Below are positions 1-64,000 of a stretch of DNA of 64,000 nt, piece by piece. The stretch is taken from contig JAKLIV010000003.1 of NCBI GenBank assembly GCA_022709405.1, forward strand, positions 1,883 through 65,882, in the 5' to 3' direction. The translations under genes were made by a program, and so were the position numbers. This stretch comes from Spirochaetota bacterium. GTDB taxonomy: Bacteria > Spirochaetota > UBA4802 > UBA5550. The notes under the pieces were generated by a model. The model did not search any database. It was not told the origin of the DNA and saw nothing but the letters and a program-made list of their open reading frames with translations. How positions within the stretch are numbered: the stretch's first letter is position 1; each line of letters starts with the position of its first letter.

Positions 1-239
1 TCTTTCTCGTTAAAAGTAAAAAGAATATTCAAATCCTCATGGTCCTGGAAATTGATATTTTCATACTCGTTGACAAGAGCGTTCACATGGTGATACTTGC
101 TCAATTCGCGGGCGAAATTGTAAAGCTGGACCGTTGCGCCGCCGAATGTTTTGACAGAATTATTGAATATGGATTCAGAATCTTTCGGAAAAACGACATC
201 AACGGTCTTGAAACCAATTTTCTGTACTGGAGTATTCAT
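1..239 (-). CDS. Glycosyltransferase, GT-B/GT4-like, N-terminal part only (gene runs off the left window edge)
   Basis: Reverse-strand ATG at 239-237 opens a stop-free frame to position 1: MNTPVQKIGFKTVDVVFPKDSESIFNNSVKTFGGATVQLYNFARELSKYHHVNALV... The GGA..q..la.eL..gh.V N-terminus is typical of GT4 enzymes. It is missing from the ORF track because it has no in-window stop. The + ORF 39..284 is its antisense shadow. Confidence 0.45.
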   Translation of the reverse strand, partial: MNTPVQKIGFKTVDVVFPKDSESIFNNSVKTFGGATVQLYNFARELSKYHHVNALVNEYENINFQDHEDLNILFTFNEK

Positions 240-387
240 TATTTTATTGATTTTAAGGAAGATCTCTTATCAATATTCAATTAAATTTATACGCTTTGCC
301 CGATAGCAGTAATATAGCACATTATGATACAAAAAGATATTTGTCTATAATAATTTCATTAATGCACTGTTTATGCAAGTAAAATAA

Positions 388-1374
388 TTGAGCTATACCA
401 TGATAAAAGCACCCTTCATAAGCATTGTCATGATCAATTTCAACGGCATTGATTATCTAAAAGAGACCATCCCGCCGCTTCTTTGCATGAATTACCCGGA
501 TTATGAATTGATTGTCGCGGATAACGGGTCCTCTGATGGAAGTATCGGCTATATTTCCGGCATCCCCAGGATCAGATTGATCCGCAGTCCCCGGTACAGG
601 GAAAAAAACTACGCCTGTAATTACGCCATTTCTCAAGCATCAGGAGATTATGTTCTATTGCTCGATAATGACGTGATCATCACCGACAGGGATATCCTTT
701 CAAAACTCGTCTCAATGTATGAAACACTGCCCGGAATCGGGGCGCTCGGCCTTGCGGTGCATGACAGGGGGATAGACAAATCAAGCCGCTACGGCACGTA
801 TTTCAGCTACTATTTCATCCGGGAAGTGAAAAAAATTACCCTTGATCAGATTCGAAGATATCACGGCTCACCGATCCCGGCCACCGGCGGGCAGATATTC
901 ATAAAAAAATCGCTCTGGCGCGAAATCGGCGGATATGACGACCACCTGAAATTCGGCGGCGACGACAATGATCTCGGGATACGCCTGGGCCTGTTCGGTT
1001 ATACGAACTATCTCTATGCGGACACGAACCAGGTCCATATCGGGATCGGCGAACGTACGGCTAATGAAAAATACGCAAAAAAATTCAGGGACACCTATTA
1101 TGCGCACCTGTACACCATCGTTAAAAACTACAGTCCATTCAATATGATTGCGGCGATGACGGTTTATCCCCTGTTCACCATTCTCAAATCTCTCAAACAA
1201 GCGGTCAGCAGACGCAATTTCGGCCCGATATGGGCTTTTTTTCAGGGGTATCGGCTTTTCCTCATCAATCTTCCATTTGCGCTCGCCAGACGTAAAGAGA
1301 TCCAGAAAAAACGCATAGTAAAAAGAGACATATTTTTGTCTTCCCCTGCAAGACCGGATTATACAAATACCTGA
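388..1374 (+). CDS. Glycosyltransferase family 2 (GT-A)
   Basis: 'ISIVMINFNGIDYLKETIPPL..YPDYELIVADNGSSDGS' plus DxD 'LLLDNDVII' and 'GGDDNDLGIRL'. The likely true start is ATG at 400 (MIKAPF). Confidence 0.8.
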   Translation: MSYTMIKAPFISIVMINFNGIDYLKETIPPLLCMNYPDYELIVADNGSSDGSIGYISGIPRIRLIRSPRYREKNYACNYAISQASGDYVLLLDNDVIITDRDILSKLVSMYETLPGIGALGLAVHDRGIDKSSRYGTYFSYYFIREVKKITLDQIRRYHGSPIPATGGQIFIKKSLWREIGGYDDHLKFGGDDNDLGIRLGLFGYTNYLYADTNQVHIGIGERTANEKYAKKFRDTYYAHLYTIVKNYSPFNMIAAMTVYPLFTILKSLKQAVSRRNFGPIWAFFQGYRLFLINLPFALARRKEIQKKRIVKRDIFLSSPARPDYTNT

Positions 1375-1666
1375 TTTTGTAAAATTAATCTTGCACTTCT
1401 TAATAATCCCGGTAGAATAAAATGGTATTCAGTGGATTTTTAGTAATTTTGAGATTGAAAACCGTCATTCAGAAAACATATAAAATTTTTAATATTAATG
1501 CTTGCAAAAAACAGATGCACTTTTATGATATACTCGATTTGGTGAACACTCTTTTGCTTTCTTTTTTCATTAAAATTTTGTTCAACCGAAAAGAGCAAGC
1601 CGCAGGAAATGCGTACAATAGCAAGAGGGCTTATCATTCACAGGCGCGCCGGGTAAAAAATCTATA

Positions 1667-2452
1667 ATGAATTCGATGAATAAACATAAAAAAAGCGATC
1701 TCATTACCATCATTACCGTGGTGAAAAATGACGAAGCAAATATCGAAAGAACGATAAAAAGCGTCCTCAGCCAGACCTATCCTTTTATCCAATACATCAT
1801 CATAGACGGTTCTTCCAATGACGGCACCCTGAATGTCATTGAAAAATATTCCCCCCATATAGACCTGATCATAAGCGAGCACGATGAAGGCATATATGAC
1901 GCCATGAACAAGGGCGTCAACAACGCCACGGGCGAGTGGGTTTTCTTTCTGAATTCAGGCGATGAATTTCATGATGAACACGTGCTGTCCAAGCTGAGCC
2001 GGTATTTTCCCGGAAATATCAGTCTGATCTTCGGTGATGTGATAGTCATCGAGTCTGACGGCAAGAGAGTCATTCAGAAACACAAAAAAATGAGCAGGCA
2101 TTTCCTTTTAAAAAAGACCATCTGCCATCAATCGATCTTGTTCAAAAAGGAGCTTTTTTCCCAGATCGGCCTGTTCAATACCGATTACAATATCAAGGCG
2201 GACTACGACTGGCTGTTGCGCTATTACTTTAAAAACAAAAAAAATTCCCTCTACATCAATCTCGAGGTCACGCGGTTTTTAAAAGGGGGTTTCAGCGACG
2301 ATGCGAACAAAGACCGTATTGAAAAAATGAGACTGGTGAAGGAATATTTCACCTCATGGGAATATCTTTTTATGTTTATTCTCAATTCAAGGGCTCTGCT
2401 TTTAAAAAACAGCGCATATTTTCATAAATCAAGCAAGCCAGTAGCCCCATGA
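1667..2452 (+). CDS. Glycosyltransferase family 2 (WcaE-like small GT2)
   Basis: 'ITIITVVKNDEANIERTIKSVLSQTYPFIQYIIIDGSSNDGT...ISEHDEGIYDAMNKGV..FLNSGD'. Confidence 0.8.
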   Translation: MNSMNKHKKSDLITIITVVKNDEANIERTIKSVLSQTYPFIQYIIIDGSSNDGTLNVIEKYSPHIDLIISEHDEGIYDAMNKGVNNATGEWVFFLNSGDEFHDEHVLSKLSRYFPGNISLIFGDVIVIESDGKRVIQKHKKMSRHFLLKKTICHQSILFKKELFSQIGLFNTDYNIKADYDWLLRYYFKNKKNSLYINLEVTRFLKGGFSDDANKDRIEKMRLVKEYFTSWEYLFMFILNSRALLLKNSAYFHKSSKPVAP

Positions 2453-2536
2453 CCGATTACCCTTTCAGCATCCCTAAAGGTATACAAAATTATAAAAATA
2501 ACGTGACAAAACAATATTTGATAGAATAATATCTCC

Positions 2537-3346
2537 ATGCTTTCAACAAATACCACTAACCCCATGATTTCGGTTATCACCGTTGTCAGGAACGATGCAA
2601 AAAACATCAGGAAGACCATTTCGACGGTACTCGAGCAGGACCTGCCTTCCAGGGAATATATAATTATCGACGGCGCTTCCTCTGACGGAACCCTCGACAT
2701 TATCAACGAATACCGCGATAGAATCGATATTATCATCAGCGAGCACGACAACGGAATCTATGAAGCGATGAACAAAGGGATAAAGGCGGGCTCCGGCGAG
2801 CTGGTTCTCTTTCTTAATTCAGGAGACTATCTTGCAAACGATAAAGTTTTGTCAAGCATACAGAAAGTCTATCTCGAACACCCTGATGTGGCGTTCATAT
2901 TCGGCGGGATCATTCTCAATTACTCGAAGCTGAGCATACAGAAAAAGATCACCCGCGAATTCAATGAAAAAAGACTCACCTGGGGCCAGCAGCCTCCCCA
3001 TCCGGCGACCTTTTTCAAAAAATCGGTTTTACTGGAACACGGGGGCTTCAATACTCTCTTTTCCTATTCTGCTGACTTCGACCTTTTTTGCAGACTGATA
3101 AAAAACAAATATGCCTTCATCAACATCGACATACCGGTGACAATTTTCCATTCCGGGGGGGCGAGCGCCAGGCTGTCGGCGAGGATCGAGACGTATAATA
3201 TCATCAAAAACAACTTCATGTACCATCATGCAATACGCTATATGCTGTTCAAGATGTCCGAGTCATTCATGAAAAACGTTCTTGAAACAATCGGTCTACT
3301 GGGAATTTTTCACAGGATCAAGAAGCATTATATTACGCAATTATAA
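2537..3346 (+). CDS. Glycosyltransferase family 2, tandem paralogue of 1667..2452
   Basis: 'ISVITVVRNDAKNIRKTISTVLEQDLPSREYIIIDGASSDGT...ISEHDNGIYEAMNKGI..FLNSGD' is colinear with the preceding ORF. Confidence 0.8.
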   Translation: MLSTNTTNPMISVITVVRNDAKNIRKTISTVLEQDLPSREYIIIDGASSDGTLDIINEYRDRIDIIISEHDNGIYEAMNKGIKAGSGELVLFLNSGDYLANDKVLSSIQKVYLEHPDVAFIFGGIILNYSKLSIQKKITREFNEKRLTWGQQPPHPATFFKKSVLLEHGGFNTLFSYSADFDLFCRLIKNKYAFINIDIPVTIFHSGGASARLSARIETYNIIKNNFMYHHAIRYMLFKMSESFMKNVLETIGLLGIFHRIKKHYITQL

Positions 3347-3416
3347 TTGATGCAGCACATGCATTGCAACACCGGATATAATATCGCTTTTCCAGACAAA
3401 AGAAGCCATCCCGGTC

Positions 3417-4544
3417 TCAGCTCTCGCAATACCACCTGTAAAAATGCCTTATACCTTCACGAAGTTCAATGGAATGCTTCCATCCCAGATCATGAATTTT
3501 CGTCACATCGAGCAGTTTCTTGGGGGTGCCGTCAGGCTTTGTCGAATCAAAAAGCAGTCTGCCGGTAAAGCCGACCGTTTCTTTGACGATCCCTGCCAGG
3601 TCCCGTATCGACAGGTCGGTCCCTGAGCCGATATTGACAAATTCACCGGTTTCGGAGTAATCACAATTTTCCATCAGCATAATCACCGATTCGGCAAGAT
3701 CGTCGGCATGTAAAAATTCCCTGAACGGCGACCCGCTTCCCCATAGAGTCAAGGATACTTCATGCTCCCGGTTCTCCGCTTTAACAGCACCAGAAGCCTG
3801 CTCGATCCTGATGCCAAAAAAATCCAGAACCTTACAAATGTCGTCCTTTGTGGAATTGGAATGAATCGTGATTTCCCTATTGTCAACAGCTACCGCCGCA
3901 TTCCCGAACTTCAAAAAATCTTTCACGATCGAGCCATAATCCCCGTGGGTCAGCAATCTGGCCAGGTGCATCTTTCTCATGATCGCAGGAAGAACGTGCG
4001 AATCCATGAGGTCAAAATTGTCATTCGGCCCGTAGAGGTTCGTGGGCATGACCGAGATAAAATTGGTCCCGTACTGCTCGTTGAAATAACGGCACAGCTT
4101 GATCGCCGCGATCTTGGCTATGGCGTACGCTTCGTTGGTCGGCTCGAGCTCGCTGGTGAGAAGCATGTTTTCTTTCATGGGCTGGGGCGCGTATTTCGGG
4201 TAAATGCACGACGAGCCGAGATTGAGCAGCTTTTTCACTCCGGACCCGTGTGAAGCGTGAATGACATTGGTCGCGATTGCAAGATTGTCATAGATGAAAT
4301 CGGCCTTGTAGGTGTTATTGGCGAGAATTCCGCCGACTTTTGCAGCAGCGAGAAAGACATACTCAGGCCTCTCTGCATCAAAAAAACGTTCGGTATCGAG
4401 CTGCCGGGATAGGTCCAGCTGGGCGTGTGTACGCGTGATGATATTCCCGTATCCCTTCTCACTGAGCTTTCGCACAATGGCCGAACCCACGAGCCCGCGA
4501 TGGCCGGCAACATATATCTTTGAGGACTTATTGATGGCAGTCAT
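3417..4544 (-). CDS. fcl: GDP-L-fucose synthase (GDP-4-keto-6-deoxy-D-mannose 3,5-epimerase/4-reductase), long form
   Basis: '[19 protein letters not shown]', '[24 protein letters not shown]', 'GSSCIYPK', 'YAIAKIA', '[17 protein letters not shown]' and '[11 protein letters not shown]' are colinear with E. coli Fcl/WcaG. The probable start is ATG at 4544 (MTAINK), overlapping the gmd stop by 17 nt. The track ORF extends to 4559. Confidence 0.9.
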
Positions 4545-5619
4545 TGATCTCAAAACCACCTTTTTTCAAGTGGACGTCCCTTCTTGCAATTTCAAGATCA
4601 GTAAAGACCATCATTTTCACCAGTTCGGGCAGAGACACTTTCGGCTTCCATCCGAGCTTTTGCCGCGCTTTTGTCGGGTCTCCGATCAGGATATCAACCT
4701 CCGCAGGCCTGAAATACCGGGGATCGACCTGCACCGCTATGTTCCCGGTCTTCACGTCCCTCCCCTTTTCATTTTCGTTCCTTCCTTCCCAGGCGAGCTC
4801 GATGCCCGCCTCCCTGAACGCCATGTCAACAAAATCCCTGACAGTTGTGGTGACCCCGGTCGCGAGGATGAAATCATCCGGTTCGTTCTGCTGAAGCATG
4901 CGCCACATACCCTCGACATAGTCGCCGGCGAATCCCCAGTCGCGCTTTGCGTTGAGGTTTCCCAGATACACCGTATCCTGCAATCCCATTCTTATCCTGG
5001 CAGCTGCTCTGGTTATCTTTCTGGTCACGAACGTCTCGCCGCGCCGGGGGCTTTCGTGGTTGAACAGAATGCCGTTGCAGGCGTACATGCCGTACGATTC
5101 CCGGTAATTCTTCACGATCCAGAAGCCGTAGAGCTTGGCGACCCCGTACGGGCTGCGGGGATAAAACGGCGTCGTCTCTTTCTGGGGGATTTCCTGAACC
5201 ATGCCGTAAAGCTCCGAGGTGGACGCCTGATAAAACCTGGTCTTTTTTTCAAGGCCGAGCAGGCGTATTGATTCAAGCAGCCGGAGCGTGCCCACCGCGT
5301 CCGAATCAGCCGTATACTCGGGCACCTCGAATGAAACCTGGACATGGGACTGCGCCCCCAGGTTGTATATCTCGTCGGGTTGTACCTGTTGTATTATCCT
5401 GGTCAGGTTGCTCGAATCGGTCAGGTCGCCGTAGTGAAGAATGAATCGGGCGTTCTCAACGTGCGGGTCCTGGTAAATATGGTCGATCCTCTCGGTATTG
5501 AATGACGAAGAGCGGCGCTTGATACCGTGCACTTCGTATCCTTTTTCGAGCAGCAGTTCGGCCAGGTAGGAGCCGTCCTGGCCGGTGATTCCGGTTATGA
5601 GTGCTTTTTTCATTTTCAT
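4528..5619 (-). CDS. gmd: GDP-mannose 4,6-dehydratase
   Basis: '[46 protein letters not shown]', 'QASTSELYG', 'SPYGVAKLY' and '[18 protein letters not shown]' are canonical Gmd motifs. Confidence 0.95.
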
Positions 5620-5644
5620 AACAAATGTCCTAAATTGCCATGTA

Positions 5645-6754
5645 TTAAAGAACGCTATTATAAATAGCGATGGTTTTATCTACTGTTTTTTCCCAGGAAA
5701 AATTTTTTAACCGTTCAAGGCCTTTTTCTTTTAGTGATTTTCTCAATGCTGAATTTTCCATCAATGAACGAAAAGAATCCTTGAAGGATATGCTGTCATG
5801 AGGATTAAAATAAGCTACTGCATTGCCGCCAACCTCGGGAAGTGAACTTGCATTGCTTGCAAGAACCGGACATCCACAGGCAAAAGCTTCCAGAATTGGA
5901 ATACCGAAACCCTCATAGACCGAAGGGAAAACGAAAAGGAGGGCGTTCGAATATAAATTCACCAGCTCGTTATCTGTTTTTGCCGGGACATGTGTGACCC
6001 TGTTAATCAGGTTAAGCTCCTTCAGCAATTGTATTTCGCTTTGTGAAAACGACCCACCTCCAGCGCAGACAATGGACAAAGAGTCATCCTCATTAAAAAA
6101 TTCCGCACTATTGCGTATAAAAAAATTAAAATTTTTATATATCTTCCTGTCACCAACGAATAGAATATATTTTTCAGGAAGTCCTTCCGCTGCTTTAATA
6201 TTTTTTTCCGGATCAAGAGAATTTGCATGATAGACTACCTCGAGTTTATCTTCAATTTCAGGATAAAACCGCAGGATGTCATTTCTTGTCGATTCAGAAA
6301 CAGCAATGATCTTTGAAGCTTTTTCCATGAGTATCTTTTTTTGATTCGTAATTTTTTGATTTCTAAAAAATTCTGGATAAATATCATGGATCATGTCATG
6401 AACAGTCAGAACGAACGGCCTTTTATCAATAAATGGCAAATATTCCACATTGTAATACGTTGGATGATATACATGGAAATTACTTTTATTCAGGTCCATT
6501 ATATTCTGCAACTTGTTTACTGTCTTAAATATTCTTAATAGTTTGGACTGCCCTGGAAATGTTCTATTCTCAAACCATCTGATATGGGAATATTCGGGCA
6601 ATTCTAAAAGATAGTGATTATGTGAAAATAAAATATTCAATTCAACGCTGATACCCGGCAGGGCGGCAATGCGACGAATTATTTGCGTGAAATAGCGTGA
6701 TATGCCCCCGAAGTTTTGCATCGAAAAAGCCTGATAGTCATACCTGATGATCAT
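5645..6754 (-). CDS. Glycosyltransferase family 4 (possible D-rhamnosyl/fucosyl transferase)
   Basis: The C-terminal GT-B motif is '[45 protein letters not shown]'. The likely start is ATG at 6754 (MIIRYDY), directly abutting the upstream stop at 6756. Confidence 0.8.
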
Positions 6755-6755
6755 T

Positions 6756-7724
6756 TCACCGTCCGTACAGGACATGCTCCCAGTATTGCAATACATCCGT
6801 AAGGCTTTGCTTCAGTGAGATCGATGGCGCCCAGCCCGTATGTTCCTGTATCTTTGCATTGGAGCCAAAAACAATTTTATTGTCTGTTGGTCTCAGCAGA
6901 CTCTTGTCGGTTTCCGTGTGAATCGATACGCCGGCAATATCAGAAATCATGGCGATAACGTCCATCAAGGAAATCCCGTTCCCGCTGCAGATATTGTATA
7001 TTTCACCGGTAATTCCTCTCGAAAAAAGCAGGTCATATGCCACTACCACATCCCTGACATCCAGAAAGTCGCGTATAACTGACAGGTCGCCTGTCATAAG
7101 AACACCTTCTTTTTTGCCCTGTGATTTAATTTCCATTATTTGTTTAGCAAATGATGGGATAACGAAGATGTCCTTTTGCCTTGGACCGATATGGTTGAAG
7201 GAGCGGGTCATGATAATGTCAAGTCCATATCCATTACAAAAAACTTTAGATAGCCATTCCTGTGAAAGACGCGCCACTGCATAAGGACTTGTGGGAGCGA
7301 GGGGTATGTCTTCTTTTAATGGTAAGATGTCCTCAGTCACATCACCATATTCTTCCGATGATCCCACGGACAAGATCCGGCATTTTATATCAAGCTCTCT
7401 TACCGTCTCAACTAGATTCAAAAATATGTTGGTATTGTTTTGGAAGCACAATACTGGATCTTTCCAACTGAAGCCAACACTGCTGAATGAGGCTAGGTGA
7501 AGAATATAATTCGGCTGAAAATCATAGACTACTTTTTCAAGGGAATTTTTATCCAGTAGATCAATGGTTTTAGAGCAGTAATCAACATATTCGAGTTCTC
7601 GCGCATCTTTTTCCTGTACAAGGTCAATACCAAGAACTGATATTTTTTGCTTTTTTTGTTCAAGTAAGTCTATAAAGTACGAACTCACGAATCCTTGGGA
7701 TCCCGTAATAAGGTATTTTTTCAT
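6756..7724 (-). CDS. rmd: GDP-4-keto-6-deoxy-D-mannose reductase-like SDR (Rmd-like; would make GDP-D-rhamnose or the 6-deoxy-talose epimer)
   Basis: 'MKKYLITGSQGFVSSY', 'SPYAVARLS', 'RSFNHIGPRQKDIFVIPSFAKQI', 'GDLSVIRDFLDVRDVVVAYDLL', 'GEIYNICSG' and 'TGWAPSISLKQSL' are colinear with Pseudomonas aeruginosa Rmd ('RPFNHIGPGQKDSFVI..SRDFLDVQDV..YNVCSG..TGWKPEITIKQSL'). Confidence 0.7.
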   Translation of the reverse strand: MKKYLITGSQGFVSSYFIDLLEQKKQKISVLGIDLVQEKDARELEYVDYCSKTIDLLDKNSLEKVVYDFQPNYILHLASFSSVGFSWKDPVLCFQNNTNIFLNLVETVRELDIKCRILSVGSSEEYGDVTEDILPLKEDIPLAPTSPYAVARLSQEWLSKVFCNGYGLDIIMTRSFNHIGPRQKDIFVIPSFAKQIMEIKSQGKKEGVLMTGDLSVIRDFLDVRDVVVAYDLLFSRGITGEIYNICSGNGISLMDVIAMISDIAGVSIHTETDKSLLRPTDNKIVFGSNAKIQEHTGWAPSISLKQSLTDVLQYWEHVLYGR

Positions 7725-8304
7725 AAAGCAATCCTTGATGCATGCACTAGAAGAATAATTCGAATTTTTAATATTCTAATCATTTATTGACAGTGCATAT
7801 TTTTATAACATAAAAAAATATGCTTTCTATTATTGTATTTCACTATAATAGCATCAATAATGTCAACATTTCTTTTTCGATAAACGTTCTGTTGTAAATA
7901 TGTTGAATCGTGCAAATTTCGGCCGAAACCTGCCTGATGATGTTATCAGCTTTTTCTCCAGTGGCTTTTATTCAACCACCGTTCGTTCTGTTCCTGCAGA
8001 ATCAGGTGAACTATCACCCGAACCGGATCCCCGTAAAGCTGAATCAGCTCGTAAAATCTGCACGGTTCATTTTTTCGTTGCATTCTTCAAGTTGTCTGGC
8101 ATATTGTTCTGAAAGCATTGGCTACGCCTCCTTCTGTTGTGTATTACCAATTACAACTCTGGCAGGCTTACCATACTTTTTCAAGCATTCATTTTACACA
8201 ATAGATTGGGCTTGACCCTCTAAAGCGGCATAATGATAGTTTACCTATTTAAAGAATATTTTAAAAGTTGATCATTTAGTGTAATTGATGGAAACAAAAC
8301 GATT

Positions 8305-9453
8305 ATGAAAAAAATTCTTCTGGTCTATCCCCATAATTTTTATGAGCACAATAGTGGTATCAATTCAAGATATTATGAGTTAATTAAATATTTTGATAAG
8401 CGAAACTTTAATGTAGATCTTTTTTCTCTTAAAAATTTTGAAAGCAAATGGGATACAATAAATAAATATACAATTAAGCCTATCAATAATATTTTTTTAT
8501 ATGATTTTGCAAAAGGTAAAAAAAAATCAAAAATAAAATCATTAATAAACAATGTAATAAAAAAAATAATAACCCATAAACAATACGGCTCTCTACCCGA
8601 TTATGCTTTTCCAAGTATGAAAAAAAAACTCCGTGAAATAATCGCTAATAATAATTATGATTACATAATTATTTCTTATTTATACTGGGCTAAGTTAATA
8701 GAAGATCTAGATTATAGAGGGTTAATTATCCTTGAAATATCTGACTTCTTGACGTTGAATCTTTTTGATATTACAAATGGTAGTATTAATATCGGAAATT
8801 TAATTAATGAGGAAATACATAGAGCAGCCTTATTCAATAAAATAATTTGTATTTCATATGATGAACTTTTATTATTCTCTCAATTTATTCCTACTACTGA
8901 ATTTTACTACGTTCCTTTTTTTTTAAAAGACAGCTCCAAAAAAAAGAAATTAAAAACAATATACGATATAGTGATTATCGCATCAGACAATCCTCACAAC
9001 ATAAAAGGGATTAATTGGTTTTTCTCTGAAGTATATAATTTACTGGAAAAAAATATTTCAATATTTATCGGTGGAAAAATTTCTAAACATATTAAACAAT
9101 ATCAAAATATTACAAAAGAGTTTTTTGTTGAGAATATCGATAAAATTTATTTAAGTGCAAAGATTGCTATTTGTCCGTTACTAGGAGGTTCTGGAATAAA
9201 AATAAAAGTTATTGAAGCTCTTTCTTATGGTATTCCTGTAGTAACGACTAGTAAGGGAGTCATTGGTTTTAAGGAGAAACAGAATAATGGATGTATAATT
9301 GCCAATAGCCCTCAATCTTTTGCAGAATCAATTCATTGTTTACTATATGATAAAGAAAAATATTATGATACAAGTAAAAAAGCTATTGATTATTTTAATA
9401 AAAATTTTGATGCAGAAAAAATTTACAAAGATTTAGATAACATATTTCATTAA
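8305..9453 (+). CDS. Glycosyltransferase, GT-B (GT4/GT1-like), very AT-rich
   Basis: The C-terminal sugar-donor motif is 'ICPLLGGSGIKIKVIEALSYGIPVVTTSKGVIGF'. The size (382 aa) and two-Rossmann layout fit the family. Confidence 0.65.
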   Translation: MKKILLVYPHNFYEHNSGINSRYYELIKYFDKRNFNVDLFSLKNFESKWDTINKYTIKPINNIFLYDFAKGKKKSKIKSLINNVIKKIITHKQYGSLPDYAFPSMKKKLREIIANNNYDYIIISYLYWAKLIEDLDYRGLIILEISDFLTLNLFDITNGSINIGNLINEEIHRAALFNKIICISYDELLLFSQFIPTTEFYYVPFFLKDSSKKKKLKTIYDIVIIASDNPHNIKGINWFFSEVYNLLEKNISIFIGGKISKHIKQYQNITKEFFVENIDKIYLSAKIAICPLLGGSGIKIKVIEALSYGIPVVTTSKGVIGFKEKQNNGCIIANSPQSFAESIHCLLYDKEKYYDTSKKAIDYFNKNFDAEKIYKDLDNIFH

Positions 9454-9459
9454 CATCTC

Positions 9460-9467
9460 AATGATTG
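9460..9467. repeat. Left copy of the 8-bp target-site duplication (AATGATTG) of the IS256-family element
   Basis: AATGATTG lies immediately outside the left inverted repeat. The identical octamer is at 10791..10798. Confidence 0.85.
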
Positions 9468-25409: not shown

Positions 25410-25838
25410 TCAGATATTGTTAACTTTAATTGAAACCCCCATTTCACTGCAAAAATTTACCAGGCTTTTCCATTCTTTTTCAACGATATTTCTCAAAACA
25501 TTCATTTCAAGGTCCTGATATTCATGAATTGCGACATTCCTGAACCCGGTCATACCTATCATTGATTTTACGGTTAAATCAGTGAGAAGAGATGCTTTTT
25601 TCAGTAAAATAAATGCGTCAGCACTGTTTTGAGGGATTCCGGCATGATGTATTGAGACAGCGTGCATGGCGCAGTCAATTGCCGCCCGGCAGGTCCGTTC
25701 AATATTAAGTATCATTGCATCTATATGCGTAAAATTTTTCAATTCAGGATCAGCGTGAAATTCTTCCATCATCCTTCTTAATGAACGCTCAATTATGGCC
25801 CCCTTGTTCAAAATAACATCATCTGGCTCTATAGGCAT
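25410..25838 (-). CDS. hepT: HepT-like (DUF86/HEPN) toxin of a HepT-MNT toxin-antitoxin pair
   Basis: The Rx4HxY motif is 'FRNVAIHEYQDL'. The likely start is ATG at 25838 (MPIEPDD), overlapping the MNT stop. The track ORF extends to 25883. Confidence 0.8.
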   Translation of the reverse strand: MPIEPDDVILNKGAIIERSLRRMMEEFHADPELKNFTHIDAMILNIERTCRAAIDCAMHAVSIHHAGIPQNSADAFILLKKASLLTDLTVKSMIGMTGFRNVAIHEYQDLEMNVLRNIVEKEWKSLVNFCSEMGVSIKVNNI

Positions 25839-26214
25839 CGAGAACCTCCCTGCGGTCTTCGTTGAACCTCGCATACATTCCAAGAAGCGTCGCCACCGTC
25901 AAATCCGTGTGAAACCTGTCTCGTGCATAAATCATCTTCCCTGAAAAAAATGCTTCCCTGGCATAAACAAGATTTCTAGAACTGATCAGGCCAATATCGA
26001 CCTTGCGCCCGACAATACTGGTCAGGTGGTTCTCGATTTTTGACCTTTCAAGAGCATCAATATAATCTCCCTTTATTGTAATAATTCCGACATCAATATC
26101 GCTGTCAGGGCGCGCATGTCCCCTGGCGACGCTTCCCAAAATATATACGGCAAGAACCCTGCTATCCCTGCTTAATTCTTCCTTAATGATTTGTACGGCA
26201 TTATCAATATTCAT
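25819..26214 (-). CDS. mntA: MNT-type nucleotidyltransferase antitoxin
   Basis: The minimal NTase motif is 'ILGSVARGHARPDSDIDVGII' (GSx..G..x5 SDxD). It lies immediately upstream of, and overlapping, the HepT gene. Confidence 0.8.
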   Translation of the reverse strand: MNIDNAVQIIKEELSRDSRVLAVYILGSVARGHARPDSDIDVGIITIKGDYIDALERSKIENHLTSIVGRKVDIGLISSRNLVYAREAFFSGKMIYARDRFHTDLTVATLLGMYARFNEDRREVLDAYRAR

Positions 26215-26231
26215 CTGTGTCCATCTGCGGT

Positions 26232-26430
26232 TAAATCTTTTTTAACTCCGCGCCCTCCGGGTCTCCGTGGTGAATCTTCTCCCTGTCATCACCATATCCG
26301 GCCTTACACTCCATCACCTTGGCGCTCTTTGCGCCGTTGCCTGAAAACCTTTTATCTTTTACTCCGAGTTCGCCGCGTCGCCGCGTGAACATTTTCTCCT
26401 CATAATTCATGGTTTAATCCGTGTCCCATC
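26232..26430 (+). repeat. Interspersed ~200-bp repeat element, copy A
   Basis: ...CCTCCGGGTCTCCGTGGTGAATCTTCTCCCTGTCATCACCATATCCGGCCTTACACTCCAT...TTTGCGCCGTTGCCTGAAAACCTTTTATCTTTTACTCCG...CGCGTGAACATTTTCTCCTCATAATTCATGGTTTAATCCGTG aligns along its length with 27743..27940. Confidence 0.85.
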
Positions 26431-26498
26431 CGATTCCAGCCGTGTCCATCTGTGGAAAATTCTTTTCTCTTTATCTCCTTGGCTCCGCGCGAGATATA

Positions 26499-27164
26499 TT
26501 ATTCAGGACTTTTATACAGAGAATTATCCGCGTCTGATATAATATCTTCACATATGCGCGATAAAATATTTTTATCAATTTTTATTTCAACTATTGTTTT
26601 AAGCTTTAAGAGCCACTCAACCGGGAAATCCATCAATCTTTCAATAAGGAAACTCCTTTCTATAAGCACTTTCTTGTTCGCAATTGAAAGTATTTCGCCC
26701 CAGTTGAATTTTTCATTGTAAGAAAGGGCGCATAAGTCAAATATATCTTTCTCTTCATCCCGGTTCATAATTGCGACTATTTTATTTGTCAGGATGTTGA
26801 GCTTGTTATCAATTCTCATTCCATTGATAACATTGCTTTTCCCTTCCCTGTATACTCTGTCATTGACAAAATCGAGCTGTAATAAATCCTGTACAACAAT
26901 CCTCTGAAAATCTCTTTCCTGGACCGCTTTGTGGTATTCAATCTCATTTTCCTGTAAGGCATTCAGTATCATTGATATGTTTTCGCTAAAAACCGGGTCA
27001 TTCATTGAAAAAAAATCAAGATCGTCTGAATATCTTAAATTGTAATAAAACCGGTGAAGAGCCGTACCGCCAGTAAGATAAAAATCGTGTGCCTGGGAAA
27101 ACACGATCTTCAGTATACTGTCCTGAATCTCATAGAGTTTTTTATACACTATCTTCTCTTCCAC
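26499..27164 (-). CDS. AbiEii/AbiGii-like nucleotidyltransferase toxin (short form)
   Basis: 'FYLTGGTALHRFYYNLRYSDDLDFF' (GGTAL...R.S.DlDf NTase core); 221 aa. Confidence 0.65.
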   Translation of the reverse strand: MEEKIVYKKLYEIQDSILKIVFSQAHDFYLTGGTALHRFYYNLRYSDDLDFFSMNDPVFSENISMILNALQENEIEYHKAVQERDFQRIVVQDLLQLDFVNDRVYREGKSNVINGMRIDNKLNILTNKIVAIMNRDEEKDIFDLCALSYNEKFNWGEILSIANKKVLIERSFLIERLMDFPVEWLLKLKTIVEIKIDKNILSRICEDIISDADNSLYKSPE

Positions 27165-27496
27165 TGCAGCCCTTCGACTTTATTTTTTTCGTTCAACAGA
27201 ATGTTCCTCAACACCAGTACATGCTTAATGATAAATTTTTCTTTATATCCCGGAGACGGTGAAAAAGAATTAAAAAGCTTGTTCAAGTCTTCCTGTTTAA
27301 AAATCTGTAACGCTTTCAACCTGTCTGTTGAGTTATACATAATCCTAAAAAAAAGTTTTTGTTTTAATCTGAAATTATCTGATTCGGATATGTCCTGAAT
27401 GTCCTTTTCAGTAACGTTACAATCCCAGTAACAATCCTTTATTATGCTTGTAATTATATCTCTTAACATCAATTGATTTGTGAATTGTTCTTTCAT
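27149..27496 (-). CDS. Small protein overlapping the start of the AbiEii-like gene; putative cognate antitoxin, family not recognised
   Basis: 115 aa, 16-nt overlap with the downstream NTase gene, same strand. No motif was recognised. Confidence 0.4.
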   Translation of the reverse strand: MKEQFTNQLMLRDIITSIIKDCYWDCNVTEKDIQDISESDNFRLKQKLFFRIMYNSTDRLKALQIFKQEDLNKLFNSFSPSPGYKEKFIIKHVLVLRNILLNEKNKVEGLQWKRR

Positions 27497-27571
27497 GACT
27501 TCTGTTTCCAGAAAAAGGATTTTCGTATACCGGCAGTCGCTGTCCAGTCCCGGTATTTCGAATCTCCTTTT

Positions 27572-27742
27572 AAAAATCTATTCTTTCTCTGCGGCCTCCG
27601 GGTCTCCGTGGTGAATCTTCTACTTGTTATCAACCGGTTTTTTCCCGTCTTTGTCAAATATATTATCTTTTACTTCCAGTTCTTTGCGCCGCTGCGTGAA
27701 AACCCTTTATCTTTTACTCCGCGTGCTTCGCGCCTCCGCGTG
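27572..27742 (+). repeat. Interspersed repeat element, copy B1 (divergent middle), in tandem with B2
   Basis: AAAAATCTATTCTTTCTCTGCGGCCTCCGGGTCTCCGTGGTGAATCTTCT...CTTTGCGCCGCTGCGTGAAAACCCTTTATCTTTTACTCCGCG...CCTCCGCGTG. Confidence 0.75.
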
Positions 27743-27940
27743 AAAAATCTATTCTTCCTCTGTGTCCTCCGGGTCTCCGTGGTGAATCTTCTCCCTGTCA
27801 TCACCATATCTGACCTTACACTCTATGACCATTGCGTTCTTCGCGCCGTTGCGTGAATATCTTTTATCTTTTTCTCTGCGATCTCTGCGAACCGGCATGA
27901 ACATTTTTTCCTCATTATTCACGGTTTAATCCGTGCCCAA
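27743..27940 (+). repeat. Interspersed repeat element, copy B2
   Basis: AAAAATCTATTCTTCCTCTGTGTCCTCCGGGTCTCCGTGGTGAATCTTCTCCCTGTCATCACCATATCTGACCTTACACTCTAT...GCGCCGTTGCGTGAATATCTTTTATC...ATGAACATTTTTTCCTCATTATTCACGGTTTAATCCGTG. Confidence 0.85.
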
Positions 27941-27946
27941 TTCCTC

Positions 27947-29227
27947 TCATATCTCCCATACCGGCACAGAAACGACCTCCCTTGACAGTGGGATGATTCC
28001 TTCCCTGAAGCATATCACCGCTCCCTCGCCGACTTCCTTTTTCAGCTTGCCCAAAACAGAAAAGCTCCTGATATCAGCCAGGCCGGGTGTCGCCGTCTTC
28101 TTGACTTCTATCGGATATAGTTTGCCATTCGCTTCGACGACAAAATCGATCTCTTTCTGGTCATTGTCCCGGTAAAAATAGATGCGCGCTTCCCTACCGT
28201 TGTGCCAGTAACTTTTCACTATTTCAGAGAAGACATAGGTCTCGAGAATTGCGCCGCTCAAGGCGCCGGCTTCAAGGGTGACCGGGGAGTCCCATCCGGT
28301 GAGGTAAGCACATAGCCCGGTATCCAGAAAATACAGTTTCGGCGTCTTGATTATCCTCTTGGTGATATTGTTATAATAGGGTTCCAGCATCCTGACAAGA
28401 CCCGAACGCTCCAGAATCGACAGCCATGATCGCGCTGTTTTGGGGTCAATATTGACGTCCCGCGCCATGTCCGCGTAATTGAGCAGTTGGCCTGACCTTG
28501 CCGCAGCCGAGCGTATAAAGTTGTAAAATGACAATTCATTGCTGATCTGGTATGAATCCTTTACATCTCTTTCAATATATGTCTTGATGTATGACCTGTA
28601 GAAGAGGTCACGGTTTTTATAATTGTCCACACGTAGCTTCGGGAACGATCCATTCCATATGGTTTCATACACCTGCGCCAGGGTGCGCGGTTTTTGGGCT
28701 TTCTTTCTCAATATATCAATTCTTTCTTTTGTTGGAAGAAATGGGATGTTCTCTTCGGGTCTTCCGGTCAATTCGCGGTAAGAAAGTCCCAGAAGATCGA
28801 TGATGGCAACCCTGCCCGCCAGCGTCTCATGAATGCCTTTCATTAAATGAAATTTCTGCGAACCTGTCAGCCAGAACCCTCCGGCCTGGTTGTGCTTGTC
28901 CACATGCATTTTAATGTATGAGAACAGCCCGGGAGCATACTGGATCTCGTCTATGATTACCGGCGGCGTGTTAATCTGCAGAAACAGCGCAGGATCTGTT
29001 GCTGCAAGATGCCTCTGTTCAAGGTCGTCCAGTGTTACATATTTTCGACTGTTATCGGCAAGCTGCATCAGCAGCGTGGTTTTACCGACCTGCCGTGGAC
29101 CTGTAAGCATGATTACGGGAAAGGTTTCAGAAGCGTCATTTATTGTTTGAGATAAAGTCCGTTTTATTATTGTCATCTGTCCACAGGTCGTGTAATCAGG
29201 ATTATAATTCCATAATACACGGCACAA
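27947..29227 (-). CDS. AAA-family ATPase with DUF4143-type C-terminal domain (COG1373-like)
   Basis: Walker A 'LTGPRQVGKTTLL' and Walker B 'VIIDEIQYAP', with the typical 'YFLDTGL' and 'EIDFV' C-terminal blocks. An alternative start is ATG at 29173 (MTIIKR). Confidence 0.75.
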   Translation of the reverse strand: MCRVLWNYNPDYTTCGQMTIIKRTLSQTINDASETFPVIMLTGPRQVGKTTLLMQLADNSRKYVTLDDLEQRHLAATDPALFLQINTPPVIIDEIQYAPGLFSYIKMHVDKHNQAGGFWLTGSQKFHLMKGIHETLAGRVAIIDLLGLSYRELTGRPEENIPFLPTKERIDILRKKAQKPRTLAQVYETIWNGSFPKLRVDNYKNRDLFYRSYIKTYIERDVKDSYQISNELSFYNFIRSAAARSGQLLNYADMARDVNIDPKTARSWLSILERSGLVRMLEPYYNNITKRIIKTPKLYFLDTGLCAYLTGWDSPVTLEAGALSGAILETYVFSEIVKSYWHNGREARIYFYRDNDQKEIDFVVEANGKLYPIEVKKTATPGLADIRSFSVLGKLKKEVGEGAVICFREGIIPLSREVVSVPVWEI

Positions 29228-29330
29228 TGGATTAAATCAATTCATTTTTTCTCCGCGCACCATCGGCTCACATCCATGTCCATGTGTTTAAATCGTTCAT
29301 CTCAAGCCTGTGAGCAAAAATTTCTTGCAA

Positions 29331-29356
29331 GCCCCCCGCCGGGGGGGTTTGGGGGG
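29331..29356. terminator. GC-rich hairpin (C6-GCC-G7) with flanking T/A runs; possible terminator/insulator between the glycan operon and the island
   Basis: The + strand reads GCCCCCCGCCGGGGGGGTTTGGGGGG. On the - strand the hairpin is followed by the CTTGCAAG palindrome and AAATTTTT. It lies about 170-190 nt downstream of the 29520 stop. Confidence 0.3.
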
Positions 29357-29398
29357 TCATCTATGTAAAATGCTTTTCAGCGATCTCAGCGCATCCGT

Positions 29399-29520
29399 AA
29401 AAAATCTATTCTTCCTCCGCGGCCTCCGGGTCTCCGTGGTGAATCTTCTCCCTGTCATCACCATATCTGGCCTCACATTCTATCTTCCTTGGCGTTCTTT
29501 GCACCACTGCGTGAAAATTT
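29399..29520 (+). repeat. Interspersed repeat element, copy C (5' two-thirds)
   Basis: AAAAAATCTATTCTTCCTCCGCGGCCTCCGGGTCTCCGTGGTGAATCTTCTCCCTGTCATCACCATATCTGGCCTCACATTCTAT...TTTGCACCACTGCGTGAAAATTT. It ends at the stop codon of the 29520..30698 gene. Confidence 0.85.
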
Positions 29521-30698
29521 TATTTTGGATTATTCCTCTTCCTGATTTTGCGAAACAAATCCATCCCCTTGTTCAGCAGACCCCGGCCTCCCGGCACCGT
29601 CAGCATCGAATAATGATATGAAACCAGGGACGGGTCGGTGTTTTCCCGGTACCGGTAGCGGATGAAATTCCCCACGTCCTCGCAGTCGGCCCTGCGCGCG
29701 AGGAAAATGTCATCCCCCCGCATGTCGTCGACGACCCCGGCCTCGACCGGAAGCATGTCCCGCGCGAAGGACATCTCATGCTTGCGGCATTCCTTCGAGG
29801 TGAGCACATAGGAGTTCGGTATTCCCGAAAGTGACTTCATCCCGTAAAGGTCAACGGCAAAATCGTACCCTGAAAGCGCGGGATTCAGCGCCGCCAGGCA
29901 GGAAGGGACCATCTCGCAGTGAGCGTCGTACTTCGCCTTCGAGTCCCGCAGCTTCTTGAACGCGAACGATCTTTTGCCGCGCGCAATCGGCACCTGGAAG
30001 ATCCTGTTTTTCTCATGGTGCGCGCCCCGGTCCCCGAAGTTGGTCGTAAGAGAATGCAGCGGATAAACGAAAAACCTGCCTGTATCTATGAGGTACTTCA
30101 TGAATATTTTTTTCCATGACGATTCGGGCCAGCGCAGCACGTTCGGCGGAATCCCGGTCGTGTCATTTGTCTCTGAATTCGAACTATGCCATTTCCTGAA
30201 CGCCTTCCACTGATCTGCAGTCCAGCACTGGCCCCACGAGCAGGGAACCTGCATGAAGAACACGTCGCTGCCGTCGTCGAGCGGCGCGAACGGGAACCCG
30301 GCTGTCTCGTTGAAGCGGTGCGAATAGAGAGAAATCCCCGCCACGTTTTTATCCTCCCTGTAAAAAAACGCAGCGGCCATTGCATACTCGTAAAACCAGG
30401 GGGATACGTACAGGTCGTCCTCGAGGATGATTGCAGCGCCGAATTGCACGGCCATGTCGCCGCACGATAGAACGTGGTCCCTGAGCCCGAGGTTTCTTTC
30501 GTGAACAATGACTTCCTTTTTTCCGGCAGTCCACTGGAATTCCCGCGCGATACGCGCGGTATCTTCGCTGCCCGGGCCGCCGTCGACGCTTATGACGAGC
30601 TTCACGTTTTTCGGATAATTCGCGCGCGCGATCGACCCGAGCAGGCGGGAGAGGGACGCGGGCCTATTGAACGCGGTGATAACGATCGGGATGTTCAT
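29520..30698 (-). CDS. GT-A fold glycosyltransferase (GNT-I/GT2-like, EDD motif)
   Basis: 'MNIPIVITAFNRPASLSRLLGSIARANYP..KLVISVDGG' and 'AIILEDDLYVSPWF'. Confidence 0.6.
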   Translation of the reverse strand: MNIPIVITAFNRPASLSRLLGSIARANYPKNVKLVISVDGGPGSEDTARIAREFQWTAGKKEVIVHERNLGLRDHVLSCGDMAVQFGAAIILEDDLYVSPWFYEYAMAAAFFYREDKNVAGISLYSHRFNETAGFPFAPLDDGSDVFFMQVPCSWGQCWTADQWKAFRKWHSSNSETNDTTGIPPNVLRWPESSWKKIFMKYLIDTGRFFVYPLHSLTTNFGDRGAHHEKNRIFQVPIARGKRSFAFKKLRDSKAKYDAHCEMVPSCLAALNPALSGYDFAVDLYGMKSLSGIPNSYVLTSKECRKHEMSFARDMLPVEAGVVDDMRGDDIFLARRADCEDVGNFIRYRYRENTDPSLVSYHYSMLTVPGGRGLLNKGMDLFRKIRKRNNPK

Positions 30699-30767
30699 GC
30701 TTTATGCAAGTTTATTCGCGCATAAAAATCAAGAATAAAAATATTGGATTCGCCGGCTGACGATTTT

Positions 30768-31850
30768 TCAGCGCAGAGAGGAGTCCAGGCTGTTGATGAA
30801 TTCGACGATCCCGCGGACCCTCTCAAGGCCCCTGGACGCGGGATCCCTTTCGGCCTGCTCGTTGCCCGAGTCGAGGCGCGCGACCCATCCGCACCATGAG
30901 AACTGGAACCGCTCCGGTGAGCGGCCGCGCCCCTGTTTCTTTTCCCAGGGATGAACCCGCGGCCAGGCGTCCCATTTCCCCGGAACGCGCAGGCGCCGGA
31001 GCAGCTCGACCTTGGGCATCGATCCGTAGGGCAGGTCCTCGTCGAACTCCTCGAGCGCGTCGCTGCGGAATATTATCTGAGGCTCCTCGTCTGCGCGCGG
31101 CCTGAAACCCGGGCCGAGAAGGTTTTCATTGCTGCCCGTTCTCGCCATCGGCACCATGAAGTATCTGATCCACGGGCTGCCTGCCACCGAGCGTTGAATT
31201 TCTTTCCACGCGTCCATGGTCAGAAAACAGTTCCCGTCCCAGGGCATGACCCATTTGGCGCGCGCCCTGCCGTGGCGCAGCGCGAGGTTGCGGGCGCCGT
31301 TGTTGTTCATGACATACAGTTTTTTGTTCTTCAAGCGGCGGCTTTCAACAGTCAGCCTGAGCCATTCGTCCCCGGGACGGCGCTCCAGGTATCCCGGCGG
31401 GGGCAGGCCCTGTTCGCTGGGGCCGATTTTGAGGTACTCGTCAGCGTCAAAGGGGATTTCGATATACTCGCGCTTGTTACTTTTCAGCAGGCCGATCAGT
31501 TTTTCCTTCTCGTCCCGGTCGACGATCCGGTTCAGCACCCATATCTTCGCGCACCCGGGAAATTCCGGCTCTTGTTCGAGCATGAATTTCAGGTTCTCGC
31601 GAGTCTGTCCCTGTTTATGGCGCGGAGGCAGGTCGTTGCCGAGGATCCGGTACAGTGCGAAGGTGTCGGGAGAGGATTTCAGGGCGCTCCGGGAATAGGA
31701 TGCTCTGGCCTTATTCATCTGCCTGCGCGCGTCGAATGCAATCACCCGCCGCATCACGGGAAGAAACAGCGGGACGTAAATCACGGCGTCGAAATGCGAG
31801 CGCGCTTTTGTTTTCAGCTTCAGAATTTTTATTATTACCGCTTCAATCAT
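30768..31850 (-). CDS. Uncharacterised protein, divergent GT-A-like
   Basis: 'YRILGNDLPPRHKQGQTRENLKFMLEQEP', 'WVLNRIVD' and 'YVMNNNGARNLALRHGRARAKWVMPWDGNCF' (NxxGxARN ... DGN in place of DxD). There is an 8-nt overlap with the upstream gene. The long + strand ORF 30951..31946 is judged to be an antisense shadow. Confidence 0.45.
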   Translation of the reverse strand: MIEAVIIKILKLKTKARSHFDAVIYVPLFLPVMRRVIAFDARRQMNKARASYSRSALKSSPDTFALYRILGNDLPPRHKQGQTRENLKFMLEQEPEFPGCAKIWVLNRIVDRDEKEKLIGLLKSNKREYIEIPFDADEYLKIGPSEQGLPPPGYLERRPGDEWLRLTVESRRLKNKKLYVMNNNGARNLALRHGRARAKWVMPWDGNCFLTMDAWKEIQRSVAGSPWIRYFMVPMARTGSNENLLGPGFRPRADEEPQIIFRSDALEEFDEDLPYGSMPKVELLRRLRVPGKWDAWPRVHPWEKKQGRGRSPERFQFSWCGWVARLDSGNEQAERDPASRGLERVRGIVEFINSLDSSLR

Positions 31851-33489
31851 GGCTCTCTTTGGCGCACTCCAGAATTACTGAATCGTTCAACCCGAGAAAG
31901 GCCGCCATTCCAATGCGTACTTCTTTGCAGACCATTACCGGCCTGACGGCGAATCCCGCCTTCCCGATTTCTCCGGAAATTTTTTCGAATCCTTCAGCCG
32001 GGATCGCGCCCTTGCAAGGCAGATGGAACACCGCCTTTCCGTCGTTCTTCAGAATCCGCGCCATTTCGATGAACAATGACGGATTATACTCGCCGTTCCC
32101 GGGCATCCGCGAAAAAACAACGAGGTCAAACCTGCCGTCAGGGAAAAAAGTATCCGCGGGATCGGCTTTGACCATCGCCATGCGCGAAGAGGCGTCCATG
32201 GACGTATACACGGCATTATCGAGCTCCCCGAGCTTCTGCATGAGGGGTTTCTCGGGCGATATATGCAGGATTGAAACCGCGCGGCCCGGCAGAGCGGGGG
32301 CGACATGGTTCGAAAAATACGCCCAGAACACCCGGTGTCTCTCCATCGAGGAGCAGCGAGGGCATCTCAGGGAATCATGCGCTTCATCGGTCTCTGCGAT
32401 AAACCCATCGATAAACGAAAGGCATACCGGGCAGAACAGTTTCCCGTCGGCTCTCTTGAACTTTTTCTGCAGCATCCGGTACGAAGGCGGAACATGGCTG
32501 GGAACGCCCCGGCGGCCGATTAATCTCCGTATGCAGCGGCCCGGCGCAGCAGCATTCACGGTCTGACCGGTTTTTATCGACGAGATCAAATCCGCAAGCT
32601 GACCGGCCCTTTTTTCAAAAGTATAATCGTTCACGACCGCCTTACATGCAGGCAGGGCCTTTTCGGCGACCGAATCATAATGGCCGAGCATCCTGTCAAG
32701 GCAGCGGAAAAAATCATCTCTCGTTTCGTAATACAGGATTCCCTCTGGAAATCTTTCGCGCAGCGATTCATGGCAATCGCTTATCACCGGCAGCCCGCAT
32801 GCCAGGGCGTCGAATATCCTGTTGTTGATGTAGCCGAATCCGCGCATGTCGTTCCAGTGATCGTTGATGGTGAACCGCGACTTCCGGTACAGCCCGCCAA
32901 GTTCCTCGTTGCCGATATACTCTCCGGCGATGTACTTTTCGTCTATGAAATCTTTCCATCCCCTGCCCCAGACTCTGAGGTCAAGCCCGTATTCGATGGC
33001 CCACTGTACGCAGGGACGCGGTACGCTCCTGGTGTTCCCGACAAATACGACGCCCTCGCGCTTCCGGTCTTCTTCCGGCGGAAAAAACTCCTCGTGGTCG
33101 GTGCACTGAAGAAGGGTGATTACCGGCATGTTTAGGGTCTTCCTGATCTCGGCCGCGTGACTGTCGGATGCGACGCACACCGCGTCGTAGCTGCCGAGCT
33201 CGGAATCGCCGATTCCGGCCGGATGGCTGTATACCCAGAGGATATTTTTAGCGCCGCTTTCGGGATAATAGGGATACTTGCCGCGCAGCGCGAGAACCGC
33301 ATCGGCCCTGTCTTTCTTTCCCCATTCCGATTTGTAATGGGTCACGACCTCGATCCCGGCGCGCGTCAGGTATTTGGTCAGGCAGCGGCCGAAATGGTAG
33401 TCGCCCCATTTTTTCATGCGGTGGTCGTTCGGTGCCGGGTTTTTTATGATAAGTTTCATCTGGTCAGATATTTTTCGGCCGCCAAGCAT
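31843..33489 (-). CDS. Bifunctional protein: CgeB/DUF3880-like glycosyltransferase domain + zinc-ribbon class I methyltransferase domain
   Basis: N-terminus: 'FTINDHWNDMRGFGYINNRIFDALACGLPVISD'. C-terminus: 'CPVCLS...CPRCSSMERHRVFWAYF', 'ILHISPE' and 'FDLVVFSRMPGNGEYNPSLFIEMARILKNDGKAVFHLP', the same family as 13575..14351. Confidence 0.65.
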   Translation of the reverse strand: MLGGRKISDQMKLIIKNPAPNDHRMKKWGDYHFGRCLTKYLTRAGIEVVTHYKSEWGKKDRADAVLALRGKYPYYPESGAKNILWVYSHPAGIGDSELGSYDAVCVASDSHAAEIRKTLNMPVITLLQCTDHEEFFPPEEDRKREGVVFVGNTRSVPRPCVQWAIEYGLDLRVWGRGWKDFIDEKYIAGEYIGNEELGGLYRKSRFTINDHWNDMRGFGYINNRIFDALACGLPVISDCHESLRERFPEGILYYETRDDFFRCLDRMLGHYDSVAEKALPACKAVVNDYTFEKRAGQLADLISSIKTGQTVNAAAPGRCIRRLIGRRGVPSHVPPSYRMLQKKFKRADGKLFCPVCLSFIDGFIAETDEAHDSLRCPRCSSMERHRVFWAYFSNHVAPALPGRAVSILHISPEKPLMQKLGELDNAVYTSMDASSRMAMVKADPADTFFPDGRFDLVVFSRMPGNGEYNPSLFIEMARILKNDGKAVFHLPCKGAIPAEGFEKISGEIGKAGFAVRPVMVCKEVRIGMAAFLGLNDSVILECAKESHD

Positions 33490-33525
33490 GGCTGCCGGGT
33501 TTTCATTTCATTTAATTCGAATTCT

Positions 33526-35205
33526 TCACCGGGAGCCCGTGATCCTGACGATTTCCATTTTTTTTATCGACCCATCCGCGCCGATTGTGTAGCGGTGAAA
33601 TATTCCCTGCGAATACTCTTCCCGGCTGTAAAAATGATACTCCCTGACCGGCCTCCACGGGAAATTGCGGCTCAGCAGAGACGCGCCTGCAAGATGGGCG
33701 TCGGGGATCATTCCGATTGAATCATAAATTGTGGGCGCGATATCGTATATGGTCGCCCTGGCCTCCGACATGGCCATCGCTCCCGGTGCAGTCGACCGAG
33801 CGGGTTTTATCAGCATGAGAGGCCTGGAGCGCGCCCGGCTCCATTCAGGGCCGAAACAGTCTTTTTTCTCCACCGAAACAAGGGAGTTTCCGCTGATCCT
33901 GAAGCCCGACCCATGATCGCCGTGTATCAGGATCAGCGAACGATCAAACCGCCCCGTCTCTTTCAGCAAATCGATGAACTGCCTTACCAGATATACGGCG
34001 CACATAGTCTGCTCGAGTGGCCCTGTCAGCCTGCCCTTGACGTAATCGCCGTTTTCATCGAGGACATACGGGAAATGCGGCAGGATCAGATGTAGAAATA
34101 CGTAACGGCTGCTTTTTCTTTCGGAACGCTCCCTTTCCATGAACTTCCTGAAGCTGAGCATCGACGCCACGGGAGCCTCGTCCGGCAGCAGTTTATCGCT
34201 TGAAAGCTGCCTGAAATAATGGTCGGGGATCAAGCGCTTTGAAAAAAATTTTGGAAGAGATGAATACATCCAGCACGATGCGAACAGCATCCGGAGGCTT
34301 GTCTGTGACGCCGCATCCATGTGCTTTTTATGATGGTACGTGACGTCAAACGGAGATGGAGAGCGCCTGGGGTATGTGCCGTGAATATATCCTGTCAGGG
34401 TGTATCCGGCTTCGCGAAGAGCATGCAGAAAAGACCGTTCTGTCATGAATGCCCCGCGGATATAATCGTCTGGCGGCATGTCATAGTTGTATCTCATGCC
34501 GGAAAACAACGCTCCCATGGACATTTCCGTCCGGCCGAAGGGGGTCGTCGCATGAGGGAAAAAAACGAAGCCGGACAATGCCCCCCTGAGGTCTTCGTTG
34601 AGGCACGCTTCGAACATTTCGGTCTGCATCTCGTCAAGGACAATGTGATAGATGTTCGGCAGATCGCCTCTCGATGAAAGATGATTATTGGCGGCGGCCT
34701 CGTTTTTCACGCCGGGAACCACGTCCTTCAATGAATTGTCCGATGAACTGCTCCCGGCCAACACATACAGGCTTGATATGACAATGCAGGCCGAGAAGAT
34801 ACCGAATATCCTGAGAAGGCGATCCGTATCCCGCTTTCTCATGAGGAACCCGATCGCCAGGGATACTATAAAAACAAGCGCGAACAGGGACAGGGAAACA
34901 ACGAACCTCGTTTTCCCATCGGTCATTCTTGAATTGATTTCCGAATATAATATCCAGAGAGGACCCAGGCAAAGACAGGAAATAAACAAAACTTTTGCCG
35001 GAGAATACTTTGACATAAAAAAAAGAATTAATGTTATGCAGATAAAAAATCCTGCGGCAAGAAAAACATACAGGGCGGGTTCGAACCGCCCCATGAAATA
35101 TTCACCGTTCCGCTGGATAAGATTCAGCGAGGGGAAGATAAAGATGACAAAAGAGGTTCCCACGCAGGCGGAAATCGCATAAAATGCTTTCGTATATTTT
35201 GACAT
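33526..35205 (-). CDS. Membrane-anchored alkaline-phosphatase-superfamily transferase (LtaS/EptA/OpgB-like: phosphoglycerol, phosphoethanolamine or similar)
   Basis: About 5 N-terminal TM helices, then 'PNIYHIVLDEMQTE', 'FLHLILPHFPYVLDENGDY' and 'LILIHGDHGSG'. Confidence 0.65.
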   Translation of the reverse strand: MSKYTKAFYAISACVGTSFVIFIFPSLNLIQRNGEYFMGRFEPALYVFLAAGFFICITLILFFMSKYSPAKVLFISCLCLGPLWILYSEINSRMTDGKTRFVVSLSLFALVFIVSLAIGFLMRKRDTDRLLRIFGIFSACIVISSLYVLAGSSSSDNSLKDVVPGVKNEAAANNHLSSRGDLPNIYHIVLDEMQTEMFEACLNEDLRGALSGFVFFPHATTPFGRTEMSMGALFSGMRYNYDMPPDDYIRGAFMTERSFLHALREAGYTLTGYIHGTYPRRSPSPFDVTYHHKKHMDAASQTSLRMLFASCWMYSSLPKFFSKRLIPDHYFRQLSSDKLLPDEAPVASMLSFRKFMERERSERKSSRYVFLHLILPHFPYVLDENGDYVKGRLTGPLEQTMCAVYLVRQFIDLLKETGRFDRSLILIHGDHGSGFRISGNSLVSVEKKDCFGPEWSRARSRPLMLIKPARSTAPGAMAMSEARATIYDIAPTIYDSIGMIPDAHLAGASLLSRNFPWRPVREYHFYSREEYSQGIFHRYTIGADGSIKKMEIVRITGSR

Positions 35206-35275
35206 ATGAATGATAAATGTAATTCAGAATTTTATGAGAGACACGGGATGAGTTTTACAGCAGAATAATTTTCTG

Positions 35276-37678
35276 TCAATAATATATAGACAGGGATTTT
35301 TCCCTGAGTTCAACCAGCAACGGGTGGTTCCGGCAATTGGCGATCGCGGCCCTGATCCTGTCGTCGCCATGTTTTCGGGTAAGGGCCACCCGGCCGGCCT
35401 TCATCAATCCGATTCTTACATCGTCGTCTTTGTAACTCTTCGATTTCGAATGGAACACGAAGGTGTTTGTCGCGATGACGAGGTCAAACCCGGCGTCCGC
35501 GGCCCTCAGGCAGTAATCGTTTTCCTCAGAGTATCCTTTCGGGAACGACTCCTCGTCGAAATATCCGATGCGGTCGATGACCTCCCGCCGTATGCCGATG
35601 CAGAACCCGTGAACGAGGGGCACCGATGGATACAGGCCGTATCGGGACCATTTTTCACAGCAGGAGTCAACCTCTTCGACGGTGAGTCCCGGAGGCAGTG
35701 GATTCACCGCTGTCTGGGTCGCGGTGCTTTTTATCTGCGGTATCGACTGATATCCCGCGGCGTTCGACATCGGGCCGACAATGCCCGTCGTCGGATTCGA
35801 AAAGACCGCATCCGCCATTTTCAGCGACCAGTCTGCCGGAACGATCGTGTCGCTGTTGAGAAGAATCACCAGCCGGGCCTTACTGTTCTTCAATCCGATA
35901 TTCGCCGATCTGGTGTACCCCAGGGCCTGTTCGTTTCTGAAAAGCCTGGTCCCGGGATTTTTCCGTATGAATTCATCAAGATATTTTCGTGTCCGTTCAT
36001 CGGAGCAATCATCCACGATTATCAGCGTGTGTCCCGCGCGCATGGACGAGAAAACGGAATCAAGGCACCTGATCGTATCCTCGAGAGCGTTGTGCACGCA
36101 TACCACGATATCAATGGAAAAACCGGCAACCCTGCCGGCAAGTTCTTTTCGGTGCTCATAAAACGCGTCCAGGGACAGCGGATCGGCAACTTCCGATACG
36201 GGTCCGAGATCGCCGTCAATCGCGGCCCTGTTACGCTTCCCGTGCCTGAACAGCGCGAAATCATAGTGGTTTCGCAGTGAATAGTTTTCTTCAAACAGCG
36301 AAAACCATTTTAGTCCAGAGTCTTTGAGCGCGTACATGACGCTGAGCTGATCGCGCCTGCTGTAGCGCTCGATTTCGTTCCACCACGATCCGAAGGCCTG
36401 CTGCACGACCGGGTCATGATGGAGACAGACGAAAATATTCGTTTCAATGAGCCCGGCATCCGGCATAAAGCCGAGGCCCCTGTATCTTTCCATCTGCTTA
36501 TCGATGACATCATTATCATCTTTGCCGAGCTCCTTGCAGCTTTCCGCTTCGACAAACACGCAATTGCGCCGCGGATGCGCGACACAGCCGATTTTTTCCC
36601 CTGATGATTTCAATCGATTCACGAATTTTTTCAGATCGCCGCGAATCAGCACATTAGCGTCAATCCATATCGAAACGTCATGTTCGGGAAAGTATTTATG
36701 GGGATGGGTCTTCACGTAGCGGGCGATTTTCACCGGGTCGGTATTGTAGTAATCGACGGGACGGATTTCGAAAACGCCGAACCCGTCCCTGGGCCTGTCT
36801 GAAAAGCACACGTAATCCATATCAGGATCGATCACTTCCGGGACGATGAGGCTGTCATATTCACCGATAATCGTCGTATACACGACGATATGGTTTTTTT
36901 TCTTCAGCCGCCGGTAGCTCTTTACACCTTCAATAATATCTGCCGCACAACGCGGCGGATATGGTCTTTCGCGGTAGTACAATGAAATATTATTACAATC
37001 TTTTTGTACTGCGCATTCGTGCAGGCCGAATCCGCGTGACGCAATAAACGAGGCGATCAGCTCCCCGGGATTTTGCGCCGTGCCGGAATCCTGACCGGTG
37101 TGAGGCATATTGAACCCATCGGCAAGAAAGGGCCTGATCGCGTCAACGCACAACCACAGCATGAAGCCGCCGGCATCTATCTGTCCTCCCTGCGGATAGA
37201 CGAGGCCGGCTTTTTTGTTCCTGATGAGCCGATATGCAGCCTCTGCGGTTTTCGGCGAGCCGGCAAGATCGAAGAGCGCGTTTCTCCAGGATGACCGCAT
37301 GTCGGGTTCAGGCCCCGGGGTCCTGATAGCCAGCAGCATGTCGCAGGACAGTATCTCTGCGGCGAAAACAGTCAGGCATCCAGGCGCTCCGAGAGAGGAG
37401 CCTTCCTGACATTTGCAGATTACCGACCGTGCATGATGAAGCTTCTTTTCAAAATATTCCCGTGTCGGCTGTATGGACAGGGGATTCCGGGCAAGGACCA
37501 TGACCCTGGACACGTATGCGATGTTGCGCACGTGGTGGATGATCTCATCGGAAAAGCTTTCATCCTCGAGCAGGACCAACACGCCGACTTTTTTTCTGAC
37601 CACCCGCTTGATGAATGCAATCATGTTTCTTCTTGCGGCTGCGATCCGTATTCGGAATTTTTCTATGAGCCCTGTCAT
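35276..37678 (-). CDS. Three-module glycosyltransferase (RgpF-like N-terminal region + DUF616/TOD1-like domain + C-terminal GT2)
   Basis: Middle: 'IVVYTTIIGEYDSL..DYVCFSD', 'VSIWIDANVLI' and 'SRRDQLSVMYAL' (DUF616 pattern). C-terminus: 'FSIDIVVCVHNALEDTIRCLDSV..LIIVDDCSDERT..LGYTRSANIG..ILLNSDTIV'. Confidence 0.65.
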   Translation of the reverse strand: MTGLIEKFRIRIAAARRNMIAFIKRVVRKKVGVLVLLEDESFSDEIIHHVRNIAYVSRVMVLARNPLSIQPTREYFEKKLHHARSVICKCQEGSSLGAPGCLTVFAAEILSCDMLLAIRTPGPEPDMRSSWRNALFDLAGSPKTAEAAYRLIRNKKAGLVYPQGGQIDAGGFMLWLCVDAIRPFLADGFNMPHTGQDSGTAQNPGELIASFIASRGFGLHECAVQKDCNNISLYYRERPYPPRCAADIIEGVKSYRRLKKKNHIVVYTTIIGEYDSLIVPEVIDPDMDYVCFSDRPRDGFGVFEIRPVDYYNTDPVKIARYVKTHPHKYFPEHDVSIWIDANVLIRGDLKKFVNRLKSSGEKIGCVAHPRRNCVFVEAESCKELGKDDNDVIDKQMERYRGLGFMPDAGLIETNIFVCLHHDPVVQQAFGSWWNEIERYSRRDQLSVMYALKDSGLKWFSLFEENYSLRNHYDFALFRHGKRNRAAIDGDLGPVSEVADPLSLDAFYEHRKELAGRVAGFSIDIVVCVHNALEDTIRCLDSVFSSMRAGHTLIIVDDCSDERTRKYLDEFIRKNPGTRLFRNEQALGYTRSANIGLKNSKARLVILLNSDTIVPADWSLKMADAVFSNPTTGIVGPMSNAAGYQSIPQIKSTATQTAVNPLPPGLTVEEVDSCCEKWSRYGLYPSVPLVHGFCIGIRREVIDRIGYFDEESFPKGYSEENDYCLRAADAGFDLVIATNTFVFHSKSKSYKDDDVRIGLMKAGRVALTRKHGDDRIRAAIANCRNHPLLVELREKSLSIYY

Positions 37679-38433
37679 ATGATATTCTCATTCTCGTCGA
37701 TTATCGTCCTGTCAATTTTATATTTTTTTATCAGCTCCCTATGATCGACACCGGGCATTGAAACAAAGGCGACCGTCTTCCGGTACACAGGAAACTTAAA
37801 CCTAATTTTTTTCTTTTTTTCGGGATGAGAGGCGGGATCATACTCATGCTGATCGATATCTGTCTCCAGGGGAATGATATTCGGATCAAAAGAGTCGACG
37901 ATCGGATGCTTCAGATGTATCGAAAAACACCCCAGCGCCCCGTCGTTCTTCAGCTCTTTCAACGACCGGTACAGGTCAAATGTCGACATGGTATTGGGGT
38001 GCCCCTTCCAGTGAGACCAGAAACACTTGAGGCCCAGCTGAAAAAGATACCCGTCAGCATCAAAATACGGTTGTTTTATGAAGACAAATTCGGTTGATAG
38101 TTCGCAGGCCTTTCTTATGAACTTTTTAACGAGATTGAAATCGGGAACATGCTCGAGAAATTCCGACATCACGGTGAACCTGACTTTTCTCTCGGGTGGG
38201 ATGTCAAAAATATCGAAATGTATCGCTGGCAACCCCGCACCCCTTGCGGCATTTACCTTCTGATCGTCGATGTCCAATCCTATACCGGCGTTATTTCCGC
38301 CGGTGAAAGTCTTTCGGGCCATCAACATGCTGCCGCCCTTGCTGCATCCGAAATCGTAAAAGTCGGGCCTTATCTTATCATAAAGCGCCGCGAATTCCTC
38401 TATGCTGGCCATTCCGGTTGGTTTGTGCATCAC
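37675..38433 (-). CDS. Class I SAM-dependent methyltransferase-like protein
   Basis: Motif I 'FYDFGCSKGGS', then 'IGLDID' and 'FTVMSEFLEHVPD'. There is a 4-nt overlap with the downstream GT. Confidence 0.55.
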   Translation of the reverse strand: MMHKPTGMASIEEFAALYDKIRPDFYDFGCSKGGSMLMARKTFTGGNNAGIGLDIDDQKVNAARGAGLPAIHFDIFDIPPERKVRFTVMSEFLEHVPDFNLVKKFIRKACELSTEFVFIKQPYFDADGYLFQLGLKCFWSHWKGHPNTMSTFDLYRSLKELKNDGALGCFSIHLKHPIVDSFDPNIIPLETDIDQHEYDPASHPEKKKKIRFKFPVYRKTVAFVSMPGVDHRELIKKYKIDRTIIDENENII

Positions 38434-38454
38434 GCAATCCGTATATCCAAATAA

Positions 38455-39528
38455 CTATTTTTTGATTGAGGAGCGCCTTTTATCCAGCAACTTCTTGATA
38501 ATCAGGCCCAATACCGTTTTCTTTGACAATTCATATGCTTTGATTGGAATTTTCACAATCGGAAAAGAACTCAGAAGCTCATAATCGGATTTCAGCTTCG
38601 CAATTTTTTCCTTTCTCTCTTGATCCCTTTTGCGAAGGTCCCCGACCAGTTCATTCACCCTTTTCAATTGCTGCTGCATCCCGTCATTTGAAAAAAATTT
38701 CAACGACGCCATGAAATCGCGGCTTGCTTTATCAAGCTCGGCCTGGATTTCCTTCTCCCTGGACGCATCATAGTTTGCGGAAACGTCGGTGAACAGCGAT
38801 ATTATTGCGTTGATGAAACCCGGCGCAGTTTCAATTCGGCCGCTATCGATCGAATGATGCTTCAATTCGCTGACGATGAATTTTTCGATCTCATCTTTTT
38901 TCCCGCGCAGGGTTTCCGAAAAATCAAGCCCGAGATTCGTCTCAATTGACGATATCACTCCGAACGGATTCTTCACAAAGGCGTCATACGATATGAAAAC
39001 TCTCCTGTGGTTTCTGCTGTATCTTTCAGCATCGACTTCATGAATCATCCAGAGAACGACCGATTGTTCCGTTGAATATTTATTCCGTGCGCCGATCGAA
39101 GCCGCAATTTCAAGAGGATTCCTCACCGGAAGAATCACGCATATATCGACTCCCATCCCGGCAAGAACCTTCTCCCAGAAAGGGAACAGCCTGCAGATCC
39201 GCGGGTCTTTGATTCCAAAAACGGGGACATCTCCATATTCGTCGTCGATTATCTCCCGCGCTTCCATATACAGATCGTTAAGCCCCTTGTCGTTCTCCCA
39301 GCCGGGCGTGAAAGAAAACGTGCTGTCCCATGCTGACTTAAGCCGCGGAAGCAACTTATTTTCATTGAAAATCTGGACCTTCAGGTTTTCATAATAACCT
39401 GTCGGATTGTTCGGATTCGGAGGCATCAGGGTTTTCCCCATGAAGACCCCCAATCTGTCAAGAACGCCGGCAAGCGCCGAAGTGCCGCTGCGGTGCATGC
39501 CCAGTATCATGATGCATTTCTGATTCAT
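38455..39528 (-). CDS. Sulfotransferase-family protein with C-terminal coiled-coil and basic amphipathic tail
   Basis: The PAPS 5'-phosphosulfate-binding loop is 'IMILGMHRSGTSALAGVL', followed by 'GIKDPRICRLFPFW'. The C-terminus reads 'QQQLKRVNELVGDLRKRDQERKEKIAKLKSDYELL' and then 'LSKKTVLGLIIKKLLDKRRSSIKK'. There is a 4-nt overlap with wzt copy 2. Confidence 0.65.
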   Translation of the reverse strand: MNQKCIMILGMHRSGTSALAGVLDRLGVFMGKTLMPPNPNNPTGYYENLKVQIFNENKLLPRLKSAWDSTFSFTPGWENDKGLNDLYMEAREIIDDEYGDVPVFGIKDPRICRLFPFWEKVLAGMGVDICVILPVRNPLEIAASIGARNKYSTEQSVVLWMIHEVDAERYSRNHRRVFISYDAFVKNPFGVISSIETNLGLDFSETLRGKKDEIEKFIVSELKHHSIDSGRIETAPGFINAIISLFTDVSANYDASREKEIQAELDKASRDFMASLKFFSNDGMQQQLKRVNELVGDLRKRDQERKEKIAKLKSDYELLSSFPIVKIPIKAYELSKKTVLGLIIKKLLDKRRSSIKK

Positions 39529-40976
39529 TTTTTCGGATCCTCGGGATTTACAATCGGAACGATTACCGGATCCTGGTAAAAAAAGAGCTGGCCTGTGTAT
39601 ATATCATCGTATTCCCGCTGGACCTTGAATACCAGGCTGTCGACGATTCTGTTCAAATAAACGATCTCGCCATTTACACGGCCCCTGACGCCGGCGTTTA
39701 TATAATAAAGCCCCTGAAAAAAATTGCATGAAAAACGCCATTCGATCCGGAAAACTGAACCCTTTGCGACATAGGGGATGTACGTGTTGACTCCTGGAGT
39801 GACGCCGCCTCCAAGCTGCACTCCCCTTTCGGTTTTGAAGAGCATGCCGAACGAGACGTCTTCGGCGTCACAATTGAATGTCGCCCTATACGAAAGAACG
39901 TACTTTTCATCGAGAAGGAGCATGTTCACCTGCTCATCAGATGAGGTGGTCAGTTTCACATCCGAGATGTCAACATCATAGCTTTTATATTCAACTGTTG
40001 TCCTGGGTTTCATTTCTGGGATAAAATATGAGCGGGGAGCCAGGTGAGATGCGCCGCCTTTCACCGTGGGCGAACAGTCCGGTCCGGAACCGGCACCCGG
40101 TTCCAATTCCTGTAAGGAATAATCCTCATCGATTGAAGTCTTGTATTCCTTGCTCAAGTTCAATGCAATTATTTCGTTTCTTGACGACTCAATTCTTTCC
40201 TTCGGAGAGTAGAGATACTTTTGATACAGCGCCGTTACCAGTTTTGTCGGTCCTTCAAAGATAATCTCTCCGCGGTCAAGAAGTATCGCGCGAGTGCAGA
40301 TTTCATTTATGGTATGGGCCGAGTGGCTCACGAACAGGATAGTCTTGCCGCTTGAGAAAAATTGCTCCATCCTGGCATAGCATTTCCGCCTGAACAGCTC
40401 GTCGCCGACTGAAAGAACCTCATCCAGGATGAGAATATCCGGATCGACATTCACCGACACCGAAAAAGCGAGCCGCGCTTTCATGCCGCTTGAGTATGTC
40501 TTCAGCGGCTGGTCGATGAAATCCCCGAGCTCGGAGAATTCGATAATATCGCCGATCACGTCATCTATTTCTTTTCTTCTGTATCCGAGGAGCGCGCTGT
40601 AAAAATAAATGTTGTCGAGGCCCGTGAATTCCGGATTGAAACCGGATCCAAGCTCAAGAAGCGCCACGATATTTCCTTCTGTGCGGACATCGCCCCTGGT
40701 TGGCGTCAATACTCCTGACACAACCTCCAGCAGGGTCGACTTGCCGGATCCGTTTTTACCAACGATGCCCAGTATTTCACCACTGTGAACATCGAGACTG
40801 ATGTTCTTTAACGCGTAAAAATCCTTGTGATGGCTTTTATTGCGGGGATCAAGGGCTTCCTTAACGCGATCGAGCCTGCTGCCGTACAAATTGTATTTTT
40901 TACTGATACCCTTGAGCTGTATTACCGGTTCACTCATATTGATATGTGATTTCCCCAAATGGTTATGCTTATCCAT
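39525..40976 (-). CDS. wzt: Wzt/TagH-type polysaccharide ABC-transporter ATPase with a distinct C-terminal carbohydrate-binding-like domain (copy 2)
   Basis: 'GIVGKNGSGKSTLLEV', 'LLELGSGFNPEFTGLDNIYF', 'YSSGMKARLAFS' and 'ILILDEVLSVGD'. The NBD is about 70% identical by eye to copy 1, while the C-terminal ~200 aa are unrelated in sequence. Confidence 0.9.
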   Translation of the reverse strand: MDKHNHLGKSHINMSEPVIQLKGISKKYNLYGSRLDRVKEALDPRNKSHHKDFYALKNISLDVHSGEILGIVGKNGSGKSTLLEVVSGVLTPTRGDVRTEGNIVALLELGSGFNPEFTGLDNIYFYSALLGYRRKEIDDVIGDIIEFSELGDFIDQPLKTYSSGMKARLAFSVSVNVDPDILILDEVLSVGDELFRRKCYARMEQFFSSGKTILFVSHSAHTINEICTRAILLDRGEIIFEGPTKLVTALYQKYLYSPKERIESSRNEIIALNLSKEYKTSIDEDYSLQELEPGAGSGPDCSPTVKGGASHLAPRSYFIPEMKPRTTVEYKSYDVDISDVKLTTSSDEQVNMLLLDEKYVLSYRATFNCDAEDVSFGMLFKTERGVQLGGGVTPGVNTYIPYVAKGSVFRIEWRFSCNFFQGLYYINAGVRGRVNGEIVYLNRIVDSLVFKVQREYDDIYTGQLFFYQDPVIVPIVNPEDPKK

Positions 40977-43220
40977 TTATCTTGTCTCGGCTCTTTTTTC
41001 CAGTACGATATAGTCCCGGTTTTTGAATACCGGCCTGAATCTGTTTTTGCCGTATGTATCGCCCGGTTTTTTCCGGTCAGCCATAGTTTTATCAACGACA
41101 AGATGAAAATCAAACATTTTATTCAGAGATTCCCATTGAACCTCGTTTATCTCACCCTGATAATAGAGCTCATGGCATTTCTCGATGCAGAGGCCCATGA
41201 ACCACTGCTTGTTGTATGTATAGGTGCCAATAACAATCATAGATCGTGAAACCGGGGTTACCAAGCCATCAATGATCATTGGAGCCATCCACGATACTGG
41301 ATCAGGCAGCATAGCACTGACTTTGTCGAGATCCCTCTCATTCCTGTATTTCTGGATGAACTCGATCACCTCTCTTTCAGGCAGCGGGATTCGTGAATAA
41401 TTCGATATCCTGACAATGCTTTCAGGGTAGGCTTTCGAGGAGTTGGCCAATAAAAAAAATCCGAGGACACATGCAACGGCAATGACAGAAATAAATCCAT
41501 TCATCGCTGAGCCGGCGTGTCTGAAGCGCTTTTGTGCCAGCAGACCATTCAGGCGGTTTCTGAATTCAATCAGCAGCCATATCATTATCAGATGAAAGGG
41601 GATGATGAATTCAATAAAACGCCAGGTCACGGCCCCGGATATTTTAGCCATAACAAGATACGTGGTCTTGAAAAAGAACAGCGTTGCAATTAAAATTGCC
41701 GGCCCGATGAAATACCACCGGATCATCTTATCCCTGACAAGAACCGCAGCAAGGGGGATTGCAGACAAAACGAAAATTTTCACCGGGCTCAAATAAAAGA
41801 ATTCAAACCTTCGTTTAAAACCCCTGCCGGGATTGTTGAATTTTAAAAAATCCATGACTTCGGGGAAAACAAAGTAAACAGCAATTATCATCAATATAAA
41901 AACGATCAGGACCAGAACCAGCAGCTTTACCGTTTTCGATACCGATATCCGGCCCATCCCGCCGATAAAAATGAACGCACACGGTATGCAGACCTGGAAC
42001 AACCCGAACGGGTGGATGCATACAGTAGCGAATGACAAAATCAAAAAAAGGGCGAGGTTCTTGTTCCTTTTTTCTCTGACATACTCAAGAAACGATCCGA
42101 GCGCAAGAGGGACAAATATGAAGTTTACAATCGATTTCGGCTGATGAAGCCTCATGGTAAAAAAATTTGATAAAGATTTATGATAATCATTCGATTTCAG
42201 AGCAATCAGCATAAACAGAATTAATGCCAGCAATGCATTCGTTTTATTCTTGAATATCTTCAGAAAAAAATAGTACAGAGCGGAGAAGCTCAGCAGATAC
42301 AGAAAAGGATAGAAAAGATACTGCATCAATTCAACAGGCGGTATCGATGTCAGCCTGCTTATGAAAGCGGCGAAAACTTCCCACATGACCAGAAAAAAAA
42401 CCGGGAGCTGATGCAGGGCGAGCCCGAGTGACGGTTCAAAAAGGTTCATCTGAGACGATGATTTCAGCTTCAGGGCTGTGCTTATATATGTGCAGTCGTC
42501 AGCGTCGAGATACGGATTGCAGAGAGCGCAATAAGAATACCAGGTTATTCCCGCAATAATCAGCAGCCAGAGAAACGCGCGGATTCCTTCTTGATGGGTT
42601 TCATGACTCACGCCATGGGAATTATTTTTATCGGTTAAGAAATACCAGGCGGCGAGGAACGTGTTCAGCGCCACCGCAACTGTGAGTATTATGCCTTCAG
42701 TTGCGGTAAACGCCCCCCCTCTGAAAAACACGGCTGCGATGAAGAGATCAAGCGCAATTACCAAGAAAAAAACAACCGATGCCATTCCCCGGTTATCGCC
42801 GTTTGAACATTCCGCCGGTTCAAGCGTCTCGTTCTCAATTATTTTTTCATACTCTTCAACAGAATCGCTTGATTTCCTTCTGTAAAAGTCGCGGGCCGCA
42901 TAACCGATAACGATGGCAAAAACGGCCGTCGCAATGTAGAAAAAATAATCGAATCTGCCATGAATTATCAGGAAGGGCGCTCCAATCGCCGTCAGCAAAC
43001 CGAAAGAAAGCCCGAAACCAAATGCAAGGTTTTCAAACGACATCGGCATATTTTTGCCGTTCAGCTTATCAAGAATGACAAAACCCGGAATTAAAAAGCA
43101 CACGAGGACGGGGATGAGTTTCAACGCATCCGTATTCCCGGTCAGGAATAAATACCATACGGATATAAATAATATGGTTGTAATGGCCCTGATTTTAATT
43201 GAAGAAGTAAGTCTATTCAT
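40977..43220 (-). CDS. Large polytopic membrane protein, GT-C-like (polyprenyl-phosphate-sugar-dependent glycosyltransferase candidate) with soluble C-terminal domain
   Basis: 747 aa with more than 12 hydrophobic segments and the acidic loop motif 'NPYLDADDCTYIS'. It lies downstream of a GT2 Pol-P-sugar synthase and a DUF2304-like gene. Its TAA stop directly abuts the ATG of wzt-2 (TAAATG). Confidence 0.5.
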   Translation of the reverse strand: MNRLTSSIKIRAITTILFISVWYLFLTGNTDALKLIPVLVCFLIPGFVILDKLNGKNMPMSFENLAFGFGLSFGLLTAIGAPFLIIHGRFDYFFYIATAVFAIVIGYAARDFYRRKSSDSVEEYEKIIENETLEPAECSNGDNRGMASVVFFLVIALDLFIAAVFFRGGAFTATEGIILTVAVALNTFLAAWYFLTDKNNSHGVSHETHQEGIRAFLWLLIIAGITWYSYCALCNPYLDADDCTYISTALKLKSSSQMNLFEPSLGLALHQLPVFFLVMWEVFAAFISRLTSIPPVELMQYLFYPFLYLLSFSALYYFFLKIFKNKTNALLALILFMLIALKSNDYHKSLSNFFTMRLHQPKSIVNFIFVPLALGSFLEYVREKRNKNLALFLILSFATVCIHPFGLFQVCIPCAFIFIGGMGRISVSKTVKLLVLVLIVFILMIIAVYFVFPEVMDFLKFNNPGRGFKRRFEFFYLSPVKIFVLSAIPLAAVLVRDKMIRWYFIGPAILIATLFFFKTTYLVMAKISGAVTWRFIEFIIPFHLIMIWLLIEFRNRLNGLLAQKRFRHAGSAMNGFISVIAVACVLGFFLLANSSKAYPESIVRISNYSRIPLPEREVIEFIQKYRNERDLDKVSAMLPDPVSWMAPMIIDGLVTPVSRSMIVIGTYTYNKQWFMGLCIEKCHELYYQGEINEVQWESLNKMFDFHLVVDKTMADRKKPGDTYGKNRFRPVFKNRDYIVLEKRAETR

Positions 43221-43645
43221 CCAGCAGCGGGCCGTTTTTTTTCTTTTAATGATTTGCCGGTCTTTTCTGAGTAATCAGAGCCCATGCGCAGTCTGTCGAG
43301 CTCCATCCGGAGCAGACCCTGTTCCTGTACCAGGATTTTTATCTGGTCCGACATTTTCGATATAACCATCGAATAATGGATCAGTATTGAAATTACGGCA
43401 AGGATCATGATCAGGAAAAGCGCCGCAGGTGGATATGCGATACCGATGAGAAAAGAGAAAAAAAACAGGACTTGTGACCAGATCGAAATGATCAGGAAAA
43501 CCACTCCGGAAAAAAGCCATAGCAGAGAGTACTCTTCCTTGATTTTTTTTCTATGAATCAGCACCAGAAGAACGGCGATATAAGCAATGCTGAAAAGGAT
43601 TCCGATCCATTGAACCCGATCACTATTGACGGTAAACCCGGTCAT
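43217..43645 (-). CDS. Small 4-TM membrane protein, DUF2304-like
   Basis: 142 aa with hydrophobic helices followed by a 'MVISKMSDQIKILVQEQGLLRMELDRL' coiled tail. Its position directly after a DPM1-like GT2 is typical of DUF2304. Confidence 0.5.
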   Translation of the reverse strand: MTGFTVNSDRVQWIGILFSIAYIAVLLVLIHRKKIKEEYSLLWLFSGVVFLIISIWSQVLFFFSFLIGIAYPPAALFLIMILAVISILIHYSMVISKMSDQIKILVQEQGLLRMELDRLRMGSDYSEKTGKSLKEKKRPAAG

Positions 43646-43649
43646 GCAG

Positions 43650-44360
43650 TCATTCCTCCTCCAGTCTCGGTCTCAGCGCGCACATGAAAATCGCCAGCAG
43701 AACCTTGACCATATAGTACATGGCTCTGAAAGCGGTTATCGACGAATCCCCTTCGGTCCTCTCCCTCATCCGGGTGAACACTTCAACCATCCGGAAACCA
43801 TTCCTGCCCAGCAGAATTATCGCTTCGGGCTCAGGGTAATCGCCGGGATAATTTTTTGCAAGAAAATGGATGGCCCTTTTATTGTACGCCCTGAAGCCCG
43901 ATGTGTTGTCGCAGATCCACTGCCTTACCAGAAGGGAATTGACTATCTTGAAAATCTTGATCCCGATCCTGCGGGCCAGGGTCGAACGATAGCCGTTATG
44001 TTTCTGGCAGAAACGCGATCCGATCACCACCTCTGCCTCATGGCGTTCGAGCGGCAACATCAGTTTCGATATCTCCTCAGCGACATGCTGGCCGTCGCCG
44101 TCGTACTGGAAAGCGATATCGTAGCCGTATTTTGCGGCGTATTTGAAACCTGTCTGGACCGCACCCCCGATACCGAGGTTACAGGGCAAATTGATCACCG
44201 TAGCATGGCCTGATTCAGCAGCGGCCTCGCCGGTTCTGTCGGTTGAAGCGTCATTTACGATTAAAATGTCTATGGATTCATCAAACGTAAAAATTTCATT
44301 TATTACGGAATTAATTACTTTTTCCTCATTGTAAGCAGGAATAATCGCGAGTTTTTTCAT
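43650..44360 (-). CDS. GT2 polyprenyl-phosphate sugar synthase (DPM1/GtrB/ArnC-like)
   Basis: 'KLAIIPAYNEEKVINSVINEI..DILIVNDASTDRT', 'NLGIGGAVQTGFKYA', 'FQYDGDGQH' and 'SGFRAYN'. Confidence 0.8.
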   Translation of the reverse strand: MKKLAIIPAYNEEKVINSVINEIFTFDESIDILIVNDASTDRTGEAAAESGHATVINLPCNLGIGGAVQTGFKYAAKYGYDIAFQYDGDGQHVAEEISKLMLPLERHEAEVVIGSRFCQKHNGYRSTLARRIGIKIFKIVNSLLVRQWICDNTSGFRAYNKRAIHFLAKNYPGDYPEPEAIILLGRNGFRMVEVFTRMRERTEGDSSITAFRAMYYMVKVLLAIFMCALRPRLEEE

Positions 44361-44477
44361 ATTATAATTGACGATTACGATCTTAAATACTATTTGATTT
44401 ATCCTGTACCTGATTATTCTTTTTCTTGATTTCTATCAATTACTTTTTCTTTTTAACGGCTGCTTCTTAATATAAAA
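44361..44477. promoter_or_regulatory. AT-rich divergent intergenic region (promoters for the 44360<- operon and the 44478-> operon expected here)
   Basis: It is the only non-coding gap between two divergently oriented multi-gene blocks. No consensus boxes can be asserted. Confidence 0.35.
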
Positions 44478-45329
44478 ATGGCAAAACAACCAATCATTCC
44501 TGACCCTGTTGTTTCGATAATCATGCCCTGCTACAATGCGGAGGCGTTCTTACATCAGGCAATCAACAGCATGCTGGGCCAGACATTTCGATCCTTTGAA
44601 TTGATTATCGTCGATGACTGCTCGACTGACTCATCGGCCCGCATAATTACACAATTATCCGCAAAGGACTCCAGAATCATATATCATAAAAACGAAACCA
44701 ACCGGGGCGTGGCGGAATCCCTGAACACCGGCATCAGAATGGCAAAGGGCGAGTTTATCGCGCGGATGGATGCGGATGATGTCTCGTTGCCCGAGCGGCT
44801 GGAACTGCAGGTCGAGCACATGAAAAGAAATCCGTCATGCGTGGCCTGCGGTACTGACATCATAATAATCGATGAAAAAGGCGATCGCATCGGCTCCAGG
44901 GAATATTATTACACCGATGAAAACATAAAAAGAAATATCCATCGTGCAAGCTGCTTTGCCCACCCGACAGTAATGTTGAGAAGAGAAACACTCATCGAAA
45001 ACAATTTGTTTTACTCAACGAGACTTCGATGGGTCGAAGATTACGATTTGTGGTTCAGGCTTTCAGGTTATGGAGAATTTTCTAACCTGAAAAAATATCT
45101 TTTCAATTATCGTTTCTCTTCATCATCGGTAAAGAATACCCACTGCAAGGAGTCTTTGCGAAACACGATAAGGCTCAAACTCATGAATATGTCCCACGCT
45201 ACGTTCTTCTCATGCTTTATATTATGCGCTGAGATTGTTCTGTTGTGCCTTCCGAAACGGCTAATTCTATTCCTCTTTGAATCAAGGTACAGGAACAAAA
45301 AATCCGGAACGGCATCGCTACAGGAATAG
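44478..45329 (+). CDS. Glycosyltransferase family 2
   Basis: 'VSIIMPCYNAEAFLHQAINSMLGQTFRSFELIIVDDCSTDSS', 'NRGVAESLNTG' and 'ARMDADDV'. Confidence 0.85.
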   Translation: MAKQPIIPDPVVSIIMPCYNAEAFLHQAINSMLGQTFRSFELIIVDDCSTDSSARIITQLSAKDSRIIYHKNETNRGVAESLNTGIRMAKGEFIARMDADDVSLPERLELQVEHMKRNPSCVACGTDIIIIDEKGDRIGSREYYYTDENIKRNIHRASCFAHPTVMLRRETLIENNLFYSTRLRWVEDYDLWFRLSGYGEFSNLKKYLFNYRFSSSSVKNTHCKESLRNTIRLKLMNMSHATFFSCFILCAEIVLLCLPKRLILFLFESRYRNKKSGTASLQE

Positions 45330-45347
45330 AATAAAATTCGGTATTCC

Positions 45348-46331
45348 ATGAAGATATCAATAGCACTTGCATCATACAATGGAGAAAATTTTATCCGGGA
45401 ACAGCTTGACAGTTTCTGCTCTCAGACACGGCTTCCTGATGAACTGGTCATCTCGGACGATTCGTCAATAGATAGAACAATTGCAATCATCAATGAATTC
45501 AGTCGGATATCTCCGTTTCCGGTAAAAATAATCCAGAATGAAAAACGTCTTGGAATCACAAAAAATTTTGAAAACGCGATCAGGCCATGCACCGGGGATA
45601 TCATCTTTCTATCTGACCAGGATGATGTCTGGCTTCCCGAAAAGATTGCAGTCCTTGCTGATGTCCTTGAAAGAAATCCTGACACCGGACTCGTTCACTG
45701 TAATGCCGATGTTGTTACCGAAGATCTCGTATCAACCGGGAACTCATTATGGAAATCATTCTGGTTCAGCGAAAGAGAACAAGAAAAAGTAAGGAATTCT
45801 AAAGCATTCGATGTCTATCTTCGGCATTCGGTTGCCGCAGGGATGACCATGGCTTTTAAATCCGAACTGTTAAAAGCCATTCTGCCCATACCCGATATTT
45901 TCAGCGTTCATGACGTATGGGTGGCTCTTGTTATTGCAGCGGTTTCACAAGTGCGGATAATCGACAGGATCCTCGTGAAATACAGAGTCCATGGCGTAAA
46001 CCAGACTGTGGGCATACACAAGCTTTCCCTGACTGAGCAGTTTATGATTGCGCGCAAACAGGCGAGAGATGAAACATTTCCCAATCTTGTCGCTCTGTAT
46101 GAAAATCTTGAAAAACGTCTTTATCTTCTCCGGAATGAATATGGTTTTACTATTACGGATTATGCAATGAATAATACGAGCAAACGGTACAATCACGCCC
46201 GCATGAGAGTGAATCTTTCACCAAACAGATTTTTCAGGCCGTTTCAGATTCTTCCTGGGATTGCAGGCGGAGATTACTTCAGATTCTCCTATGGGATTAA
46301 GAGTATCGCTCAGGATTTGATTTTACGGTGA
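45348..46331 (+). CDS. Glycosyltransferase family 2 (WbbL/rhamnosyltransferase-like)
   Basis: 'KISIALASYNGENFIREQLDSFCSQTRLPDELVISDDSSIDRT' and 'IFLSDQDDVWLPEKI'. Confidence 0.8.
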   Translation: MKISIALASYNGENFIREQLDSFCSQTRLPDELVISDDSSIDRTIAIINEFSRISPFPVKIIQNEKRLGITKNFENAIRPCTGDIIFLSDQDDVWLPEKIAVLADVLERNPDTGLVHCNADVVTEDLVSTGNSLWKSFWFSEREQEKVRNSKAFDVYLRHSVAAGMTMAFKSELLKAILPIPDIFSVHDVWVALVIAAVSQVRIIDRILVKYRVHGVNQTVGIHKLSLTEQFMIARKQARDETFPNLVALYENLEKRLYLLRNEYGFTITDYAMNNTSKRYNHARMRVNLSPNRFFRPFQILPGIAGGDYFRFSYGIKSIAQDLILR

Positions 46332-46343
46332 TAATAATCAGGT

Positions 46344-47276
46344 ATGCCAAAAATGGAACGCTGGCGCATAAGAAACGGTATACTGTCACTGCTGTCAAAA
46401 ATCCCGGCAGGCGAAAATCTTTACCAACTCATGCAGAAATATTTCGGACAGTTTAATAACGAAGATTTTGTCAGGAATAAAATTCATGAAATAAACGACA
46501 TCATCCTTTTCGCCTCTAATAAAGGCATTGATATTAAAGGCTTAACGATCATTGAACTCGGGACGGGCTGGGTCCCCCTGGCCCCTGTTCTCCTTTCTCT
46601 TTACGGTGCGCAAAGTGTCACTTCAATTGACCTTAATCATTACTATATCCCTTCCCTCCTTAAAAAAGCAACAGCCGCTATTATAAATACAATTCAAAAT
46701 AATGAAAACTCGTTTCCCATCCGCATGGATCAAAACAAAATTGCATCATTAAAAAAATATCGGCATAAACCTGACAAGATCCTTAAGGCTTTGGCCATCA
46801 CTCTGCTTTCCCCTGTAGATGCCCGGGACACCTGTTTTAATGAAAATTCATTTGACCTGTACTTTTCCATGGACACGCTGGAACACATCTCCCCTGACGA
46901 CTTGGAACTCATTTTTAAAGAGTCCCGTCGTATTGTCGGGCCGGGCGGGTATTTTCTGCATTCAATTGACCTGGCAGATCATTTCAGCTATGACGACAGC
47001 AATCTATCATCAATATATTTTTTGTGTCATAGCGATAAAGAATGGGCGAGAATCTGCAACAGATATACTTATCATAACCGGCTTAGAAAAAACGAATATA
47101 AGGCTCTAATACAAAGATCACGTTTCAAGATTATCAGTAAAATCGAAGAGATTGACCAGAGGGCGCTTAATGAGTTGAAAGACGGACTGCAATTGCATGA
47201 TGATTATAGCGGAGAAAAACATGATGAGTTGTGTGTCAATAGACTCACTTATTTGATGACATCGGTCATATCTTAA
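46344..47276 (+). CDS. Class I SAM-dependent methyltransferase
   Basis: 'IIELGTGWVPLAPVLLSLYGAQSVTSIDLN' and 'FDLYFSMDTLEHISPDDLELIFKESRRIVGPGGYFLHSID'. Confidence 0.7.
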   Translation: MPKMERWRIRNGILSLLSKIPAGENLYQLMQKYFGQFNNEDFVRNKIHEINDIILFASNKGIDIKGLTIIELGTGWVPLAPVLLSLYGAQSVTSIDLNHYYIPSLLKKATAAIINTIQNNENSFPIRMDQNKIASLKKYRHKPDKILKALAITLLSPVDARDTCFNENSFDLYFSMDTLEHISPDDLELIFKESRRIVGPGGYFLHSIDLADHFSYDDSNLSSIYFLCHSDKEWARICNRYTYHNRLRKNEYKALIQRSRFKIISKIEEIDQRALNELKDGLQLHDDYSGEKHDELCVNRLTYLMTSVIS

Positions 47277-47405
47277 AACATGATGACTTGATTAAATGAT
47301 ATTATTGCAATTATTCTATGACATCATAATCCTGATTATCAATAATACTTCATCCTTTGCGGTTGAATGCTTTTACGAGAAACGAAATATTGTTAAGTAC
47401 TGATA

Positions 47406-49496
47406 ATGATACAAAAAGCAAAAAAAATACTTGAAACCGATTATATTGCCTTCATTTTGATTATCTTCACTCTAACCGGATTTTCCATAGCTCAACCTTT
47501 ATTTGATCTTCTGTCAAAAAACGAAGTGTATTTTATCGCAAACGGCTTTTTGACTCATCAAATAATCATTCTTGTTATAGCGCTTAGTATTGTTATACCA
47601 TTAGCTCCGTCCTTATTGATTATATTTGCCTACCGCATTAATAAAAAAGCGGGCTCCGCATTTTTCACAGTGATGTGTTTTTCTCTTTTTGTTCTCATTA
47701 TTCTGCCCATTATAAATAAATTTTCCCGATCAGGATATCTGGAGATCGCTTTATCATGCATCATCAGTCTTTTTCCTGCATTTCTTCTTTATAACAAAAA
47801 CTCTTTTCTTAGAAAATTCCTGATATGGCTATCTCCTTCAATAATCATTTTCCCGATATTTTTTCTTTTTTTCTCCCCGGTAAATAAAATCATCATGCCA
47901 CAAAATTCATCTCCACAACTGAAGATAAAACACAATGATATTATCTCAAGTACCTCTTATCCGGATATTATATTCATCCTGTTTGACGAGATTTCTCTGT
48001 CTTACATGGTTGACGAAAGGAACAATATCGATAAAGAAAAATTTCCTCATTTCCATGAACTGTCAAAAACATCATACTGGATGAAAAATGCCAGTTCGGT
48101 GGCAAACCAAACCCACCAGGTAGTTCCCCCAATATTATCAGGCCGATATTATGAAAAAGACAAATACCCGGATTTAAAAAATTATCCAGTAAATCTTTTT
48201 TCATTATTCAATGGTACCCACAGATTAAATGTAACCGAAGTATGCTCGTCTCTCAGCCCAATATCGAATAGAAAGCTCGACATCACTACTCTTGTATACG
48301 ATATCTTAATAATTTACCTACACACAATTACTCCTGAAAACCTTTCGGACAATTTGCCATCAATCACCGATAATTGGAATAATTTTAGAAAAAATCCCAA
48401 TAAGAAGAAGCCAAATAATTCACCATCAAAAAAAATGGAAAAATTTTCTCAGATAGTAAAAAGCATTTTTAATCGTGAAATCATTTTACACGATTTCATT
48501 GAGTCCTTAAAAAAAGAGGAAAAACCCGTCCTGCATTTTCTTCATCTTCTGATACCCCACAAGCCGTTAGTCTATCTGCCATCGGGGAAACGATATGATT
48601 TAGGATTGGGAGAACAAGAAATCATTCTTACAAAGAATCCGGAGCCGATGGAAAATATTTCCCAGCTCCAGCGATATCTGTTGCAACTTCAATATGCAGA
48701 CACCATTCTCGGTAAAATCATTGAAAGAATAAAACATCAGAATCTCTTTTCAAACAGCATCATAATTATCACATCTGATCATGGCACATCATTTTCATCC
48801 GGGAAGAATACCAGATATCTTGAAAATGACAACTATGCGGAAGTAATGTCAGTTCCTCTTTTTATTAAACTTCCACATCAGAACAATGGTACGGTTATCA
48901 ATGCAAATGTCGAATCGGTCGATATATTACCGAGTATACTTGACGCGATAGGCATAGATCCCCCTTCAACCATTGAAGGCCGTTCTTTTTTTGATGCTGG
49001 ATATCGTTCAAAAAAAATCTTGCGTCTCCAGAATAAAAAAGATTGTCTGAATATCAAAGCAACGGATTTCAACAGGAAAAAAATCGAATTTGTTCCCAAG
49101 TTTAGATCATATTTTGACAGCGGTTACGACGGCTTTTTCCGGATGGTAGCAAGCAAGACAATTATCAATAAGAACATTAATGGCATTGTTGAAGGCCAAT
49201 CAAATGAATATTCTTTAATTCTTAAAAACACTCTCAACTATAATAAAGTTGAGCTGAAATCACCTTTTAGGCCGTCATTCATTGCAGGCAAGATTGAAAG
49301 TAAAACAAATAATATCCGGAACATTGAACTCGCGGTTGCAATTAACGGCATAATCGGCGCGACTACATCGACTACAAAACAAGGGAACTTCACTTTTATG
49401 ATCAATGATGTGTTTTTTTGCGAAGGTTCCAACGAAATCAATTTTTACATCATGAATAATAAGAATCGAGAAAAAAGATTATTATTATTGCAATAA
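47406..49496 (+). CDS. Membrane-anchored alkaline-phosphatase-superfamily transferase (LtaS/EptA-like), AT-rich paralogue-by-function of 33526..35205
   Basis: N-terminal TM bundle, then 'PDIIFILFDEISLSY', 'HFLHLLIPHKPLVYLPSGKRYD' and 'IIIITSDHGTSF'. Confidence 0.65.
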   Translation: MIQKAKKILETDYIAFILIIFTLTGFSIAQPLFDLLSKNEVYFIANGFLTHQIIILVIALSIVIPLAPSLLIIFAYRINKKAGSAFFTVMCFSLFVLIILPIINKFSRSGYLEIALSCIISLFPAFLLYNKNSFLRKFLIWLSPSIIIFPIFFLFFSPVNKIIMPQNSSPQLKIKHNDIISSTSYPDIIFILFDEISLSYMVDERNNIDKEKFPHFHELSKTSYWMKNASSVANQTHQVVPPILSGRYYEKDKYPDLKNYPVNLFSLFNGTHRLNVTEVCSSLSPISNRKLDITTLVYDILIIYLHTITPENLSDNLPSITDNWNNFRKNPNKKKPNNSPSKKMEKFSQIVKSIFNREIILHDFIESLKKEEKPVLHFLHLLIPHKPLVYLPSGKRYDLGLGEQEIILTKNPEPMENISQLQRYLLQLQYADTILGKIIERIKHQNLFSNSIIIITSDHGTSFSSGKNTRYLENDNYAEVMSVPLFIKLPHQNNGTVINANVESVDILPSILDAIGIDPPSTIEGRSFFDAGYRSKKILRLQNKKDCLNIKATDFNRKKIEFVPKFRSYFDSGYDGFFRMVASKTIINKNINGIVEGQSNEYSLILKNTLNYNKVELKSPFRPSFIAGKIESKTNNIRNIELAVAINGIIGATTSTTKQGNFTFMINDVFFCEGSNEINFYIMNNKNREKRLLLLQ

Positions 49497-49528
49497 AACA
49501 ATAATGCAGACGCCGGTTAGATGACAGC

Positions 49529-50488
49529 TTATTTATTATTAATTAAAAATAAGTCGGTAAAGTATGAAGTATTTTTAAGCCATTTAACAATTTTATCAAC
49601 ATCTTCTATTTCATGAATTTTTTTATTATGTTTTTGTCTATATTCATTCATATCAATATAATGTGTATAATTTGCTTTTAATAGATTAACAAATTTTTCA
49701 AGAGAATTTGTTCTTAATAACCCGTAAGGCCAGAATTCAACAATGATGGCCACATCCTTCCTGATTAAACTTTTTGCACCATCTAAAATAAAGTACTCGT
49801 ATCCCTGTGTATCCACCCATAAAAACCTAATATCTTTTGGATTAATATTATTATCAATAATATAACCATCAAGGGTTATCATCCTGACTTGTTCTGTCTC
49901 ACGCTCATCCTCATTGAATAGATTTCTTATTTTAAAAATATTGTTGCTTCTAACCCTATGGTCCCCTGTGTTATCTTCAGACAATTCTAGAATTGCGGTT
50001 CCATATTTGTTTGATATTGCTGCCTTTACTGGAATAATTTTTTCATCCAGATAATTTAAAGCAATATTACTTTTTAGAAGAGAATAATTTTCTCTGGAAG
50101 GTTCAAATGCAATAACCTTATCAATTTCTTTTCTTGATGCCACAGGTATACTGGTGGTGCCAACGTGAGCTCCAACATCCAAAAAGATTCCCTTTTCAAT
50201 ATTGTGATACTTTTTTGCTAGAGTGAAAAACGCATTAATATTATCTCCCTGAAAATTGCCTTTTTGATACATCTCAGGAAGTACAGCAGTGTCATGGATT
50301 GACATAACCCATTTATATCCATTTTTTTTAAAAGCAAAAATGGATGAAAATTTTTTTACATATTCGATTTCATGAATTTTCTTATTCTGTTCCCCGCTAT
50401 TATCTATTTTCTCTTCTGTTGATTCATTACAATAAAACAATGATATAATAACCGTTGCGGAAAAAAATATTATACTTTTCCTTAACAT
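49529..50488 (-). CDS. FkbM-family methyltransferase with N-terminal hydrophobic anchor
   Basis: 'FLDVGAHVGTTSIPVA..VIAFEPSRENYSLLKSNI' and 'FLWVDTQGYEYFILDGA'. The N-terminus is 'MLRKSIIFFSATVIISLFYC'. Confidence 0.75.
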   Translation of the reverse strand: MLRKSIIFFSATVIISLFYCNESTEEKIDNSGEQNKKIHEIEYVKKFSSIFAFKKNGYKWVMSIHDTAVLPEMYQKGNFQGDNINAFFTLAKKYHNIEKGIFLDVGAHVGTTSIPVASRKEIDKVIAFEPSRENYSLLKSNIALNYLDEKIIPVKAAISNKYGTAILELSEDNTGDHRVRSNNIFKIRNLFNEDERETEQVRMITLDGYIIDNNINPKDIRFLWVDTQGYEYFILDGAKSLIRKDVAIIVEFWPYGLLRTNSLEKFVNLLKANYTHYIDMNEYRQKHNKKIHEIEDVDKIVKWLKNTSYFTDLFLINNK

Positions 50489-50733
50489 GGAAACCTCTTC
50501 GGATTTAGATTATTAATTATACTATTTATTTAATGCCAATAAAATAGAACCCACATTATCGTTGAACACATGTTAATGTCAATCTCAAATTATCTGCATC
50601 ATTATGACGCATATTACAAACTGGCCAATAATCTATTATCTAATATTTTATAATTTATATTGCTTGAAAAAAATGATTCTGTCTATACTCATGATGTATC
50701 ATAAGTATTTGTGAATCCTGAAATTATACAACA
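50489..50733. promoter_or_regulatory. AT-rich divergent intergenic region (promoters expected)
   Basis: A 245-bp gap between divergent genes 49529..50488 (-) and 50734..51333 (+). Confidence 0.3.
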
Positions 50734-51333
50734 ATGCTATTGACAACAAGAGAATTCTTAAAAATCATCACAAAAAGCCTTCCTATCTCGGATCCTATTT
50801 ACGAATTCGGATCTTTCCTCGTTCCCGGTCAGGAAAAAGAAGCAAACCTGCGTCCCTTTTTTCCAAAGAAGAAGTATTATGGATGCGATATGAGAGAGGG
50901 GAATGGCGTCGATCTCGTGCTAAATCTTCATAACATCGACTTGCCTTCAAATATTGCTGGATCAGTTTTATCATTTGACACGTTAGAACACGTTGAATAC
51001 CCAAGAAAGGCCGTTGAAGAGATGCATCGTATACTCCGCCCTGGGGGAATAATCGTGATCTCTTCGGTTATGAATTTCCCGATACACGAGTATCCATATG
51101 ATTACTGGCGTTTCACCCCCCAGGGATTAAGTTCGCTGTTGAGCATATTTGACAAATCAATTGTCACCTGTACCGGTGAAGACAACTTCCCTATATCAAT
51201 TTTAGGTGTCGCATTCAAAGGAGCTGTTCCCGATCTAAAAAAATTCGAAGTGAAATTGAATAAGTGGAGAGAAAAAAATCTTAAAATTCACAGATACCTG
51301 GTGAAGAATAATATTAAAATTGACAAAATATAA
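50734..51333 (+). CDS. Class I SAM-dependent methyltransferase (Methyltransf_11-like)
   Basis: 'GCDMREGNGVDLV' and 'SVLSFDTLEHVEYPRKAVEEMHRILRPGGIIVISS'. Confidence 0.7.
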   Translation: MLLTTREFLKIITKSLPISDPIYEFGSFLVPGQEKEANLRPFFPKKKYYGCDMREGNGVDLVLNLHNIDLPSNIAGSVLSFDTLEHVEYPRKAVEEMHRILRPGGIIVISSVMNFPIHEYPYDYWRFTPQGLSSLLSIFDKSIVTCTGEDNFPISILGVAFKGAVPDLKKFEVKLNKWREKNLKIHRYLVKNNIKIDKI

Positions 51334-51430
51334 CCTTAAATAATTATTCAAAAACACTTTCTGTCAAATAAATTTAATCTAACTGTCGAATACTTAAGTA
51401 CAAAAAGCAAAATCATATTTAGAGGGAAAA

Positions 51431-52261
51431 ATGAAAAAAATAGTGATATTCCTCGGGTTCTGTATCATTCTATTCGTCGCTTTCGTTTACCTGAACCGTA
51501 CAAATGAAACTATCGTATATTACTATAATAAATTCCGCAATGTTCACGACATCAGAGAAAGATTGCTATCCGAATTACGTCCCGTAACTCTCGACAATTG
51601 CACGCTCAAGCGCTACGGTGCCCCCGATGATGGAGGCTATCTCATGTGTGCAAATTTAATGTCAGACTCAAAATCAGCATACTCCTACGGAATAGACGGG
51701 AGAGATGAATGGGGTTGCGATGTAGCGACCTTTCGCAGTATTCCGCTACATCAGTATGACTGTTTCAATCTCACACGTACTGTCTGTAAAAACGCCGAAC
51801 TCCACTTCAACGAAGAATGCATCGGCGGCACGGATGAAATCATCGAAGGGAGAATTTTTAATACTCTGACCACGCAGATAAATAAAAACAATGACCAAAA
51901 CAAGCAACTTGTCGTAAAAATGGATATTGAAGGCGCTGAATGGGATTCAATACTTGCCACATCAAACGAAATTCTTAATAACATCAGCCAATTTGTGATC
52001 GAATTCCACTGGGCGAACAGCGAAAAGCATATACGTACGATCAGAAAGCTCAAAGAAACATTCTACATCGCCCATGTACATTTCAACAACAACGGCTGCA
52101 CTCGCCATGCATATCCTATGCCTTCCGAAGTTTATGAAGTTTTGTTCGTCAACAAGAAGATTGGAGTAATTGACCCTAATGCCCCGACTCCAAAATTTCC
52201 CAATTCTCTCGACAGCCCGAATAATAAAAATTTGCCTGACTGCCAGTACAATTGGGAATAA
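51431..52261 (+). CDS. FkbM-like methyltransferase with N-terminal TM anchor
   Basis: N-terminus 'MKKIVIFLGFCIILFVAFVYL' and 'LVVKMDIEGAEWDSILA..FVIEFH'. Confidence 0.55.
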   Translation: MKKIVIFLGFCIILFVAFVYLNRTNETIVYYYNKFRNVHDIRERLLSELRPVTLDNCTLKRYGAPDDGGYLMCANLMSDSKSAYSYGIDGRDEWGCDVATFRSIPLHQYDCFNLTRTVCKNAELHFNEECIGGTDEIIEGRIFNTLTTQINKNNDQNKQLVVKMDIEGAEWDSILATSNEILNNISQFVIEFHWANSEKHIRTIRKLKETFYIAHVHFNNNGCTRHAYPMPSEVYEVLFVNKKIGVIDPNAPTPKFPNSLDSPNNKNLPDCQYNWE

Positions 52262-52269
52262 AACACTGT

Positions 52270-53136
52270 TTAAAAAATGTCGGTTTTTTTTATTTTTTCG
52301 GGTATTTTGACAATCTTTATTTTTCTTAATAAAGATACATACTTGGGCCAATGATAGAAATATTCATTGAATTTTTCTGGATCAGTAATTCTGTTCTGCC
52401 AACCTCTGTTTGCATTCAACTCTTCCTGACTCCATTCCAGTTTCGATCGTTCAAGCGATTTGTTCCAGCATAGGTCATAGTCAAGTTTGTGCAGATGCAC
52501 CAAAAGCAATTTTTTGTCATGATTCTTTATTATCTGTTTTACTCTGTGAAAACCGATGGTCCAGCTGAGCATTTGACTACTGATGAGAGTTTTGTCATAA
52601 AAGGGTGTTCTGTACCAGTAATCTCGCTGGGATAAAACTGATTTTTCTGATTCATACGGTTTTTCTTTCTCTTTCATATTAATCAACTCATATCCAGTAC
52701 AGCGGACGTATTTCTTTTTGAGTTTCATTATATACTCGTCAAGTCCGCTATAATAATCGGGATCAGGCATAATAATCTCGTCAACATCAGTGAAGATCAC
52801 ATATTCGTAATACTTGAGCAGCTTTTCCTGCATTGCGTTTGCTACAAAGCGAAACCAGAGATGATCAAAACTGAAAGGATATTCAAGCCTTATTCTTCTG
52901 AAAGAATATTTCGCAGCGCAGCGGTCGACACTCCCATCTTCAGATCTATGATCCAGAACAAAAAGATCATCCGCATGAAAGAACTTTGTGTAATATTTCA
53001 ACCAGATCGGCAAAAAAACATTCTCGTTCTGAACCATGACAAAAAGAGCGCATTTTCTTTTCACCCCCTTGGATCCCATATCAATTCCATCAATTACTTT
53101 CATTGTTTCCAGATAATGTTCGTTCATCATTGGCAT
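52270..53136 (-). CDS. GT-A glycosyltransferase (Glyco_tranf_2_4/GT92-like)
   Basis: 'CALFVMVQNENVFLPIWLKYYTKFFHADDLFVLDHRSEDGS' and 'FTDVDEII'. Confidence 0.55.
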   Translation of the reverse strand: MPMMNEHYLETMKVIDGIDMGSKGVKRKCALFVMVQNENVFLPIWLKYYTKFFHADDLFVLDHRSEDGSVDRCAAKYSFRRIRLEYPFSFDHLWFRFVANAMQEKLLKYYEYVIFTDVDEIIMPDPDYYSGLDEYIMKLKKKYVRCTGYELINMKEKEKPYESEKSVLSQRDYWYRTPFYDKTLISSQMLSWTIGFHRVKQIIKNHDKKLLLVHLHKLDYDLCWNKSLERSKLEWSQEELNANRGWQNRITDPEKFNEYFYHWPKYVSLLRKIKIVKIPEKIKKTDIF

Positions 53137-53188
53137 CCTTTGTATAATATTTTTTCCTTATCCTGAAATTTACTGTTGCATAGAATGA

Positions 53189-54550
53189 TCATCTTTTATT
53201 TTTTACAGCCAGAATCTGATATGCATGCTCCGGAATAAAAAATACGATGTACTCTGTAATGAGCGATACAATATTCCAGAGCCATGTCGGTTGAGTGCTG
53301 ATTACACCTGATTCATCTCTCAAACGTTTCCAACCCCTTATGCCCTTCAATGAATAACCAAGACGCCTGAAATCATCAGCTTTCCATATTGACTTTTGAA
53401 TTGCGGAATCCCCTATTGGATTTGAATTACCTGCAATACTTCCATTGACTGACACTATCACAACTTTTTTTTGAGCCCACGATTCCATTTTTCGTATTAA
53501 ATCAATCCCTTCTTCCTTCTCGAGGTATTCAAGAATTTCAACTCCGATGACCGCATCATGCCCGCGATATGAATCCGGCATCATGCGCGCATCGGCATGC
53601 ACAACATCGTCATGCAAACCCAATCGCCGGCACTCATCACAGGATTCAGCTGCAATATCAATCCCTTTTGAATATGAAATATTACAGAATTGAACGGGGG
53701 AGCTTATCCCGCAGCCGACATCCAGTATTGAATCGCAATCTGAAATAATTCTTCTCCAAATATTTTCATACGAAAGGATGTTTATGCTCGATATGACCGG
53801 TCCGAAGAATATCACCAGCGAATATATTTTCAAATGCAACCTGGAAATCGTACCCATCAGAGTATATATTTTCGGATACTTGGTTTTATGCTTTAAAAAC
53901 AGTCGCTTTTTGTATTTGTGCAAATTTTTGAATTCCCATATGTGATAGTAAGCCCTTACTGAGCTATGAACACACGGCAGGGGCAAGACATAGGCTCGGT
54001 ATCCATGCCGCTTTACAGACAAGCAATAATCGGCAGCATAGCAGTCCCAACCATCGAACGTAATTCCGTCAAACTTCAATTCATTAAATACACTTCTGGG
54101 GATGATCAGAAGACACTCGTCGAGTGTCTGAACTTCAGCCGGTTCGGTTACAGGCCCGACATTTTTCCATGCTGGATCAGTCCTGTGCATGAATGCGTAC
54201 TTGACTCTTTCCTGCCAGTATTTTCCCCTTTCATAAACGCCCGCTACGCCTCCTATGCCCAGATCAGGAATCCTTAAAAGCATTTTTTCTGCGTCAGAGA
54301 GCCATTCATTGTAGCACAGAAACATATCCTGGTGAAGAAAGATAAAATACTCTCCTTTCGCAATGGTTGCGCCGTAATTCAATGCTTCAGCGGCAGAACC
54401 AAATCTTTTTGTGCGATTGTCCAGCAGGACGAGGTCATAAGGAACCGACTGGCCTTTCAGGCTGCGAAGCAGAGCCTCGTTCAGGATTCTTTCATCATTA
54501 AAGACGCATATAATTGACAGCATTAGCGCCACCTGGTCTCGCTTGAGCAC
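53189..54550 (-). CDS. Bifunctional GT2-like glycosyltransferase + class I methyltransferase
   Basis: N-terminus: 'LSIICVFNDERILNEALLRSL..YDLVLLDN..FLHQDM'. C-terminus: 'ILDVGCGISSP', 'GIDI' and 'HDAVIGVEILEYLEKEEG', with a hydrophobic linker between them. GTG track start; ATG at 54523 is an alternative. Confidence 0.6.
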   Translation of the reverse strand: MLKRDQVALMLSIICVFNDERILNEALLRSLKGQSVPYDLVLLDNRTKRFGSAAEALNYGATIAKGEYFIFLHQDMFLCYNEWLSDAEKMLLRIPDLGIGGVAGVYERGKYWQERVKYAFMHRTDPAWKNVGPVTEPAEVQTLDECLLIIPRSVFNELKFDGITFDGWDCYAADYCLSVKRHGYRAYVLPLPCVHSSVRAYYHIWEFKNLHKYKKRLFLKHKTKYPKIYTLMGTISRLHLKIYSLVIFFGPVISSINILSYENIWRRIISDCDSILDVGCGISSPVQFCNISYSKGIDIAAESCDECRRLGLHDDVVHADARMMPDSYRGHDAVIGVEILEYLEKEEGIDLIRKMESWAQKKVVIVSVNGSIAGNSNPIGDSAIQKSIWKADDFRRLGYSLKGIRGWKRLRDESGVISTQPTWLWNIVSLITEYIVFFIPEHAYQILAVKNKR

Positions 54551-54640
54551 TAAAAGAAAGATATCGGTTCAAACATTTCTTCTATTTGTACCGCTTGTAA
54601 CTCGCTATACCCTTTCCCATTGAGAGGGATAGCGCTGTAT

Positions 54641-56005
54641 TCACATATTCCATATCCATCTGGCTTTTCGTGTTATTATCAGATACGATTGAATCGGAAT
54701 GACAACTGATATGATGCTGATGCATAGAATCGATCCCAATATTACTCCGTTTAAACCAAAACCGGCATCACGGGCGAGAAAAATCGATAACGGAATATTA
54801 AGTGTGCTTATAATTATACCGATTATTATGCTTACATTAAGCTTCCCGGTGCCAGAGACATAACTGCCAAAAATATTATTCCAACTCTGTACAGCTGCAT
54901 GAATCGCCATAAGTACCGTAAGCGTCATAGGAATAATCACTCTGTCTCCAATCCATACATGATAGGCAAATGGAGAGAATAAAACCAATATAAGCAGTCC
55001 AAGACAAAAAAATAGCCATATAAAAATCAATCTTTTAATGGTATAAATAATCCACTTATCATCATTTTTAATATTCGCTTCGGAAAAAGCGGCAAGAGAT
55101 GGGCTGAGCAGCAAGAAAAAAAATGATGCGGCAAAACCCATGTATTGAAAAGAAATATTGTAAGGGGTTACCAGCGCCGGATTGAAAAGTTGTGAAATGA
55201 TTATATTATCAGTCGAATAAATGATAATCATCGTAATCTGAATTATGAAAAATTTAAATCCCATTCCGATTAAAACCTTGCCTAATGGGAGATCGATTTC
55301 CGAGAGCTTCGGCGAAATAGCTTGATACCTTTTTCTGAAAAAAACAAGGTTCAATGTGATATAGACGATGATTTCAGGAATCAAGATCACAATACAAAGA
55401 ACCAACAACGATGATTGAAAAAAGACCCGCGCGATGATCAACGATACAATGACCGCAATGTTTGACAGAAAAGGAAATATTTTTATAAGCCCGACATTCT
55501 GGTCGGCTTCAAGAATATTCATCATGATTGACAATAAAAGCCGCAGTATAAAAGCCATAGCGCAGACAAGCACCGAATATTTGATCTCGCTCTGCATCGA
55601 TATATCGACATTCATCAAATTGCTCCACCCGACAAAAGGATATAAGATCAAAAAAGTAATTAGACATCCTATCGCGATTATACCCACAAAAAAGTAAGTG
55701 GTGCTTACAATCTTTCGTGATGAATGATTGTCTCCGTGAGCAATAGATTCCGCCAGTTTATTTCTCAGACCGCATCCAAGCCCGATATTGAAAACACTGA
55801 TCCAATTGAAGCAGGAACTGACCACGAGCCATATACCGAATCTTTCCTGGTCCAGAAAACCAAGAGCCAGTGGGGTAATGAAAATCGTCCCGCAGAAAGA
55901 AAAACCCTGCAGAACAAGTGACAACGCCACATTCTTTACATACTTCTGATCTCTTTCATGCAGGCGTCGTGATGCGATAAATAATTTGCTGATCATTCTT
56001 GTCAT
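54641..56005 (-). CDS. Wzx-like oligosaccharide flippase (MOP/PST family)
   Basis: 454 aa with about 12 hydrophobic helices. The N-terminus 'KNVALSLVLQGFSFCGTIFITPLALGFLDQERFGIW' resembles Polysacc_synt proteins. Confidence 0.6.
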   Translation of the reverse strand: MTRMISKLFIASRRLHERDQKYVKNVALSLVLQGFSFCGTIFITPLALGFLDQERFGIWLVVSSCFNWISVFNIGLGCGLRNKLAESIAHGDNHSSRKIVSTTYFFVGIIAIGCLITFLILYPFVGWSNLMNVDISMQSEIKYSVLVCAMAFILRLLLSIMMNILEADQNVGLIKIFPFLSNIAVIVSLIIARVFFQSSLLVLCIVILIPEIIVYITLNLVFFRKRYQAISPKLSEIDLPLGKVLIGMGFKFFIIQITMIIIYSTDNIIISQLFNPALVTPYNISFQYMGFAASFFFLLLSPSLAAFSEANIKNDDKWIIYTIKRLIFIWLFFCLGLLILVLFSPFAYHVWIGDRVIIPMTLTVLMAIHAAVQSWNNIFGSYVSGTGKLNVSIIIGIIISTLNIPLSIFLARDAGFGLNGVILGSILCISIISVVIPIQSYLIITRKARWIWNM

Positions 56006-56043
56006 GCTGGAGTATTGTTATTCAGGAAAAAAATGGCATAAAA

Positions 56044-57087
56044 TCAACGCTTCTCAATCGGCGATTTTACTGCCACAAGGTGGATTACCTCCCCGCATCC
56101 TGACCCGAATCGTGTTACAAGATATTCAAACAGCCACATAGAAAGACTAGAAATTCCTTTGAAGGCTTTTCTCAAGAATCCAGGTTCATAAATCCCCTTG
56201 TTCATCCACAGCACCCTGAAGCTCTCATTCCAGACTATGACCGAGGCATTGGCGGGCGTAAACACTTCCTGAATCAGAAAACCGGCGGAAGATACGAGTT
56301 TTGAAAGATTTTCCGGATTATATACATATAGATGCCGCGGCGGCTCCCAGCCGCGCCAGAACTTTCCAAATACCCGCGCGCCCAGGCTTCTGCTGTTGGG
56401 CGTTGAAACGATAAGCTTTCCACCGGGTCTCAGCAATTCGTAACATTTTTCCAGAGCAGCAACCGGTTCAGCCAGGTGTTCAATTACATGAATCATCGTT
56501 ATAACATCAAAAGAACGGGTATTCTCATTATAATCTTCTATTTTACCGATAAAAACCCTTCCCGGCTGCATGTTTTTCGAAGCATGAATTGCCGCGGATG
56601 AATCAAACTCGATACCGTACGTATCCCATCCGAGGAAGCCGAGGCGCCTCAAAAAAATTCCAGATCCGCATCCCACATCGAGAAGCTTTCCACGTTCCCT
56701 GGCATGAAGCCATAGTATCGCGCCTTTGCCTGCCTCGCGCATCGGCCCAAAAAGCGAGAAGATGAATCCCCAGAAACGCTCTGAACGCGTTATCATGATA
56801 TTGACGTATCCCATTGAAACAACGGGTATGCCCCGGCAAATGACACGGACAATCCACTCATTCTCATCGAATTCATCATGTGTATGATAAGAATTATAAA
56901 AAGCAGCAATTTCTTTTCCCGTAGGAGTTGGATGGATCCAGAACAGCCTGCATTCCGGGCACATGGCGAGATCCCACTTTCCCGGGACGTTAAACAGTAC
57001 ATCATTCAATCCTGTGAATTCAACACGACCCGGGGTACCGCATACAATACAGTTCGTCCCTGTTTTCTTTACCATCTTTTTGTTCAT
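56044..57087 (-). CDS. Class I SAM-dependent methyltransferase with N-terminal zinc ribbon
   Basis: 'CIVCGT...CPECRLFW', motif I 'LLDVGCGSGIFL' and 'FDVITMIHVIEHLAEPVAALEKCYELLRPGGKLIVSTP'. Confidence 0.8.
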   Translation of the reverse strand: MNKKMVKKTGTNCIVCGTPGRVEFTGLNDVLFNVPGKWDLAMCPECRLFWIHPTPTGKEIAAFYNSYHTHDEFDENEWIVRVICRGIPVVSMGYVNIMITRSERFWGFIFSLFGPMREAGKGAILWLHARERGKLLDVGCGSGIFLRRLGFLGWDTYGIEFDSSAAIHASKNMQPGRVFIGKIEDYNENTRSFDVITMIHVIEHLAEPVAALEKCYELLRPGGKLIVSTPNSRSLGARVFGKFWRGWEPPRHLYVYNPENLSKLVSSAGFLIQEVFTPANASVIVWNESFRVLWMNKGIYEPGFLRKAFKGISSLSMWLFEYLVTRFGSGCGEVIHLVAVKSPIEKR

Positions 57088-57151
57088 TATGTAAGGATAT
57101 CTATCAATACATCATACAAGTTATGTCAATCAGCATTTTCATCTGAATCAG

Positions 57152-58738
57152 TCAATATGAAATATCGATCACTTGATATGACACATCAGATTTCACAGGC
57201 AGTATAATTTTTGAAATTGCTGAATCTTTATCCGCGAGCAAATTTTTGGCAAGGGCCCGGTTTTCCTCAATGAAGTATACATTCCGACAGTCGAATTTTC
57301 CTTCAAACCGGGCTATCATGTAAATTGCCGCCAATCCGGGAAAATCAAAATTTTTATCCGTCTGGAACGGAACCCTGATGCTTTTTGTCATTTTATTTCG
57401 AAAATATATACTTTCATTCTGTTTTAAATTAGTCGTCCCGGCTTTTAGTTCTTCTACAATTGCATAATATTCATTTTTGCAGTTGACTCCATGCTTGTTA
57501 TAAAAATAGTGCGCAGGAACGAAAGATGCTATGAATATAACAATTAAAAGCAATGTCATTATTGAAATTGGAATAATATTTGATTTAATTTTTTCAGTTT
57601 TTATAAAAAGGGAACATGCTATCCCGAGCAACAAAGCAACCAGAATTGTCATCATATAATAATGCCATGGAGAGACCACAGTGCTTCTGAAAGATAGCTT
57701 TAATACTTCTGAAATCCATGCTTTAGCAAAAGAAAAAATTCCACATGTTACGAGTAAAAGAACCATTAAACCCAGGATCAAATTCCTTTGATAAACAGAT
57801 GACTTAATGAAAACATATACCATGACGGAAGCGAAGAGACCGGTGATGCAATAAGATATTATCAACTCATGGCTGGCATTAATAATGAATGGTCCGATGA
57901 GCAACATACTTACAGCATAGCTCAGTTTTGCAAGAAATAATTTGATTGAAGATATCCAGAATAATGGATTATCATAGGGAAACTCGAAAACAAAAGAATC
58001 TGCTGCACTTCGCCATATAATAATTCTTTGAATAAGTGCATAAATTAAAATCACAAGCAATGCAGGAATAAGCATTATTAATGATGTTCGAATTCTCTTT
58101 TTTAAATGAAAAAGAAAAAAACATGCTGATATGAAAAAAATGACTGCAATTCCTATCCCAACCCCCCAGCTGAAAGCGGATAGAACCAGCAGCACAGACC
58201 AGCGTACAAGCATAAAATTACCAGGAGATTCCGTTCCTCTCGCAAGTTTACTAACATCAACTAAAATCAGCAATAGAAAACAGGTTGCCAGCACATGGCC
58301 ATAAGCAGAAAACCATTCAAGAGTCCCTCTGTTTATTAAAGCAATCCCCCAGAGTGTAGAAAAAAATACCGCCAGCAAATTGTTATCGGTGATTCTTTTA
58401 ATGACTACATATAGAAAAAATACATTAAGAAGATGTGTAATGAAAGCGAGGATAAAATAGTATGATGCCTGCAGGCCAAATAAACAAAAAAAAACGTACA
58501 GAATGACGTGCCTGACCGGCATTATCTGATTTGCAAAAGGATCAAATAGAAACCGCCAGAAACCTGAGTTTGCGGCCCTGTAAAAATACATGTAGTCGTC
58601 AGAAAAAAAATCACCATTCAGGATGGATACCTGCACGACAAATGTGAAGAAAACCGGGATCAGTATTGCATATTTTGTACTGTGATTAAGTAAGAAAATA
58701 ATTACTGGAGGCTTTTCTCTCTTATTTTCCACACCCAC
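57152..58738 (-). CDS. Polytopic membrane protein, GT-C-like (alternative: glycan polymerase/ligase)
   Basis: 528 aa with more than 10 TM segments and the early acidic loop 'FFSDDYMYFY'. It is directly downstream of, and overlapping, the GT2-GtrA synthase gene. Confidence 0.4.
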   Translation of the reverse strand: MGVENKREKPPVIIFLLNHSTKYAILIPVFFTFVVQVSILNGDFFSDDYMYFYRAANSGFWRFLFDPFANQIMPVRHVILYVFFCLFGLQASYYFILAFITHLLNVFFLYVVIKRITDNNLLAVFFSTLWGIALINRGTLEWFSAYGHVLATCFLLLILVDVSKLARGTESPGNFMLVRWSVLLVLSAFSWGVGIGIAVIFFISACFFLFHLKKRIRTSLIMLIPALLVILIYALIQRIIIWRSAADSFVFEFPYDNPLFWISSIKLFLAKLSYAVSMLLIGPFIINASHELIISYCITGLFASVMVYVFIKSSVYQRNLILGLMVLLLVTCGIFSFAKAWISEVLKLSFRSTVVSPWHYYMMTILVALLLGIACSLFIKTEKIKSNIIPISIMTLLLIVIFIASFVPAHYFYNKHGVNCKNEYYAIVEELKAGTTNLKQNESIYFRNKMTKSIRVPFQTDKNFDFPGLAAIYMIARFEGKFDCRNVYFIEENRALAKNLLADKDSAISKIILPVKSDVSYQVIDISY

Positions 58739-59784
58739 TCCATTGATAAACCAAAACCCAGCAATGTGGAGACCCCAATGCCGATGAGGTTAGCGATTAG
58801 ATATGACATGCCCAGCCATGCGAGAAAAATAAGAATAAAATAATTCAGGAAGCCGGTTATTGAACGCGCAATATTAAATTTAAACAACCGAAAAAAATAG
58901 TTGCCGTCTCTGTTCTCCCTGAAGGTCCACAGGTCGTTTAAAATAAAATTTGAAATTATCGAGGCCTCTATCGCTATAATGCTTGAAATCTGGAAATGCA
59001 CCCCATATAAATCTGTTATGCAGTACAGCAGGCCCTCATTCACCATTATACCGGTCAGACCTACAATAATAAACTTGATGAATTTCTCGATCAGATTCAT
59101 TCTCAGGCGCACAACCATCTTTATGAGACCGATGGCCTCTTTAAAAATTTTCGCTTTCGATATCCCCTCTTTTCTGTCGGCGAATACGATAGGAACTTCA
59201 AAAATTTGAAGACCCCTGTTCGTGGAAATGAACAGTATCTCCTCAAGAACATAATATCCGCTTGAGCGGATATTGCTTAAAAATGTCCTGACAGCATATC
59301 CCGAGTAAGCGCGAAACCCGGAGGTATTGTCACGTATACCGGTACTCAGGGAAATCCTTACGGCAAAATTCGTCAAAGCGCTTATTATTCTTCTGAACAG
59401 AGGCCAGTCAAGAATTACGCCGCCCTTTACATACCTGGAGCCAATCGTGATATCATAACCATCCTCGCTTATGGCCTTGATCATCGCTGGTATTGTTTTC
59501 GGATCGTGGCTTCGGTCACCATCCATTGTAATTATTATATCTGCATCCTTGACAAGCTCGAAGCCGTGCTTTAAAGCGGAGCCGTAACCTCGTTCATTTT
59601 TTCTAACATAATGCCGTATTGGAAAAGATCGTGAAAGGTCAGCGAGAATATTTGCAGTATTGTCCGAGGAGTTATCGTCGATAAACACTGCGGTGCAACC
59701 CTGACATACCGAGAATATCTCTTCAACAAGCTGCCTGAGATTCTCTGCCTCATTGTATATAGGTACCAATATTGTAATATTCAT
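58702..59784 (-). CDS. GT2 polyprenyl-phosphate sugar synthase fused to a C-terminal GtrA-like domain
   Basis: 'ITILVPIYNEAENLRQLVEEI..FIDDNSSDNT', 'ITMDGDRSHDP' and 'SGFRAYS'. The C-terminus 'FIKFIIVGLTGIMVNEGLLY..EASIISNFILNDLWTF' is the GtrA signature. Confidence 0.8.
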   Translation of the reverse strand: MNITILVPIYNEAENLRQLVEEIFSVCQGCTAVFIDDNSSDNTANILADLSRSFPIRHYVRKNERGYGSALKHGFELVKDADIIITMDGDRSHDPKTIPAMIKAISEDGYDITIGSRYVKGGVILDWPLFRRIISALTNFAVRISLSTGIRDNTSGFRAYSGYAVRTFLSNIRSSGYYVLEEILFISTNRGLQIFEVPIVFADRKEGISKAKIFKEAIGLIKMVVRLRMNLIEKFIKFIIVGLTGIMVNEGLLYCITDLYGVHFQISSIIAIEASIISNFILNDLWTFRENRDGNYFFRLFKFNIARSITGFLNYFILIFLAWLGMSYLIANLIGIGVSTLLGFGLSMEWVWKIREKSLQ

Positions 59785-59901
59785 ATCCTGAAAAATACGC
59801 TTTCCTTTTAATTATTTTATCCCTTTTATGCAGATGCTTAAATCAGTAAAAGGACATTATTTACAAAGATGTCGCTTCATGGCTGATATAATAATTAAGT
59901 G

Positions 59902-59918
59902 ATCAGCAGTATGCTGAT
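59902..59918 (-). terminator. Perfect 7-bp hairpin 10 nt downstream of the 59928 stop (weak terminator candidate)
   Basis: ATCAGCA-GTA-TGCTGAT. The downstream sequence on the - strand is A/T-rich (CACTTAATTATTA) but has no clean U-tract. Confidence 0.25.
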
Positions 59919-59927
59919 AAAAGTCAA

Positions 59928-61475
59928 TTAATAAACACTTGAACCGGCTAACTGATCAGTTAAATTTTTCTGTTTACCAACCCTTGGTTTAAAAATGACA
60001 CAATCAGCTATTATATCGACTGGATAGTAATGTTCCTTTATGGCTTCAATAACTGAAGGCTGCCAGAATGAGACATTGTAATCTTTTTTTGATGTTTCTA
60101 CCATGATTATTAAACCGAATTCATGCCTCGCTAACGCATCAATAAACGGTTGCTCGCTCCATATTTTCGATTCAACAACATTCTTGAACTCCCATGGCAT
60201 CAAATACAGTGGACGATTATCCAGCGGAATGAGACCTGCATACTGATCCGCCAGAACGTATCCTTCCGCTTGATGTACAAGAGCATTAATACGGGATATA
60301 TCTTCCTCGTGTTCGAGCCGATATTTGGTTGGACTAAAAAAATATTTTTGCGTCCATGGTATCATTGTCTGAATTTGTGTTGCAATAAGGAGTGCAGCAA
60401 TACCGCTTAACAACCGACGATTACCGGCCAAACCAAAAAGACATCCGGCCAGCAGAGAAAATGCCGCTGCATGTTCATATAGATAATTCCATGATGATCC
60501 TTCATTTCCTATCAAAATTGAGACTACAGCAGAACATATAATAAATGGGGCAACAAGCCGCCATGACTTTGTCCGAAAAACTTGTAATAATCCAAGCAGG
60601 CAATACAATACTGCCATGCCAACCAGCAAGGGATATATTATCAACATACCTTCGAAAGACTTTATCATTTTAGCAGCATTGAAATGGCCCCTGGTTGCAG
60701 TTATTGTATTAAAGTAAAAGCTGCCCTCTGTCGTAAAATTGATCAGAACGAACAGCAACAATCCAGGTATACCCACCAGTGCTGCTAGTTCAAGCGCCCT
60801 GCGGGGAGATCGTTCGTAATACAACCAGATAAAGATGGTCAGAGGCATTGCAAATCCATATGACTGTTTCGTATATATGCTTCCCAACAGAAGTAATCCT
60901 GTAGCAATTATTCCATACCGACTCCCACCCCACTGTACAGCAGTGTACATTGCTGCACACGAAAGAAACAGGGCCAGTGAATCGACTCGCGCGAACATCG
61001 AAAATCCTGCGATATATGGAAAACATAAAAGCGTGATCCCACCGATAACCCCAGCCAAACGTTTTCCTGTCAGGGAATGAATAGTAAGTCCAATAAAAAC
61101 GGAACTTGCCAGAATACTCAGTATTGATATCGCCCGGCCATACCACATTGCAGGGCCGAACAGCCAGGCAAACGGCACCTGGATCAGCGGATACACCGGC
61201 GGATAGTTGGCTATTGCATATGGAGGGCCGCAAGTATGTGGTGTGCTGGTGTAAATCGATTTAAACCGCGAAAGTAACATCACCTTGTCGAGCAACTGGC
61301 CCTCTCCGTAATCAAGGGGATAAGGAAATCTCAATGAAGCCCAATTGATTTTGAGGAACTCCAAAACTGCTATCGCCTGATTATATAATAAATATACGCA
61401 CACCCCGACAAATATTACAACAGGCCATGACTTCTTAATGAACGGCTTTATATTGTCTATGACCACTTCTTTCAT
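59928..61475 (-). CDS. Polytopic membrane protein, GT-C-like, tandem paralogue 1
   Basis: 'LRFPYPLDYGEGQLLDK' (acidic first loop), 'YPPVYPLIQVPFAWLFGPAMWYGRAISILSILAS' and more than 10 TM segments. Colinear with 61472..63058. Confidence 0.45.
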   Translation of the reverse strand: MKEVVIDNIKPFIKKSWPVVIFVGVCVYLLYNQAIAVLEFLKINWASLRFPYPLDYGEGQLLDKVMLLSRFKSIYTSTPHTCGPPYAIANYPPVYPLIQVPFAWLFGPAMWYGRAISILSILASSVFIGLTIHSLTGKRLAGVIGGITLLCFPYIAGFSMFARVDSLALFLSCAAMYTAVQWGGSRYGIIATGLLLLGSIYTKQSYGFAMPLTIFIWLYYERSPRRALELAALVGIPGLLLFVLINFTTEGSFYFNTITATRGHFNAAKMIKSFEGMLIIYPLLVGMAVLYCLLGLLQVFRTKSWRLVAPFIICSAVVSILIGNEGSSWNYLYEHAAAFSLLAGCLFGLAGNRRLLSGIAALLIATQIQTMIPWTQKYFFSPTKYRLEHEEDISRINALVHQAEGYVLADQYAGLIPLDNRPLYLMPWEFKNVVESKIWSEQPFIDALARHEFGLIIMVETSKKDYNVSFWQPSVIEAIKEHYYPVDIIADCVIFKPRVGKQKNLTDQLAGSSVY

Positions 61476-63058
61476 CTGCTCGTTGTACTCTTTGGTCTAT
61501 ATACAAGAGTGTTACCTATTTTTTCGGAGATATAGTAATATTCACTAATGCTCTTCAAGGCCTCAGTGGTCCAAAACCTGATATAAAAACCTCCATCTGG
61601 TACATCCTCAATGAGAAAAAGTCCAAATTCATGCTTTGCAATCGCAACAAGAAAAGATTGTTCGCTCCAGATGTGTGATTCAACCGCATTCTTAAACTCC
61701 CATGGCATCAGATACAACATGCGATTATCTAAGGGAATGAGGCCGGAATACTGGTCTGCTAGTACATACCCTTTTGCTTCATGCACCAGCCAAGCCATAC
61801 GCGCGATACTTTCTCGATGATCAAGCTTGTACTGGACTGGAACTAAAAAAAAATCCTTTGTCCAAAAAATCATTATCTGAATCTGTAATCCGAGAAGAAA
61901 GGCGATAGCACCACTTATACATTTTCGTTTTCCGGGAAGATCAAATAGACATCCTGCAATTAAAGCAAAAGCAACTGAGTGTTCGAATAAATAATTCCAT
62001 GATGCCCCAGTCTTGCCAATTAAAATCGCAGTAACCAATGAACCGATAAAAAAAGGTGCCACAAGCCACCAGGATATTGGTCGATGGTTATCCCATATTC
62101 CAATAATGCAATAAAAGAATGCCCCAATATACAAAAGTGGATGAATAGCAAGAAGCATATTTTTCAAATAGTACAATACATTCCAAAGTGTAAAATCGCT
62201 TATCGTAGCACTAACAAGATTAAAGTAAAAACTCCCATTTGTCACAACATTGATCAGCCCGAACAGCAGTAATCCAGGTATTGCCACCAGTGCTGCTAGC
62301 TCAAAGGCCCTGCGGGGCGAATGCTCATGGTACAGCCAGACAAACGCTGCCATGGGTGTTACAAATCCATATGACTGCTTTGAATATATGCTCGCGAGCA
62401 ACAAGGCGGCCGTAGCTACCACTCCCCTGAGTGTTCCCCCCCAGCGAACAACTGTATATAGAGCCGCACATGCAAAGCCAAGTGCCAGTGAATCAACTCG
62501 CACGAACATCGAAAAACCGGTTATATAGGGAAAACATAACAATGTGAGACCGCCGATCAATCCGGCAAATTTATTCCTCGTAAGTTCATGCACGGTCAAC
62601 CCGATAAAAATCGCACTCGCGAGAATGCTCAGTATTGATATCGCCCGGCCATACCACATTGCAGGTCCAAACAGCCAGGCAAAAGGCACCTGGATCAGCG
62701 GATACACCGGCGGATAGTTGCATATTGCATAGGGAGGACCAGATATTCCAGGATGGCTGGTATAAATCGATTCAAGCCGGGACAAGAGAAGGACCTTGTC
62801 AAGCAACTGGCCTTCCCCATAATCGAGAGGATACGGAAACCTGAATGATATCCAGTTGATTCGCAAAAACTCCCAAAACCCATTTGCCTGCTGATAACAC
62901 AAGTAACAGCATGCAACAATAAATAGTAGAAGTGGCATCCATTTCTTAATACTTCTAAACCTTGTGTTAAACGTGAAAGGTATTGTCATATAAAACCGGT
63001 CACATACTATCAATGAGGTTAAAGCGTAACATATGGTATTACAATGAAAATCAAACAA
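61472..63058 (-). CDS. Polytopic membrane protein, GT-C-like, tandem paralogue 2
   Basis: 'FRFPYPLDYGEGQLLDK' and 'YPPVYPLIQVPFAWLFGPAMWYGRAISILSILAS'. There is a 4-nt overlap with paralogue 1. Confidence 0.45.
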   Translation of the reverse strand: MFDFHCNTICYALTSLIVCDRFYMTIPFTFNTRFRSIKKWMPLLLFIVACCYLCYQQANGFWEFLRINWISFRFPYPLDYGEGQLLDKVLLLSRLESIYTSHPGISGPPYAICNYPPVYPLIQVPFAWLFGPAMWYGRAISILSILASAIFIGLTVHELTRNKFAGLIGGLTLLCFPYITGFSMFVRVDSLALGFACAALYTVVRWGGTLRGVVATAALLLASIYSKQSYGFVTPMAAFVWLYHEHSPRRAFELAALVAIPGLLLFGLINVVTNGSFYFNLVSATISDFTLWNVLYYLKNMLLAIHPLLYIGAFFYCIIGIWDNHRPISWWLVAPFFIGSLVTAILIGKTGASWNYLFEHSVAFALIAGCLFDLPGKRKCISGAIAFLLGLQIQIMIFWTKDFFLVPVQYKLDHRESIARMAWLVHEAKGYVLADQYSGLIPLDNRMLYLMPWEFKNAVESHIWSEQSFLVAIAKHEFGLFLIEDVPDGGFYIRFWTTEALKSISEYYYISEKIGNTLVYRPKSTTSR

Positions 63059-63167
63059 TACTTATATTCATCCATTGTGGTTTGCATCATGGGAGTTTAC
63101 ATTACATATAATTGAAAACAATATATAAATTTTTCTAATCTGATTTAATAATAAACCAAATCGAAAA

Positions 63168-64000: not shown

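Follow-up and report, generated by a model that had tools for sequence, protein, structure and literature searches.

The locus described here raises the question of whether a sulfate group may license a bacterial glycan for export. In the window (the whole stretch of 64,000 nucleotides that was analyzed, from a Spirochaetota bacterium, contig JAKLIV010000003.1), a sulfotransferase gene overlaps the stop codon of wzt-2, which encodes the ATPase of an ABC transporter with a C-terminal carbohydrate-binding module (CBM) (Table 1). In E. coli O9a and O8 (equivalent to K. pneumoniae O3 and O5), the stand-alone chain terminator WbdD provides a cap that is read by the CBM of Wzt (PMC11231755, PMC3482155), and the O9a Wzt CBD reads an anionic methyl-phosphate cap. 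The caps named in PMC11231755 are methyl, methyl-phosphate, beta-Kdo, and a non-essential pyruvate. The initial annotation had interpreted the sulfotransferase as a candidate source of a sulfate cap, and this interpretation is supported by the in silico comparative tests reported below. We consider it probable that the enzyme is a cytoplasmic, PAPS-dependent chain terminator of an ABC-transporter-dependent glycan pathway, and that the terminal sulfate is read by the Wzt-2 CBM. In the literature, of which our coverage was partial and where a 2019 census may already predict a sulfate cap, we found no link of a sulfotransferase to WbdD or to a molecular ruler.

Table 1. Features of the window discussed in the text.
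Feature	Position	Strand	Evidence or remark
Wzt-1, paralogue serving as internal control	23974..25392	−	nucleotide-binding domain similar to, CBM unrelated to, those of Wzt-2
TOD1/MUCI70 + GT2 protein, 800 aa, candidate polymerase	35276..37678	−	Pfam; 4-nt overlap with methyltransferase gene
Class I SAM methyltransferase, 252 aa	37675..38433	−	Methyltransf_23 at 2e-4; 21 nt downstream of sulfotransferase gene
Sulfotransferase gene, candidate chain-terminating enzyme	38455..39528	−	ORF, 357 aa, ATG start; PF13469 and AF2/Foldseek fold
Basic C-terminal helix, residues 329–357	38458..38544	−	AF2 helix 329–356, pLDDT 50–75
Heptad helix, residues 282–320, short counterpart of the variable coiled-coil spacer of relatives	38569..38685	−	AF2 single helix
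Catalytic sulfotransferase domain, residues 1–281	38686..39528	−	residues invariant in 86 homologues
3′-phosphate-binding motif VRNPLEIAAS, residues 135–144	39097..39126	−	R136 and S144 invariant, 8 residues apart
5′-phosphosulfate-binding loop ILGMHRSGTSALAG, residues 8–21	39466..39507	−	alignment of 86 homologues
ATGA overlap, wzt-2 stop/sulfotransferase start	39525..39528	−	sequence
Wzt-2, ABC-transporter ATPase with C-terminal CBM	39525..40976	−	ABC_tran 3e-22, Wzt_C 1.8e-19
Wzt-2 CBM, residues 310–473, sulfotransferase-linked CBM clade	39558..40049	−	clade profile 3e-59
GT2 (236 aa), DUF2304, DUF6077 (16 predicted transmembrane segments)	40977..44360	−	directly upstream of wzt-2, the usual wzm site

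The sulfotransferase and its C-terminal helices

The sulfotransferase is encoded on the minus strand, which the initial annotation had left unstated, and lies together with wzt-2 in a tight operon of eleven genes. The overlap with the wzt-2 stop that had been noticed initially is present: the plus strand reads tcat, where on the minus strand the ATG of the sulfotransferase (39528–39526) overlaps the TGA of wzt-2 (39527–39525), and a GAGGA Shine-Dalgarno sequence is found about 9 nt upstream of the start. The coupling of the two genes is thereby established.

Pfam assigned the protein to the sulfotransferases with a marginal score (PF13469, 27.9 bits; cutoff, 27), no methyltransferase or kinase domain was matched in it by Pfam, and no NCBIfam model matched it. 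Among 86 relatives, PF13469 and PF00685 matched 32 and 21 sequences, respectively (E ≤ 1e-3), and homology searches returned 1801 homologues altogether. The AF2 model (pLDDT 91.4, pTM 0.84) was more informative, as all ten Foldseek matches in the PDB at E ≤ 0.001 were PAPS-dependent sulfotransferases, including TPST2 entries, a tick TPST, the OLS/CurM sulfotransferase domains, and Stf9. Sequence searches against the PDB, with the single sulfotransferase or with a profile of 86 sequences, returned coiled-coil noise only and matched no solved sulfotransferase. The closest solved folds, TPST2 and the CurM/OLS domains, share with the model a P-loop-like fold, a GxxRSGT(S/T) 5′-phosphosulfate-binding loop (GVPRSGTTL in TPST2) and an Arg…Ser 3′-phosphate-binding motif. 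They differ in showing only 12–17% sequence identity and TM-scores of ~0.4–0.5, and in having proteins or polyketides as acceptors. The loop that had been read as PAPS-binding, ILGMHRSGTSALAG, was recovered with GMHRSGTS at residues 10–17, and the 86 homologues show little or no variation in GMHRSGT(S). The strictly invariant residues are M11, H12, R13, G15, and T16 of the loop, followed by N41, E47, K107, D108, P109, R136, S144, R148, E168, and R176. By its modeled fold and its motifs, the protein is thus clearly a member of the PAPS-dependent sulfotransferase superfamily.

The conserved core stops at a motif of the FYN type, and the relatives have their variable coiled coil beyond it. In the window protein, AF2 predicted a single helix of 39 residues at 282–320 (block-mean pLDDT 87–97). 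The segment QQQLKRVNELVGDLRKRDQERKEKIAKLKSDYELL (residues 285–319), initially described as heptad-like, falls within this helix and retains that description, since 9 of the 11 a/d positions over residues 283–320 are hydrophobic. The coil is short. The terminal segment KKTVLGLIIKKLLDKRRSSIKK (residues 336–357) had been called an amphipathic, Lys/Arg-rich helix. It is indeed basic, with a net charge of +8 over the final 30 residues, and AF2 placed a low-confidence helix at 329–356, but its hydrophobic moment of 0.38 was equaled by 869 of 2000 shuffled sequences and the tail is therefore not significantly amphipathic. The basic helix is preceded by SSFPIVKIPIK, which by eye reads as a degenerate form of the SxSWRxTxPLR motif of the family.

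Family architecture and pairing with a Wzt CBM clade

In the relatives, an N-terminal sulfotransferase is followed by a coiled coil of 79–403 residues, which in several of them consists of 14-residue tandem repeats, and by the SxSWRxTxPLR motif. Beyond the motif the proteins either stop within 20 residues, as in a WbdD-like arrangement, or continue for at least 300 residues with WbsX, RgpF, GT2, or GT4 domains, as in a WbbB-like arrangement. In the fusions, the glycosyltransferases are C-terminal to the motif and the sulfotransferase domain is N-terminal, at the opposite end of the coil. This architecture is established for the family, and to that extent the WbdD-like layout proposed initially holds; it does not extend fully to the window protein itself, whose coil spans only ~38 residues and whose tail could not be shown to be amphipathic. 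Some relatives carry fused sulfotransferase and methyltransferase domains (P0016, L114, and L139), and in several related loci (L083, L101, and L173) small extra sulfotransferases, two or three in number, are encoded.

The window sulfotransferase resembles WbdD in that its gene directly follows wzt, in having an N-terminal catalytic domain for a small (here predicted) cap, a helical spacer and then a basic C-terminal segment as a candidate for the membrane- or polymerase-binding region, in being separate from the (here likely) polymerase, and in its association with a CBM clade that is closest to the O9a CBD. It differs in its fold, which is that of a PAPS sulfotransferase and unrelated to the WbdD kinase/methyltransferase with no sequence homology, in its predicted cap (sulfate as opposed to methyl or methyl-phosphate), and in a spacer far shorter than the long ruler of WbdD. 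On the modeled structure it is therefore an analogue of WbdD and not a member of the WbdD family. ORF7 of O4 falls in the functional class of coiled-coil terminators together with WbdD, and mutants in wbdD and orf7-O4 accumulate long polymer that stays unexported in the cell. WbbB (K. pneumoniae O12/Raoultella terrigena) and ORF6 (K. pneumoniae O7) combine terminator, coiled coil, and polymerase in a single protein. Four relatives (L158, L126, L114, and L121) are built in the same way, with a domain in the terminator position at the N-terminus, a coiled coil, and C-terminal glycosyltransferases, but at that position they have a sulfotransferase where the known proteins have a GT99 beta-Kdo transferase or a methyltransferase-kinase. 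No glycosyltransferase domains are present in the window protein. In the ABC-dependent O-antigen cluster of Aeromonas salmonicida A450, with the order wzt-ORF19-wbbB, the gene immediately following wzt likewise encodes a sulfotransferase domain (PMC4483657). ORF19 differs in comprising 216 aa with no coil; no sulfate was found in the A450 O-antigen, and the authors gave ORF19 no function (PMC4483657).

The nucleotide-binding domain of Wzt-2 matches 8dku_A (404 residues, deposited as "ABC transporter" and which we take to be the Wzt of Aquifex aeolicus) at E 4e-71. The isolated CBM returned no matches in a word-indexed protein search. In eight diverse loci, the sulfotransferase-linked Wzt proteins have CBMs that are 26–71% identical to it. 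A profile of this CBM clade matched the Wzt-2 CBM (3e-59) and left Wzt-1 unmatched, and the solved structure closest to the clade is the E. coli O9a Wzt CBD (2R5O, E 9e-17). K381 and R443 are conserved in 98–100% of the clade. The window CBM is a divergent member, with a median identity of 33%, S375 where 83% of the clade have Arg, and N442 where 83% have His. The C-terminal domain of Wzt-2 had initially been described as divergent, and this is borne out within the window, where the CBMs of Wzt-1 and Wzt-2 show no similarity although their nucleotide-binding domains are 63% identical. In the comparison with other Wzt proteins, identity to Wzt-2 in this domain was 66% for Wzt-1 and 45–56% for the others. 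The CBM thus tracks the sulfotransferase and not the ATPase, as Wzt-1 has the closer nucleotide-binding domain and yet an unrelated CBM. The gene after Wzt-1 encodes an FkbM methyltransferase and no sulfotransferase.

Linkage of the sulfotransferase family to wzt was seen in the two closest relatives (P0002 and P0003), each lying immediately behind a wzt whose CBM is of the same type, and in a Spirochaetota orthologue (L081) with the same 4-nt wzt/sulfotransferase overlap. The operon core keeps its gene order in a Spirochaetota MAG, with identities of ~50% for the sulfotransferase and 71% for the CBM. In the reverse direction, 80 metagenome loci were picked solely by similarity to the Wzt-2 CBM, using a 4-sequence CBM alignment for the scan (a 9-sequence alignment was too diverse). 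The sulfotransferase family directly followed wzt in 59 of the 72 loci with at least 400 nt downstream, usually after a gap of 2–100 nt, and three further loci had other sulfotransferase families at this position, which gives 62/72 (86%) for any sulfotransferase. With at least 1200 nt downstream, the family was found after wzt in 45 of 55 loci, and 41 of 51 clusters at 70% identity were sulfotransferase-linked. The near-exclusive pairing of the CBM clade with sulfotransferases is established by these loci, and the sulfate-cap proposal withstands the check on wzt linkage named in the initial annotation. From the side of the sulfotransferase the linkage is partial: a Wzt-type ATPase is encoded within 10 kb in only about 24 of 80 genome loci of the family (~30%), and the Wzt-2-type CBM clade occurs in no more than seven of the 80, while several of the Wzt proteins adjacent to a sulfotransferase in the genome loci have no CBM and L173 has a CBM-less transporter of the KpsMT type. 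Related stretches were numerous on both sides, with 205 for the CBM in metagenomes and at least 590 for the sulfotransferase in GTDB species genomes.

PAPS supply and the putative sulfate cap

No wzm was found in the 64-kb window by tblastn or hydropathy. On the same contig, 2.6 kb past the window end, we identified cysD-cysNC-cysQ-wzm, in which wzm is canonical, single, and on the same strand as wzt-2. The PAPS synthesis genes that the initial annotation had suggested looking for (cysD and cysN-cysC, together with cysQ) are thus present beside the only wzm. In related modules, the typical place of the APS-kinase gene (~230 bits) is between wzm and wzt. APS-kinase homologues are present in 21 loci, and in L084 a cysQ is coupled to the sulfotransferase.

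In the proposed pathway, undecaprenyl diphosphate would carry the growing glycan on the inner side of the membrane, with the adjacent 800-aa TOD1/GT2 protein as the likely polymerase. A close relative of this protein adjoins the sulfotransferase in L009, and in L173 a protein with the TOD1_MUCI70 and GT2 domain types is fused C-terminal to the sulfotransferase. The sulfotransferase would sit at the end of its short helical spacer, tethered to the membrane or to the polymerase by its basic C-terminus. We infer that it sulfates the non-reducing terminal sugar and that elongation then stops, upon which the Wzt-2 CBM would recognize the sulfated end and Wzm/Wzt-2 would export capped chains only. 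PAPS would be supplied by cysD/cysNC and PAP cleared by cysQ, all encoded in a string with the single wzm outside the window.

A PAPS pathway beside a transporter is no proof of a cap, as shown by the capsule cluster of Cobetia marina, which is likewise ABC-transporter-dependent and has cysNC/cysD/cysQ beside the transporter genes as well as sulfotransferases, but whose transporter is of the KpsMT type without a CBM and whose capsule carries sulfate (Rha2S) on every repeat, no terminator role having been proposed (PMC11766843). By analogy, the window sulfotransferase could decorate internal repeats and give a sulfated polymer, in which case a tether near the polymerase would serve efficiency only and the Wzt-2 CBM would bind the sulfated chain generally or some other terminal feature. 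The small additional sulfotransferases of related loci and the occurrence of the family with CBM-less transporters are consistent with this, but where such small enzymes are present they could themselves be the internal sulfators. The position of the sulfotransferase argues further against it, since a variable coiled coil separates it from the polymerase domains and leaves it at the tip, which is the terminator site in every characterized system and poorly suited for modifying each repeat. Considering also the 86% of loci in which a single CBM clade is paired with a sulfotransferase, we regard internal sulfation as unlikely.

The cap could also be methyl, or methyl together with sulfate, and be made by the 252-aa SAM methyltransferase, with the sulfotransferase contributing part of the epitope or none. 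The methyltransferase gene lies between those of the sulfotransferase and the candidate polymerase and overlaps the latter, and the Spirochaetota orthologue retains it. It has 58 homologues, named SAM-dependent methyltransferases in their sources, one of which follows the sulfotransferase-TOD1-GT fusion in L173, and the sulfotransferase-methyltransferase fusions noted above recall the kinase and methyltransferase pair of WbdD. However, no homologue was found in 160 loci (L001–L080 and L091–L170), by which the methyltransferase is ruled out as a constant partner of the CBM clade, that partner being the sulfotransferase; moreover, the homologue P0141 belongs to a locus without recognizable glycan-biosynthesis genes. 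A methyl-based export signal appears decidedly improbable on this evidence. That the protein is no working glycan sulfotransferase, being either a degenerate scaffold or an enzyme acting on lipid or protein, might be read from its barely sufficient Pfam score, the modest coverage of its relatives by PF13469, and the failure of PDB sequence searches to match a solved sulfotransferase, but is hardly credible for a gene that lies within glycan operons, has related modules with a dedicated APS kinase and cysQ, keeps every PAPS-binding residue that is invariant across the family, and has a fold matching sulfotransferases exclusively.

A terminal sulfate read by the Wzt-2 CBM would, if correct, add a new cap chemistry to the checkpoint formed by polymerase, terminator, and CBM, and would mark out a large set of systems spread over many phyla. 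Sulfated glycan termini might then be predicted by a simple rule (CBM clade, sulfotransferase family, and cysC), and a function would be assigned to a sulfotransferase family mostly labeled "hypothetical" in databases. Such a CBM, as a natural reader of sulfated sugars, could be of use in glycoengineering of sulfated polysaccharides, and so could the coiled-coil repeats as a tunable ruler. The chances seem to us about even that sulfate represents a widespread and hitherto uncharacterized class of export-licensing cap, comprising a poorly modeled sulfotransferase family at the tip of variable coiled-coil rulers, a dedicated O9a-related Wzt CBM clade, and APS-kinase/cysQ genes embedded in the transporter operon. 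In the present genome this would mean that two Wzt proteins with unrelated CBMs, one of the sulfate type and one probably of the methyl type, rely on one common Wzm, whose gene is transcribed together with those of the PAPS pathway.

Other genes of the window

Two further candidates from the window were considered and rejected. DUF6077, encoded where wzm is usually found, gave a weak ABC2_membrane_3 match (0.0025) and was considered as a surrogate permease. This was rejected because the canonical wzm lies just outside the window and because DUF6077, GT2, and DUF2304 together resemble a glycosylation set. Two Pfam matches to "Sulfatase" (33526–35205 and 47406–49496) were set aside as evidence of sulfate chemistry, since each protein has five N-terminal transmembrane segments and, by eye, no CxPxR motif; they resemble transferases of the LtaS/EptA type. 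The GT2/DUF2304/DUF6077 genes, which show no general linkage to the sulfotransferase family, look like a three-component glycosylation set and are conserved in the Spirochaetota orthologue.

Sulfotransferase clade and its operon

The candidate sulfate chain terminator is encoded within a compact minus-strand operon of 11 genes, in which neighbours overlap by at most 8 nt or lie no more than 70 nt apart (see table). The three peptide segments highlighted in the initial annotation were located at residues 8–21, 285–319 and 336–357 of its product, and the proposed ATGA overlap between the sulfotransferase start and the wzt-2 stop (TGA) is present in the sequence, where the forward strand reads tcat at 39525–39528; a GAGGA element lies ~9 nt 5′ of the start. 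The nucleotide-binding domain of Wzt-2 matches a solved 404-residue chain, 8dku_A (E = 4e-71), deposited as an "ABC transporter" and presumably the Wzt of Aquifex aeolicus. The GT2, DUF2304 and DUF6077 genes adjoin wzt-2 upstream, at the usual position of wzm, and their order is kept in a Spirochaetota orthologue (L081). The set resembles a three-component system adding sugars outside the cytoplasm (PMC11127046).

In Pfam, the sulfotransferase assignment is marginal (PF13469, 27.9 bits; cutoff 27); no NCBIfam model matched the protein, and PDB sequence searches returned no solved sulfotransferase. A word-indexed protein search gave 1801 homologues, and the classical PAPS-binding elements are invariant in the family: the GMHRSGTS loop, IKDPR, R136 and S144 (eight residues apart), E47, E168 and R176. 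From 86 homologues, AF2 produced a confident model (pLDDT 91.4, pTM 0.84), for which Foldseek retrieved ten PDB matches at E ≤ 0.001, all ten being PAPS-dependent sulfotransferases (TPST2 entries, a tick TPST, the sulfotransferase domains of OLS and CurM, and Stf9). PF13469 is reached at E ≤ 1e-3 by only 32 of the 86 family members, among which a scan found no other catalytic family. Residues, fold and the marginal Pfam match together bear out the domain originally proposed; the family is a real sulfotransferase clade, poorly described by current models.

Features of the glycan region and its surroundings
Feature	Position	Strand	Details
Operon genes 1–3	40977–44360	-	GT2 (236 aa), DUF2304 (4 predicted TM), DUF6077 (747 aa, 16 predicted TM)
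Operon gene 4, Wzt-2	39525..40976	-	483 aa; ABC_tran 3e-22, Wzt_C 1.8e-19; directly upstream of sulfotransferase
Operon gene 5, sulfotransferase	38455..39528	-	357 aa
Operon gene 6		-	Methyltransferase, 252 aa
Operon gene 7		-	TOD1/GT2 protein, 800 aa
Operon gene 8		-	LtaS-like membrane protein
Operon gene 9		-	Glycosyltransferase-like (Glyco_trans_1_2) protein with methyltransferase domain
Operon genes 10–11		-	Unknown protein, then GT2
"Sulfatase" matches	33526–35205, 47406–49496		Five N-terminal TM segments
Second glycan cluster	16132–25392	-	
Wzt-1	23974–25392	-	
FkbM methyltransferase	22866–23963	-	
GT2, coiled-coil, GT2 protein	16132–18555	-	807 aa
Intergenic repeat copies	26227–26429, 27568–27655, 27739–27941, 29396–29483		88–197 nt
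IS256-type transposase	9511–10755		
String beyond window end	L171:2147–7339 (~66.6–71.9 kb equivalent)	Same as glycan operons	APS-kinase fragment, cysD, cysN-cysC (597 aa), cysQ-like, wzm (272 aa)

Pairing with the Wzt-2 carbohydrate-binding module and PAPS genes

In a forward test, GTDB species genomes were scanned for the GMHRSGTSA loop, giving at least 590 relatives; 80 loci were retained. A Wzt-type ATPase lies within 10 kb in ~24 of these 80 loci, almost always upstream in the same orientation and with frequent overlap; the Wzt-2-type carbohydrate-binding module (CBM) is present in 7 loci only, and several Wzt proteins near family members lack a CBM altogether. For both of the two closest relatives, P0002 and P0003 (~50% identical), the gene directly follows a wzt whose CBM is of the Wzt-2 type, and P0003, from a Spirochaetota MAG, sits in a syntenic core of GT2, DUF2304, DUF6077, Wzt, sulfotransferase, methyltransferase and TOD1-GT. 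The Wzt-2 CBM is 26–71% identical to those of sulfotransferase-linked Wzt proteins from loci assigned to Sulfurimonas, Desulfonema, Desulfocapsaceae, Leptolyngbya, a Pseudomonadota MAG, Thermodesulfobacteriota, Spirochaetota and an unclassified marine-biofilm MAG. By nucleotide-binding domain, Wzt-1 is closer to Wzt-2 (63–66%) than these proteins are (45–56%), but no similarity was found between the Wzt-1 and Wzt-2 CBMs. The CBM therefore tracks the sulfotransferase and not the ATPase, and the Wzt-2 C-terminal domain is indeed divergent, as initially noted.

The strongest result of the analysis is the reverse test, where metagenome contigs were scanned by CBM patterns alone (205 relatives, 80 loci kept, 35–72% identity). 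Of the 72 loci that extend 400 nt or more past the CBM, 59 have a family sulfotransferase as the next same-strand gene, usually after a gap of 2–100 nt; where the sequence extends 1200 nt or more, the count is 45 of 55. The other 13 of the 72 include three with a different sulfotransferase family in this place (L097, L101 and L168) and one with a true sulfatase. A sulfotransferase of any family thus follows in 62 of 72 loci (86%), which supports the co-occurrence that the initial annotation proposed checking. The loci are diverse, falling into 74 clusters at 90% identity and 51 at 70%, and 41 of the 51 clusters are sulfotransferase-linked. Among solved structures, the clade profile is closest to the E. 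coli O9a Wzt CBD (2R5O, E = 9e-17), a module that reads a methyl-phosphate cap, followed by three "ABC transporter" entries (8dky, 6o14 and 8dku) that presumably represent the A. aeolicus CBD. Nearly all clade members (98–100%) retain K381 and R443. In the clade locus with the sulfatase (L152:1554–2987), this true soluble enzyme (168 bits) replaces the sulfotransferase directly 3′ of wzt. The two "Sulfatase" matches in the window, with their TM segments and no CxPxR motif by eye, look more like LtaS/EptA-type transferases than sulfatases.

Many modules contain an APS kinase gene (PF01583, ~230 bits), usually arranged as wzm-cysC-wzt-sulfotransferase; fusions of CysN with CysC are also seen, and 21 loci yielded APS-kinase homologues. 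In L084 (L084:2–1527), the sulfotransferase gene is translationally coupled to one for a cysQ-type PAP phosphatase, and in L040 (L040:4899–9048) two APS-kinase genes and a cysQ separate wzm from wzt, so that PAP recycling seems to belong to the module. No wzm was found for either wzt within the 64-kb window. Sequence past it was read from a 149-kb metagenome contig, where the window occupies positions 14732–78731. The PAPS synthesis genes that the initial annotation had suggested looking for begin ~2.6 kb past the right end, together with the only wzm found, 38% identical to another Wzm and ~26 kb from wzt-2 and ~41 kb from wzt-1. This single wzm suggests that one permease serves both Wzt-1 and Wzt-2.

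Family architecture and proposed capping role

Relatives adjoining wzt were translated and domain-scanned. They share an N-terminal sulfotransferase, a coiled coil and the SxSWRxTxPLR motif, followed by a stop or by glycosyltransferases. In the 37 proteins with the strict motif pattern, 79–403 residues of coiled coil separate domain end and motif; 11 stop within 20 residues of the motif, as in the stand-alone terminator WbdD, and 26 continue with at least 300 residues of polymerase-type glycosyltransferases (WbsX, RgpF, GT2 or GT4), with or without a methyltransferase, as in WbbB and ORF6-O7, where terminator and polymerase are fused. Several coils are arrays of a 14-residue (two-heptad) tandem repeat in 2 to 16 copies, exact in fusions such as L126:2449–7557 and L158:6507–11981, which would offer a simple route to altered ruler length.

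The window protein is a minimal stand-alone form. Family conservation stops in the alignment at an "FYN"-type motif (here KFFSND), followed by a spacer of highly variable length and, in many members, by a conserved SxSWRxTxPLR motif and a basic tail. AF2 predicts helices at 255–279, 282–320 and, at low confidence, 329–356. The heptad helix and basic tail initially described both stand, since 9 of the 11 a/d positions in the spacer (residues 284–320) are hydrophobic and the tail has a net charge of +8; the amphipathicity ascribed to the tail is not confirmed, its hydrophobic moment being equalled by 43% of shuffles. The counterpart of the conserved motif looks degenerate by eye (SSFPIVKIPIK), and the ruler, at ~38 residues, is short.

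The protein is not a WbdD homologue, but the system would function like the polymerase–terminator–CBM checkpoint of WbdD and WbbB. The glycan would be polymerised at the cytoplasmic membrane face; the sulfotransferase, anchored by its C-terminus at membrane or polymerase, would sulfate the terminal sugar with cytoplasmic PAPS, and the Wzt-2 CBM would bind the capped chain for export. Comparative genomics supports this sulfate-cap interpretation. The analysis shows the fold with its motifs, the coupled genes, the architecture of the family, the CBM–sulfotransferase pairing and the PAPS genes; from these we infer the terminal position, chain termination and CBM recognition, and consider it somewhat probable that the enzyme installs an export-licensing terminal sulfate. 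Internal sulfation of repeat units is the main alternative. Family members are also found together with CBM-less transporters, and in Cobetia marina a capsule cluster that combines cysNC/cysD/cysQ and sulfotransferases with an ABC transporter places sulfate on each repeat unit (PMC11766843); the location of the sulfotransferase at the distal end and the specificity of the CBM nevertheless disfavor it here. The adjacent 252-aa methyltransferase might instead add a methyl or composite cap: sulfotransferase–methyltransferase fusions exist, and a homologue follows a 1936-aa sulfotransferase-TOD1-GT fusion in L173, but it is absent from the 160 loci L001–L080 and L091–L170. An inactive enzyme or a non-glycan substrate is unlikely, since the PAPS-binding residues are invariant.

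In L173 (L173:2194–16790), the sulfotransferase-TOD1-GT2-GT1 fusion overlaps the methyltransferase homologue by 4 nt, and two further small sulfotransferases follow. A CBM-less KpsMT-type transporter and a Wza/KpsD-type (Poly_export) protein are encoded alongside; this enzyme set is therefore also used in a capsule-type system.

A sulfate cap has possibly been predicted before: the 2019 census of Mann, Kimber and Whitfield reportedly "predicted new chemistries" and may list sulfotransferases. None of the papers searched demonstrates such a cap or connects a sulfotransferase to WbdD, to a molecular ruler or to chain termination, and a 2024 review of polysaccharide sulfotransferases mentions none of the three. 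In Aeromonas salmonicida, a sulfotransferase-domain gene without assigned function adjoins wzt (PMC4483657).

Second glycan cluster and regional mosaicism

The Wzt-1 cluster looks like a second capped-glycan system. Its wzt, with a CBM unlike that of Wzt-2, is followed by genes for the FkbM methyltransferase, a DegT aminotransferase, a formyltransferase and an ATP-grasp protein, and the glycan is probably methyl-capped. Between 20000 and 56000, GC content is 29–30% near this cluster, 50–58% at 29–38 kb, ~47% at the sulfotransferase and wzt-2, and 33% at 47–51 kb, which suggests assembly of the glycan region from several sources. Between the two clusters, four copies of an intergenic repeat (69–92% identical to the reference) flank a DUF4143 ATPase and toxin-antitoxin genes, namely AbiEii and 157-aa and 131-aa ORFs that are HepT/MntA-like by eye only. 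An IS256-type transposase gene is also present in the window.
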